Shown here: positions 1 through 64,000 of the stretch, piece after piece
How the letters are laid out: each line of letters opens with the position of its first letter
How positions within the stretch are numbered: position 1 is the stretch's first letter
Assembly (NCBI GenBank): GCA_020891255.1
Contig: BQFW01000007.1
Coordinates: 2,232,001 to 2,296,000, forward strand
From: Entomortierella parvispora E1425
Lineage: Eukaryota; Fungi; Mortierellomycota
Length of the DNA: 64,000 bases
Direction of reading: 5' to 3'
Notes under the pieces: generated by a model
Databases searched by the model: none
Told to the model about the DNA's origin: nothing
The model's input: the letters and a program-made list of their open reading frames with translations, nothing else
Position numbers and translations under genes: made by a program

Positions 1-780
1 GACCACCATCCTCTGTGCTGTCTGACCTTGCTCGCCTCCTCCCGCTTTCCTTTTACCTTCCTCACTCTTTTCACTTTCTCGTTGGCCCATGTTCGTATGT
101 GCGGCCACTCTCCACTCCGTATTATTATTCTTATTATTTCGACTATTCGTATTTGTTTTTTTGTCATTTTTTATTTTATTATTCCTACCATGTACCATAT
201 TTCTGTAATATACATATCAGTTTGTCTCTCTTCTATTTTGAAGTTTTGTAATTTTGGAACGGCCGCAGTGTTTGGCAAGTCTTGCTGGACTGCTTCGCCT
301 TGCATTGTTGCTGTGGCGATGTTGATCAGCAGATGCATGGCAGTGCAGTGGCCAAAAAAAAAAAAAAAAAAAAAAGGCAACTCCTTGCTGCTTCCTTCTA
401 CCTCCATCCTCCTTCCTATTCATTCAGTCTTTTATCCATCGTTCAAATCGCAATCTCTTCAAGAGCTTGCTGTTTTTTTTATTGACTCACACCTGTCATT
501 GTTTTTGGCCCCTGTCCACCCTATTCGAATACTCCGAGTGCTTCAAACGCGTTTAAACAAGCGGTGGGTTTCCTCTAAGGACGACTAAACACTTGTTGAC
601 TTCTCCCCTTTTTTGATTCTCAGTGACAGTTCATCGCACAAACGCACACGTCAAGTCCAGCTAATCATTCTTTTTCAAATTTGACAGAAAATGAACGTTG
701 TCAAACTCATGTCCAATCCCTTGGTACTTTTCTGGGAAGTTTCCGAATGAATTTATCCACCGACCGATCAGACAGAGGAA

Positions 781-1477
781 ATGCTTCAAAACTATGGGGT
801 TGGCCATGGCCACGCCGAAAGGGCTAACTCGCGCCAAGGACCACTACATGACCTTCAGAGTAAGATGCTCCATATTCTGATCTCGACGTTGATTTTCAAG
901 ACACTCGTTTTGGGGGACTTTATTGTCGCCACCAATAACTCTGCATCGGCTCAGACCCCGTCCAAGTCCCCCTACTGGCCATCGGTGTTCTCAGGCCTTA
1001 ACTTCATGGCCACAACCCCTCCTCCACCTAAGCCCCCTACTTTGTACAGTCTTGCTGGGCTGAACCCGATTCTACTTGGTGCTTCAACCAGTGACCTCCC
1101 TTTTTTTCGGTTCCTATACTGCAGCTTCTTTTGTCTGTGGACCTCTGATCATGGAGGACCTGTTGTCGAAGAGAGGCCTGAATCCCATTCGGTTCTGGTT
1201 GATTACCGTCTGTTTCCCGTTCATCTCACTCGCTCTGCCTGTTATTCATACCGAGAGCTTTGACAGCTTTCTAACGACTTTTCTTGCGATCACGGTCCTT
1301 CAACCCATCATGAAAAGAAAGCTGTCATGGACGTCGGTTTCAGAAAGCTTGTTGAGTTTTATTCTTTTTGTGTTCCCTGTTCTACGGCATCTTTATATTT
1401 GCAATGAATTTGGGAAAATCCTAGGATGTGATCAAGAGCATGCGATTGATAATAAAAGTAGAAAAGGGCTTTCTTGA
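781..1477 (+). pseudogene. Possible degenerate or frameshifted membrane-protein gene remnant
   Basis: Two overlapping + ORFs in different frames (781-1263, 1076-1477). The second has several hydrophobic stretches (LFFGSYTAASFVCGPLI, FWLITVCFPFISLALPVI, LLSFILFVFPVL). I could not build a clean spliced model or recognise a family. Confidence 0.2.
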
Positions 1478-1642
1478 CAGACCCATGTTAACGTTCATTG
1501 GACTGCTGTTGCTATCTGTACGTAATATGGCCATGACCGTGAACAGAGCGTCGACTCTTGGTCATCTCACTCTAGATCCATCATAAAATACCACAGCAGA
1601 GACCAACTAGGGTAAAAGGGAGATCAGCTCTTTTTTTTTTGT

Positions 1643-4600
1643 TTAGTCCGAATGCTGATTTGTTTGACCATGGCTTGCAAACTCCTCCTCGTCGTCCACA
1701 ATGCGCAATCCATCAACACTGTTCTCATTGCCCTCCTCCTCCTCTTCTTCTTCTACGGTACTCTCTTTTTCAAAAATGACTTCTTCACCACCAAGGGTGC
1801 TCGATTCACCAAACTGCAAAATCGGCTCTGGAATATCTACAGGTGCGTTCTTTACGCGTTTCATCGACGGTATTTCCCCTTTGCTCAGTTGAACAAACTT
1901 GTAGCCCACCTCGATCCTTTCCTTGCCCGTCTCCCACGATGTGACCACTAGCCTGATCTCATCGCGGTTACGAAGCTGAAGCCGACCCTCAAAAGTTTCA
2001 TCATTCACTACCGTGCCTCCAGGGCTAAGATTAGTAAGGTACGCCTTTCTCTCTTCGGCTACCCATTCAATGGCACAGTCTATAACAGGTTGGTTGATAG
2101 AGCCATGCCCATCCAAGTTTGAGAATGAGTTAAAACGGAAAAAAACCAGACCAGAACAAAATGAGGTAGGCGACAAGGATGACTTACGTCTGCGACTGAC
2201 AACCTGGCTTGAAATAACGATATCACACTCCTTGTCTCTACCCATTATCGTCCTTTCGGCCTGTAGTTCCTCCATCTGAGTCACGACGTTGAGACGCTTT
2301 AGCTTTCCCCAGATGGGCATACTCTCGTCAGGAGTTCTGTCCTTGGGACGACGCTTCTTGTGTCCTCTGTGCGTGTGGTCCGTATAAAGTCGGCACGCTA
2401 GCTGTTCAGGTGTCGGCGCTTCAGCATCATACAATTCCACATTGTACTTCAAACAATACAGGCATCCCATGGATGTATCTATTTTTCAAGCTTGGCGTTA
2501 ATAACCGCCAGGTGATTCAATCTCTCGTAGTTTCAGTTCCAATGACTCTTACTTTTTGGAGCTCCAGCATGACCAGCGCAAACGACTATGCCCAGTACAT
2601 CACCACTGAATAGTTGACCTGAGCGCATCTTGAGATAGTGCAAATTGTTGATGTATGTTCCATTGAGGCTGGTATTGGACATCATGACAACTCCATCGTC
2701 ATCGCGTTCGATGATGCAATGCTTCACGCTAATGGCGCGTCTTGAACCGAGCAAGACATTGACTTTTTCTACAGATGTATGAAACATATCAGCATCGTAT
2801 CATTTATCGGAATGACGCGAAATTTGTGCATGACACCATGTGCTTACTATCATCTACACGCCCAAGAACGTAGCGAGACTCCTTAAGTTCGATATATCGA
2901 GGGGCATCAGGGAAACCCCCGGGAGCTATTACCAAAGCGCCCCAGGGCTTTTGGTTGACCTGTGTTGTACCATCACCTGAACTGGACACTTTGCTCGTGT
3001 TGAAAATAGCAGTCGATCCCGATCGCTCAATCCTCTATTAGAACAACGAGTAAAATGTTGGTGAATGGGATAGTATAGGTCTTCAAAGGCGCTTGTTCAC
3101 GTATTGGGCGCACTCATACATCTAGGTCGGCAAGCATCTCATCTATCATCCGCATCCAGTCTGAGGTTAAAATTTGGTCCATCCTGGCACGGCATGAAGG
3201 ATCAATGACGAGAATTTCGTCTAAAAGGTACTTCACTAAAAAAGGATAACCGTAATCATAAACACTCAGACAACTGTATCTAAAAGTATTTCGAAGGATC
3301 ACAGATGGAAGTAACAGTAGTTTACCTTCTGGGCTGCGTTTTGATTGCCTGTCTACAAATTGTCTCCAGTCCCGTTTGAGATAGTCGAGATTCATTCTCT
3401 GGTCTTCCTCGTCTTCAACACCCTTGTTAACGAGATTGTCGTATAAATCATCATTAAAAGGGTATTTTCCAACCAACCTGTCCGTGAAGGAGCGTGTTAG
3501 TTTCATAAGGATTTTGGTAAAATTAAAATTAGAGGGAAAAAAATATAAGTCTTCCCTTCAATAGTATCTGCTTACATTCGGAAGAGCAAAACTCCAAGGG
3601 ACCAAATGTCTATTTAGTGACCAGGAGTGTAATAGTTAGCTCATTAGCCCGCACTTCCCAAGATTCGGCAGGCAAATCGACCAACTACAAAGAATTCACA
3701 ATGTCATACCAACCATCGAAGTGTAACCATTTGATTTGTTGCCTGCTCTGATCTCTGGTGCCATATAGGATTCTGTCCCGCAACGGGATGTCAGAACATG
3801 AAGACCGTTCGTGCGCTGTGCTAGACCTAAAAATAATTTGATAGTTGTGTCATTAAAGACGCTTTCTCCTTTGTCCTTGATAATCCGAGTCCTATGATAA
3901 TGAATTTACCGAAATCAACCAGTTTGACCTTGAGATCCTCGTCGACCACTATGTTCTGATGAACAAGAAAAACGTCAATCGTCCTGCTACTCTCCTTTTT
4001 GGCCCTCACTGTTCACGCACTCTCCTACCTCCGATTTGATATCGCGATGGATGATCCCGTTCTTGTGCATATAATCCACTGCGTGACAGACCTGACGGAA
4101 GATGAACCTGGCGTCAAGCTCCGTCAGGTAGTTGTTGTTGTTCCGGTAGTATTCAACGAGCGTGGTTCCCGGAGCAAACTCTGAAAAGATGTAAACAAAA
4201 TCTGGCGTGCGGTGTCTGTCTACAAAAGCAATGATGTTCTCCTAGAAGACAAGAAAGCAAGAAAAAGATGGTCGTGTGAGGAATAGACGCCACCAGTTTT
4301 GCACACGCGTCTTTCTTAAAGGACCAATGAGGACGTTACATGATGCATCAGACTTAGGATGGCAATCTCCGTCTCAATGCTGTCGTGTTCCTCTTCATTG
4401 AATGACCGCTGGTGGAGGTTAATGACCTTGCAGGCACTGACAGCGTTGGTGGTGGTCTCCCTGGCTTTGAAGACTCCTGCATAGTTGCCTCTGGCGAAGG
4501 GTTGATCGTCCAGCTCATAAGTTCCGTGGGTTCCTTGAATGAGGTTCTGGTTCTCACCGAGCTGATTCTCAATGGGCATGAGGACAGTGGTCTGGTGGAC

Positions 4601-4690
4601 GGTGGCACTGCCGGGAGGACTGACACTGCCCCGAGCATCGGAGGTGGGACCGTCCATGGATGGTGCGACGGGTGATGGGTGGCTGTCCAT
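1643..4690 (-). CDS. Ser/Thr protein kinase (CAMK/Chk2-Rad53-like catalytic domain) with two C-terminal FHA domains, copy A; multi-exon
   Basis: GT-AG splicing joins the ORFs in frame. Kinase motifs: ARGNYAGV, ACKVI, IETEI, HRDIKSEN, DFG, CGTESYMAPE, DIWSLGV. A phase-0 intron (GAT|gtatga...ctaatag|AGG) leads into FHA1 (LGR...SVKHC...SLNGTYIN). A phase-1 intron then leads to a KKRRPK linker and FHA2 (MGRDKECD...SRRHC...GGTVVND). Acidic tail; stop at 1643. Confidence 0.9.
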
Positions 4691-4748
4691 GGCGAGGGCG
4701 AGGGCGCTGCAATGGAGCTAGATGAGTGGGGTGGGTGCAGGAAAGGAC

Positions 4749-5298
4749 CAATGTGATCTCAGGAACGGACGCGGGTAATCCTGGAAAGAGTTGCGACTGG
4801 ACAGCATTGGCTGAATGACTTCGAAGTCATGCTTCCCAAGAAGGAGATTCATGGACAAGGTTGGTTCGACATTCAACCGCGACAACAGAGACCTCGGGGC
4901 TCTTGCCGTGTCAGAGCCTCGGTCTGATGTTCAGTCTGTCAGCCAGTGATGAAAGGAGAGCTGGATGCCTGCCTGCCTGCATGCAGTGATGGCCATCCCC
5001 GCTGCTGTTTCTTTTGCTCCGCCCGCTCTTTTTGCTCCCCATTCTGCCTTCATTCCTCTTCCCCTTTCTCTTCTCTTCGCGTCCGCGCTTCGCGTTGTCC
5101 GCTGTGCGGCCATGTCCTCCCCTTAATTGAAATGTTTGCCGCGGCCAGAGATGGCTCGATTCGCTGTCGAATTCGAGTGGTACGCGTCCAGAGCTACCTG
5201 GGGGGAGCAGAGTCTCCACAATGAAGCCCTCTCCTCTCTTCCCATGGGTGGATGTTCTTTTTCTTTTTCTTTTGTCTTTTAGTTGAAGGTAAACGCGT
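4749..5298. promoter_or_regulatory. Upstream region of copy A: paralog-conserved block plus MCB-like ACGCGT sites
   Basis: CAATGTGATCTCAG (4749), CGGGTAATC (4772) and GAGTTGCGA (4788) are shared with copy B. ACGCGT at 5182 and 5293, and three CGCG cores at 5078-5094. Confidence 0.4.
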
Positions 5299-5792
5299 GA
5301 CATCCGTTTTATTTTTGGACACTGAATCCGCAAAAGTTGGAGTTGGTGACATCTGCCCTTGCTGAGCGCCAACGACTGAACGTTCCATGGTGGCAGGACA
5401 TCGACGACACAGCGGCAGCCACCACTGGACTGAGAATGAAAAAAGGAATGCCTTCCCCTTCCTCGTCCTCGCCCCTCCTGCTCTTTATTTCGCCACCAAA
5501 TTGATAGAATCACTTCCGTGCTTCGCCTCCCACATTTCTCCTTTCATCCATTCACTCCGTCCCCCCGCCCGCCCAAAGTCTACTCGCTATAGTCATGGTC
5601 GAAAAAGACTGCTCTCCTGGTCTGACCGAACTCCCCCTCCCCCGAGAGTGGAAAGGGTTGTCCTCCTTCTTCCCAGGTCCGGCATGACAGCATGTGTGCG
5701 TGTGAACAGAGTCTGGCACCGACCAATTTATCAAGTATATCTGGCAGGCCATTCTTTTTCAAGAATCCGGCGAACCGTTTTCAATATCATGG

Positions 5793-8243
5793 ATGGACTG
5801 TGCTTGTATTGAAGAAAAACACGGTTCAATGGTCAGGGGCATGAGATATCGAGATATTGAGTCTGGCGTGGCCGTCATGAACCAGGCCTCCTTTCCCCCA
5901 CAACGAGTGTTGCAGGTGAATATTACACCAGGGACAGAGCGGCTGTTTTCTCTTGCTCGAAATCCGCATAGGATCCGACTCATGGTAGTCCAAGATGCAG
6001 ACCTAACAATATATTTGGCTCATAGATCCTGCTGTAGAAAATAGCCAAAAAGATGTTGTTCGCAGTTAAACAGTCGATGGCAGAGTCAGTCTATGGTGGG
6101 GGACCACATGGGAATACTCTGTGCTGTTTTTTTATTGATGGTTTGATCACCAACATTTCGCTCGTTGATACGGCTCTGGTCAGTTTACAGAACCGAAAGA
6201 TCCAATGTTGGATCTTTCGGTTCTGCGGAGTCCCATTGAATGGCGATCTCTGCTATCTCGCCGTCAACTCAATGGCCACAAGTCGATCTATACAGAGGCA
6301 GGCTATGGCAAAAATCTTCCGTTCGAAGGAGCCGCAGGCCACATATCAACGTCACTAGAGGACGGATTGGACCTGTTGAGAGACCTGAAGGATACGGGGA
6401 GGATGCTCATGGAACGAATGAACGGTTTGTTTTTGATGAATTCCAGCACAAGTCCAGCATGTCCAGCAACCCTGTTCAACTCGTCCCAATTTTGGATATT
6501 CTCGACGGTACCTCCCAGACTAGTCTTGCCGCGGCTGCCGCTAATGCTGGTGGATCATTCGATACCAGTGATACTCTCAAGTTCCTCGAGTCGAGCGGGG
6601 CGCACAGAAGACGTGCTTGATCTCCCCTTGTTGGCCACCTTCCACTGCTCCGAAAAACACTTGACTCCTTGCTCTTGAACCTCCGTGTTGATCAAATCGA
6701 GGTCTACTCACTGGATTGACACTTCACTAACACGACACGCTTGCGTTTGCGATCCATGGTCAAGATCTCTTTTTGGTCTACTGAATTCAACCTTCCTTGT
6801 CCATCCGGTCTTTGATGTGACTCTCTCCAAAACGTACAAGCCCATAGTTGAGATGGGCGCTGCCAAGTTCAGCAACATAGTCGATTGTCACGATGCTGGA
6901 CCTATCAAGAATTTGCGCAACGATCGAAGCCGTTGCCGCTCTTATTTTACCGTCGACGTTTGTATAGTACCTTTTGTAAAGAATCAATTCAGCCAAAGGG
7001 CTTTCTCTAGTTTAAATGACCACCATAGTGGAGGATACCATTTGTTTCAACCCATGCTCCCTCAGCTGACGTGCGAACCCAGAGTTCGAAGCAATTCACT
7101 GTGTACTTTTTTTTTGTGGGTGCATCGACGCGTGCATGCGGTGGCTTGGAATCCCATCCCATCACACGCCCAAAAAGGGAGGCGCTGCTTTTTGCCACCC
7201 TTCTCTTTCACCACTGCACTAATTTCGTTCCTCCCTCTTACCTCGCCTTTGACTCCCACCCCTTCCGTAGCCGAAACCATGCTACATCTATCACTTTGCG
7301 AAATGGTAACGGCCATGACTTGGGCCCGTTCCTCTCTGTTCTCATTCTTTGTTGATTTGTCTATTCATTGTCCTTTGCACGTTGCTTTTGTTTGCTTTTT
7401 TGATTTTTCGTTTTTTTTTTTTTTTTTTTTGCTTTTTGCTTTTTTGTCTGTAAGACTACTCCCGCTCCAAGTCATTGTCCTCACTCTTGACAGACACTGC
7501 ACCTTACTTACAACCCTTCCAAACACCGTGATCAAAGGCCCCGGTATATTTCCCTCGTCTTGGACAAACGTGAACCCAAGTCATTAATTTGGTCGAGAGA
7601 CTGGGGGCGTCATGACTTCTCACTTGCTAGATCTAAAAAGTGCTTTAAGGTGCAGTCTGCTGTCTCGAGTGGAGGTATAAACCAGGTAAAGTATAAAGTA
7701 GGTATGGGACGCGATGGCCTGCCGCCTGCTCGTTGGCGCGCCCTGCACACCTTTGCTTTCTCGCTGTAGATAGCGAGGTGACTGAGAGCTGGCCCTTTGG
7801 TAGAATGACAGTCGCTGAATAAAGAGTTGAGAGTTATTGACCGAAAAACGGTGCCCAGTGAGGAGCGATAATATCGAATAGATATCAGAAATGGAATAGA
7901 ACGTCACCCAAGCGATTGTGGTGGTGTCAAAACTGAGTAATCTTCCTGCCCCGCCTCGATCCAACGAATTGATGTAATCGTGCTCCCAATCAGCGGCTGC
8001 AACCGCGGAGCCGGCGGCCGAAAAAGTGTTGGTGTCATCAATCGACTATTCGATCCACACACGGAAACAGCTTTGGCAGAGCCTAGGTTTGTCAAGCGTG
8101 ATCCTGTACTGGTGCCCGTCGTATGGTTCAAGCGTTACGACAAAGGAGTTCCGGTATCATGGGACATAGACCTGGTGGAAAATGTTGAGGATTGGGAGGA
8201 CGTGGGCAATACCATGTATGAGTCTGTGCTTACTATCTACTGA
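5793..8243 (+). pseudogene. Probable decayed protein-coding sequence between the two kinase-FHA copies
   Basis: A chain of short, non-low-complexity, protein-like + ORFs in shifting frames (5793-6044, 6205-6678, 6240-6620, 6685-~7130, 7980-8243 ending ...VSWDIDLVENVEDWEDVGNTMYESVLTIY). No consistent splice model; family not recognised. Confidence 0.25.
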
Positions 8244-8451
8244 TCCATCTAATGCTCTATCTCCCTCTCCATACTTCCCAAACTTCTCTCTACTCCTTCC
8301 TATACTGCAACAGCATTAGGTCTTGTACATCTGGCCTAGGAATCCAACAAAATCATCTTCCTTTCTGAATCCAGAAGGCCACTTCTGCATCCACCTTGAA
8401 CGACCCCAACGGACGCCGGTCTGGGTGGAAGAAGGTCAACTTAATTATTTT

Positions 8452-11444
8452 TTAATCTGATTTTTGACGAGTTTGACCGTGGCTTGTGTGCTCCTCCTCA
8501 TCTACATTGTTCAAAAGGTCTTCACGGTTCTCTTCATCGGCACTGCCTTCCTCCTCCTCTACACTGCTCTCTTTCTCAAAGATGATTTCTTCAGCACCTA
8601 GGGTAGCTTCACCAAGCTGCAAAATCGGCTCTGGAATGTCTACTGGAGCGTTCTTTACGCGTTTCATCGACGGTGTTTCCCCCTTGTCCAGAAGAATGAA
8701 TTTGTAGCCCACTTCAGTCCTCTCCTTGCCCCTCTCCCATGACGTGACCACCAGTCTGATATTATCGCGGTTACGAAGTTGAAATCGACCCTCGAAAGTT
8801 TCATCATTCACTACCGTCCCGCTAGGGCTTAGATTAGTAAGGTACGCCTTCCTTTCTTCGGCCACCCATTCAATGGCACAGTCTATGATATAATATGCAC
8901 GTTCAAAATTGAGAATGAATCAGTGAAAAATACAATATCAAAACAGAACCAAAAATAAAAAAAAAAAAAAAAAAAAAAAGAGGACAACAAAGATGACCTA
9001 CGTCTGCGACTGATGACTTCATTGGAGAGAACAATATCACATTCCTTGTCTCTACCAATTATGGTTCTTTCAGCCTGTAGTTCTTCAGTCTGCGTCTGGA
9101 CATTGAGAGGCCTGAGCATTCCCCAGGTAGGTATATTCTCGTCAGGGATCCTGTCCTTGGGACGACGCTTCTTGTGTCCTCTGTGCTTGTGGTCCATATA
9201 GAGTCGGCGCGCTAGCTGTTCAGGTGTCGGCGCTTCAGCATCGTACAATTCCACATTGTACTTCAAACAATACGGGCATCTCATAGACGTGTCTATTTTT
9301 CAAGTTTGTAGTCAGTGACCAGCGAGCGTGCTTCAAAGATTCGATGGTATGGCAATCTGACTCTTACCTTTTGGAATTGCAAGGTGACCAGCGCAAACAA
9401 CAACACCCAGTACATCACCATTGAATAGCTGACCCGAGCGCATCTTTCGAAAGTGTAAATTGTTGATGTACGTTCCATTGAGGCTGGTGTTGGACATCAT
9501 GACAATCCCGTTGTCATCGCGCTCAATAATACAATGCTTGACGCTGATAGCTCGCCTCGAGCCAAGCAAGACATTGACTTTCTCTACAGAGACGTAAAAG
9601 TCAATCAACGACATGCCACTTGACGAAATTTAACTGACAAAATTGACATGATAATACCATGTACTTACTATCATCTACACGCCCAAGAACATAGCATGAC
9701 TCCCTAAGCTCAATGTACCGAGGGGCATCAGGGAAACCTCCTGGAGCTATCGTCAATGCACCCCAGGGCTTTTGGTGCACTTTAGTTGAATTGCCGCCTG
9801 AACTGGATACCTCATTCAAAATGTTAGCCGATCCTGAACGGTCAATCTTCTAGAGAAAGAAATGAGCAACCGGGTGTCAGTGAATGGAATAGTGGAGGCT
9901 TTGAAAAGAAGTTTGTTCATGTACAAAATAGCGTTCGTACATCTAGGTCGGCAAGCATCTCATCTATCATCCGCATCCAGTCTGACGTTAAAATTTGGTC
10001 CATCCGGGCCCGGCACGAGGGATCAATTTCGAGCATGGTCTCCAGAAGGTGCTTCACTAAATGAGATGGCAACAATCATAACGTTCTCGTACAGGTGAGT
10101 GAAGGAGGAGGACATATCGAGAAATCACAGATATCAGTAGAATACCTTCTGGACTCCGTTTCGATTGCTTGTCTACAAATTGTTTCCAGTCTCGTTTGAG
10201 ATAGTCAAGATCCGATTCCTGGCCCGCTTCACGATCATCCTCTGTGTCTTTTTTAACGAGCGTTCCATACAAATCGTCATCAAATGGGTATTTTCCAACC
10301 AACCTGTTCGTAAATAAAGCGTATTAGCTTCGTAGGGCAACCGAGAAAAAAAAAGGGGAGGCTATCCAACATTAGTATCTGCTTACATCCGGAAGAGCAG
10401 AACTCCAAGGGACCAAATGTCTATTTAGTGACCGGGAGTGTAATAGTTAGCTCATTAGCCCGCACTTCCCAAGATTCGGCAGGCAAATCGACCAACTACA
10501 AAGAATTCACAATGTCATACCAACCATCGAAGTGTAACCATTTGATTTGTTGCCTGCTCTGATCTCTGGTGCCATATAGGATTCTGTCCCGCAACGAGAT
10601 GTCAGGACATGAAGTCCGTTCGTGCGCTGTGCTAGACCTAAAAACAAATTGTCAGTTCTGTCATTAAAGACGCTTTGTCCTTTGTCCTTGACAATCCGAG
10701 TCCTGTGATAATGAATTTACCGAAATCAACCAGTTTGACCTTGAGATCCTCGTCGACCACTATGTTCTGATGAGGAAGAAAAGCGTCAATCGTCCTGCTA
10801 CTCTCCTTTTTGGCCCTCACTGTTCACGCACTCTCTTACCTCCGATTTGATATCGCGATGGATGATCCCGTTCTTGTGCATATAATCCACTGCGTGACAG
10901 ACCTGACGGAAGATAAACCTGGCGTCAAGCTCCGTCAGGTAGTTGTTGTTGTTCCGGTAGTATTCAACGAGCGTGGTTCCCGGAGCAAATTCTGAAAAGA
11001 TGTAAACAAAATCTGGCGTGCGGTGTCTGTCTACAAAAGCAATGATGTTCTCCTAGAAGACAAGAAAGCAAGAAAAAGATGGTCGTGTGAGGAATAGACG
11101 CCACCTGTTTTGCACACGCGTCTTTCTCAAAGGACCAATGAGGACGTTACATGATGCATCAGACTTAGGATGGCAATCTCCGTCTCAATGCTGTCGTGTT
11201 CCTCTTCATTGAATGACCGCTGGTGGAGGTTAATGACCTTGCAGGCACTGACAGCGTTGGTGGTGGTCTCCCTGGCTTTGAAGACTCCTGCATAGTTGCC
11301 TCTGGCGAAGGGTTGATCGTCCAGTTCATAAATTCCTTGGGCGCCCTGGATGAGCTTTTCCCTCTCTACAGGCATTGGGACGGTGGCCTGGGCGGCGACA
11401 TTGCTAGAGGGGCCGGCATTGCCTGTAGCATTGCTCCTGTCCAT
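8452..11444 (-). CDS. Ser/Thr protein kinase with two C-terminal FHA domains, copy B; multi-exon
   Basis: Same exon/intron layout and motifs as copy A. Probable ATG at 11444 (MDRSNATG). The kinase-to-FHA1 junction (GAT|gtacga...tctag|AAG), FHA1-to-linker junction and FHA2 junction (AGA C|gtaggt...catag|AC TGT = SRRHC) are all in frame. I found no disabling lesion in the junctions and exons I checked. Confidence 0.9.
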
Positions 11445-11496
11445 GGCGATGCAATGTGACAGTCCGAGATGAGTGAGTGTCTCGACAAAAAAAGCA

Positions 11497-11765
11497 CAAT
11501 GTGATCTCAGCCACGAACACGGGTAATCTGGGGGGAGTTGCGAAAAATAGTAATGGGAAATAGGTAATAAGCAAATGAATGAATGACATGCACACCCTTC
11601 TCCTGAGCAAGAGAGAACGAGAATGATGAATGTCCGATCCTTAACTGCTGCGGCTGGGGCACCGCGAAATGATGCCGAGCGGAAACCAAATGTCGCGAGG
11701 ACATTCTCACTCTTCTTCATTCTCGTCTCTCCGCTCATTCAGAAACGCGTCCGTATCCGCGCGAA
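11497..11765. promoter_or_regulatory. Upstream region of copy B: paralog-conserved block plus MCB/SCB-like sites
   Basis: CAATGTGATCTCAG (11497), CGGGTAATC (11520), GAGTTGCGA (11535); CGCGAAA at 11663; ACGCGT at 11745. Confidence 0.4.
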
Positions 11766-14632
11766 CGTACAGAGCACTCTGACACTCGGCCGGCCCTTGC
11801 CTACATATCGTGCCGATGGCTCGTGTTGGCGTCAAACGCTGGCTTCGCTGATGGGCTCAAGTTTTCATCCATATTTTGCGGCTGATGGTTGCTTCACTGG
11901 CCTTTGCTCTGTATTTTTGCTTTTGGCCAAGGAGTTGCGCGGAAAGCGCTATCTTGCTCGTGGGTTGTCCTCTCGTCTCTGTCCACCCCTAGTGTTTTCT
12001 CGGTTCTATTTCTCCTCGACTGTCCCTCTCGCCCTCTTCTTGTCTCTGCATTTCTATTGCTTCTCTATCTTATATACCTTCCATAGCTCAATTGCCCGTA
12101 GGCTTGCTGTCACAAAAAGTTGAGCTGCTTCTTCTCACCCTCGCACAGTCTTATTGATAGAAAGTGATCTTGCTGCCATTGCTTCAATTCCAATGGCGAG
12201 CATCGGTTCTCGACTGGATTGATCAAGTGCGGGTTTTACTGAAAAGTCAGGAATCAAACAAGGTCCTGCGGCACCGTCTCTTCAAACTCCTGACAAGGAT
12301 CCAACCCGAGCTTTCCCCAAGAAGCAATCTGAATGGCTCCCGAAGGGGAACAAAATTCATTATCGGAAGAATGTTCTCGAGGAGGAAAGGGATAGCCATT
12401 TCGCCTTCGGGACAGTCTCCCCCCTTTCTGAAAAAAAAAAAAAAAAAAAAACACCTCGTCTGTGAAGTTGCACGAGACAAACATACCTCATGCCTTATCT
12501 GTAAAGGAATGGGATCGAAGTAGGGAATCTAATTTGGCCATTGCGCTGCTGGAGCTCAGTCAATCTTACAGGTCTCATAACCATGTCAGGTATATTCTTT
12601 GGGCTATTTGTTCTGCTGGTAAAGCCTTTGGACCTTTGGGCACTTGACAAAAAAGTTCATGTCTGTTCGTTCTTCTAGAAAAAAAATCGCCTGGCCTTTC
12701 AAGTTAGACAAAACGAAACCTTTAGATGGGTCAATTGACGAGCTGATCCAGCAATGGAAGAGAGAATCTTGCATCGCGTCAGAGACATAAAAAGATTCTG
12801 GTCCACACAGCATCGTCTCTAAACGATTGTGGCGTACTTCTAGCAGATATACCGGTGATATCACGAAACTGAGAGAAGAGAAGAGAAGAAGAAAGAAGTC
12901 ACTCATGCAACCATCGCTCGGCGACATGACGATGTAGAAAAGGCTAGATTTTTTTTTTTTTTTTGCAACGTCTGATCAGCTTTCACTCACGCCAGCAATA
13001 GCGCAGAGAATCGTGCAGTGAAGTAATTACTCAGTGGCATCTTGGACGTACGTTTGCACAACACGCATCTTGCAACCTTTGACGAGAATAGCAAGTGACA
13101 AGAGCCCGTTGTTTGCTTGATGAAATGAGTACTGTGCTACGACAACGTACATAGTGCTCTCGTTTCCAATTGAAAGCAGATCTTTTGCGGGGGAGAGTGG
13201 TCGTTTTTGGAGTGTCCAAATGTCATGTCGACCTTCTTGGATGATTTCTGGAAAGACCCTGCGGATGGTGGATAGGGGTTTGAACAGATCAGGTAGCTCT
13301 CGCCATTTTGAGCAGCAACTGAAGACGCGAATCGCTTTCTTGAACCTTCCTCCAACTCAGGTCCGACATATGAGGTCATGATTGATGTCGCACGTGCAAT
13401 TTAAAAACGAATTGAACGTTAATTTAATGAGGATCCGGACCCGTTGTGGGGTCAGAAGGGAGCCTGGGATCCATTCAGAGAGAAAGGACCCATGTCGAAT
13501 CTAAGCAAAAGACCGGGCAATGGAGAAGAGGAAGAAGAGCCGCAGTTCAAGCTTGCAAGAAGAGGAAGAGGGGCACAAGGGAGCACAGGCATGGAAAAGT
13601 GAAAAGTGCAAAAAGGAACTGACCCCGAGACCAACGGCGGGGTCACACAGAGCTGCGATGAAATGAATTTTTTGATTTTTTCTTATCTCTGTGCTTTGAG
13701 CCGAGGGAGTGAAGTGCGCGGATGACCAAAGAACGTTGTTTTTGACTTTATGCACACCCCTGTCGTCTGTGTCTGTCTGTCGACCTCTCTGTCTGTGTGT
13801 GTCTTTCTCTGACTTGATCTTCTTTCGTGGATTTTTTTTTCTTTTTTTCTTTCTCCACAGATGCTTTGTTTGTTTGTTGTGAGGGAAAGGAGGTCGAGCT
13901 GGGAAGGAAGGGAAGGGATTCCAAGGGAACACAAAGGGACAGCGAGACATGGCCCAGGAAAAAAAAAAAAAAAAAAAAAAAGAAATAAAAAGGGCTCAGA
14001 GGAAAAAGAATGCGCGATGCATAATCTCCGTGGGTTCGTGGGTGGGCGAGTGGACCAGAGTGGAGGGGCAGGCAGGACAAAGGAAGAGAAGGGAAGGGAA
14101 GGGATGCACTGCACTCTGTCATGGACACGGACATGCAGACAAACAGGCAGACAGACAGACAGACAAACACAAAAAAAAAAAGTCTTTCCCTCCTTTTTGC
14201 ACTAGCGAGCCAAACAATTGGCTCCTTTTTGCTCCGTTATCTCTCACACATCACCCCCCCTCTCTCACACTCTTTTTGGCTCGCAGCACATCTCACACCT
14301 CCACTCACTGCTCACTGTCTCACTTCGGTTTCTTCCTGCGTCCCTTTTGTCTTTGTCTTTCGTCCCTTCCACTTTCTGGCCCTTTTCTCTTTCTTCTCTT
14401 CGCTCCATTCTTTTCATTCATTCACCTTGCTCGACACCTTATTCCTGATTCTTCATTTATTCATTCTCACCTTCTCCTTCCCTTCGTCATAAACCTTCAC
14501 TTTGCTCACATTCATTCTCCTCCCGCCTCTCTCTTCCGTTGTTCGCTCCGCCCTGCATATTGCTGCATAGACGCACTTTATCTCTGGCTATAGTTCCTCA
14601 CTACTCCATTTCTCCATTCCTCCCTTGCCTGT

Positions 14633-17389
14633 ATGACCTTTTCCATTCCCCAGCCTATTCCCTCTCGTTCTTCCCATCCCGTCCACGCTCACCAACGCCC
14701 CCCTATCCGTCGCTCACAGTCCCATACCATCGCCACCGTTGCTGCCACCCTCGCAGACTCGCCCTCGACAGTCGGTGGTAGTGGCGCGAATCCAAAGTTT
14801 GGTATCACTCATCTCCTCGCCAGTGCTCTCCATCCCGATATCGGCGAGGATCTGACCCTAGGCAACGATGATGATCTTGACGATCACTGTGATCACGACG
14901 AGGACGACGACGACGAGTCCTCTGAGCCGTTGGTAGAGCGACGGTTCGATAGCGGCCATTATAGCAGCATGGAGGAGGAGAACAGGGGGATCCCCATTGG
15001 CAAGCCCAGCTTTCTCTATAAATCCAACCCTGTTTCTGCTTTCTCGAACCGGTCCAGCAACAGCCATCTGTATGGCACGTATGGCAGTGGCAGCGTTGAC
15101 GCGTCCGCTCAGCTCAGTGGAGGTCCAGGGCACCCGTCCCGGCGACATGTGTACAGCCACAGTCACTCCAACAGTGATGGCCACAACAGCATGAATGTCA
15201 TGGCCAATAACCTCAAAGGCACCCACAGCAACAAGAGCAAGAACCAAGCGAATGGTGGCCAAGATGCCACTGACTGCATCAACGGCAACTTGTCGACAAA
15301 CAGTCTTGGTTTGCGTGCGACAGTCGATCATACCCGGAATGAACTCCAACCCCAAATACCTCATGTCGAATACCAACCTCAACCACCCTCACCACAACAA
15401 CAAATGGCGCTAACAGAACAGGCTAGCACCGCAGCTGTGCCCTCCCTGTTCACCCCCTTTGCGGATGCACCTTCCTCATCTAGGAGCATTGCTATTCCAC
15501 AACAAGCAAATCGTCAGGAGGGAGCACAGAGTGTTGCACGTCCCACCAGCAACGGTCCCCCCACACCAGCCCCTGGCCCAACACAGCATCCTCACCCCAT
15601 CATCTCTATTGACACATCCAAAGCGCGTCTGATCAAGACGCCAGTGTCTGCACCCAAGGACACCATGGCAACAAAGGAGGCAGGCTCTGCAGTGGCAGTC
15701 AAGCGGGCCGTGTCCATAAGTGCCCTTCCGAGGTCTCGTGCAGAGGGTCAGCTAACCCTGGGGTTACGTAAAGAGGAAAAGGCGTCGACACCCGGTGCCA
15801 CCGTTACTGCACCGACTTCATCCAGCACTGCCAACAACTCGTCCACACGACCCTTGATGATGGCAAGTCAGTCGCGGCTGAGCTCGGCCCTCCCCCCCAC
15901 CCCGTCCTATCATCAGCGCCAGCATTCTCTTACTGCTCAAGAGTCTGTTCTTCTCCCCGCACTCTCCCCTTCCTCCCCTCGAGCCAACTCTGCCCTCGTC
16001 ACTTCACTCGAGCAACTCTCTGTGTCCTGGAAGGCCCCAGAGCATACCCCTAGTTTCCCCATCAACCGACTCCATCGCTCTCGAACAATTTCTTCCGGCA
16101 CCCGCCCCAGCATCAACTCGTCCTTCTCCTCCAACGGTACTTTTGGCTCTTCCAACAATTCTGGGAACCAGTATCAGTTTCAGCAGAGTAACCTTGTCTC
16201 ACCCAGCACCATGGTCACATCGTCATCTTACAGTTCATTGCCCTATTCCCCTGCGGTGGCGTTCCTTTCCAACTTTGTGGACGCGACTGCGCCGCAGATG
16301 GCACCGGATGAGGAAGGCGAGCAGGTCGGAGACTTTATCATGGGCAAGGTCATTGGTCACGGTGGATTCTCTATTGTTCGAGAAGCCTTTGCGATTCATC
16401 TGGACGGAATGGTAGCGCAGGTCGCGGTCAAGATCGTCAAGACGCAGACGGGACTGACCGACAATGACAGAGTCCAAAGGATGCTTGACAAGGAGGTGGC
16501 TATCTGGAGCCGACTTGCCCACCCCAACGTGCTCCCGTTTGTCGCTGTGGAGAAGCTCCCCTGCAGCACATTTGTCTTTTGCGAGCTTTGCACTGGAGGC
16601 CATCTTTTGGACTATATCACCAAGCAAGAGGCATCCTCCTATCTTTCACCCCGCGCTGGCAGCAGCACCATCGGCCTGGGCGAAACGCAGGCTAGATTGA
16701 TCTTCAACCAGATTGCAGAGGCAGTGCGATACCTCCACGAAGAGAAGCGGATTGTTCACCGCGACATCAAGCTTGAAAACATTCTGCAACATGAGGACGG
16801 CACTTGGAAGATTTGCGACTTTGGACTGGCTGAGTACCAAAACGATGAGGCGGCCTCTTACTTTGGATCCCCCGTCTCCCCGACCATCTACAACCCCAGA
16901 GCCTCCCAGTCCAAGGGACTTCAAGGTAGTCCAACCAGTGCCCGGAGCGATAGTAGTCTCCCAGATGATAGCAATGCAGATATCATGGCGGAGGACGATG
17001 ACGATATTGTGGGTGGATCTTTGGCATACTGCTCCCCAGAGCAACTCCGGTCCCAAAAGCCTCTCCGATGTCCATCATCGGATGTGTGGTCGCTCGGTGT
17101 GGTACTCTACGCGCTCTTGACAGGCCGCCTTCCCTTCCAAGACGAGTACGAGCCTCGACTCCAGTACCAGATTCTGAATGGACGGTACGAGGACCCGACC
17201 GAGTGCAGTGTCGAGGCCCGTGAGTTGTTGCGCAATATGTTTAGATCCAAGCCTGAAGACCGTTGGCGTATTGGCCAAGTGATGGACAGCCCGTGGTGTA
17301 TGGGCACGATGCAAGAGAGCTGCTTTGATGACTATAACAATGGCAGCACCAAGCTTAACAATAACTTTTTCGCGTCTTTCCGCATGTAA
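14633..17389 (+). CDS. Single-exon CAMK-group (CAMKL-like) Ser/Thr kinase with long disordered N-terminus, 918 aa
   Basis: C-terminal kinase domain: IGHGGFSIV, VAVKIV, HRDIKLEN, ICDFGLAE, GSLAYCSPE, DVWSLGVVLY, GRLPF. The N-terminal ~560 aa are Ser/Pro/Gln-rich. Confidence 0.93.
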   Translation: MTFSIPQPIPSRSSHPVHAHQRPPIRRSQSHTIATVAATLADSPSTVGGSGANPKFGITHLLASALHPDIGEDLTLGNDDDLDDHCDHDEDDDDESSEPLVERRFDSGHYSSMEEENRGIPIGKPSFLYKSNPVSAFSNRSSNSHLYGTYGSGSVDASAQLSGGPGHPSRRHVYSHSHSNSDGHNSMNVMANNLKGTHSNKSKNQANGGQDATDCINGNLSTNSLGLRATVDHTRNELQPQIPHVEYQPQPPSPQQQMALTEQASTAAVPSLFTPFADAPSSSRSIAIPQQANRQEGAQSVARPTSNGPPTPAPGPTQHPHPIISIDTSKARLIKTPVSAPKDTMATKEAGSAVAVKRAVSISALPRSRAEGQLTLGLRKEEKASTPGATVTAPTSSSTANNSSTRPLMMASQSRLSSALPPTPSYHQRQHSLTAQESVLLPALSPSSPRANSALVTSLEQLSVSWKAPEHTPSFPINRLHRSRTISSGTRPSINSSFSSNGTFGSSNNSGNQYQFQQSNLVSPSTMVTSSSYSSLPYSPAVAFLSNFVDATAPQMAPDEEGEQVGDFIMGKVIGHGGFSIVREAFAIHLDGMVAQVAVKIVKTQTGLTDNDRVQRMLDKEVAIWSRLAHPNVLPFVAVEKLPCSTFVFCELCTGGHLLDYITKQEASSYLSPRAGSSTIGLGETQARLIFNQIAEAVRYLHEEKRIVHRDIKLENILQHEDGTWKICDFGLAEYQNDEAASYFGSPVSPTIYNPRASQSKGLQGSPTSARSDSSLPDDSNADIMAEDDDDIVGGSLAYCSPEQLRSQKPLRCPSSDVWSLGVVLYALLTGRLPFQDEYEPRLQYQILNGRYEDPTECSVEARELLRNMFRSKPEDRWRIGQVMDSPWCMGTMQESCFDDYNNGSTKLNNNFFASFRM

Positions 17390-17763
17390 TTCCCTTTGGG
17401 GGGAGAACAGGGCCTTCCCCCGTCAACTCCTTTGTCTATACCTTTACTTTCAATAAAAACCCTCTGTATATGTAGTAATTGTCAGGTGGGGGTGAACGCG
17501 TCGGACTCGATTGGTGGCACGATGTCACCGTGCGCCTCGAGTCAACATAAATCTTCGCCAGTGGAGCCTTTCCTTCTCTCTCTTTCTCTTTGTTCTACTA
17601 CATTCCTCTCACCTAACCTTCGCCATCGATCCATTCATTCATACATTCATTCACACTAAAACTTCATTGACGTACCCTGCATTCCATCAGGACCCAGCAT
17701 CCCGATTCCTACAACTGGCCAATGGCAAAACCAAAAAAGACGTAAAGCTCCTTCATCTTCATT

Positions 17764-17794
<31 letters not shown>

Positions 17795-18009
17795 GAAAGT
17801 CTTCAACCCCTCGCCACTGTTTTTCTACCCATTGTTCTTCATGACTGGGTGGCTATACTCCACAGACAGAAAGGACCTCTGAATTGCTTTAGCTGCGGAA
17901 CTGCGCCAGGCAGTTTTCTTTTTCATTTTTCGATTGACTTTATCATCCATGGCTTTTTTTTTCTTGTTCATTTGGTTCAATGAAAAAAAAAGAATCAGAT
18001 CAATAACCG

Positions 18010-20376
18010 ATGCGGGTTTTATTTGTATTTATGTATTTTCCCCCTCATAGAAAATTGCTGCCCCCTCGGCATACCCATACCCAGTCAGAATTCGTTTATG
18101 AACGAACGACAGCCTTCAGAGATGACAAGGACATTGCGCTCGACAAATCCATTCGGAAAGAAGAAGAGGAAATGTTGATCCTGGCACGCTTGCTGCGATC
18201 GGTCGCCAATGATCAGGAGAGGATGGTCGAGGTCACGAAACAAATCCTGTCTGTCAAAGGCCGAAACGATGACCATGGTGTTGATGATGTTGGCGGCAAC
18301 GGTGACGATGGTCACCACAGCAGCGGTAGCAGTAGTAGTAGTAGCAGCAGTAAAGGCGACACAGGTGGCAACATTCAAGATGTTGTATTGGTGGCCCGTG
18401 TAGCCTTACAGTTGGACCTGGACCCAGACTCTGACTCTACAGTCTCTGGCAGGACTCGGACCTTCAGGTCTTCCTCCTCTCGGAAAGAATACTCGGGTCT
18501 CCCAGATGTGTTACCACCGCCTCCTCCCTCTTTGACAACAGCGGGCTATCAAGCCCTCCCACCGATTTCGGATTTCCCGCTCTTGTCAGCCAAGAGCTTG
18601 AGAATTCTTCAGAGCCACAACAAGGGGAAGCCCTCCAATGGCTCAGGAGTCAAGAAAAAGCGATTTGCGGGCGGCGCCAAGAGCCATGGTGGTGGAGGAG
18701 GAGGTGGCGAAACATTCTCATCGAGGCGGGGGTCCTTGGACACCGGCAGCCTTGGCACTGCGCACAAGAGGCGTGGTAAGACCCATTCACTTTTTTTTTC
18801 CAGTTCTGAAGAGATACTCTCCAGTCAAGGCAGGCCATGATGCCCGAATTGGGTCATTGACTCAGCCCTTCTTTTTACCTTCTTTTTTATCTTTGCCTTT
18901 TTAGCTTCATCAACAGGAAGCAGCGTTGGTGACGATGCCGATTTTAGTCCATCGCAAGAAGATAACAGTCGTGGTGCGAGAAGCTTTCAAAAGACGACAA
19001 CGACTCGCTCTGGACGGGAAGCGGTGGTGCAAGGGTCACAGGATGTTGTCATGACCTCCACCTCCGACAACAACAATGCTGGGGTGGCCAAAGATCACGC
19101 GACCCCACTGGCCACAAGAACGATACCCGGACTCCGACCTACCTCCAAACACACGCCTGTGCCGAAATCAAATCCCACGTATGCCGCCCCCGCCTCCAAG
19201 ACCCCTCCAGCAAAAAGGGCGCGGCGCGGGTCCACGTCGGAACCAGCTTCGAGGGCATCAGCCACACCCGTCTCGGAAATATCAGAGACGGCAGTGGTGG
19301 CAGAGGGAACACCAGACACGAACGGAGAGACGAGCGACCCTGATTTTGAGCCAGACACTTGCCTGCAGTGTATCCGAGCAAAGACACGATGCCATGGTTG
19401 CCAGCGAACGAGAAAAAATACATGGTCTCGGTGTATCCGATGCGTCCGCCATGGAATCCGGTGTGATCCTGTCGTCGCTGCAGTGGCCTATGCATTGGAC
19501 CCTACTTTGCCACCCATGTCATCCCTTAAAGCTCCGAATGCTGTAGGATCTATGGGTCATACCGCCGTGGCTGCAGCTGCTTCGGCTTCGGTAGTATCGC
19601 CCATTGACACCATGGGCAATGTTGACTCGACCGTTCCGACAGATGCTGCAGCTGCAATGCCGCATTCGGCTATCGCTGATTCCTTGGACAAGCGTAGGCC
19701 GTGCACCCATTGCAAGTCAGTCCGTGTCAAGTGCGAATATCTGAATAGACGCGATGATGGCAGCAAGGATCTGTGTCGGCGATGCATCAGGCTTCACTTG
19801 GAGTGCGTATCCAGCGATCGAAGCAGGCCCAAGGATATGAACCCATCCGAGGTCTTGGCTCCTGTCGATCTAGAGAGAATCAAGGAGGAGCTTTGGAAGG
19901 CTGGCGGCCCTTCCGGAGTAGACCCTCGGGATCTGTTGCCACCTTCGGTCGTAGCTGCGGCTGGTCCTCTCCTGTCGAATAATCTGGACGGTGAAGATTA
20001 TCAGATTGGAAAGAAACGTCAATTAGCCTTTCCCGATGGGATCTCCAAGGCCAATATTCTGCAGCATCGACCTCGACGTGCTGCCGCTACCACGGCGACT
20101 GCCACTGCCGGTTCTCCTCCTATGCCAAGAAAGACGTCATCTGCTGCCCCAACAAGGGCACGATCTGAGCAGTCGGGCCGGTCAAAGTCGATCTCAAGCT
20201 CGTCCACAGACGCAGACCTGCCTTTGGAAAACAGAGGCGCTGCCACCACCATCACGACTAGGGCTGCAGCCCCCGATACCACCGTGAAGGACCCGAGGTC
20301 CGATGGTGACCTCAACATCTCTGTATTGGCCGTGACAGGCGAACCTGACGAGATTGTGCCTTCCGCCAGAGACTGA
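18010..20376 (+). CDS. Fungal Zn(II)2Cys6 transcription factor with two binuclear clusters; 5' end uncertain (candidate upstream ATG at 17722)
   Basis: Phase-1 intron CGT G|gtaaga (18776)...tttttag|CT TCA (18904) joins ORF 18010 to ORF 19024 in frame. Two C-x2-C-x6-C-x13-C-x2-C-x6-C motifs (CLQCIRAKTRC...CIRCVRHGIRC and CTHCKSVRVKC...CRRCIRLHLEC). Basic NLS-like segments. Confidence 0.75.
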
Positions 20377-20613
20377 TTTCACATTTCCGAATACTTTACG
20401 TCAAGGAGGAAATAAAACCCAGTGATGTATTGTTTCCTTCCAAGATTTATTGTCAACCGATTTCGGTTGGGGTGAGGAGGGTGGTAGTAGGCCTAGGATG
20501 CCTTATTTTTTATGATTGATAGTTTTTTTTTGCGGGCTGTATAAGAGTTGAGAGTTTCGGGGGAGGGGTGGGTGGGAGCATTGTTGATATAAGAAAAAAA
20601 CAAAATGTCCCGT

Positions 20614-21446
20614 CTATTCTTCAGCGCGCTTCTTCTCCTCTGCTTCCTTCATGCGGCGGAGGTAACTATTATTTTCAAAAAGAAAAAAAAAAATAGAGAA
20701 CGAGGTTTAGAATCAGTGATCTATTGAATCCACTCTTTGACCGCTCCTGCTGAACTTTTTGGATATCAAAAGTTCTCTGGATCAACATGATGATGGAGTT
20801 GTGGGCACTGTAGATCTCTGCGTGTCGCCATTGATTTGTCCCTGTTGTCGAGAAAAAGAGCTGCGGTCTGGTGTTGCCCATCCACCATGAGAGTGCGGAA
20901 CGAGAAGGCAAGGTCCAATATTGGGTTGAGATTGCTCAATGGCTTCCCCGATCCTCTCGTGGTTACGATATAGCACGTAGTTCTCACAGGCAAGACCGAT
21001 GGCGATGAACCGTTGCTGCTTGCCCTCGAGTTCATGTTTCCGTCTCTTGGACAATGAGATTGAGCTCCCTGGAGGCTCTGGGAGAGAAGAACGCGTTCCA
21101 TTTGAATCATTGCCATTCTGCTTGCATCGTTCCATGTCCATTTTCCGAATTTTTTCGTGTCCTTTGTATCTCCGGCTCATCCTTTGAATCCTGTTGCCCC
21201 TTCGCCTCTGTAGATTCAATGGGTGCAACATGAATCGGATCATGCGACAACGAATAGAGATTAAAAGATGAAGACTTACTCATCGTATTGGCACTTCTCA
21301 TAGTCGTGGCGCAAGTCCTGGCACTTGAAGGGCAAGTAGTAGGTCTCGGACCGGCACTTGTTCAAGGGGATCAACAAGTGCGCGCAGAAATCGCGGTATC
21401 CAAGAGGCAGACGGGCATCCTGCATCTCCTTCTGTGTGGCGGTCAT
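20614..21446 (-). CDS. NDUFB7: NADH:ubiquinone oxidoreductase subunit B7 (B18), 72 aa, two exons
   Basis: MTATQKEMQDARLPLGYRDFCAHLLIPLNKCRSETYYLPFKCQDLRHDYEKCQYD has the twin CX9C-like pattern. Donor GA|gtaagt at 21279 and acceptor aataatag| at 20666 give D-YLRRMKEAEEKKRAEE*, the expected NDUFB7-type tail. Confidence 0.92.
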
Positions 21447-21716
21447 GGTAGATGTGAGATTAAGGGAGGGGTGATGGGGTGAAAGAGAGAGAGAGAAGGA
21501 GTCGAGATGAAAAAAAGAGACAAGTAAAATGCAAGGAACAAAAAAGGCCGGCTTTGGTGATGGTCGATTCGCTCCACTCCGGACAGATCTCTGCTTGTCC
21601 GACAGTCCGAAATTCAGAGGGAGCGAGTTGGTTGCCCTGATGTGGCTTAGGTCGTTGGCCACCAAAAAAAAAAAAAAAAATGACGTCACATTTTCGGGTC
21701 TTTTTTTTAATTAAAA

Positions 21717-23813
21717 CTACGGCCCGGATGGGGTATGAAGGGCAGCAGAAACGCCTGCATCTTTGATATCCTCGCCATCGCTATGGACGCTACGAGTCTT
21801 AACAATTGGCTCCTGCAGATCAGACCATCGTAACCGACATTGCCATGCGTCCTTCCCAGTAAATCGATCCGCGACTCCGATCCAGTTCTTGCGACCCAGT
21901 TCCTCCACAGCTTTCTTTAGCGACAGATCGTCTTCTTCAGACCACTGCGACGCATTTATCCGTGTCCTAAATGAACCTTCGTACGTCTCCTTGCATTTCT
22001 TGGGGGTCCAGCCTCGCCCTGGCATCGCTTCTGCGACCCTTTCCCAATTTGGCGTAAATGAGGGTGACCAATCCGAGCTATCTGATAAGGATGCCTCCTC
22101 CCCCAGTCCATAGCGGCGTCGGTGTTCCTCCTCCTGAGCGTCCACTCTGACCAAGAGGGCGTCATAATCCTCGGGTGAGATATGTTGGCCCCGGATCCTG
22201 AGCATTTGGTACTTGTGACAGAGACTCTTTGAGTTTCGGTGGGGCATGTATAATTTAGAGACCAACTTCCATTTACGTCCGACTTCCAGGACGGCCTTCT
22301 CCAGCAGCTGGAGTTCTTCCTCAGTCCAAGGTCCATTTGAAACTTGATTTCCTCTGGAGAGTTTGAGATAATAATGGTGGTGCTTATATTGCTCGGCCGA
22401 AATACCCATATTCATCTTCTCGGCCACTTTGCTCCAAATGACCCTTCCGGCCTCGCTCTTGCATTCTTCTGCGACTGCCCATAGGCGATCGGACTCCTCT
22501 GGCTTCCAAATGATGGTATTGTAGCTGCTCATTTCCTTGGCAAGGCTTTGCAATTGGTTCGCGTACTTTTCCGGATCGCCCTTATCAAACTTTTCAGTTG
22601 CCTTTCGGAAATAATCCTCGCACTGTTCTGGGGTTCGCCTGTATAACGAGTCTGAAAGTGTCTTCCAGTCTGATCCAAACTTGAGCCACAGTCTCCAGAA
22701 ATTGCCACGTTCAGCCTTGTACCACGCCCTGACCTTGGGCTGGTGGACCTTCATATCCATAGTTAACCATTTCTCCCGACAGCTCTCGGGTGGGTGCCGA
22801 TCCGCCCCCAACGCCTCTGAAAGTGTTTCCCAGTTCGAGGGACCGTTCTTCAAAACGTGTTGGATCACGGCCGTTTCATCGTTCACGGTCCAGACATTAA
22901 CGGGCTTTCTCTTGAGTCGATAGTACTGGTGTCGTAGTTGCTCCGTCGTGACTTTGGCCATGTCCTTTCCTCCAAGCCGAATCATGAATGCCCTCAGGAT
23001 CAACTTCCAGTCATCTTCTCCATGTTCGGCTACCAACTCTAGCAAGACTTTGGATTGAACATGATCAAACTGTCGGTTCCGACCTCGCGGTTCAGTTCGG
23101 GCCAACGATCGCCATTTCAATTGACAACTCGTGCTCAGTATTCCGATCTCCTTGCCGATATCGACCCAGGACTTTCCTTGTGCAACAAGTTGATCCAACT
23201 GAGTGAGTTTCTCTGGCGTCCAGAATTCCTGCAATGAAGGATCCAGCAAGGCCAAGAACCGTCGATGACAACTCCGTTGAGGTCGGGCTACTTTTGAAGC
23301 AATCATTCCCCAAGACTCGCCTGCAGTCCGAAGGCGGATAATCTCTTCGTCAATCTCTGGTGTGAACTCTGGATTCCTCTTGAAGGACTTTCTCTTATTT
23401 TTAGGTAAGGTGTCGTCGGAATCATGGCCGCTGTCGCTTTCGCTATCCGTATTCCGGTCATCGTAATAATAAGCATCCTGACTAAAGTGCTGATCAGAAG
23501 AGTCCGAGGTATCAGGCACGGTGGCGGCGACAGCAGGCGACACAGAGGACAAGTGTGTGGACTTGGATGATGTGGTGGTAGAAGAAAGTGATGATAGTTG
23601 GCGGAGCTGTTGCTGTTTTTGCTGTTGTCGTGGCTGTCGAATGAGTGGTGCATGACGTTCGTACTTGTGAGTGGCGGAAGAGGCGAATCGGTTGGCTGAC
23701 TGATTCGACGTTCCTGACAACAACAATGGCCGGCCGGATCCAATGCGTTGGCACGGGCTTTTTGAAAAGACAGACCGCAAGCGACCGGCAGCAGCGAGTA
23801 GAGAGGACGACAT
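21717..23813 (-). CDS. Multi-repeat Myb/SANT-like protein (~9 repeats) with putative mitochondrial presequence; single exon
   Basis: Repeated W/F-T-x-E-E ... W-x2-I/V-A ... C-x2-R/K-W units (FTPEID, WTPEKL, WTVNDE, WYKAER, WKPEES, WTEEEL, WSEEDD). Probable ATG at 23813 begins an Arg/Ser/Leu/Ala-rich, nearly acid-free leader. Confidence 0.85.
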   Translation of the reverse strand: MSSSLLAAAGRLRSVFSKSPCQRIGSGRPLLLSGTSNQSANRFASSATHKYERHAPLIRQPRQQQKQQQLRQLSSLSSTTTSSKSTHLSSVSPAVAATVPDTSDSSDQHFSQDAYYYDDRNTDSESDSGHDSDDTLPKNKRKSFKRNPEFTPEIDEEIIRLRTAGESWGMIASKVARPQRSCHRRFLALLDPSLQEFWTPEKLTQLDQLVAQGKSWVDIGKEIGILSTSCQLKWRSLARTEPRGRNRQFDHVQSKVLLELVAEHGEDDWKLILRAFMIRLGGKDMAKVTTEQLRHQYYRLKRKPVNVWTVNDETAVIQHVLKNGPSNWETLSEALGADRHPPESCREKWLTMDMKVHQPKVRAWYKAERGNFWRLWLKFGSDWKTLSDSLYRRTPEQCEDYFRKATEKFDKGDPEKYANQLQSLAKEMSSYNTIIWKPEESDRLWAVAEECKSEAGRVIWSKVAEKMNMGISAEQYKHHHYYLKLSRGNQVSNGPWTEEELQLLEKAVLEVGRKWKLVSKLYMPHRNSKSLCHKYQMLRIRGQHISPEDYDALLVRVDAQEEEHRRRYGLGEEASLSDSSDWSPSFTPNWERVAEAMPGRGWTPKKCKETYEGSFRTRINASQWSEEDDLSLKKAVEELGRKNWIGVADRFTGKDAWQCRLRWSDLQEPIVKTRSVHSDGEDIKDAGVSAALHTPSGP

Positions 23814-24014
23814 TGTCGAGATCTTCAAGGTGTGTTCCACTCGGGATCAAATGGCAATGGGAGGACAAGAAGTGAGGACCATGCTGATCACCTTCAAGGG
23901 TGAACAAACGAAAACAGCTTAGTGCACGTGATCATAGCGACCGAGTGACTGCCTTACTTCTGTTCGCCACCATCGGGCGAAGATGCGATCCCTTGTATTG
24001 TTCTCACATACACC

Positions 24015-24827
24015 ATGCCATTCTTCCAAGGGTTCCGCCGTTACCTCTGGGCAACCCTGCCATGGGTCCCTGTCGGAATCTTTTTCACGGAACACGGCTA
24101 CAGTCTCGCAACAGTGAATGGACGTTCAATGCAGGTATGGACAGAACTGGACCGTCATGCAAGGAACAGACGGTTCGAAACGACCTTCTTACACGACCCT
24201 CCTTGTCTGCTTCAACTTTCCCTCTCATTAGCCGTCTTTGAACCCGGATAGCAATCAACTGCGAAAGGATGTGGTGGTCTTTAACCGATGGAAGATTGCC
24301 AATTTTCAATATAATATTGGCGACGTGGTCTCTTATAGGTAAGGAACAAGCGAGGAGAATCATGTTTCTCGTCCATTGTGTTGACTTTTAGGATTTCATT
24401 TGTTGGTAGGCGACCCGATGAGCCCAATAAGATCGTGATCAAGAGGATTGTGGCGCTGGAGGGAGATGTGGTCCGCACAAGAAAACCCTACCCCGATCGA
24501 CAGATCCGAGTACCGGCAGGTCATTGTTGGGTTGAGGGCGACGAGATGTTCCACAGCACGGACAGCAACCATTACGGACCAGTAAGTGGAAACTTGTTCC
24601 TGCTATGAAAAACCTTGGATGTCACATCCAAAAGTGGGGTCTTTGATGACTAACATTCCAGCGTTTATTTCATCAAGGTACCGCTTGGACTCTTGCAAAG
24701 GAAAGCCGAATACATCATCTATCCATTTAATCGAATCGGAAGGATCCCAGACAAGCCAAGAACCTCCAGAGTGCAATATGCACCAGGGCACAAGGTGTAT
24801 AATAGATTGGACGATATTCAAGAATGA
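24015..24827 (+). CDS. IMP2: Mitochondrial inner membrane protease subunit 2 (S26 peptidase), 4 exons
   Basis: Spliced product contains GRSMQ|PSLNPD, DVV.FNRWK, GDVVSY|RRPDEPNKIVIKRIVALEGD, VPAGHCWVEGDEMFHSTDSNHYGP|VPLGLLQ. Ser/Lys dyad present. The IMP2 over IMP1 call rests on the PSLNPD...RW and GHCWVEGD pattern. Confidence 0.85.
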
Positions 24828-25872
24828 CAGTTCTCTGGAAACAAACAATAAAAAAAAATGCGTCTCTGAAGGATCCAGTCTTGTCGACCCTGGTAAAGCC
24901 ACGATCCGCACGCGTCCCTGAGCACAACTTTGAAAGGCAGCATGCAAGTTAAGGGTCCGCAACGCAAACTTCGCCAAGATCGATCTTGGCGCTTCTCTGC
25001 ACGTTTGCAGAGAAGTCGTCTCTCTTTCTTTTTTGCTCCTTTGTCCATCGCATTCATCAACTCATCACCATGCATCCTGCTACTGCTTACTCTGGCGGAT
25101 TCTTCGGCCTGGTATGGCATGCCCTGGAGAATTGGTCGACACAGATTGCCCTCCTTTCTGCGATGCTTACCATCCCTTGCTCGACATCTTATTTCTTTGC
25201 ATCTCTCGTAGGTCATCCTCATCCTCGACTTCATTGCCATCTTTGAGGTTCTCAACTCGACCCGTTCCGTCTCCTCCAAGCTCCTCTGTATGAAGAATTC
25301 GAAACGAGCTTCTCTTTGTTTGACTGGATATCCTTTCGCGTATCCAATGTCGCCTAGGCGCTGACCATTTGTTCATTTTAATTTTCGTAGGGTCTCTTCT
25401 CATCTTCTTGTTCCCTATCTTTGGATTGGTCATTTACTTGTAAGTCGTCCCCTTGAATGCCCTTTTGCCATCTTCCCCGCCCCTTCTTTCGTGTCCTTTG
25501 GGCAGGTCATTGCAGCACTGCATCGACCGCCGCAGCATCAATTGTTTGTTCACGAGGGCGAACGGCGTCTTGGGAACTTTTTTCTTTATTTTTGTGCTCT
25601 CGTGCAGCAGACACCACTGCTCCCCTGGCAACGTTTATCGTTCGTGTTCACTGATTTTTTTTTTATGGTGCCGGCCCGCGCCCATTTCCACTTACAGCTG
25701 CTTCGGAGACCGCGAGCACCACCGTCTCGGATACGAGTCAATTGCTTAGAACGCACCCATTGGAAAACGACAAAAATGCTTTTGAACAAATAAGAAATAA
25801 AAAAAAAATCTGTCTACTCGTTTACTACCAAAAAGATTTTTGTGGCAATGCTGTGCTGAAATAGATACGGGA

Positions 25873-28800
25873 TCACAGGATGGTGCAGCACTTTGACTTG
25901 TGCACGTCAGGATCATAATGATACACTCGATCGTCTGATACAGTCGGAACGCCTGTCCATCGGCCTTGCTCGTCCTCTCCTTGGATACCGCTCCTTCTGG
26001 CAAGCGGACTGTTTGGATTGTAGACGTTCGTGGCCCTGTTACGGAGTCCGACATTGGTCTCCACGCCGGTGTTGCTTACACCGACGCCAGTTGCGTTCAA
26101 GTAACCTTGCAGATGCGCGGACGAGTAGGAAGGACGGCTGCCTGTGGCACCAGGTTCGTCTGGTTGAGAGTACAGTGGCATTTTCTCAGGGTCGTTGCTA
26201 AACGGTGGTTGTTCTTGTGATACGGGTCCCCCTGTGGGTTGTTGCTGTAGATATTGTAGGGGTTGTGAGTACGACGAATCAAAGTTGTTGTCGGATGCGG
26301 ACTTCTTTTCGGTAGAGGGCTCGCGTTGACCGACGATACTCTCAGTGGAGGCGATGGGTTGACTCCTGAGTCGCGTTAATTTCAAAAACTCTTGTTGCTG
26401 AAGCATCAATATGTCGGACGAGTTACTCGACCGATGCGAAGAAAGTCCTTTCGCCTGTTGGAACTGCTCAAGACCTTGATCCGAGCGTGGGTTTTGTGAG
26501 TACTGCTGCTGTTGTTGCTGGAGTTGAGGTACCCACGGTTGAAGAGGCGGTTCCAAGCTGTGATCGGTGGAATAAGATGTCCGTGGATCGGACAAGGATG
26601 GAACCGAAGAGGCGTAGTTGTAAGGGTCGTTGATGTTACCGTTGTTTGTTTGAACAGAGGCAAACCCTCCCTTTTTATCCTCGACCAAAGGCATTTGATT
26701 ACTGCTCCAGATGGCCAAGCCCTCATTTCTGCTTTCCCGCATGCTGCCAACGCTAGCCGCAGTAGTCCTCTCGACAGTGTTCACATCCCTGTAAGAGTTG
26801 ACATCCGCAATATTCACATTGGAGACCTGGTAAGCATTGGGACTCCAGTCCGACTTTGAGGGCTCAGTGACTCCTTGAGGCATGACCCCTGATGCCGACT
26901 GACCTCTGACAAGGTATGAAGGCGAAGATGGAGACTGTCCATTGTGGTTATACGATGACACGTTGCGACCCAGGACCGACTGAGATTCCACACTACGCAC
27001 AGGGATAGAATCAGGATCATCCCTGACTTCTTCTTTGCTAAAGTTTGCCACGCCTGTCACATTTGTCCCCGGACTTCCAGTTCTGACCGTTGGAGAGAAC
27101 CCTAGTTGTGAATTTTGCAATGGTGTCGACGATAGTGGGGTGGACGTGAGTGGGGTGGAGGAGGCTGAGGATGGTAATGAAAATCCACGAAGCGCTTGAG
27201 CTATTTCGCTCGGTGTGGAGGACGGTTGAGACGATGTGGGCCAAGAACCCGTGGCTGAGTATGGATTGCCACCGACAGGAAGGCTGTTGTCGGGAGAAGT
27301 GTCCCCTGTTGACCCAACGGTGGCAATGGGCTTGGCAGTAAAGTATGAATCGCCTAGAGTTGGTGCATAGAAAAGTCAATTCTGGGTTAGTGCCCAAAGC
27401 ATAAAAGAAAAAAATAGTCGCGATATCGCGTACTTGCGCATGTACATGGATCATAGTTCAGGACATACCTGGGTTGTATTTTGTTTGGATCCTCAATGGT
27501 ATGGTGTCCGTCACGGCGGGAGATGACAATGCGGAGAGTCGCGGGGAATGGTCGGAAAGGTTTGGTGATTTTAAGGATTCGCGCTCGTACCTGATGGTCG
27601 TGGCAAGGTCGGAGGCATAACTACGTTTACTCAGTTGTGAATCTGATCGGTCCAGTTTTTGTCGTCCCTTGAAGGAATTGGTTCGCGATGCTTGCAAAAC
27701 GGCGCTTTTCAAATAAGGACTCGAAGGGGATATCGATGAGTCTCTATTGGGAGTCTCCCGGACCACTTTATCAGTCGCGGCCATCTCAAAAAGTTCCCGA
27801 GGCGATAGCATGGGTCGTTTTGAGATGGATTGTTGTTTTGGTGTAATAGGGGCGCCAAAACTATTGGGTGCCTTTGGAGAGCTGGGGCTGGGTATCGGGG
27901 GTTCTTCTTCCTTTTTGTTGTCTCTGTTCAATTTCGCTCCACGACTGGAGACCCTCCGTGGGATAATGGGCAAAGTGCTTTCGAGTTGACAGCCAAAGAG
28001 ATCACCATCGCTGTCCACGCTCAGGACATAGCCATCTGCTCCAACGCCCAAAGTCTCGATTTTAGCGCCTCCACCCAAGCAGATCCAGCTGTGATGACGA
28101 AAGCGGTATGCATGTCCATCCTGGCCCACACCAACAATATAATCGGCCGTGGATAATGTACAGCTGATCATGTGTAAACCAGTTCCGGGCCCTGTGCCCG
28201 GCAGTGCAGACCAGATGGGTGGGTGTGATGCGGAAGGATGCGTCTTTAAACGAAAGACTCTGCCCGAAGTTGCATCCGTCGCCAGAACAAGATTGTCGTG
28301 CCCGACAGAGATCTGACTGAACTTTGGAGCATCGTATCCGGCGCCCGAGGTGACAGAGAACTCTAGTTGAACAAATCGATCTGATGTCCCGTAATAAATG
28401 TCGCCTACTTCTGTCAAGCCCCAGATTTGAGAGATGGAGGCAACACTATTTGAGTTGGAAAAGAGGCCGTCGATTAGTCAAAAGAGGGGCAGCGCTTGAT
28501 GGCGGTCATCAAGGTGTAGGCTCGCAAGGTTTGCAATCTCGTTTGTTGAACTTGCCTGACACACTTCCAAAAGTGACCGAGGTCGATCCAGATGACATCT
28601 TTTTCATAGTCGGTGTGGTCATGGGGCGCGATGAGATACCAGGCCTTGAATGACCCATCCAGCCGTACGACGGTGCCGTCGGTGGCAGCCGAGACCAACA
28701 CGGTCGATTCGCAGTTCTCGTCATCGTCCCCCATGTTAGGATTCGGTGTTGTTGGATTTGAGTTTAAGGACTGTAGGCCCAAGGAGGGAAGGATCGACGC

Positions 28801-29049
28801 CAATTTTTTGGTGGCGAGGGACGAGGACGAGGAGACGGATGTCGAGAGGGCGGATCCGGCGGAAGAGGACGAGAACCTAGATCTGTTCACAGACTCGGTC
28901 GTGATGGAGACGAGTTGCCACTGCTTTGTCTCTGGGTTGAGCTTGCAGAGCTGCTGGTCCAGGGTCACGCCCCAGATGCTGTCCTTATTGGCAACCGCTA
29001 CGGACTGGAGTCTCCCTGGGACTGCGTGCCAAAGGGTCGTTGACTCCAT
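25873..29049 (-). CDS. Tectonin-like beta-propeller protein with long disordered tail and C-terminal CaaX (KSKCCTIL); 3 exons
   Basis: About 6 blade-like repeats (LQSVAVANKDSIWGV; WKCVSVASISQIWGL; FSQISVGHDNLVLAT; IETLGVGADGYVLSV). A GC-AG intron (28555-28446) and a GT-AG intron (CCA G|gtatgt...ctctag|GC GAT) join the three ORFs in frame. Confidence 0.75.
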
Positions 29050-29938
29050 ATGATAGTGGATGGTAGAAGGATGATAAATGAAGGAATGTATCTGTGTGTG
29101 TGATAGAGAACAAGAGGTCTGTGTGTCTGTGTGTTGACAGAGAAGGAAAGAGGAAGCGAGAGTGAGCGAGAGAAGGAGCACCAGGTGATGAAGGAAAAGA
29201 GGGAACAAAGAGAAGGAGAGAAAAAAAAAAAAAAAAAAAAAAAGGATTAGTCGAGAGTGGCAGGGTGTGTCTCACTTGATGGGAGTGATATGAGAGTGAG
29301 TGGTAGACAGACAGAGAGATAGAGAGACAAGAGACACCCCCCGCACACGCGCGCGTCCCTTCTTTTTCCTTGCTTTCCTTTTCCGGTGTGTCCCTGCTGT
29401 CTGGTCTGTGTGCCATGATTGTGTGCGCTGTCTCACCTTTGTCTGCAGATGTCTGCAGAGGTGTCCCTTTCGTCTTGTCTACTGTACTGCACCCACAGAC
29501 AGAATCCGTTGCCTCTTTCTTGCCCGCACAACCGTTGTGCAATTGTGCAACTGTGCGACCCACCGTGCTCTCTCTCTCTCTTCTCTCTTCTTCTGCTCTT
29601 GTTCTTGTCTTCCTGCCCTGTTTCTTCTCTTCTTTCCTTTTCTTCCGTCTTTTGCTTCTCGCCACTCTGCCCCATACGACCTCCCCCCTCCTCTTCCTCT
29701 CTGGTTCCCAATTGCCCACGAATCCCGTAGAGTCGAGTCGAGCAACCACCCCGTCCGTCCCTTCCCCTTCCCCTTCCCCTTCCCCTTCCTCCTGGCCCCT
29801 CTTCCTCCTTGCACCGCACTCCAATCCCAACTCTTCTTTCTCCCCTGGAACCCTTTTCTCTTTCCCACGAACAGACATTTGGTTTCCTTTTGAATCATAG
29901 CTCCCTAATCTCTAATATCTATCTATCTCTCGTCCATC

Positions 29939-32211
29939 ATGGCCCTCCCTAAACCACTCAAGTATATTCGAGTGGTTCTTCATACCTTTGGAGGTCTGAT
30001 CCTCTTCATCTTGCTCGTCATCCCCACCTTTGTCTATGCCTTCTACAGGCGCCTCACTGGACCCAAGCATGTTCCCTTTCATTCCCATTTCTTTATCCGG
30101 ATCGTCTACCTGGCCGCGGCCATGTTTCCTTATCAATGGTATCATCCAGCCATCTCCATCCGCACCGTGCTTGTTCCCGGTGCTCGGAGTATGGTCGTCA
30201 AGCGCGATACTTGGAGAGCTTATTGGGTCGGTACTCTCGAGACCAAAAAGATCCCAGCCGAGACTCGTGGTGGAAGCCCCACCTGGAAGGTCTCGCTCAA
30301 GGGGGTGGATATCATCATGTTGTATGCACACGGAGGAGGGTTTGTCTTTGGAGATGCAGAAATGTACAACAACATCTTTTGCTCCTGGGTCGAGCACTTC
30401 AAGACAGTGCACAACAAGAAGCTTCGCATTCTTTCTGTCGATTATGGTAAGGACTGGTACTCTCTCTCTCTTTTTTTTTGTTTTCTGTTCCTGCGTTCAT
30501 AACAAGAAAAGTGTGGGTTGGGATGCTCCTCAAAGGTGTGGGGGGGACGCTGACAAAACCGATCTAAACAATAATGTCCGCTTCTCGCTCGGTGTTTCTG
30601 CACCCCCCCACCATCGGGCCGTGGAGTACAGGGAGGAGAACTCAAACGACCACAGACGCACGAGAGCACCAAATGGCTGTCAATGATGTGTTGACCTTAT
30701 CAACAGCTTAAAAAAAAAAAAAGAGAGAGTTGAGAGCATCGGTTGGCGGCTCTCGTTGAGATGGGCGATGGCGGGTGCAAGCAACTTTGCAGGATTTGGC
30801 CTAGTTTGAATATCGTGTGGGCTCGTGGTAGTGGTGGAGGATTGACCATCTAAAGTGATCGGAAAAAAGGGTCAAGGCGGCAAGAGGGGGGTTGGGCGGC
30901 CCCTCTATAATTACTGGAAAAAAGTTGCCTGGATGGACCACTAATGATACTTTGGACTGTGTAGACCTTGCGCCAAAGAAAAAGTTCCCTTACCAGCGCG
31001 ACCAATTCCTGTCTGCTTACCGATTCCTCGTCGAGGAGATTCGTTGGAACCCTCGCAAAATCATCTTTGGTGGCGACAGTGCTGGAGGCAACATTATTTT
31101 GAACGCGACCTATGTCCTCCGTGAGTCCAGGCTGCCCCCACCCCGTGCCTTGCTCTGTATCTCTCCCTGGATACGTCTCGATGCCGACCAGTCCTCTTCC
31201 CCTTCAATGGCTCATAACCGAAAGACGGATTTCATGCCTCCCCAAGTCTTCAAAAAGATTGCGCGTTGCTATGCTGGACCCAAGGAGATCCACGATCCCC
31301 ATGTCTCGCCTTTTTACGTCAAGGACCACCAAAAGTTCCCCGAGATGGCTATTATTTACTCCTCGGCAGAGGTTCTGAGGGATGATTGTGCACGATTTGT
31401 AGATCACTACCAGGCGACAGGAGGACGCGTGACCTACCATTACATGGTCGAGGGCATGCCCCATATCTACCCCTTGTTGAGAGAACTTTCAGGAAAGACA
31501 GCTGTCAAGGACGCAGAAAGACGCTTGATGGAGTGGGTCAACATGTTGGTCGAAGAAAACAGGATCTTGTTTGACAGTCGTAAGCGTGCCAATGCTGCTG
31601 CTGCCTCCACCGCCAACTTGCACGCAACTGAAGAAACAAAGCCAGCCACAGTCCCTGATGCCCCAACCCCCTCGCGCCGTTATGATCCCTTTGCTGCCCC
31701 TCTTACGCCTCCTGCCCCCGCTGTCCCTGCCCCTGCCCCCTCGCGTCGATATGATCCCTTTGCTACGCCATTGACACCACCCCCCGTGCAGGCACCGACT
31801 CCCACCCGCCGTTACGACCCCTTCGCAACCCCCTTGACACCCCCTGCGCCTGCCAGCAACAATGTTGATCTGGAGTATGCGCAAACTCCTCAAATCTCCC
31901 ATGCCACCCGGATTGTTACTGCACAACCGACCATGACCTCCCACCACTACCACGACCACTCCCTGTCCTCGGAGAGCGAAAAGTCATCTCCTGTGGATCT
32001 CCAGCAGGTCGTCACGGAAAAACCAGGAAGAAGCAATAGTCCCCGTAGCCACCAGAGTGGCGCCAGTGGATCTCCCCAGGCTCGTCATTCGCCTGCTTTT
32101 ATTCACAGAGTGGGTGATAAAGAAGAGTTTATCGAAGACAAGCAGGACGATTCGGATGATGAAGGCGATGACGATGATGTGGATTTGGAGATGCTCGTTG
32201 TCAACCATTAA
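29939..32211 (+). CDS. Alpha/beta hydrolase (hormone-sensitive-lipase family, Say1/steryl-acetyl-hydrolase-like) with N-terminal hydrophobic anchor; 2 exons
   Basis: HGGGF oxyanion motif; SVDY|DLAP formed across a 518-bp intron (30447-30964); GDSAGG nucleophile elbow; EVLRDD and GMPH give acid and His candidates. N-terminal TM segment. Confidence 0.9.
31660..31850 (+). repeat. Three coding tandem repeats (69 and 63 bp periods) encoding P-x-P-[ST]-RRYDPFA[AT]PLTPP
   Basis: YDPF codons at 31681, 31750 and 31813. The units differ mainly at synonymous positions. Confidence 0.9.
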
Positions 32212-32345
32212 AGCATTACGCACTCTTTTCCATCCTCTTTGCTACTTTTTCAAAACTTGACTCCTCATGACAGTTTCCAGAGACGGTCTAATTTATTTGT
32301 GCGCTGTGATTTTCACTACAACAATATCCTGATGGTTGAAAAGGC

Positions 32346-35300
32346 CTAGCGATAGTGCACTGGGCACGCTTTACCATGTTGCAACCAGCTGTGTATGCAG
32401 TGACGATGGTATGTGCACAAGCAGTTCAGACGCGCCACTGTACGACCTATTCAGACGCAGGCGTTAGAAAATGATGAAAGTAAAAGCAAAACAAAGCTGT
32501 TGTGGCATCTCTTTTCTTTTCTTACCTGCAACAAACTCTTCAAAGCAGATCGCACATTCTTGGTCAATCAGAGGAGAATCCGCAGGGAGTTTGTAAACTA
32601 ATAAAGCAAAGGAAAAAGAGAGGAGTTTGTTAGAGGTTGCAACAAGAAAGCAAGAAAAAAAAAAAAAGAAAAAAAAAAGAAAAAAGACATTTGCTCTTTG
32701 AGGGAGGCCTCGTCAAGACATTACCAATATATCGGACATTGTTGATGGGTCCACTGCCCTGACCAGGTTTTCCTTCAAGACAGTCTTGAACGTGAGCCTC
32801 TTGTGCAGCCTTTCCACCCTCCATTCCCGCTAAAACAGCCCCACACACAGGGCATTCGGCCATCAACGAGCTCGAACTGGCGTTTCGAACCATCGGGGAT
32901 GGATGGAGATTGGACGAGCTAGAACTCCTGGACGACGAATGCGATTGGAACTCCTGGCTATACCCGCCACTCTGAAGATAGACGCCCATAGACCCATCCA
33001 TGTTGTGACCGCTGGGGGCTGAGGACGCATGTCCACCTCCGTATTGCTGAGAAGTATGACCACGGTGAGATCGGTGGTGTTGTATCTGAGTGCTGGAGGA
33101 GGCGGATTGGGCGGCAGCAGACGAACTGCCGGACGTAGAGCCAAGGCTGTTTGATCGTGCTGGTCCAAGATGTCCGTAGCAGGAGTCACACACTCGGTAA
33201 CTTTGAAGAGTCCCGCGCCTGCTCAAAGTTTGGTGGTTAATATAGGCATCACTGGAGGTGGGGTCATACACAACCATGGAAGGATGAAGTGTGGCCCGAT
33301 GACTGGAGCATCGATCACAGACAACGTGTCCACAGCGACGACAATGATGCCTCCTGAGCCAAAGAGAGAATTTGCGGTGACATTCTCGGCATTCGATTGC
33401 CTTGTGGTCCTGTTCCCATCGTGCGTCCGCCAATGGTCCCAGTTGATGGTGTTGGTTTGAGCTGGATTGCATCGATTGCGCCCTGTTCGAGAATCCTCTA
33501 TCCTGCGCGGGTGGTATATTGTTTGTGGAGGAAGGTTGTTGCTGGAATGTGGGTACTTGAGATTCCACTGGTGAACTCGAAAACCTTGCGTCAGCACGCC
33601 CTTGCAAGGCAGGTGCTCGTACAGCATCCGTTGAGGATCCATTTGTGTTGTTTGAATAAGACTGACTCGGCTGAGCGTCAACAGTCATCTGGGCAGAAAA
33701 TTCGGTCTCAGCCGGCTGTGCAACCTGCGCTTCTACTCTTTGCGATGCAGTGTTGGTAGGTGGAGATCTAGAAATCCTCGAGAGTCGAGCCAGAGGGAAT
33801 GGATCCGCTTGCGCCCCTGCTGGCGAGGCACTGATCACTGCAACTTCTGGAGCTCCTTGGGAAGTGGAAGGGATGGGTATATTGGCTGATTCTCCATGCT
33901 CTCCTGATGCTTCCGGTGCCTCCACTTCTTCCGTAGGAGCCAGTTCGAGACCCGACATAGGAGCACTCAAGTCACTGTGGTCCGCAGTATCTTGGGTCCC
34001 GATGTCTTGAAGCTCCTCCCCTACTGGCGCCACAGAATCCTGTAGTTCTGCTTCATGAGATTCTTCTGGCAGGGGATGATCTGCAATGTCAGCGGTGGCG
34101 GGGCTCACTTCCTCTGTTTCGCCCTCCACCTCCACTCCCGCATCAATGTTGTTTTGTGCGCTAGCCAAGTTCCCTTCGCTAGAAGCCTCGTTTGTTCCCG
34201 CCTCGTGCGCCAAGGTAACATTCATGCCCTCATTGGTGTCGACGTCTGACGGCCTCGACTTTTGCAATGTTAAGCTGCGCAGTTCGCTAGAAGATCCCGA
34301 GGAGCCTTGCGGAGAAGGCGAAGCAGCTTTCAAGCGAGGAATATCCAGTTGGTCAGTGTCCTCCAGCAACGATGATTGAAGTCGAATAGACTCTGTAAGC
34401 TTCTCTGCGTGTTCCAGGTAGTCGTTGACAAGGGCAGTGGCTGCTGTTTTGGATGCCGGATCCTTGTCGACTAAGTCGCCATAATGCAAGCGTACATATT
34501 AGAGTCTGTAATATCAGCGAAAGCCAGTGATGGGTCCACGGTACTCACCCTTGATGCCCCTCAACAAAATCTGGATTGCCTGGCGATAGCGCGCAAGCTC
34601 CTGCTCCCGATCCGCGAACAGGTCTTCAGGCCTCAAGGCCAAGTTTGAACGTTTCATATAATTTCCGGCAAGTTCTTGCAAATCTTCGCTAGAGAAAGCA
34701 TCTTCCTCAGAAGGAGAAATCATATCCATTCTGCGCTTCATGACCCTGATCCATTTCCTGCGTCGAACCCAATTGCCACCCGAGCTAGGTGCAACAGAGG
34801 TCCACAGCTGGGTAGAATCCGTGAACGATTTTCCATACTGCCAGCCTTCAGAGTCCACATTAGGATCTGCGAGGTCAATGACCCATTCCGTAAGCCAGAA
34901 CCATCCTCGTTGCATGTTTGATCTCGAGCTGAATTGTCCCTGAACAGGCACTAGGGGCAAATGGACGTCTTCCTTGGTGGATGGACGTCCGTTCGGCAGA
35001 GACCAAGGCCCACCAATATCCTGCTGTGTCAAGGCATTTGCAGAGAACTTTGGGGCCATGAGTGATAAAGGGAAAGATCCTGTAGCCCTCTGATTTTCAT
35101 ATACGGCCATGAGCACAGTGTTGTGGAAGCTGAGGGGATCAAAGATTTGATCTGGAGTATGCTCGGCTATCGCAGCGAAAAGTAGAATCGAAAGAACCGT
35201 GAGAAAAATACAAAATTGAGAGACCTGGCTTAATTCACTTCAAATTTACCTTTCCACCATTGTCGTTCGCTACTCTGCAGTATATCACAAAGGTGCGCTA

Positions 35301-36435
35301 CGCTGTTAGCAGCAGCGACGTCATAGGCTGCTTCAGCAAACGAGTTCTTTAGGAGTGGGTTGGCTCTGGCATGGTTCAAAAAGTAAAGCGACATGTCAAT
35401 ATCGCCTTTCGAGGCAGCGTTGACTATTTTTGAAAAATGTTGGAAGGAGCAAAGGTTATTTTTGTGAGTTAGTTTGGGATGTGAGCAACAGCAAAGAAGA
35501 GCAGGCGATGGCATCTTCTTGCACAACACTGCATCAGCTGTGCACCATACTCAGAGGTGTATGCCCCATCTTGCTCCGGGCATTAATGTCGGCTTCTCCT
35601 TTCTCGAGTAGGACCTGAGCAATGTCGACGTATCCTCTTGAGCTGGCATTATGAAGTGCTGTCCATCCGTCTTTATCCCGTTGGTGTACATTTGCGCCTC
35701 TTTTCAGTAGAAAACACACAATGGAAAACCACCCTGAGTAGGACGCTTTTAGAAGAGCAGTCTAGAGGACAGGTTTGAACAGTAAAGAAATGAGTGCCTG
35801 TCTTCTCTCGAGGGACTATAGTGCATCTCGTTTTGCTGTTCTCGAGTAGATCAGTCCAAGGTATCAAATTGTGTGTCAGCAATTACCTCTCCTTCGCGAT
35901 CTTGCACATCCACTCCTGCCCCTGCCTGGTCAATCATAATCCTGACGATCTCTTCATGTCCACGAGAGGCCGCAAAGTGTAGAGGATTCATGCCCGTTGC
36001 AGACGAGAGGTTGTCGATTGATTCTCGGAGTTCAGGGGCCATGACAAGGATTTCTTGCACTTGGCCTGCATTGCCACTGACAGTGGCCTCGAGCAGTCTG
36101 GACCACGAGGTGTCTTCCGAGGAGCCTTCCGAGACATTTGCTCCTGCGACAATAGAAGCCCCTGAGTTGTGTTGGTGTCCAGATTCGTTCCCTGTAGGGT
36201 CAGCTGTGTCGAAGGGGTGAGCGCTGCTATGGCTGCTGTGGGCTCCGTTATCGTCCTGTGGAGTGAGGGGATCCGAGGAATTCCCAGTTCTGGTTCTCGG
36301 TTGTTCAAGAATGGCTGCAGGTGGCAGTTTAATGGTGTCCAGGTGCGAGTCTCCGTAAAGGTCGTGACTTTCGCCTGGGACAGGAGGGTGTACAAAGTCT
36401 GGAATGGCGCCAGGGGATACAACCGCAGCAATCAT
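32346..36435 (-). CDS. Pib1-like FYVE-RING E3 ligase with N-terminal ankyrin repeats, DysF/Pex24-like and MIT-like domains; ~7 exons
   Basis: Ankyrin TPLH-type repeats (GMNPLHFAASRGH, GETALLKAS, GWTALHNASSRG, GHTPLINAASKG); DysF signature (GWFWLTEWVID...EGWQYG...WVRRRKWIR); MIT-like YRQAIQILLRGIK...YLEHAEKL; canonical FYVE (WEQD, RRHHCR, RVC); CPVC...H..C; two extra 3' exons give RING CAIC...CLCTYHRHC...CPVH. ATG at 36435 is probable, not certain. Confidence 0.85.
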
Positions 36436-37346
36436 GGCCTGTATGTTATGGGTGACTTGACAAGGCAAAGCAGAGTAAATGAGGTTGCTGTGGGTATAGT
36501 GTGGGAGACTAGAAGAATGGTTAGCACTGGATGCTGCGGGATGGATGGAAGTGTAGAGCAGAAGCCCCACTGTGCAGTACCTGTTGTTTCAGGGAATGGT
36601 CAAAACTGATGGAATGCAATGCAAATGAGAGTGGAATGAGGGGAGAGAGGGGTGATGTGCAAGAGCAAGCGGAGGTGTAGGCGGAGAGAGAGAAGAGAGA
36701 GAGATGATGGAGAAGGAGAAAAGAAAAAAGAGTGAAGGATTGCATTAATGCATGCATGGCATGTGCCACGACTTGAATGCATTGTGCGTTTTTTTGCCAG
36801 ATTTTTACACGTGACATGATTGGATACCTCGGTTAAATATTAAAAATATCCAGAATAAAAAGAGCGGCTGTACCCGGGAAAAGGCCGAAAGGGGAGGACC
36901 CCTCGCTGGGTGTGCACATGGTGCAAAGAGACATGCCTTTGTTTCTGCTCATAATTCATTTCTCCATCCGCCCCTTCCCTCCTTCTCTCCCGCCCACCGT
37001 CTCATTTCTCCCTTCCACCGTCTCTCTCCCTCTCATCCATCCAAACAAAGCCTGCCCAGGACAGGACAACGTTTCTCAAAGGTCAAAAGCGCATCGTTAT
37101 TCCACCTTCTCGATTCGCCCAACCGTCCTGAAGGAGGCCTTTCGGGCTTGTCGGCATCCCATCCTATTCCGCCATCGCGCCCTGCGTACCATGCACCTGA
37201 GGTCGCATCCTTCTACCTCCACCTACATCAATTATTTTCTCTCTTTGGCCCCACAACCTTGTTAATAAGCCTTTCACCCCGCCACTTTTCGACTGTGCAC
37301 TGAGACACGATCACGCCCAAAAAACCAACCTTACTGATCTCTGCCC

Positions 37347-40300
37347 ATGGCTGTCATTCCGGAGGACCAACCTGGACCCAACGTCCTTCGCCACCCCAAT
37401 GACAATGGCATCCATGGTACAGATGCAAATAGCCATATCACAGCTCCTGCAGCCAACACGGCCGTGTTTGAGACTCTCCAGCCTGAAGGTGGTGATCAGC
37501 CCAAGGAGCCCCTGCTCCACCAAAATCCAACGACTGCAAATCTTTCTTCTCGGCCAGCAGAAAGGAACTGGGCCCGTGTTCGCCAAAAAGTCATCGGTGT
37601 CGACAACCCTCAGTTGAAAGAGTCCGAGTCGATCACGGCGGAAAATCCAATCCCGCTGTCAATGATACAAAAGCAGCAGCCACCACTAGCATCACTTCAA
37701 GGACAAACCAATGCAGCGAACGAGCTGCCCAAAGTGTATCCAGTCATGGAAGGAACGGGCCCTGTTTCTACGGGACTGCGAGGAGTGCTTGGATTTAGGA
37801 CCGTTGTTGTTCAAAGGACCCAGCTTCGGAAAATGGAAAAGGAGATCGAGAAGGCCCTTGCACGACGCCAGAACGATCAACTTCAGCCGCGGATGCGAAC
37901 TGCAGCAAGGATCGGAACAGGCACTCGTGGAATAATTCCTGGAGCTTCATACAATCTAATGTCGATCCCGGATCCAGTTGCAGTAGATCGCAGCTTTTTG
38001 GATGATCTGTCCGATACCTTAACGCGCTGGAGGACCTTGACCGTCGAAGTACCATGCAAGAGCGAGCTTCTTCGTACATTTTCAAAAATGCTTTTAGCAG
38101 ACAGACCTGAACCACTCTCCAGTAAGTGCATTTGAGGATTATCTGCTACTGTGCTCCGAATGCATGCGAGGAATCAGTAACTAATAGATCGTCATTCTTG
38201 CCTTTCATCCAGGGGCGGATTCCTTGGCCGTTTTGAACGTTTTTGATCAGATGCGACAAATGTATCCGCTGCAAAGTGATCAAGAGGACATGCAGGACAT
38301 CCTTTGGTGTATTAATTTGCTCTCTCCAAAATACTCTTGCAAAAAGGTACCTGGCCGAGCCCTTGATCCTTGAATATGTACTGTTACCAAGGGATAGTCT
38401 TAACACGTTCTTCTTCAATCAGGATCGGGTCGTGGCAACCATTCAGGAGCTTCTTAGTCAAAATATTTTCGCAGCCACAACACCCTTATCGCCGCGCAAT
38501 ATTCATGCGCTGTTGTCATCCCTGGTGCACTTGCTCTATGAGCAGTCAAGGTCAACACGAAAGGAGCCGCAACTACAGTTGCTGGCTACAGAAGTTATGG
38601 AGCGCATCAGGATAGGGGATCTGGGTCTTGGAAGGGAGCCACTGAAGAATGAAGAAGAGCAAACACTCGCAGCTCAGGTGGCATTCCTACGAGGACTGAT
38701 AGAATGTCTCCGTTCAAGAGATCATAATGTGGTGCATTTTGTTCTTCACGAGCTCATTCCGGTACAGCAACTACTTTTTGTCGACTTTTTGTTCATTTTG
38801 GACATGAAGAACAGCGGCCTAACAGCCCCTTTTCCATCTTCTATTTAGAACTATTGGGTAGAGCCCAGCCCCAAATTTCCTTTGGCAATGGATGGACCTA
38901 TTTCTGTTTTTGGACAGGTGGCGAGCGAGTTTATCCTTGATGCACCGACAGCTTACGCCGACGGGACTGAGCTCACAAAATCCTTAATTCTCGACATGAT
39001 CATATTCCTCCAGGAGTTTGTACCACCAGCCGGTCTGAGTGGTATTATTTCCAAGGAGACCGTACTGGCGGTAGCACGATTCATCCTTGTGGTCTTTTCA
39101 ATAGAGTTCCTGGAGACTCCAGAACTAACCCCAGTCCCCAACACCGACCAAAAGGAGGATGAAGTGAGCCCTAGAGTATCCATATCGACGGAAACGGATC
39201 AGGGGCATTTTCCAAGGACACCACCCAGGTCTCCATTGAGCCCTAAAGTTAACGGAGAAAATTTTCAAATGCACAACTTTCCCGAGAGCGCGAAAGACCC
39301 AGCAGTAAATGAGCAGTCTATCCCTGTGGTGCGACAAGCAAGGGATTACTTTGATGGCCTTTGGACGAGTGGATACCGTGGCATCGTCACTGAGCAGTTG
39401 AAAATCGAGGTACGCCACCAAGTCTTTGTTTGAATGTCCTGTACTGCCTGTGGATACCATCTAACGGGTGATTGCATGTTTTAGGCCGAGAATATTTCGT
39501 TTGCGCGTCTTGTCAATCTATACCATCGTGTAATTTTAGGATCTACACCTGCCATGGGTACTGAAATTTTGGCCGTAACTCTCAACACCTTTTTCAGTGT
39601 AAGTGTATCATATGGCCCAGTCAGTATTGATGAACAAACAGCTATTGACGAGGCTTCGTTCGCAAATGTGAATAGAAACTTGTGGCTCACCAACCATGCC
39701 CCAACGAGAGACTATCAAGGCTGCTGATTCAACTATCAACACAGCACCGTGCCGTATTCTTCAAGCCAATGGTGGCGTGCGTTGCCTCAGATTCGACACA
39801 GTTTGTAACCGATTATTTGTGTATTCTGTCCTGTCTGGAAACTCATATGGGACTGGTAGATTTGTATATGAGGGATGCTGATCTTATCAGCGTGATTATG
39901 ATGACGGACGTTGGCCCCGAGCGACCTCGACAAGACTCTCAACCTCAAGCGCTGAAATGGGGGTCCTGCACCGTTGGCCAATGCGTCATTGTGCTCGAAT
40001 TCATCTATGCGATCAAGAGACTGGCCAGGAGCGACGACAACCACGAGGTGGAGGTCGGCAAGATGTTTCTCATTGATCTGGAGCGAAAGCTTGGCCTGTA
40101 TCTGACAGCAAAGGTAACCATTGACCATTGTAGCTGAGATTCTTGATGCTAATGTATACAGGATTAACAAATAGTATCATTTGTTCTTGGATATAGGAAA
40201 AAACAATCTTGGTGCCACGACCTATCCGTGTGATGTTATGTCTAGTTTTCTACGAAATCAGGATGCTTTGCAAAACCATTCATAGGTAAGTTTTTATGGC

Positions 40301-43300
40301 GACAACGACACAGACCAAGAAGCTACTTTCCATACGAGTACTAAGTCTTCTCATTTGAAATAACCACGTAGACCTGGATGGTTACCACGGATTTTGGACT
40401 GGGCTACCAACCACAATGTACCGTCAGAATCTGCAGGATATCAAGGAAGTTCATTCGGAATATCAGACACGATGCGCCTTCGTATCAAGCATATCTATAG
40501 CAGCGTGGATAGTCTAGTAGGAGAGGTAAAGCAACATTCCACACTTTTGCTTGACAGACACTGTGGACTCGAGTCTATTAATTCTAATCGACTGATGTTG
40601 GTTGCTACTAGCGTAAAGATCTGTATTCTCTTCATATAACTGCAAGCAGCGCCCAGCCAACCAGGAATAGCTCAGGAGTGTCCCGGAAAAGGACAAATAC
40701 TCAAGTGCACGGAGGTTCTCAGCCACTAGGAGAACCATCAAGCAAAAAGTGCTATATTCAACCCAAGCGGACAAGTCGTCTCTCGGACACTCGCTTGGAT
40801 GAGACTATAGCTGTTCTCACCTTGTTAATCACAGTTCATTCAGCGATCCACGCGGACGAGTATCTGCGACTGATGGACCCTTTATGGAATCTCTACATCC
40901 TCGAATGCCGGCCCAAGATAGCAGCCTCTGCCGCCTTTCTCTTTGTCAGATGCGCCGATATCAGCCCAAAAACAATCCACAGCCTTATTTCTCGTGATCT
41001 TTTCAGGTACCAACTTTGATATTTACAATTTACAATGACCGTGGCATTTTTAATCATGTACTGACTGGTTCTTCGTTCTTCTTGACAAATAGCGATGATC
41101 CACTCAAGAGGTTGTCTGCCGTAGAACGGTTGAATGTGCTCTTTGAACATCGAAATGTCCTTCTCTCGCAGCCATATGTTATTGACCCATCGTCACGGGG
41201 ACCGTTCCGGCACGCGACTGTCCAGGTGCCTTTTGTGAGCTCTGAGGTTGGCAGCAATCGTTACACTATGGATGAGCCTCGATGGCTCACAGAGTTGAAA
41301 AATGCTGGCAACTTTCCTGAAGATATCCGCATTCGACTTCAAGAATTGGGATGGGGAGAACGGGACCAACAGGAGATGGAAATCACACGACGAGCACAAA
41401 CCCCGTTGGTTCTTTCATGGACAGGATACCTGGACGAAGATTACGAAAACAAGGCAAACTTTGGAAAAACATACACTCTCCTGCCCAGGGATCGACATGC
41501 CACAGTTTTGATCCCAGTCTTGAATGCCCTCAACCTTGGCACCATCGACCTTTTCGATGACAAAGCAATTGGAGTTCGAGCAGCGGCCAGTGACTTTTTA
41601 TGGAACTACATTCGTAACGAGCCCGTCCTTTTTGTTCGGTCATTTTTCGCCGAAATTGTTCAAGCTAGGCCAGATCGACAAAAAGAGCTCATCACCAGAC
41701 TGCACTCTCTTATCACTGGGACTTCAAAGTTGCCTCCTGCCTTTGCATTCGCCCTGTTCAATCACCTTCTTGGGCTCCTCAAATGGTACCAGAGAAACTC
41801 GAAGCCTCTCGGCATTGAGATATTGTCAACCGTACTTCCATTGCTTGCCGACGTTGTCTCGTCTACCAACGACATCGTGTACAAGGATTTCAAGAGGAAC
41901 AAAGTCGATGTGTTTTTTGCCAACCTTGGCAGGTTTTGGTTCAAGCCTAACGTCATCCCGGAATCAATGTTTCCGAATCGACTTACTGATCACGGTCATC
42001 CTCTGCCGCGTCTTCACGTTCCTCACCAACTGTTCCAAATGACGATTGTGAGCATCAATCAAATCCAGTTCTTGACCAGTTTCCTAGTCCGGTTTCCCTT
42101 GGAAACTCCTGATATCAAGGGCAATATTGGCCGATACAGTAGGATGCCTCAACTAAGCTTTAATGGAACGGCTGCTGCTGCCAAGCTCGAGGATAACCAG
42201 TACCTTCCGGATGTCTCCAAGGAGGAAATACGCTTTGTCACCCCTGGATCTCTCCTAGAGCACAGTATGGTTTCACTGTCATCCCTTCGTTCCCGAGCAT
42301 GGCTGAGCTTCGTCCTCAATCTCATCCAACGCCTGGAAAAGGAAGATGTGGAAAGATTAGAGATGATGAACATCTTCAGCGGAGTCAGTGCGATCTTGCA
42401 AGATCATGGTGACGATCTCGGAATTGTTGGGCAAGCACTGGATATCTACGTGACGGCTGCGACCCGCTTGCGACGGTTCTTTGCATCCCAAAATGGTTAT
42501 GGCCTCATATTCCCAGCCCTGTTCAAGATCTACTGTGATTCTGGAACAATTCGGGTGGTCCGAGAGACGATCGACGCGGCGTATTACCGGTTCTATATGC
42601 TTCACCAAGAGGCTTTTGTTCTCCAAAGTCTGGGTGCCATTGTTCCCCTGATGCTGCGATCTATGACCAGCGGGCAATCAGAGATTATGACGCGCAAGCT
42701 CTTTTGCTTCTTGGAGGCCCTCGATCAGCCAACAACAACCTTCCACTCCAAGTCTTTGGGGGTCCAGTCATTGTCAGAGCCTTTCTACGAGAGCAGTCCT
42801 TACGGTGGCCCTCAGCTCGAGATACCCCAATGGATAGCATCTCTTATCTCCAAGGATTCAAAAGTGTTCCAAAGCAGCAACCTCCTCCAGAAGCTGGAGT
42901 TCAGTTTGGCCGACTCTATCAAACTGTTTCTTGCAGTCGTTGCGTACGATCCAGGGTCATTGCGGTCAGAGCAGTTTGTCAGGGTATTCAAGGGTATCCT
43001 TCCTCATTTCCTGGACAGAGAGCCATTCTTGACAACTTCAGCTCTGGACAGTCTCATTGAAGTGTTTGCCAGGTTTTCGCGCTCATCAAAGCCACTGGTA
43101 CCGTCTGCGTTTGTTGCCCCTCCTGTAGCACCAAGACAAATCCCTGACACGGAGGTCTCAAGGTGTGACCTGAGCCGATACACAGTCTTTCCTAGCCCTC
43201 AATCCAAGAACCAGGCCATCAAGGGCAAGACATGGGCGCAAAATGATCGTGTTGCGATAAAGCACGAGTTCATATGCCTCATCCAACACTTTTGCGATCT

Positions 43301-46300
43301 GGGAGGACAGCTAGCTGATAGTCAGCATCAACAAATGGGTGCGCTCGTAAAATCTCTTGTGAAGGACTACTCAATCTTGAAAATTCCTTGCACCACGGAG
43401 TGGGTGCACGACTATATCAAGAGCGTCATCATCCCTGTCAAGGATGCGTACCTAGGCAGTCGTGCCGCCCTGTACTTGGTGGCTCAATTCTCGACTGTCA
43501 TTCGGACTCATTACAAGTTTGTCGATTTTTCGGGATTCTTTGACGGCCTGCTGCTCATAGCCAAGGATGACCGCCTGTACCTCCGCAACTATGCAGATCT
43601 ATGCAACATCATGAAGGAAAAAATCGTCAGTCCGTCTCTGGCATGCGGCGTCAAGGACGAATGGGCTAATGAAAGCCCCTACATTTCCCAGGCAAGGTTC
43701 TGTGGTAGCTTGGTTGGTCTCCTACTCGCCATGATCAACAATGCAGATACGGATATGATTTCCGAGCTCGAACAAGCAGCACCAACACCCAGGATGATGG
43801 CGTACATTGTCATTCCGTTGTGTCTTCGTTTTGAGAGTAGATTTCGCTCCAATTGCCTCGATATTCTGGAGATGCAATTTTGGCTTCGAATGCTCGGCTT
43901 GACGGTCAAGGCTGCTGAGTATGACCCAGCGTCCAAAAGATCCTCACGGTCAGCCGGGCTCTTTGCTCCAGTGTTCCACGCTGCTCGGGCAACAAGAAAG
44001 CAAGTTAGTACTGAAGTGATCGCACCCATGTCACCACAGGGCCATAATACTCCTCTTGCAGGCCTGGTGACACCACAGGTGCCTACAACTCCTCATACCC
44101 CTGGTCACTTTAGGCTTCCCACCTTTAACCACAGAGACGAGCAGATGGACGGTGCCCAGGTTCAGAAGCAGTCAGAGCCAACTATGAATGCTTCTCCAGG
44201 GCTTCTCATTGACTTTATTGCGTTACGAATTATCATGGTTCGAGGTGAGCGGTATCTATCGTACCATCCTGGATGTTGGCTGGATATTTTCAACATTGTT
44301 AAGAAGTATTTTTCGGCACATGCTTTTACGGCCAGCTCCTTCTCTGGGTCCAACGCTCATGGTAACGCTCTCAGTCAGCAGAGCAGCTCTCATGGTTCGG
44401 GACCACCCTCACCAAATCCTGGCATGTCCTATCCGACAACCCCTCGAGCAGACGGCCCATTGACGCCTCAACCAAGGACGATGGGTGGATTATCCTCACC
44501 ACTCCCACTTTTGTCTCGATACTCTGGTGAAATGACCCCAGGGCTTCATTCATCTCAGAATCAGGAGTCAGTTCCGATAACAGCTCTTGGGTACATTCTT
44601 TGGTCCTTTGCAGAGACTATCCTATTCAACCGACTTCCACTCATGATAATGATGAGGCCATACTTGATGGATCAGCTGCGACAGGTCGATCGGTTGCAGT
44701 TTGGGCCAGGATCTGGAAATCCGTTCCGTTCATTCTCCGCGTCCGGTCCAAATTCGCCCGCGTTCTTTTGGCCGTCGCCTGCTTTTGGACCCTCCTCAAT
44801 GGGTGCTGGATCGTCACCTGCCACATCTCCTGTGCAGCCCAGGAATGATGGTGCTACTAGCCCCTCGATATCTGGCTCAAGCACATCAGCGCCCAATAAG
44901 GAGCAGAGAAAAGACCGACGGAAACAGTGGAAGAGCTGGAGTCAACCGTTGCATTCCATGAATGCGTTCACTGAGCTTGAAAAGCCGCTTCAAGGTCTAG
45001 GCAGCCCCATGGCGCCAAACTTGGTCACTGTCGCCCAGCAACGTCAACGAAGCTTCATGTCGGCCTCGGACCATGGAGGGAATGTTACGTCGACTCCTCG
45101 GATTTCGGTCCAAAACTCAAAGCATCACCACCGGAGCAACCGTTCTGAATCAAAAGCCGCCATTGCTTTGCCAAGGGTCCTGGTCGTACGCGCCAATAGG
45201 TGTATGGAGCACGTCAGCATGATGTTGAACCAATCTTCGGACGGTCTGACCGCTTTCTCGGAGTTCGGTGTCCCCATGTATCCTGAGAAGCGTGGCTCTT
45301 TCCCAGGGTCTTCAAGACCGACCACACTCCAGTCTGACAAGGGTGATTCATCCCAATCATTGAATCTCGATCAGCTTCATGGACCTGAGCAGCAACAGTT
45401 TCTTCAACCAGGGAAATATGAAAGGCAGCCGTCGAGTCCTGGCTTTGGCTCCATGTTTTTGGCTAGAGAGGCGGCTATTCGGTCACCCTCTGGAATAGAC
45501 AACTTTACCAGTCGTTCACAGAATTTTGGCCAATTGCAGGTTCCCAGCCCACTGTCTGAAAAACACACCCCTCGACCCGGCGTGAGCTCGGACGAAAGTA
45601 GCCAATCTGGCTCGGAGAGAGGAGGAGCTGAAGCTACGGAGCCGGCCTTTGCGATTGGAAGTCCAAGGCAGAATGCTCAAAAGCCGGAGGAATCGCAGTC
45701 CGGACCTACTACCCTTTCACCGACGTCGGCCAATGCTCCAGCCAAAACCCGAAGCATCCTCAAGCCCAGGATTATCACGACCTCGCCGCCAAAGCTTGAA
45801 TCCAGTCATCATTTCGGATCTCTTGGTGATGCTGTCCAAACGCCACTCACCCAACAGACGAAGGAGTTGCCGCCGTGGCAACGACCACTCGAAAAGACAA
45901 ACAGTCGCCAAACGGACGATGGCGTGAGCATCATTAGTGGGGGGATGGTTCAAGATAGACGTCCAAGCATCTCTTCGCAGGAAAAGGCCGACTACAAGGT
46001 GGCATGTCTGAAGGCCAGGACAAAGATCTTTTTGGAAAACATTGAAGAAGAGACGCGGGTTGTGTTAGCTTGCTTCCCAGCAGTGTTCTCAATCGGTGCC
46101 AAACCCCCGGCAATCTCGGCCATAGCCACTGCTGCCATCTCTGCCAGTCCGTTAATGCTACCTACCCAGGAAGGCTCTACAATGGCAGGAAAGAACGCTG
46201 GAGTGCCATCTTCTCTTCCTAGAGTATCGATCCAATCCAATGAGCAAGCTCGAAATAGCTCTTCGAACCTGTCTGTACCAATGATGAAGACACCGTCCAT

Positions 46301-47066
46301 TACCATCCAGGATCAATCCTTCCTGGCGCCTTCGCCAATCAATCCGCTCCCCTCGGCCCTCAATGGCGGCGAGCATCTGTTTCAATCCAACGATCGCAAA
46401 GCGGTCGAGAATTTCAAGCCCCCAATACTTGGATCTCCACCACCAGGCACTGCCAAGGAGAGGCGATCCAAGAGTGTAATCTTCCAGAATCAGCTGTCTC
46501 TAACTCCTGAAGGTGCATCTGGAGTCGGCTCAGGCTCTTTAGATCCTGGGCGCATTTCATCCTCCTCCCCAGTCTCCTCTGCTGGGAACTCTCCACCAAT
46601 GTTGGCCGTGACAGCTTCATCGCCGCCACTTCCAAAATCCCCGTTACTGGCACCAAAGAAAAAGAACAGAGGATCACTCCATCCAGGCTCAAACCTAGAT
46701 GTCAGTAGGGATCGCAGTCCTCCTTCTGTGCCAGCAGCATCCGGGATCACGACGGCAGAAGGTCCATCGACGACTGCAACTTTTACCGGTTGCCCTACCA
46801 TCAGCATTAGCCCCATGACGCCAGAGATGAGTTCAGATTCGTTCGAAGAGTCTGGCTCTGTCCCGCCAGCGCTACAACCTCTCCCGCAGACTGACCTTCC
46901 AGTGCTAAATGTTCCTCGGGTGGCCGAACCGACATTTACGGACGATACCGATATGTCAGTTGTCACGGCACCTGTTGGCTTGGGATTGAATGTGGACTCG
47001 GAGCATGCACCAACACCCACGACGGCTCCACAGCCGCCACCACCGTCACCACCACCATCGCAGTGA
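37347..47066 (+). CDS. UNC80: UNC80-like protein (~2,900 aa, roughly 9 introns), homolog of the NALCN channelosome scaffold
   Basis: ORFs splice in frame from 37347 to 47066. The helical core carries segments matching animal UNC80 as I recall it: LPPAFAFALFNHLLGL, IVYKDFK, NGYGLIFPALFKIY...RFYMLHQEAFVLQ, FSLADSIKLFLAVVAYDPGSLRSEQ. The match is from memory, not from an alignment run. Confidence 0.8.
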
Positions 47067-47787
47067 GAATGACGAGAATAAGAATCACCCCAGACCCCAC
47101 TCAACAATACCCCTATTCACCTGTACAATGTTATGTATTCCCTCCCTCATTTCTACGAACCTCCCAAAAGTAATTGTTCTGTTATTAAACTAATGCCGTA
47201 GTTGAAAAGTAAAGTAATAAAACATGGCCAAGAAGCCAACGAGAGCTATTCTCTGTCCTCTCTCCACGAGTGTGGATGTTGCACAGGGAAACGAAGGATA
47301 TCGTTGGGGTGCGGGAGCAGGAGGGCCTTTTCACTCATAAAATGCGTGAAAAATGTGGAGAAAAAGGCACAGGGTCGCGTGCAGACCCTTAAGCACCTTT
47401 GCCACCCGAGAGGGGACAATGCATGAAAGGAAAAGGGATGCTGGAACATGTGCCAGGCCATGCAGCTCCTTCCTTCTTTCCGTTTCTTCCTTCGTTCCTT
47501 TGTTCTCTCTCCTTCCTTCTCTCCTTCCTCGCCGCTGAGCTCGACCCCTCCTCCTTCTCTTCCCTCTCCTTTCCACACACCACCTCCAACTTTTCCATGA
47601 ACGCCCTTTGAACAGCTTCACAAAAAAAAAGCGGCGCTTGACCACGCACCTTCATCGGCTCCCTGTCTTTTCTTCAGGACCCCTTCCTCCCCTCATTTCA
47701 CCTTCCTTTATTCTCTGTTTCTCTGTTCTTTATTTGTATTTGTAACCGTACCACACCTAGTAGCCATATAATATAACACCTCCCAGC

Positions 47788-50700
47788 ATGGATCTTAATC
47801 ACGACAGGTAAAGACCGATTGCATACGCATAGCATGGAATGAAAGCAAGAGGAAAGAGCCATGCAAGCACGCATTCATGTGCTGAAGGGCGCCTGACTGA
47901 CCATTCTTACCCCCTCATTTTGCATTGAATGAATGTTAGCGCGACCGAGCGGTACTCCGAGACCCTGAACTCGGCCCTTACCTACTTCAGCACTTTGGCC
48001 CAGTCGAGCTCAGGCTGGAAGCGACTCTCGTCAGCCTCGGTGGCCTCTGTCAGATCGCCACGTAAGAAGAACACTGCGTTAGCATGGACCTCTCAAGCGC
48101 GCCTTTTATATTTGCTTTGGCCGTTCACTTTCTTTCTTTCGTCGTTGAAACTCTTTACCTGGGTGCTCTCAACTCACTTTACACTTTCCATATCATCTAA
48201 TGCCATATTGCCATTAGGCGTTGGAAGCGGGAATGGTCCCACAGGATCCCCCGGGAACAATGGTGGTGGTGGCGGTGGCGGATCATCGTCATCCTCACCA
48301 AACTCAAATCGGGCCGGTTACCGCGAAGATCCCATGACATCACTACCTGGAGGATCGGCACCGTCTTCGGCAGCCTCTGCGGCGATCGAGTCGCTCTTGC
48401 CAACCATCTCCGTGTCAAAGAGGAGTGTACCAGGAAAATCCGCTGAGATTGTCAGGGCGAGCATCATTCTGCCAGGATTGGACGAGCAGACGGATCTGGA
48501 TGACTGGAGGGCTGTCCTTGAATGCACAGGAGCTCGTAAAATTTGTAAGGAGACAGAGAGACAGAACGATCCATCAGATGAGATTCTATTTTGTTGAAAT
48601 AGCTGATGGAATTAGATCTGGAAGGAGATACTGACTATCTGAACCCCTCTCCTCGTCTCCTCCTCTCTGCAGGGGACCGCATGGTCGAGAGCTCCACTGT
48701 CATGCAGACGCTGGACGATAACACATGCATCACCAAGACTGTCTTCAAAACAACATGGCCTGCAAGGTAAAACGGGAGTTTTCCAGGCAGGATCGACACA
48801 CATGAGAGCTTGGATTCGATGTCTGCGTTCATTTCACATGCATCCTTGTGCAACCTGGTTTCGAATATCGTGGGGCAAACCCGGTTCTCTGCCATGCTTC
48901 GTTTTAACCCGAACTTTTCTCCCGTCACTCTTTGAATAGCCCCAGGGATGCACTGTTGATCGAAACGACACTTCTGGACCACAACGCTGTTCTTCATATT
49001 GCCACGTCCATCAAACCGTCCCATGATGACCCAATCTTCTTACGACCTTCGCCTCCTCACGTGCGAGCATACCTTCCTCTGGTCGCGTGGCACATTCAAT
49101 TGGTACCGGCAGACCTGGACGAGACAATGTCGTTCACCTCCTTCAATTCACTGACGACATCCCAGAACAAGCCAGTGATGCCGCGTCATTCGATTCGAGT
49201 CAGCTTTTACTATCAGATCGACATGAGAGGATGGGCAGTCAATTCCTCGGTCTCAATGCAATCGCATGTCCCGTCCTGTATCGCCAACATGTATCGTCTA
49301 CTAAGACGACAGGGTGTACCGCCGCACGTCAGTCGACACAGTCCTCGGATACAGCTTGACTTGAACGAATACGACCCGGCATCAGGAATATACGAACTGC
49401 GGTACGATGTCATTCCGCTTGATTCTGAGGATTTGAGAATGGAAAGAAAGACAGTCTCTACTACCCTGAAGAATTTCCGACTTGGAGGTTCACTTACAGA
49501 GTCAGGAGCCAACACGATCAAGGAAGCGCCTGAAAACATCCCACAGGAAATCGTTTTATCCGATGACGATGATATTGAGGATATGGACAGCGACAACGTC
49601 AACGGCGGCTCTCAGAACGGATACGTGGATGTAGAGTTGGATGGCGAGCGTTGGGGCTTTGGCAGTGATATTGTGGTCCACATCTTCATGAACGACATTG
49701 AGGATGAGGAATTTGTACGAGAGCATGTCGAATGCCTCAAGTACATGGGCCGGGATCGGTACATCCTTCGGATGAAGCATACCGGTATTGGAGAGCACCA
49801 AGGCGCTATTAATGTCAAACTGCGGATAGAAAGGATTCAGCCTCAGGTTTCAGAAAGCCCTCATTTGCAATCCCCACTTCAAAATCAGGACACCGCTTCG
49901 ATAGTGGACCCGAGCGGATTGATCGTCTCTGTCAATGGCCACGAAAAAGATATTCTGCCATTGAATCGGTCATCGATGCAGGGAAGCAGAAGAGGCACAA
50001 TGTCGCTCCAGGATCAGCTCGAGTTGAGTCAGCAGATCGTTCAAGAGGTGGATAATCAGTCAAGTCACTGGCCCACAGGTTCGGAAGGAAATGGAGTACA
50101 AGAGACAAAGGCAACATCCTCGCCGTTGTTACTCATGTCGACCTCCATGCCGACAACAATCCAAAGCTTGGGCAAAAGCAACCAAAGTATCTTGAGCAAT
50201 GGAACCAGTACAATGGCTCCAGGAAATACCAACCCAAGCAAGGTCAACTCGAGTTATAGCTACTTCAACTCTTTACTTGTGGAACCGACGACATCTTGGA
50301 AAACTGTGGCTACTCAGCGGGATGTTCATATATCCAAACTGGAATCACAAGGGCATGCACCTGGCATTGTCAAGGGTGAAGGCATCTTTGAGGACTACTC
50401 TATTTGGGATGTAAAGGCCGCACTTGATTGTATATCGTCTCGCAAGATATGTAAGTCAGGGGTCAATTGAAGGGGGGCTAAAATTGAGAATCTTTAGGAG
50501 CAACATCACGTTGACTTGGAAGACACCACTCATCCTCTCACGCTGCCATGGCTAATTAATAGGGGATAAACTGTTTGACGAGGCGCAAATGCTCCAACAG
50601 GTGACACCCAGCTCAATCCTTACCTATGTTCGATTGAAAGGATTCTGGCCTTCAAGGTTTGTGAAGCGCGTGCAATGCACTTTGGTCCTACAGACAGGAT

Positions 50701-53700
50701 TCTCAGCGTTGATTCTGACTTTTTTGCACTTGACCTTGTCTTCTTAGTCCCAAGGACATGGCGCTGATCAACACAACGTTCATAACCAAGGATGCTATAC
50801 ATTACTTTTCCACATCAGTGGATGACACCAATCTTTACCCCAGTATCCCGCCGCCAGTGTCGCCATTTGTTCGGTCAGACTTGGTCGTCTCAGGCTGGTA
50901 TTTGGAAGCCATTAAACCCAGGAGTGTAAGGATTGTGTATATCGCACAAGCAGCGCCAACAGGATGGATGGTACCGGGATCGGCTCTTGGAGCAATGACA
51001 ACTGAGATGCCGTTGTGTGTAGCAGAGATTATCAAGTATCTCGAGACATTTGGTAGTCCTCCAACACTGGTCAGCATTCGTCGAGGACGTGCTTTGGGGA
51101 TTGATTATTCTCATGAGAAATCCTCCTTCCGTCTGGAATATATCCAAGACAGCAACCCAATATTTTCGGGACATCGTGCATTACAACAACATGAACATCA
51201 ACAACAGCAGCTTCACGCCGAACGATATAGGAGGAGCACCGTGGACTTTACGGCTGGTGCATCTGCCAGTATGAACGACATTCAACAATTCTCTTCGCCA
51301 AAACTTGGTCCCACTGACAAGTTGCTGGCAGAGATTCGGCTCGATGCCAGGAACTGGGCACGGAATGGTGATTGTCAGATTACGATTGATCCTCCTCCAT
51401 CAAAAGTCACCTGCACTTGCGTCCCTCACGATGGCACTGGAATTCGCCTGCGGATTGAGCACTCGAGTGGCAGAGCCGTTCCTTCAGGTGGAAAAGTTTT
51501 AGTAATGGTCCGCAAGTCTGCAAGTCCAGGATGTGGTGTAGTTGTTAATGGCCTTGGCGTCAAGATGCCCTCTCTGGATCACCTTCAGGAATGGCACCAA
51601 AACCCACCACCTGCCAGTGCTCTGTCTCTCACCCTGTTGGCGAACGAGTCCTCCGAGCAGGCCAGCGCTGCCGACAGCGACAAGATTGATGGGGGCTCGA
51701 AGGCTAGTCAAAAATCATCTACTGGACCAAACTCTCCACATTCGTCGCTCCCAGGAACCCCTTTGAAAGTTGGCACTGGACCAAGCACCTCAGCCAATCC
51801 CTTGCAGCACGCCCAAGGAGCTATGGATCTTTTAGCAAAGATTATGTCTGATTCTGACGATGCATGGACTGTTGTCTCGGACACGAAAGGAGGGCTTCGG
51901 GTGACAAAGCGGTTCATGCCTGCAGAAATATCAGACCAGGTGCCACTCGTGAGAGGAGAAAAAGTCTTGGAAGGGTTTTCACTTGAAGAGATTGCGACAG
52001 TTATTGGGAATGTTGGAACGCGATCGAAACGTAAGACGATGTGACATAGAAAGGCAGAACATCGATTTTTGAGTCTTGTTTCGATTACTAACCCTTCTCT
52101 TGCTCTGTTTTCTTGATAGTGGACGATTTGTTTGAGTCTGGAGAGATGATTCAATCGTTCGGGGCCGGATGTGCAACTTTTCACCATATCCTCAAAGGAT
52201 ACTTTCCTCTTCCCCTCCCGTAAGTCAGAAGGAGGACTATCGGTGCCAGTTTTGCTATTGACTCCAGCCTTCAGGCGCGTATATGAAGACTGACTGACCT
52301 TTATCTAATTAATCTCCATACATAGAGCTCGAGACTTGTACTTTGTAACAGCGACGGCTTTAGTCGAGACGATTCCACGATGCCCACAAATCCTTATTGT
52401 CTCTACATCTATACCCCACCAAAACCCTACTTCAAACTCAGGATCGCCTGCTGCCCCAGGGACCCCGCCTACCAACTCCACACCAACGCCTTCTCGCCCG
52501 AAGGCTCAACTGCACCTCTCCGCATGGATCCTCGAGGGTATTGATCCTTATAGCTCCAATCACCCAATCCCGTCTACTAGAGTCACGTTCATGACGGCGC
52601 TGGATTTAGGAGGTTCTGTCCCTCAAAGGATCAGTGGACTGGTTCAAACCATGTTTCCAAAGATGATCACACAAGTGGAGAGTTACCTTCAGGCACAGGC
52701 AGCCCCTCCCATAGTTCGAATTCCAGAGCAGATGGTCATCACAGAGTCCACAGGTACGAGCTTATGTCGATGCATATCTTTGGTGTTAGCGCTATATAGG
52801 TATCACAATGACTAACTCTGCTTTCTTTTGAATTCTAGATGCAAAACTAGAGTCTGTTTCTGAAGAAAGTGGGAACGTTCTCCCGAGGCTGATACCTTGG
52901 GTAAAGCCAGCGAATCGATTGACTTCATGGGACTTCAAGATGAAGGATTCATTTTGCGAGATGATGCTGGTCTTTGATCAGTTCCAGTTGAGACCCTCTC
53001 GACTAGATCTTGCAAGAGAACGGCGTGTCAGCAGAGCGAAAAAGCTGCGGTCCAAACTGGGAAAGGATAATACCAACGATGCTGAAGCAGACACCCTTCT
53101 CCAGGATGACGACTTGTCGACGACCAAGGACGCAAAAGTAGCCCAAAGAACAGTTTTGGAAGTCATTGTGGATCTGAAGCAGTACCCGCTTGGATACAGC
53201 ATTATGACGAATATCAAAGTTGACCCAGAGTTTTTGCTGCAGCACAAACAGCAGAGGGACTCTGAACAGCGCTCGTCGATTGCAAAGTCGACTTCGACAG
53301 TCAAACTGACAGGATCCACATCGACTGCCAGCATCAGTAACCTCAGCAACCACAATAGTAGTAGCAACAACAACCTTGGATCCACACGATTTATTGGCGG
53401 CTTTGACACCAACAGCGGCAGCCATTCTGGACTGAACGAAGCAGGACAGCTTTCAGTGGACGGTGAGAACACGCCTACACTCAGGGCCTCGTCTGAGGCA
53501 GCCACCAGTGGAGCTGGAATTGCAGCCGTCTTGGGAGGCTCCACCAACATTGCGAGAGCACTTCCCTCGTCGACATCGTTGATTAGAATCTTGCCACCTC
53601 CCATTACTGTGGACGTCGTCGATATCCCCCCGGCTCCTTCGCACTCATCGTCGCTCTCGGGCGGCTCAAAGCGTCGGAAGCATTTGATCATTATTTCTGT

Positions 53701-55699
53701 CCCAGAGGCCGAAAGTAGCCAGGCCTATGCTCATCAGCAAGCGGCGCAAGGATCCAAATCCACGTCGCCTCATGTGGTTTCTGGAATTGCTGCCAAGCCT
53801 GTTGTCACGACCAGCTCCGCGAGTGGAACGACATCGACGATGTTTGCACCTGAATCGACGTTGGATCAACGGCCCTCCCGTACAAGGACACCCGTACCAG
53901 CGTCGCACGATGGAGATGCAAGTCACGAGACACCCAATCCAACATCCTCGCCTTCAGGCACCTCTTTAACATCTGGACTAAAAGGCAGAACCCCTTTGGG
54001 GGAGCCTGTCGCGATGTTGGAAACGCGCATGTTCCAATTCAGTGTCAAGATTGACCAATTGGCTCACAAGGATCTGGACCATGCCGCTATTCAAGCTAAA
54101 AGGGACACGCTTCATTCCTCATCAGACGATAAAGAGTGGTCTGGAAAGGTCATGGCGGATGGGGTCACAGTCAAGGTTCAAACAAAATGGTCGCGACAAG
54201 AACTTGGCTTCTTGGACGGTATGGTGGATGAGGATGAGAAGGAAGGGGAGGAAGAAGATAAATCCTCTCGACGCAACAGGAGGGATCCTCAACGCTCTGG
54301 TAATGTTTCAGACTCTGAGCACGGCTTGAATGAAGAGGACGACGAGACTCTCCAGCAGGCTGAACAGGACGAGATCCGAAGACGAAAGTCTGTCTCGCGT
54401 CGGAAGAGTCACCACCGGCAGCAGTTGGCAAATCTACACGAACAAGAGGAGACCCCCAACGAAAGGTTGCAGGAATCGACCGCGGCTAATGGACTTCGGG
54501 CCCTAGCCAAGACTTCTGTGACTTCTACGAATCTTCGACCAGCTGGATCCTTGTCGAGTTTTTCCAACTTTTTGATGAATGTGGGCCTGATGAAGAGTCC
54601 ACTGGGCTCCCATGAGGATCTTATTACCGCCAACTCTTCTCCTAGACCCAACCAGGCGCGAGATCGTTTCCATGAGCCAAGGGAGGAGTTGGATCAAGAT
54701 GATGATCGTACCATTCGCGCCAGCAAGAGTACTAGCCGGGGAGGTATTAGCTCTCTTCTCAGCAATGGAAATGGTAGCCTCGCCAAGAACCGGAAACAAC
54801 GGCTTGAGGGTGGCCATGACTTGGACCTGGAGAGCTTGCATGGATCGATAGTATTCAAAGATGATGAGAACGATATCAACAGTGATCATCCAGCATTGGA
54901 GGACATAACGCGCGAATCATCCACACTCATTGACTCGAATTCTCGTCGCGAATCATCAGAATGGACTCGGCAGGGCGGTAACCTCAGGAAGAGAAGAGAA
55001 AGACATGGTCTTCAAAGTGATGGGGATGTGGCCTCGCGGCCATCGCTGGAGGATACTAGGTCGACGACAGCCTACGATCGCGGTTCTGGATACGGTTCTG
55101 GAAGCAAGGCAGATGCACGACTGACGCGCCGATCACGAAGAAGGGGTAGCTCGGTTTCATTGTCCCAACACCGACAGCGGCGTACCAGCACTGCAGGCAA
55201 TGGCACCACTCGCGTTCACAGACCTGGATCAACTAATGGAGCGGACCACCCCCGGTTCATGGGTAGCCATCTCTATGCGTACTCGTTCAGAAATCTGTTT
55301 TGGTCGGCGATGGCGTGCTTTGTCTTTGGATTGATATTGAGGATATACGTGATTGGACCTTCGTTCTTCAAAACGGCTGCATCGACATCGGGTACTGGAT
55401 CCACAGCCACCTACTATTATTACTATCGTGCAGCCGGGCCCCGGGCAACTGGACCTGTAAGCTTGACCAGGTCCACAGTGTTGCTTACGGATGACTCCAA
55501 GGACAGCAGGCGACGCTCTCAAGATTATCTAGACCAACAGGGTAGCAAAGGCGGTCCTAGGAGAGGATCAGAGGACGATGATGACGGTGTAGAAGGGTCT
55601 ACATGGCCATTGGGCATCCAAGAAGTGTTTACAATTCGTCGTCTGATGGGATGGGACTATGTTCTTCTCGCGTATCCCTCACCTGCTCAAGATCCCTAG
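47788..55699 (+). CDS. Triple-START-domain lipid-transfer protein with C-terminal transmembrane helix (~2,300 aa, multi-exon)
   Basis: Three START/SRPBCC units: WKRL...RKIWDRM...WPASPRD; WKTV...RKIWDKL...WPSSPKD; WTVV...RSKLDDL...PARD, each ending in a helix (..YRLL / ..IKYL / ..ESYL). TM segment LFWSAMACFVFGLILRIYVIG. ATG at 47788 inferred from a short first exon (MDLNHD|). Confidence 0.85.
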
Positions 55700-56054
55700 T
55701 CGCTCATTAAAATACACACCGCGGTTGGAAGGATGAAAAATGTTTTTTTTTTTGTGTTGATTTTGCGTGCTAAATATAACTTTCTATGAAGATGCAGTGC
55801 AGGCAAAGGAGGTGGATGTGACAAGACAAATGGAGATTAATTCAAGCTGGCTGGCTCTTTTCCTCCTCTTTTTTTTTCTGTTTCTCCCTTCTCTTTTTCT
55901 CCTTCTTTCTCTCTACCTCGAGTCAGGGTCGAGAAGAGTCAGTTGTCAACAAAGAGTGGGTAGACCCCCCCCTTGCAACGTGGTATCATGGGTAAGGAAA
56001 ATAAAGTAGATAAATGATAAAACGAAGATAGAAGGGTCAATCGGTTCATATTTT

Positions 56055-56729
56055 TTAAGCCATGCCACCGAGGGGGATCAGGACTGCCACCAAAGAAGCC
56101 AACATGGCCGACCAGACCAACGTCGAGACGTGGGAGAGAAGAGAGGCGGCAGCATTGGGGATCATGGCACCGTTGTTGGTGTCGAGGCAGACCTGTTTGA
56201 ACGCCTTGACGTCCTGACTCGAGACATTGTTCCTGAAGACGGGGTTCAAGAACTGTTGTTGACCGGTGGAATTGAAGCAAAGAGAGCAAGAATGCAGAGC
56301 ATCAATCAAGGTGCCATTGTCTTGGCAGATACAGGCGTAAAAGGGCAAGACCTGGTTGATAACGGTCAAGTTGGTGCCTGTGGGGATGCGGGATTGACAG
56401 GTGGAGACCAGCGTGTAGTTGGACTGACAGGCCACACAGCTGTCCGAGGTCGAAAAGACAGGGTCCAGAGGCTTCGATGTGGGTTTGGCCGTGCTGATAG
56501 GCCCGGTGGGGGTGGCGACTGAAGCAGAGGGAACGAGGGGTGGAGCAGACACGGATGCGCTTGGCTCAGGGACCACCGGGGCTGCGCTGGGTGAGAAGGA
56601 AGGCGAAGGCGAAGACTCGCCGGGCTCCGGTTCGTCCTGGGCGTGGACTGTGGAGGAAGTGAGGAGGGAGAGAAGGGTGACCAGAATGGCGAGTAGCAGC
56701 AACGAGTGCCTTGAGCGAGCAGCGAGCAT
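56055..56729 (-). CDS. Secreted, probably GPI-anchored Ser/Pro-rich protein with an 8-Cys (CFEM-like) domain, 224 aa
   Basis: Signal peptide (MLAARSRHSLLLLAILVTLLSLLTSSTVHA), S/P/T stalk, C-x2-C-x9-C-x21-C-x-C-x12-C-x2-C-x29-C, several N-glycosylation sequons, hydrophobic C-terminus after NAAAS. Confidence 0.85.
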   Translation of the reverse strand: MLAARSRHSLLLLAILVTLLSLLTSSTVHAQDEPEPGESSPSPSFSPSAAPVVPEPSASVSAPPLVPSASVATPTGPISTAKPTSKPLDPVFSTSDSCVACQSNYTLVSTCQSRIPTGTNLTVINQVLPFYACICQDNGTLIDALHSCSLCFNSTGQQQFLNPVFRNNVSSQDVKAFKQVCLDTNNGAMIPNAAASLLSHVSTLVWSAMLASLVAVLIPLGGMA

Positions 56730-56995
56730 GATGTGAGTGAGTGAGTGAGTGAGTGAATAAGTTCGATGGATGGAAGGATGGATAAAATGAAAAGTGAACA
56801 AGAGATGGGATGAATGGATGGATTAAAAAAAAGAATCAACAAATGCAAATGCACGCATGTGATCAAAACGGTTTTGGTGCCTGAATCTGAACACCTCCTT
56901 TACACTTATCTTTGGAGAAATCAAACGATAAAAAATAAAATACATGGTATAATAATAGTCAATACTTTGAATCAAATTTTATTAGACTAATTAAG

Positions 56996-58693
56996 CTAGA
57001 GGTCCGACTCGATCTTGATTTTGGGCGATTTTGCCACCAACGGAGGCACTGAACCAGGATGCTTGGCGCGTTTGTGCCGCAGTAGGTCGTGCTGCCGTGT
57101 AAACTTCCAATGACACTCGTCGCATGGGAACGGGCGTGCGGTCGTGTGGGTCATGATGTGCGATCGCAAGTTGAAGGGCCGTGTGAACCGTCTCTGACAC
57201 ACTGGACAGACGTGGTTGTCTGTGATCTCGGGCACCATCTCGGGGTCGAGCAAGTGTTGAAGGTTCTGTTGCTGCATGTAGATCTGTGAACGCTGTTGTT
57301 GCTGTTGCTGTTGCTGTGGATAGGCGTAGGGTGATGGGTGAGAATGAGCCAGTGAAAAGGCAGAGGACGATGATGATAACGAATAAGAATAGTGTCGAGA
57401 GTGCTGTGGGAAGGAAGGGTGGTGACCAGCACCAAAGACAGACATGGAGTGTGACGAAGAAGGTGCGGAGGAAGAAGAGACGGAAGAAGAAGAAGAAGAA
57501 AACGCCGGGGAAGGAAAGGTAGGATAGGATGGCGCAGCTCCTGGACTAGAACGCCGTCGGTCGTGCCGCATGGTAGACCTTGACTGCTGTGCGACCTTGG
57601 ATACGGAGGCTGAGTCAGCCAGTGGCAAAGCCGGCGATGATGGGGAAGACGACAAGGACGAGGACGGCAGTGGATCTCTGTGGAACGGGGACGAGTACGG
57701 TGCAGAGTGACCCAGTGGAAATGTCGCGGCCGAGGTGAGGACCATCGACTTTGGTCGAGACCGCACGGCCGTTCGCAATGAGGGGGACGATGCCGACATG
57801 TGCAATGGGAACGAGGTAGATGCTTGACCAGACCAGTATTCGTCCTCGGAGAGGTAACCACGAAGTGACTGAGCATGGTCGTATCCCTGATCAAGATCCT
57901 CGTCGAAGAACGCGTAGGGATATCCCTCGGGCGAAGCTTCCGCAGTAGTGGTGGTCGTAGTGCTGTGCGACGCCGCAGCCCTGTCGATCGTAGACAGCTC
58001 GGGCGATTCTTGTTCACTCTTGATTGGCAACTCAGACCCAGAGAACAGGGGCATCTGGCTTGTCTGGTCTTGACTCGACGAGTGGTTGAACAGAGTCGAG
58101 TCTTGCTGCAGGGATTGCTCACAGAGGTGAAGCTGGTCGGCCAAAGAGGTAGACGCGGTTGGTGACATTGTGGTCTCGGATGGATGCAGGATGACTGAGA
58201 CCGGGGTACCTTGCAGGAAAGAGCAACCCAATGGAGAGGTGGGGGGAGTACCCAGACCGATCTGAGCCATTTGATCTTGAAGTTGTTGTTGATTTTGTTG
58301 TTGTTGTTGTTGCTGTTGCTGTAATGTTTGTTGCTGTTGTTGTTGATGATGAAACTGATTATGATTATGATGATTTTGCTGTTGTTGTTGTTGCTGGTGC
58401 TGGTGCTGGTACTGGTGCTGGAGCTGTTGGATCCTTTGGAGTTGCTGTAGTTGGAATTGCTGGTGATAATTTTGCTGCATCAATAACATGTCATGCTCAC
58501 TGGGCAGTGACTGCGAATGACCAAACTCCATCAGGGCGGCCGTCGTCAAACGAATCGCCTCTTCAGACGAGGTAGTGGTTGCAGTCACTGGCGAAAGAGT
58601 CGACAACGACGCAATGGCGTTGCTGGGCGTCGAAGCAGATGAAGACAGGCCACTTGGGAATATCGTGGGCATCGGCACGTCAAAGAGCTCCAT
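56996..58693 (-). CDS. C2H2 zinc-finger transcription factor, Crz1/CrzA-type finger pair; start uncertain
   Basis: CPVCQRRFTRPFNLRSHIMTH-TTARPF-PCDECHWKFTRQHDLLRHKRAKH closely follows the Crz1-family fingers (RFTRxYNLRSH, FxRQHDxxRH). Poly-Q and Ser-rich regions are present. Orthology to CRZ1 is not established. Confidence 0.85.
   Translation of the reverse strand: MELFDVPMPTIFPSGLSSSASTPSNAIASLSTLSPVTATTTSSEEAIRLTTAALMEFGHSQSLPSEHDMLLMQQNYHQQFQLQQLQRIQQLQHQYQHQHQQQQQQQNHHNHNQFHHQQQQQQTLQQQQQQQQQNQQQLQDQMAQIGLGTPPTSPLGCSFLQGTPVSVILHPSETTMSPTASTSLADQLHLCEQSLQQDSTLFNHSSSQDQTSQMPLFSGSELPIKSEQESPELSTIDRAAASHSTTTTTTAEASPEGYPYAFFDEDLDQGYDHAQSLRGYLSEDEYWSGQASTSFPLHMSASSPSLRTAVRSRPKSMVLTSAATFPLGHSAPYSSPFHRDPLPSSSLSSSPSSPALPLADSASVSKVAQQSRSTMRHDRRRSSPGAAPSYPTFPSPAFSSSSSSVSSSSAPSSSHSMSVFGAGHHPSFPQHSRHYSYSLSSSSSAFSLAHSHPSPYAYPQQQQQQQQRSQIYMQQQNLQHLLDPEMVPEITDNHVCPVCQRRFTRPFNLRSHIMTHTTARPFPCDECHWKFTRQHDLLRHKRAKHPGSVPPLVAKSPKIKIESDL
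58280..58470 (-). repeat. CAA/CAG/CAT-rich coding microsatellite (poly-Q/H)
   Basis: Runs of ttg/ctg/atg on the + strand encode QQQ/HHH tracts in the C2H2 factor. Confidence 0.9.
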
Positions 58694-58999
58694 ATCTGCG
58701 ACGGACTCTGGGTATACAAAGGGTGAGGAGGTGCAAGACGAGACTCTGCTGGAAGCCGCGGTCGAGTTGGAGCACGATGCACTGGGAGAGCAAGTGGGCA
58801 GGGGTGCAAATTCGGGGTTAAGACCGATTGAAGGAGCGGTGGAATTGCAATTTGTTGTGGAGGTGGAAGAGGAGGAAGAAGATAAAGATGGCAGAGGTGA
58901 CGGTGATAAATACCTGCAGACAAGAACAATGGTGGCGATTGGAGGTAAAGGAGAAGATGAACGGTGGTTAGTTGCTGTTGGAGCTGCATTTCAATTCAG

Positions 59000-61900
59000 G
59001 TCGTAACGTTGGCAAGGAGAAGGGGTGTGTGTGGGGGGCATGTCTATTGCGCAGGAGGCATTTGGTGTCTGTAAAGCTCAACCGGCCACTTATCCGCAGC
59101 TGCCAGTCAATATCCGCAATTCGTCCCTTATACTACCTACCCCTGCTCAATAGGTCGTCGGGTTGGGCACAGCACATGGGCCACTGACCCAGGAAGGCAC
59201 CTCCGGAGTGTCCTCATCCCCAATCCCGCAGCTGAAGATCCTCGTCCTGCCTTCTCAATCTTCCGATCTTCATCCCCTGGTACTCAAAATTGGTGGCAAC
59301 ACAAAGCGATCCAGTTCAAAAAAAAACACAGCACCAGGTTGGGCTGAAGACCCTCCTCTTGGCATCTATCTTTTTTAAAATTGTGGGGAACATCCTTTCT
59401 CGATGCAATAGATCATCGCAGTCGTGAAGGAGTGTCAGGCAGACACGGAGCTCTTTGCGCGCGAACAGCCCCGAACAAAAAAAAAGTGAGGGTGGGAAAG
59501 AGAAGCAGAAGAGAAAAACGCCTCGCCTTCTTTGCGGTCGGGGTTGGGGGGCTCAGCACTACTCAGCCCGGTCCAACACGTAAAATAAAAACAGCATGCT
59601 GGAAACAATTATCCGCCCGCAGCTTTACCCAACGTTGGCATGAGGCTATGTAAAAGTGATCGGCCGTGGAGAGAAGGAATGGACTGCCGCCAACACGGGA
59701 AGGAATGGTGAAGAGGGGATTACTTACATTCTGCACTATGAGGGAGAGAGCAGCACGTTCGAGGGGAGGGACAAAGAGTGTTGGCGAAAGAGTGTAGGTG
59801 TCAGTTTGAATAGGAGGTGCAGGGACCAAGGACGGCCAGGTAAGTTGTGCAAGGGTATAGGAAGTTGAGCGCTTGTGAGTGCCGTGGCAGGATAAGAGGG
59901 TTAAGGTGAAGAGTGAACAGACGGATGAGCAGAGTGGAGAAAAGAAAAGAGTTTCGACGCGGCCAAGAAGTCGACGGCGATGGGTTTTTATATCTTTTTT
60001 GCGCGGGTGCTGATTTGAGGCCCTGCCACGCCTTGTCCCTGTCATCTCGAGTCAGTTACTCAATTGGACTCATTGAAGTCATTCATTCTGTACTCCCTTT
60101 TTTTACTCAATGGTGCTCTTTTGAATTCTCCTTCCCTTCCTGTCATTCTTTCCATGTTTGTTGATAATTCTTATAATTAGGACAGTCGTGGATGATGTCC
60201 GATCAAACAACAGAGTACATCGCCATGCGCGGCGTCCCTCTCTCCGCTCCTTCCTCGCCTGCCCTCTCCCTTCCGTGGGTCCACCTTGCTTTCGTTGCCA
60301 AATGCAGAATCCGTTCTTTTACCTGCTCAATGTTTATACCTAATAAGATTCCCCTTACTAACTCACTCACACCCTGTAACAAGAAAAAAAAACAAAAACT
60401 GCCAAGCAAAATAGACATGTTACTCTTACGATTCGGACTGGCACATTAAATATCCGACTGGCTGGCAGGTCTTGGCTCCAAGCAATTGCTCTTGTTGCTG
60501 TTCTGGTACCAAAGGCTGTCTGTCTGAACGGCTAGAAACGTCGCACCTGAGGAATTAACAAAGCCATGGCCCACCTTTTGCCGCGGTGATTTCGTTGTTC
60601 CTGTGCAGCAAATAAAAGGGCCGGACGGGATGGAAGAACTATACAAGCGCACGAGACGCGAGCGAAATCTTCAGTTGTAACTCAATGGCTCAAATAAAAA
60701 AAGAGAAAGTGACAAGACAGCAGGACAAGGGGGATGGGCGAAAGGACAAGAGAGCTGTGGTCATACGTCTTCATCGTCATCCACCCCTCCTCCACAACAA
60801 CAATAACGACAATGATGGACACGATCAGCCACCTTCCGGCTCTTTGATCGGCTCGATCTCTTCGCATGTCCCAGGATGGAGCGCAAGTCGAGCGAACAAG
60901 GCGTTTTTGCTCCGTTTCTCTCCCCGCCAGCGGCAGTCAACGTGCCCCCGCTCACATTCAATTCTGTGATTTGCCTTTTATGGGACAATTGCGTCTCGGA
61001 CAAGGCTGAAAAAAGACCTCTTTCCGAGAGTCTCCCCCACCATCCCCTTCCCATCGTTTACACTCTCCACGACCGAGCAGGCACCGGCGGTTATGTTCCA
61101 AGGTAATAAATCGCTCACGTTTTTTCACATCAGCGAGGTCCCGCCCTCGCTACTCCATCCTTTTCATTGAGTTTATCCAGCCGGACGCTGCAGCGACCGA
61201 GTCGAGGGCTGTCCAGCGAATTAACTCTGTTGGGTCAGCGTGTGCTGTGTTGGAGCGAGTGAATACAAAAATGTTGAGACCCGAGAAAATCACCATTTCC
61301 AGTTGGCGCGCGTCGCTTGCGTGTGCCCAGAGTTGTTTTTTTCTTTTTCTTTCTTTGCTGGTCTTTATCGGTGACGGTTGGGGGCAGGCCACGTAGCTAA
61401 TTCTCATTTTTAGAGCTCTCCCTCTTGCTACTTTTTTCCTCGTCCTTCTTTCTTATTCCTGCCAAGCACGACGCGTCCTGACCGTCTGATCAACTCTTAC
61501 TCTCCTGTTCCCCTCCCCTCACAGCCCTAATAAAAAGGCTCAAATAAATTCTTTATTTTTTTTTTTCATTGTTCGATCGCCAATTGCATCTGCTTCCAAA
61601 AAGAACTTTGTGTCGTTTGACGTGTCCCCTTTCCTGTCGTCTAATTGCACGAAAGCTCCTGATCTCCTTTTAGGGAAGCGAATTCCTAAAGTCGACAAAT
61701 AAGAAGGAAAATAAAATAACAATCATAAGGGTGTGCTCTTCAAGGAGAAGAGCCAAAGACTGCCCTGGCTGACGTTTCTTCAGCATCCTTGGAACTCTTT
61801 GTGGCGTGTGCTTGGCTGTTTGTGTTGCTCTGTCATTTTTTTGTCGACAACAACGCGTTCCTGTCCTGGAAACAAAGTGAGGAAAAAAAAAAAGCTTGGC

Positions 61901-64000
61901 CACACAGCCTCGAACAGGCTCGCTCTGACCTGCACGATTTTAGAAGGAGGTTTAGAAATGAAGGACTTGGCATGGGACAATGCGTGTGAAGAAAAGCCCT
62001 TTGTTGATTGCATTTATTTTTAAAAAAGGTAAAAACGAAAAGGAAGCACAACTTAAGAGGCGGACCGTTGGACCATGAAGTGTGCGCTGTTAGCATGGTG
62101 AGGCTCAATTGAGGAGAATTCAAGATCAACCATTCTATTAATAAGCAAAAGACCAGGAACCTTTAAAGGTCCAGAAGGATCTTCCCCTCCTCCTTACATC
62201 GTCGCCCCACCACAGCGGCTCACTTAAAATTCAAGGCTCAGTCTTGGTCAGAAGAAGAAACCTGTCTTCTGTTTCGTTGCCAAGAATCTGACAAACCCCA
62301 CAGCCACGTTTTTTTTATTGTGATCAAGGACTAATGGCTGTAGTGATGTAGTCTCACTCCCCCCCCCCCCCTCCGATCATCTAATGACGATCTAAAAGAC
62401 CGTTGTTATTCAAAGTCGAAAAGAGTCGAAAATGCCAGAGGTACCTTCGGAAAGGACTTTTTTCGACAACCCCCTCACAAAAGTGATCTTGTGTTTACGT
62501 TACGTTGATCTCGGTGTTTGTTTGGGCGACCATTGTTGTCGACTTTTGGAAGTCCACGACTGCTAAGCGCTTCGCAAATTAAGCGACAACAAAAAAAAGA
62601 AGCCGATCGTTACCGACAATGGTAAGACGATCATGAACGAAACAGGAAATACCTTTAGCAATTTGCTCGTGCTGCAGACCCGTGGGCGGAGCACATTTCC
62701 TGTATTTTCCTGCTCTTGCCTCCCGAACATCAGGTCCGCTCAATTGCGATCAACTGATTCAGGGGAAAGGAGAAAGGTGGCTGTTCAAACTGCCGCACGG
62801 CTTCGCAACTGGCCCAAAGGAAATTATTTGCAAGATACCGGAAAGTCGAAACAATCGGCCGCACAATCCTGCTTTTTTTCTTTTCCACAACTGGATCGCT
62901 CTCGATTTCCTGTTCCTCCTAATCATCTTTTTACATTTCCTCGGTCAATGCTTGGCAATGAGATGCAGCCTAGAATTGTTTATGTACCTACATGCACCAT
63001 TCCTTTGGCACACAGACCTCTTCTTGTCCAGTGGGTTTGATATCAATTTTTCTTGGCTGCAGGTCCGATGAGGACTGATTTCACATTCCTTGTGCTGGTG
63101 TGTGGATCCCCCTCATCGTTTCGTGGAGGACCGTTCGGTGTGTTGCTCCAACCGTTCTTGCTTCAATTCTCCGCCTCTGCACTGTGACGCACCATCACAC
63201 GCCCCACGTATCCCCCACAAACACAAACAACCCCATTCTAGCAAGTAAATAAAACATCAAAAGAACCATGAGCGAAAGTTATCTTTTTAGAAGAGATTTC
63301 GTGCTACGCTGCAAAGAGTCGGATGAAAAGGTTCTTCCTGCGGATTCGGCATGGCAACCACACAATAACAAAGAGGGGAGCAAGCAAAAACAAACATCGA
63401 CGCCCAATTTTCTTTTTGAGAACCCCAGGGTGCCTTTCCTTCTGGCTCAATTCTCTCGTTTACTTTTAACCTTTGGGGCTCAGTCCAGGATTACCAACGC
63501 GTCTTTTTTTTTTTTTTTTTTATTTTATTTTGCGCATGCTGTCCCCCTTGCCTTCGGCATTGCCCACTGCCAACCGGCAAAGAAAAGTGAAGACAGAGAG
63601 GAAAAGAATAGACGAACTGCATCATGGTGGTCGGCTGTTGATCTCGTGCTGGTTCTTCTAAAAAAAACCCCCCTTGCCCCCTCTTTCATCTCGACAACTT
63701 CAGATTTCGATGAATTACAAATTAGAAATCCTTTTACTGCCGAGGATGAATAAAGTACGATAAACTAAAGAGAGGCTGGACCACAGTCGACGCCGTCCTT
63801 CTTCATCATGGGCCAAGTTTCTCCAGTTCGTTCTCCTGCTTGGATGGTCATGGCACCATAAACCTTAAAAAGCTTATTTTTCCAGAGGCGAGAAAGACGA
63901 GAACACCGGAAGAAAAAAAAAGCATACACGCCGCACTTTTTTTTTCTCATTCCGGACAAATACACTGCCACAGATCAAGCTATCCCGATGGATGGTTCCA
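59000..64000. other. Long apparently non-coding region upstream of the C2H2 factor
   Basis: Only short, low-complexity or poly(A/T)-driven ORFs. No recognisable domain, tRNA or transposon ends. Confidence 0.6.
61901..62307. promoter_or_regulatory. Cluster of CDRE-like (Crz1-binding) motifs
   Basis: GAGGCTGTG (- strand, 61901-61909), GAGGCTCA (62100), GCGGCTCA (62215), GTGGCTGTG (- strand, 62299-62307). Confidence 0.3.

Follow-up and report, generated by a model that had tools for sequence, protein, structure and literature searches.

Tandem kinase-FHA-FHA genes of Entomortierella parvispora: predicted members of a Mortierellaceae kinase family without its N-terminal SQ/TQ and FHA-like module

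In Chk2 and Rad53, an SQ/TQ cluster, the hallmark of this type of kinase, and an N-terminal FHA domain link the enzyme to ATM/ATR signals and bring about its dimerisation and activation. In Chk2 and Cds1 the order is SQ/TQ cluster, FHA, kinase, while Rad53 of S. cerevisiae has its kinase between FHA1 and FHA2. The proteins of the two tandem genes of the soil fungus E. parvispora described here resemble Rad53 in that a CAMK-group kinase is followed by C-terminal FHA sequence, and the FHA1 profile of the family to which they belong finds its best match among kinase FHA domains in Rad53 FHA1 (7e-10). They differ from Rad53 in having neither an N-terminal FHA domain nor SQ/TQ clusters, and in carrying two C-terminal FHA domains, not one. 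Compared with Chk2, they lack exactly the part by which Chk2 is defined; full-length members of the same family, found in other Mortierellaceae, keep the Chk2/Cds1 order. With a probability of about 0.65, we favour a joint account in which each copy is a single gene for a CAMK kinase-FHA-FHA protein, the copies form part of a headless branch of that family, and the kinase works by docking through its FHA domains.

The window, by which we mean the whole 64,000-nt stretch of DNA analysed, carries both genes on the minus strand: copy A (EMPS_05463, 719 aa) at 1643..4690 and its tandem paralogue, copy B (EMPS_05464, 698 aa), at 8452..11444. Copy A is modelled with 11 exons and ten introns of 73-108 nt, all GT-AG, and the layout of copy B (11444-8452) is identical, with all ten junctions at matching positions, as the original prediction had claimed. 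Exons 1-7 of copy A (3120..4690; 4690-4340, 4241-4029, 3955-3910, 3826-3710, 3609-3576, 3477-3326 and 3235-3120) encode a unique N-terminus of ~60 aa without SQ/TQ and the protein kinase domain at aa 67-332. Beyond the 85-nt intron 7 (3035..3119), exon 8 (3034-2848), intron 8 and exon 9 together occupy 2553..3034 and encode a linker together with FHA1 (aa about 373-480). Two acceptors of intron 8 keep the frame, so that exon 9 is 2768-2553 or starts at 2762. Exon 10 (2478-2188) completes FHA1 with its last strand (LKYNVELY), continues through the basic linker HRGHKKRRPKDR (aa 514-525) and opens FHA2, and exon 11 (2079-1643) supplies the remainder of FHA2, a KRVK motif (648-651), the acidic tail and the stop codon. 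The spliced model confirms 1643-4690 as a single 11-exon gene, with a predicted product that runs kinase, FHA1, basic linker, FHA2, acidic tail.

Read without splicing, copy A appears to stop after ...MLADLD. This TGA lies within the donor GAT/GTATGA at 3119, and splicing to the acceptor ...ctaatag at 3035, in phase 0, restores the frame across the kinase/FHA junction; were intron 7 retained, translation would end one codon past ...LADLD. The corresponding intron of copy B is at 9940-9850. The prediction of one in-frame protein across this donor and acceptor agrees both with our spliced models and with the GenBank proteins, which are the same save for a 2-residue difference (a 6-nt shift of acceptor) at intron 8, and the GenBank gene span for copy A (3048 nt) agrees with the model as well. 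The architecture is not hidden by introns, as had been suggested: the kinase-FHA-FHA fusion is already annotated publicly, under the label of hypothetical proteins. The annotation of E. parvispora was built with AUGUSTUS and RNA-seq-derived hints (PMC8759367), and the splice models rest on sequence logic together with this annotation. Within the literature on C-terminal FHA kinases, three or tandem FHA domains, Mortierella Chk2 and Rad53 of early-diverging fungi, we found no description of the architecture.

In the public copy A protein, the Pfam kinase profile PF00069 matches aa 67-332 (E 6.6e-65), and the FHA profile PF00498, with a curated cut-off of 20.7 bits, matches twice, at aa 398-466 (38.1 bits) and aa 555-618 (55.5 bits). 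The catalytic motifs are present (K88, ETE 106-108, HRDIKSEN 182-189, DFG 202-204, APE 226-228 in copy A), and the glycine-rich loop reads A-R-G-N-Y-A, that is A-x-G-x-x-A and not G-x-G-x-x-G, with only the middle Gly kept. FHA1 (PWGAL, GR 401-402, SVKH 419-422, NGT..N 441-446) carries all three binding-loop motifs, G-R, S-x-x-H and N-G (441-442). In FHA2 (IWGKL, GR 557-558, SRRH 572-575, ..GGTVVN 595-600) the Asn that usually belongs to the N-G turn is missing, the three paralogues of this genome having GG, SG or NA there, and phosphothreonine binding by FHA2 is therefore less certain than by FHA1. AF2 models, made of the C-terminal half and of the relatives' N-terminal module, give both FHA domains as beta-sandwiches (pLDDT 80-90), which Foldseek matches to many FHA structures with a probability of 1.00, Rad53 FHA1, Ki-67 and Chk2 FHA among them at a target TM of 0.7-0.85. 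The two domains are related to each other (hhalign E 4.7e-16). Their closest solved sequences come from non-kinase proteins and are alike at the level of the domain alone: CHFR FHA for FHA1 (1.4e-6) and Ki-67 FHA for FHA2 (2e-7), the likeness taking in the PWG.L first strand. D+E make up 29% of the last 80 aa, and this acidic tail is predicted to be disordered; the KRVK motif before it is conserved. The product of each tandem gene is a single CAMK-group Ser/Thr kinase, probably active, whose two FHA domains follow the kinase on its C-terminal side. The region before the kinase (41-60 aa) gives no Pfam match and contains no N-terminal FHA domain, and SQ/TQ dipeptides are absent from it in copy A, copy B and the third paralogue, EMPS_05527; the whole proteins hold 3, 1 and 1 scattered ones, which fits the earlier observation that no SQ/TQ cluster is evident.

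Relatives of 790-923 aa occur across the Mortierellaceae. The full-length ones, for example KAF9574463.1 of Mortierella alpina and KAF8985304.1 of Entomortierella lignicola, read SQ/TQ cluster, degenerate FHA-like domain, kinase, FHA, FHA, and their GenBank labels vary between 'Checkpoint kinase 2', 'mek1' and 'hypothetical'. A search of 1.84 billion representatives yields just 14 hits for the family, and the long sequences in this set (837-923 aa) come from Mortierellaceae; members score E<=1e-87, and the next hits, generic kinases, about 1e-48. Like the window copies, the full-length proteins have a collinear FHA1, linker and FHA2 with invariant WG.L, GR and N (the alignment positions invariant after the kinase are W, G, L, G, R, I, L, GR, N107, W195 and GR218-219). 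Unlike them, they have at the N-terminus ~200 additional residues that hold the SQ/TQ cluster and a degenerate FHA fold, and in most of them the long acidic tail is missing. Family kinase domains form a 100/100 clade in both of our kinase trees. Alignment and trees place the window copies in this Mortierellaceae SQ/TQ-FHA-like-kinase-FHA-FHA family, and the expectation of a lineage-specific family is borne out. Within it, the two copies group with EMPS_05527 at 100/99, and these three with a Gryganskiella gene at 93/78 and 95/67 in the two trees. The sister of the family, and the nearest relative outside it in this analysis, is a Coemansia sequence (96/93 and 90/83), a placement that one tree flags with a long-branch warning and that lies below the star threshold in the other. 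The family, Mortierella Chk2 and the ascomycete FHA-kinases form a polytomy in these trees, which held no CAMKL sequences.

The region before the kinase measures 220-275 aa in the full-length members examined, with an invariant SQ..TQ..TQ, and 14-60 aa in copy A, copy B, EMPS_05527 and the Gryganskiella gene, the headless four (clade support 95/67). The N-terminal fold of the full-length members most resembles the FHA domains of Rad53, Chk2, Mek1 and Dun1; it has none of the GR, SxxH and NG motifs. The headless forms lie inside the full-length family on the tree, so their architecture arose by loss of the N-terminal module. The original prediction had offered a domain-permuted Rad53 relative, and of this the relatedness to Rad53/Chk2-type kinases holds up while the permutation does not: the headless sub-lineage has lost the whole N-terminal SQ/TQ and FHA-like module, by loss and not by permutation. 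EMPS_05527 and the Gryganskiella gene share a locus, Med5-SET-[gene]-trehalose-phosphate synthase (TPS). The full-length gene of E. lignicola adjoins a Tectonin gene; the Tectonin gene of the window, at 25879-29043, has no kinase beside it, and a kinase match at 16.3-17.3 kb of the window proved to be an unrelated 918-aa kinase and not a full-length member.

Three other readings of the locus touch on gene structure and on the status of the copies. That each copy comprises two genes, first a kinase gene closed by the TGA that follows ...LADLD and then, downstream, one for the two FHA domains, seems to us extremely unlikely. The unspliced frame does end directly past the kinase in both copies, and the family gene is given as two models in the annotation of Mortierella sp. 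GBAus27b; yet the gap between the parts is just 85-91 nt, the GT/AG sites and the phase are conserved in both copies, and the relatives scanned for domains have kinase, FHA and FHA in a single protein. In both copies exon 8, which encodes the first FHA1 strands including the GR motif, is free of Met; the FHA part, which would start without those strands, therefore cannot be a separate ORF. It is just as hard to believe that the N-terminal SQ/TQ and FHA-like exons are present and were missed, lying far upstream or having diverged too far. The module is quick to diverge: in E. lignicola it escapes Pfam, and when the N-terminus from that species was used in a word-index search, only its own cluster came back, although this type of search also missed known homologues. 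Against this, tblastn with seven N-termini found no upstream N-terminal exons in the 64-kb window, at the Gryganskiella locus or at the EMPS_05527 locus, whereas the same queries matched E. lignicola, the positive control, at 1e-19 to 1e-35; moreover, the intergenic space upstream of the genes is only 0.8-3.7 kb, and the ATG of copy A has a stop codon in frame ahead of it. The headless copies might, finally, be decaying and non-functional, N-terminally truncated duplicates of a full-length gene, as the missing module and the presence of three copies in one genome could suggest. Here the comparison of the two window copies is informative. A gene-conversion tract of ~950 bp (3580..4530 on the minus strand, common to copy B 10391-11341 at 94-100% identity) spans introns 1-4, with a dS of 0.06 within it against about 0.7 outside. 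Outside the tract, exons are 78-87% identical and introns 62-71%, the exon indels are multiples of 3, and dN/dS over FHA1, FHA2 and the tail is 0.12-0.19 at a dS of about 0.7-0.8. By these measures the reading frames and junctions of the two copies have been kept beyond chance, and the headless sub-lineage appears to be under purifying selection. With frames intact over 11 exons in three paralogues and in the Gryganskiella gene at a conserved locus, and with all catalytic and FHA1 motifs retained, decay is very improbable.

The alternative that concerns function deserves a closer look. The whole family, headless copies included, might act not at a DNA-damage or replication checkpoint but as a CAMKL-like kinase of stress, metabolism or polarity, its FHA domains serving as general phospho-docking modules and the SQ/TQ motifs of the relatives being incidental or serving another PIKK pathway. 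The top solved matches of the window protein are indeed the CAMKL kinases SIK3, Snf1 and MARK, at 1e-37 to 1e-35, with Chk2 not within its best 60 solved matches, and for the window protein and the full-length relative alike the best solved matches are SIK3, Snf1, MARK and AMPK; in terms of sequence, CAMKL kinases (SIK3, MARK, Snf1) and Chk2 are equally near to the kinase domain. A separate, canonical Chk2 of 550 aa, with Chk2 as its top PDB match at 1e-56, exists in Mortierella, and the loss of the binding motifs from the N-terminal FHA of full-length members points the same way. On the other side, a full-length relative aligns with Chk2 across FHA and kinase in a single collinear stretch (E 1.8e-34), the SQ..TQ..TQ that stands invariant just before the FHA-like domain is of the Chk2/Rad53 kind, the N-terminal fold is nearest to the FHA domains of that group, and the family groups with a Chk2/Rad53-like protein of Coemansia. 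We regard the CAMKL-like reading as unlikely, though much less so than the three readings above.

Returning to the kinase-FHA-FHA account that we prefer, we propose a working model in which the two C-terminal FHA domains would dock the kinase onto partners that already carry phosphorylated threonines. Crowding at the docking site would then promote autophosphorylation of the activation loop in the S217/T221 region, where the Ser and Thr sit at positions that we take to correspond to T383 and T387 of Chk2, and the active kinase would phosphorylate nearby targets. The basic motifs HRGHKKRRPKDR and KRVK suggest a nuclear setting, although nuclear localisation is a guess, and a connection of the window kinases to DNA damage is likewise a guess. 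Because an SQ/TQ cluster is lacking, direct priming of the ATM/ATR type, as in Chk2 and Rad53, would not be expected, and any checkpoint signal would have to reach the kinase by way of its phosphorylated partners. The significance of the finding is evolutionary and descriptive: the family offers natural variants in which the activation logic of Chk2/Rad53 is rearranged, the N-terminal FHA being degenerate and both C-terminal ones canonical, with the head dropped altogether in one sub-lineage. If a role in the damage response has been kept, they would represent an alternative route for the recruitment and activation of a checkpoint effector; if not, a checkpoint kinase scaffold re-used elsewhere.

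The Coemansia protein KAJ1880602.1 (842 aa; FHA-kinase-FHA-FHA) bears on the origin of the second FHA domain of Rad53. Like the window copies it has a kinase followed by two FHA domains; unlike the family it has a canonical N-terminal FHA and a kinase that is clearly Chk2/Rad53-like. More tentatively still, we speculate that FHA-kinase-FHA-FHA is an old Rad53-type architecture of early-diverging fungi, represented by Coemansia and the Mortierellaceae and possibly ancestral to the FHA1-kinase-FHA2 of budding yeast, that in the Mortierellaceae the phosphothreonine site of the N-terminal FHA disappeared, and that Entomortierella and Gryganskiella then dropped the SQ/TQ and FHA head. The outcome would be a checkpoint-derived effector kinase that ATM/ATR no longer prime at an SQ/TQ cluster of its own and that is switched on only when its two C-terminal FHA domains dock on phosphorylated partners; the docking site might be the SQ/TQ cluster in a full-length paralogue, or else the S-T-x-I-L motif that the protein itself has beside the kinase. 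Taken as a whole, this scenario is doubtful. A near-identical Coemansia protein has Chk2 (3e-51) and Rad53 as its top solved matches, and the FHA HMMs of the family match the canonical N-terminal FHA of Coemansia best, not its C-terminal FHA domains.

The two kinase-FHA-FHA genes of this window, copy A (EMPS_05463) and its tandem paralogue copy B (EMPS_05464), are, as judged from sequence, a headless variant of the Rad53/Chk2-like FHA kinases, which makes the case one of evolution, with a clear route to experiment, and not of a new mechanism. The window is eukaryotic in character, with a GC content of ~50% and short introns. Reading the minus strand at 1500-4900 gives, after canonical splicing, a single open frame of 11 exons for copy A (4690-4340, 4241-4029, 3955-3910, 3826-3710, 3609-3576, 3477-3326, 3235-3120, 3034-2848, 2768 or 2762-2553, 2478-2188 and 2079-1643). 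The ten introns between them run to 73-108 nt, each of GT..AG type and the majority with a CTAAC/CTAAT-like branch site. The stop seen in the ORF track after ...MLADLD is the TGA within the donor GAT/GTATGA, and the frame resumes through the acceptor ...CTAATAG at 3035, an in-frame fusion just as the original prediction described. It had also given copy B (11444-8452, minus strand) the same junctions, and the introns of the two copies indeed match at all ten positions. Both copies offer a choice of two in-frame acceptor AGs, 6 nt apart, at intron 8 (2762-2768 and 9577-9583). The GenBank models take the upstream AG, which places an extra Lys-Lys inside FHA1, the first C-terminal FHA domain, and these two lysines are the sole difference between our spliced models and the public Entomortierella parvispora E1425 proteins of 719 aa (EMPS_05463) and 698 aa (EMPS_05464), encoded on contig BQFW01000007.1.

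Four points from the sequence agree with the public record that the kinase and FHA parts form one gene. The gap between them is only 85-91 nt in both copies. Exon 8, which encodes the first FHA1 strands including the binding-loop Gly-Arg, contains no Met in either copy, so that the FHA part could not start independently. Exon indels between the copies are multiples of three, and outside a gene-conversion tract exons are 78-87% and introns 62-71% identical. With dS at about 0.7-1.1, the dN/dS values between the copies are 0.19 (kinase C-lobe), 0.125 (linker and FHA1), 0.12 (FHA2, the second FHA domain) and 0.18 (tail). The tract itself (3580-4530 and 10391-11341, ~950 bp, 94-100% identity) spans introns 1-4 with sharp edges and an internal dS of 0.06, against about 0.7-0.8 over the remainder of the gene. 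The E. parvispora annotation was made with AUGUSTUS supplied with RNA-seq-assembled transcripts (PMC8759367), which supports the fused model indirectly and not as proof for this locus. Since the fused proteins already stand in GenBank and UniProt, labelled hypothetical, the architecture is not, as had been supposed, hidden by its introns. Our search of the full-text literature found no described kinase with two C-terminal FHA domains, no three-FHA kinase and no account of the Mortierellaceae family.

In the copy A protein, Pfam places the kinase domain at 67-332 (E 6.6e-65), FHA1 at 398-466 (38.1 bits) and FHA2 at 555-618 (55.5 bits; cut-off 20.7). The kinase retains the catalytic Lys, the alpha-C Glu, HRDIKSEN, DFG and APE, has Ser/Thr in its activation loop and reads A-R-G-N-Y-A at the glycine-rich loop. 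FHA1 has the full set of usual binding-loop residues (GR, S-x-x-H, N-G-T..N); FHA2 has GR and S-R-R-H, with the Asn of the N-G turn replaced by Gly (copy A) or Ser (copy B). Residues 340-719, modelled with AlphaFold2 on an alignment of 16 family sequences, are predicted to fold into two beta-sandwiches (pLDDT 80-90) with disordered inter-domain linkers and a disordered 75-residue acidic tail, and Foldseek matches the model to many FHA structures including Rad53 FHA1, Ki-67 and Chk2 (target TM 0.7-0.85). By sequence the closest solved domains are those of CHFR for FHA1 and Ki-67 for FHA2, and the family profile matches Rad53 FHA1 at 7e-10. Possible nuclear localisation signals of copy A are HRGHKKRRPKDR in the linker and KRVK downstream of FHA2; a K-R-x-K-like motif recurs near the C-terminus throughout the family.

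Searched in full with HMMER, 1.84 billion representative proteins yielded only 14 matches to the FHA2 region. The long ones (837-923 aa) are from the Mortierellaceae Mortierella alpina, Haplosporangium, Lobosporangium, Modicella and Entomortierella lignicola, to which a further search adds Podila, Linnemannia, Dissophora and Gryganskiella. Members reach E<=1e-87, and after them come generic kinases near 1e-48; GenBank labels the members inconsistently as 'Checkpoint kinase 2', 'mek1', 'CAMK' or 'hypothetical'. Partial and fused gene models aside, the full-length relatives share with copy A the order kinase-FHA1-linker-FHA2 but place ahead of it 220-275 residues, in which an invariant S-Q..T-Q..T-Q cluster lies ~40 residues upstream of an FHA-like domain. 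This domain folds confidently in AlphaFold2 (mean pLDDT 79 over the whole modelled segment) and is nearest to the FHA domains of Rad53, Chk2, Mek1 and Dun1 by Foldseek. Its binding loops are degenerate, G-R having become G-T or G-N and S-x-x-H and N-G being lost, so family members are typically built as SQ/TQ cluster, pseudo-FHA, kinase, FHA, FHA. Mortierella also has a distinct canonical Chk2 of 550 aa, an FHA-kinase protein whose best solved match is Chk2 (1e-56).

Only 60 residues precede the kinase in copy A, 41 in copy B, 41 in EMPS_05527 (a third headless paralogue of 701 aa, 260 kb from the pair on the same contig) and 14 in the Gryganskiella cystojenkinii gene. As originally noted, there is no SQ/TQ cluster, and the pre-kinase segments of copies A and B hold no SQ/TQ at all. 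Seven family N-termini used as tblastn queries find no head-encoding exons in the 64-kb window or upstream of the Gryganskiella gene (10 kb) and of EMPS_05527 (8 kb); as a positive control, they do recover the gene of E. lignicola (1e-19 to 1e-35). The public model of the Gryganskiella gene (P0043, 9786-15104 of its locus) runs into the downstream Paf67, probably an annotation merge.

Two maximum-likelihood trees of the kinase domain, whose taxa excluded CAMKL references, both recover the family at 100/100. The three E. parvispora genes cluster at 100/99, their union with Gryganskiella has support of 93/78 and 95/67, and in both trees this headless clade is nested among full-length members. 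EMPS_05527 and the Gryganskiella gene also share as neighbours Med5, a SET-domain protein and trehalose-phosphate synthase. By tree and synteny together, the headless form is older than the split of the two genera, and copies A and B arose from it by later duplication. Outside the Mortierellaceae, Coemansia sp. RSA 486 (Kickxellomycotina) has a canonical form of the three-FHA Rad53-like architecture: in KAJ1880602.1 (842 aa) FHA 67-137, Pkinase 178-448, FHA 497-553 and FHA 741-801 all exceed the Pfam cut-offs. The trees make this protein the sister of the family at 96/93 (flagged for a long branch) and 90/83, which suggests that a pair of C-terminal FHA domains, whether or not orthologous one to one, predates the Mortierellaceae. 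With an N-terminal FHA in this nearest outgroup as well, the simplest reading is loss of the N-terminal module, and the permuted architecture first proposed gives way to it.

How such a kinase would work can be sketched from its better-known relatives. In Chk2 and Rad53 the ATM/ATR signal is received by the SQ/TQ cluster and adjacent FHA domain, and local crowding leads to activation-loop autophosphorylation. The headless copies, in contrast, have no such module, so upstream input would have to act on a partner and not on the kinase. A Ser/Thr kinase that appears active by sequence would be recruited to its site of action by FHA domains binding the partner's phosphothreonine, and crowding at the docking site would permit autophosphorylation as in Chk2 and Rad53. 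A damage-response role is plausible, if unproven; that the family serves a non-checkpoint role seems to us rather unlikely. The family kinase sequence by itself is as near to the CAMKL kinases (SIK3, MARK, Snf1) as to Chk2; a near-identical partial copy of the Coemansia protein has Chk2 (3e-51) and Rad53 as best solved matches, which, with its sister placement, ties the family to Rad53/Chk2-type kinases. Between kinase and FHA1, at residues 348-355 of copy A (window ~3000-3025), lies the motif S-G-S-T-x-I-[LF], which is kept in EMPS_05527 and Gryganskiella and has Thr replaced by Ala in copy B. Chk2-type FHA domains prefer pT-x-x-[IL], and the motif, which fits, could serve the protein as a self-ligand for its FHA domains.

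In E. lignicola the full-length gene is flanked by a Uds1 gene and a Tectonin gene. The orthologue of the latter (14675-18659 of the E. lignicola locus; 43-58% identity over matched pieces) lies in the window at 25879-29043 on the minus strand with no kinase adjoining it, and the headless pair is 14 kb away in a gene order changed from that of E. lignicola; this may be coincidence or the trace of a replacement at the ancestral locus. At 14633-17389 on the plus strand, a single exon encodes a protein kinase of 918 aa whose N-terminus is long and of low complexity; it is only 25-32% identical to the FHA kinases and falls outside the family. Also on the plus strand, a 450-aa ORF (19024-20376) has two Cys-rich stretches resembling Zn2Cys6-type fungal transcription factor motifs.

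Follow-up and report, generated by a model that had tools for sequence, protein, structure and literature searches.

An end-to-end UNC80 orthologue, by sequence and predicted fold, in the early-diverging fungus Entomortierella parvispora

Does the early-diverging soil fungus Entomortierella parvispora encode a complete UNC80, the large scaffold beneath the NALCN/Cch1 ion channel, and which channel would such a protein serve? A preliminary description of the window, a 64,000-nucleotide stretch of contig BQFW01000007.1 (GCA_020891255.1), had placed a full-length fungal UNC80 homolog at positions 37347-47066. These coordinates proved exact: the coding sequence with its stop occupies 37347..47066 (BQFW01000007.1:2269347-2279066) on the forward strand, on which all features given below also lie, and by spliced mapping its product is 100% identical to EMPS_05474, a 2990-residue protein listed at NCBI as hypothetical. 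The mapping runs from 37347 to 47063 in 10 exons and 9 introns and is followed by a TGA at 47064-47066. In exon 1 (37347..38121), residues 1-130 are little conserved and apparently disordered; exons 2 (38213..38346), 3 (38423..38761), 4 (38849..39409), 5 (39485..39598), 6 (39676..40113), 7 (40197..40285), 8 (40372..40525) and 9 (40612..41006) precede a 5971-nt exon 10 (41093..47063). All nine predicted introns have GT-AG ends and measure 75-91 nt, retention of any one of them would introduce a stop or a frameshift, and the orthologue alignment is gap-free across all nine exon junctions of the spliced protein. As read from its sequence, the gene is intact and full-length. Its neighbours encode an Ank-FYVE-RING protein and a START-repeat protein, neither of which is channel-related.

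HMMER with the Pfam UNC80 models recovered both UNC80 regions in EMPS_05474. UNC80_C (PF20262) scored 129.4 bits (E=1.5e-37; gathering cut-off 22.1). For the UNC80 central region (PF19424) the match was marginal and partial, with 25.1 bits against a cut-off of 22.7 (profile positions 497-583 of 706) at residues 933-1020 (40804..41153). Among 11 aligned fungal relatives, UNC80_C is carried by all and the central region by nine. Upstream of residue 933, no Pfam family matched the N-terminal ~900 residues at E<=0.1, a difference from human UNC80, from which the disordered loops also differ. Searches of PDB sequences with phmmer returned UNC80 chains only (E=3.6e-24) in ordered, colinear blocks, in keeping with the ordered motifs that the preliminary description had recognised as shared with animal UNC80; the matches were limited to the human and mouse proteins ("Protein unc-80 homolog"). 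A profile of the C-terminal half matched UNC80 chains at E=7.7e-51, with the next match at 0.28, and a profile of the N-terminal half matched human UNC80 1511-1658 alone, weakly (E=3.8e-7), with the next match at 0.35. The similarity of the EMPS_05474 sequence to UNC80 is far beyond chance.

Does the predicted fold tell the same story? AF2 models were made of each half of the protein and reached pLDDT ~70 and pTM 0.64-0.66 from shallow alignments in which one family was dominant. When these models were searched with Foldseek, the UNC80 chains of 7w7g, 7sx3, 7sx4 and 7wji came out on top (TMq 0.39-0.51), occupying ranks 1-4 for the C-terminal half and 1-3 for the N-terminal half, whereas the TMq of other solenoids was <=0.20. 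The human and mouse references were PDB 7SX3 and 7SX4 chain E, 7WJI chain A and 7W7G chain B, all from the NALCN-FAM155A-UNC79-UNC80 channelosome. With VIA-align, UNC80 chains superposed on the models at Z 15-22.5 over 580-756 residues with an rmsd of ~5 Å, and the correspondence was colinear: fungal residues 232-1108 aligned with human 19-1892, and 1131-2200 with human 1838-2865. The first of these segments is a predicted N-terminal helical solenoid (38040..41417, a span that includes introns), which matched human UNC80 at Z 22.5 over 582 residues, the next unrelated chain reaching Z 12.4. The second is a predicted C-terminal helical solenoid (41484..44693), which spans the Pfam UNC80_C matches and aligned with UNC80 chains at Z 17.8-22.1 over 734-756 residues with 20% identity. 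The N-terminal half thus resembles human UNC80 in its predicted fold and, at the C-terminal end of that half, weakly by profile. Like its human and mouse counterparts, EMPS_05474 would be a giant all-helical HEAT/ARM solenoid, and like human UNC80 it carries both Pfam regions, with colinearity from near the N-terminus to human residue ~2865 and ~20% identity in the C-terminal core. Sequence, profile and predicted fold agree that EMPS_05474 is a true end-to-end UNC80 orthologue.

How widely is this protein distributed? We found UNC80 orthologues in ~30 species of Mortierellaceae, at 50-82% identity (mostly 64-82%). The closest homologue outside the family, at 33% identity, is a 2261-residue protein of the glomeromycete Diversispora eburnea, and agaricomycete homologues of ~2260 residues share 22-25% identity with EMPS_05474. 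The distribution of UNC79 and UNC80 has been mapped across fungi and other eukaryotes, with a phylogeny and AF3 dimer models of the fungal proteins, and the two show the same restricted fungal distribution inside lineages that bear Cch1 and Mid1 (Senatore et al., J Gen Physiol 2025; PMC12412391). The UNC80 homologues reported there include Rhizophagus irregularis GLOIN_2v1595062 and Rhizopus delemar RO3G_00105/KAG1050648.1, from related early-diverging lineages. Neither the text nor 33 supplement files of that study mention Mortierellomycetes, including Lobosporangium, so the E. parvispora protein constitutes a small taxonomic extension; because fungal UNC80 was published in 2024-2025, it joins a family that was already known. 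The locus, with its orthologues, adds Mortierellomycotina as a third Mucoromycota-type lineage with UNC80; this closes a gap in sampling and supports the view that early-diverging fungi inherited UNC80 vertically. The preliminary description had further proposed a Cch1-Mid1-UNC79-UNC80 complex older than animals. This idea agrees with the literature (PMC11526942, PMC12412391) and is not new: it has already been published that the NALCN/Cch1 channelosome as a whole, UNC79 and UNC80 among its subunits, predates animals and persists in some fungi.

What would UNC80 do in a fungus? The view that no fungal UNC80 had been functionally characterised, taken in the preliminary description, has been overtaken by Boucher et al. 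(2024 preprint, PMC11526942) and by Senatore et al. (2025, PMC12412391). In Cryptococcus neoformans, genetics and AP-MS place Unc79 and Unc80 with Cch1-Mid1 upstream of calcineurin: the four proteins co-purify, and loss of unc79 or unc80 confers the same tolerance of FK506 and cyclosporin as loss of cch1 or mid1 (Boucher et al. 2024, PMC11526942). An independent suppressor screen recovered Cch1, Mid1 and Unc79. Like C. neoformans Unc80 (CNAG_01613; PMC11526942), EMPS_05474 is a fungal UNC80 with a UNC80_C match and a predicted HEAT-repeat fold. Apart from Chytridiomycota, every major fungal lineage is reported to have Cch1, and Mid1 accompanies it in each (Senatore et al. 2025, PMC12412391); Mid1 has been reported in Mortierella verticillata (Ghezzi 2014). 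The E. parvispora orthologue would very probably work in the same way. If the animal NALCN channelosome and the Cryptococcus complex are taken as models, a cytoplasmic HEAT/armadillo solenoid of ~2000 residues, followed by a disordered tail of ~790, would most likely form an antiparallel pair with an orthologue of UNC79. Together the two would bind, from the cytoplasmic side, a calcium channel made of Cch1 (NALCN-type) and Mid1 (FAM155-type) and support its assembly or activity, and so the entry of Ca2+ upstream of calcineurin. Dimerisation, channel binding and physiological role in E. parvispora are thus read across from these systems, and the presumed partner is the Ca2+ channel Cch1, unlike the Na+ leak channel NALCN that partners human UNC80. 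Ascomycete Cch1-Mid1 works in the absence of UNC79 and UNC80, and C. neoformans Cch1-Mid1 has been reported to be functional alone in vitro (Senatore et al. 2025, PMC12412391). For this reason, any need for UNC80 in fungi may be of a modulatory kind. Members of the Mortierellaceae are fast-growing and, in some cases, transformable, so they could provide a second fungal system in which to study the effect of UNC80 on a Cch1-type channel.

The most distinctive part of the protein is its C-terminal end. A low-complexity tail specific to Mortierellaceae extends, by alignment, over residues 2201-2990 (44694..47063); it is long and S/P-rich and, unlike the core, has no significant phmmer match to the human protein. 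Tails measure 790-1171 residues in Mortierellaceae versus 149-207 in the glomeromycete and agaricomycete homologues, and it is because of the tail that the Mortierellaceae proteins are 600-900 residues longer than other Mucoromycota UNC80 homologues. C. neoformans CNAG_01613 is a basidiomycete protein, and the comparison with basidiomycetes was made with the agaricomycete proteins, which lack a long tail. Nine short islands are conserved within the Mortierellaceae tail; in one of them, NIEEETRVVLACFP (residues 2649-2662, 46038..46079), E2653 and F2661 show no variation among the 11 aligned fungal UNC80s.

Could the similarity to UNC80 instead reflect helical repeats alone, in a generic HEAT/ARM protein of the importin, CAND1, huntingtin or SF3B1 type? 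Other solenoids were indeed among the fold-search matches (Foldseek E 1e-5 to 1e-3; VIA Z 10-16). These matches brought no sequence signal, however, and their alignments were either short or mostly above 10-20 Å rmsd, whereas UNC80, the sole significant match by sequence or profile and the only one in the PDB, aligned colinearly over hundreds of residues. Pfam, phmmer, the C-half profile and VIA-align all point to UNC80, and we consider the generic reading refuted, its probability being close to nil. Decay or mis-modelling of the gene, with no functional product, is also very unlikely: the gene model is a prediction, but its 2990-codon frame is intact, its introns are canonical, the orthologue alignment crosses every junction uninterrupted and the core is conserved across ~30 species.

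A true UNC80 homologue might still act partly or wholly independently of Cch1-Mid1 in Mortierellaceae, for instance as a general signalling scaffold using its expanded tail. The length of that tail and its conserved islands would suit such a role, as would the fact that in many fungal lineages Cch1-Mid1 can act in the absence of UNC79 and UNC80 (PMC12412391). Against this, the solenoid core matches animal UNC80 along its full length, Unc80 belongs to the Cch1-Mid1 complex in C. neoformans, the only fungus in which its association with the channel has been addressed by AP-MS and genetics (PMC11526942), and UNC79 and UNC80 are co-distributed inside Cch1/Mid1-bearing lineages (PMC12412391). We therefore regard an independent role as improbable and favour UNC80 as a partner of Cch1-Mid1.

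What might the tail contribute to a channel-bound UNC80? Mortierellaceae tails are enriched in conserved PxIxIT-like and LxVP-like motifs, which resemble calcineurin-docking sites. Scrambled PxIxIT and LxVP patterns were not enriched, so the excess is not an effect of composition; the idea arose post hoc, and the orthologues behind the enrichment are non-independent samples. As a tentative proposal, which we think rather unlikely to hold as it stands, the tail may be a calcineurin-docking platform, possibly holding the phosphatase at the Cch1-Mid1 channelosome. We found no report in the literature of calcineurin docking on any UNC80. Docking there would tie the phosphatase to the very Ca2+ entry that activates it, as a feedback loop built into the complex, and the motifs offer a concrete and cheap hypothesis on such feedback. 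By pattern match, PxIxIT-like motifs lie at residues 2334-2340 (TPRISVQ, 45093..45113), 2733-2739 (TPSITIQ, 46290..46310) and 2900-2906 (CPTISIS, 46791..46811). Of 32 Mortierellaceae tails, 27 fit the motif pattern at the position aligned with the second of these, 24 of them with TPSITIQ exactly, and an LxVP-like motif, LSVP (residues 2726-2729, 46269..46280), stands directly upstream of TPSITIQ in EMPS_05474. At the other LxVP-like match, LQVP (residues 2481-2484, 45534..45545), most orthologues have SLTVP or a near variant.

A scan of the region for open reading frames returned one long frame at 41016–47066 (2016 codons) with six shorter ones upstream on the same strand, and a word-index protein search matched the long frame at 99% identity to EMPS_05474, an Entomortierella parvispora protein annotated as hypothetical at NCBI (P0001, 2990 aa). 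By spliced mapping, the window encodes this protein exactly, in 10 exons on the forward strand (37347–38121, 38213–38346, 38423–38761, 38849–39409, 39485–39598, 39676–40113, 40197–40285, 40372–40525, 40612–41006 and 41093–47063) with TGA next, which bears out the interval 37347–47066 proposed for the gene in the preliminary description and corresponds to 2269347–2279066 of contig BQFW01000007.1 (GCA_020891255.1). The nine introns are all GT-AG and 75–91 nt long, retention of any of them creates a stop or a frameshift, and all junctions are gap-free when the spliced product is aligned to its orthologues, distant ones included. The gene model is a prediction drawn wholly from comparative evidence. 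Its true start codon is uncertain because the Lobosporangium model begins near the equivalent of residue 120; the first 130 or so residues (37347–37736) are of low complexity and poorly conserved. The gene is flanked by an ankyrin-FYVE-RING protein gene (1156 aa, 32346–36435, reverse strand) and by that of a 2279-aa START-repeat protein with faint START matches (47788–55699, forward strand), both unrelated to channels or the channelosome.

Is the product an UNC80? Two Pfam families matched full-length P0001: UNC80_C (PF20262), with 129.4 bits over a cut-off of 22.1 (E=1.5e-37), and, with 25.1 bits over a cut-off of 22.7, the UNC80 central region (PF19424). No other family reached E<=0.1; UNC80_C was found in all 11 aligned full-length fungal relatives and the central region in nine of the 11. 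Several Mortierellaceae orthologues are labelled "Protein UNC80 C-terminal domain-containing protein" in UniRef. When all PDB chains were searched with the single sequence, the sole matches were human and mouse "Protein unc-80 homolog" (7wji_A, 7sx3_E, 7w7g_B; E about 4e-24), with blocks in the same order along both proteins: P0001 934–1022, 1139–1269, 1394–1695 and 2165–2195 on human UNC80 1570–1657, 1851–1976, 2156–2434 and 2829–2859, respectively. Profile searches of the PDB found UNC80 at E=7.7e-51 with the fungal C-terminal core (next chain, 0.28) and at E=3.8e-7 with the N-terminal half (next chain, 0.35).

AlphaFold2 models of residues 130–1130 (pLDDT 70.0, pTM 0.64) and 1131–2200 (pLDDT 70.7, pTM 0.66) are both all-helical solenoids with disordered inserts. 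For each half, the top Foldseek matches in the PDB were UNC80 chains of NALCN channelosome entries (N half, E 5e-8 to 1e-7, TMq 0.39–0.42; C half, E 6e-14 to 2e-11, TMq 0.49–0.51), and not a different HEAT/ARM family, the outcome that the preliminary description had named as contrary to its reading. The other solenoids SF3B1, CAND1, huntingtin and karyopherins reached TMq <=0.20. With VIA-align, P0001 232–1108 superposed on human UNC80 19–1892 (Z 22.5 over 582 residues at rmsd 5.7; unrelated chains reached at most Z 12.4 for this half) and 1131–2200 on 1838–2865 (Z 17.8–22.1, 734–756 residues, rmsd 4.5–5.4, 20% identity), the two ranges being colinear with human UNC80. Thus, the Pfam, PDB sequence and profile, Foldseek and VIA-align results confirm the full-length fungal UNC80 homologue that had been proposed, with an end-to-end homology, seen in the N-terminal part mainly as predicted fold, that, like gene structure and product identity, the present analysis demonstrates.

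The organism belongs to the Mortierellaceae (Mortierellomycota), in keeping with its description as an early-diverging fungus. Ghezzi et al. (2014) included Mid1 from Mortierella verticillata and dismissed fungal Unc80 matches. The earlier view that no fungal UNC80 had been characterised is outdated: in C. neoformans, CNAG_01613 is Unc80 and CNAG_06362, with a C1-type domain, is Unc79; unc80 and unc79 cluster phenotypically with cch1 and mid1 (FK506 and cyclosporin A tolerance); and the two proteins co-purify mutually and with Cch1 and Mid1, their modelled antiparallel HEAT dimer matching cryo-EM UNC79/UNC80 (Boucher et al., 2024 preprint, PMC11526942). A later suppressor screen recovered Cch1, Mid1 and Unc79 again. 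From a survey of eukaryotes, Senatore et al. (J Gen Physiol 2025, PMC12412391) concluded that all four subunits arose early and are retained by animals and apusomonads and, among fungi, by two groups: the Agaricomycotina and the Mucoromycota (glomeromycetes, mucoromycetes). "Mortierell-", "Lobosporangium" and "verticillata" are absent from the text of that survey and from the 33 supplementary files searched, the long ones being perhaps incomplete, and, Ghezzi et al. apart, our literature search found no paper pairing UNC80 with "Mortierell-". Since fungal UNC80 is published and the family signal is present in UniRef, the locus is a new, previously unsampled member of a known family, which extends fungal UNC80 to Mortierellomycotina; the preliminary interpretation is right in substance and already published, and for this genome its complex-level part is a prediction.

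How might the protein act? By analogy with the Cryptococcus proteins and with the cryo-EM structures from animals, P0001 would heterodimerise antiparallel with UNC79, and the pair would dock on the cytoplasmic side of Cch1-Mid1 and promote Ca2+ entry feeding calcineurin. Senatore et al. (2025, PMC12412391) note that ascomycete Cch1-Mid1 works without UNC79/UNC80, as the Cryptococcus channel reportedly does in vitro, so that the fungal role may be modulatory.

Over its solenoid core (residues about 130–2200), P0001 aligns colinearly with its glomeromycete and agaricomycete counterparts of about 2260 aa. Beyond the core, the Mortierellaceae proteins carry a disordered, low-complexity tail of their own, 790–1171 aa long (residues 2201–2990 of P0001, window 44694–47063), against 149–207 aa in those counterparts. 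Nine short tail islands are each at least about 80% conserved among 32 orthologues; in one of them, the island NIEEETRVVLACFP, E2653 and F2661 are invariant in 11/11 aligned fungal UNC80s.

The two docking motifs known for calcineurin are PxIxIT and LxVP. We scored the PxIxIT-type pattern.P[^P]I[^P][IV][^P] against composition-preserving shuffles and found that (i) three matches lie in the E. parvispora tail (TPRISVQ, residue 2334; TPSITIQ, 2733; CPTISIS, 2900) for 0.19 expected (P about 3e-4), with three in Lobosporangium (0.23 expected) and three in Actinomortierella wolfii, the most divergent orthologue (0.17 expected); (ii) 32 tails together have 80 for 6.1 expected, counts that are not independent because the orthologues are related; and (iii) cores fall below expectation (8 versus 23.8). 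Scrambled control patterns showed no enrichment in tails. LxVP matches number three in the E. parvispora tail (0.3 expected), namely a conserved "SLTVP"-type site at residue 2481, a conserved LSVP at 2726, shortly before TPSITIQ, and one at 2938; over the tails they total 105 for 10 expected, again non-independent counts from related orthologues. Boucher et al. (PMC11526942) refer to a reported feedback of calcineurin on Cch1-Mid1 in yeast. Given the docking motifs and this reported feedback, a calcineurin-recruiting Mortierellaceae tail is plausible, as a post-hoc idea from degenerate motifs that we consider rather unlikely to hold; the motifs could bind another partner. This lead is the sole part not already described.

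The longest tail, at 1171 aa, belongs to the A. wolfii orthologue (P0034; 42–50% identity versus 56–82% for the remaining aligned Mortierellaceae), in which the TPSITIQ site is missing and the three PxIxIT-like motifs lie at other tail positions. A conserved RRSKS (residues 2790–2794, 46461–46475), inside island 2786–2798 (TAKERRSKSVIFQ), looks like a basophilic kinase site of PKA or AGC type. Mortierella sp. AD032 has two separate UNC80-like entries, P0035 and P0038 (1445 aa and 1241 aa), the latter spanning mostly tail; they are probably one gene split across contigs and not a paralogue.
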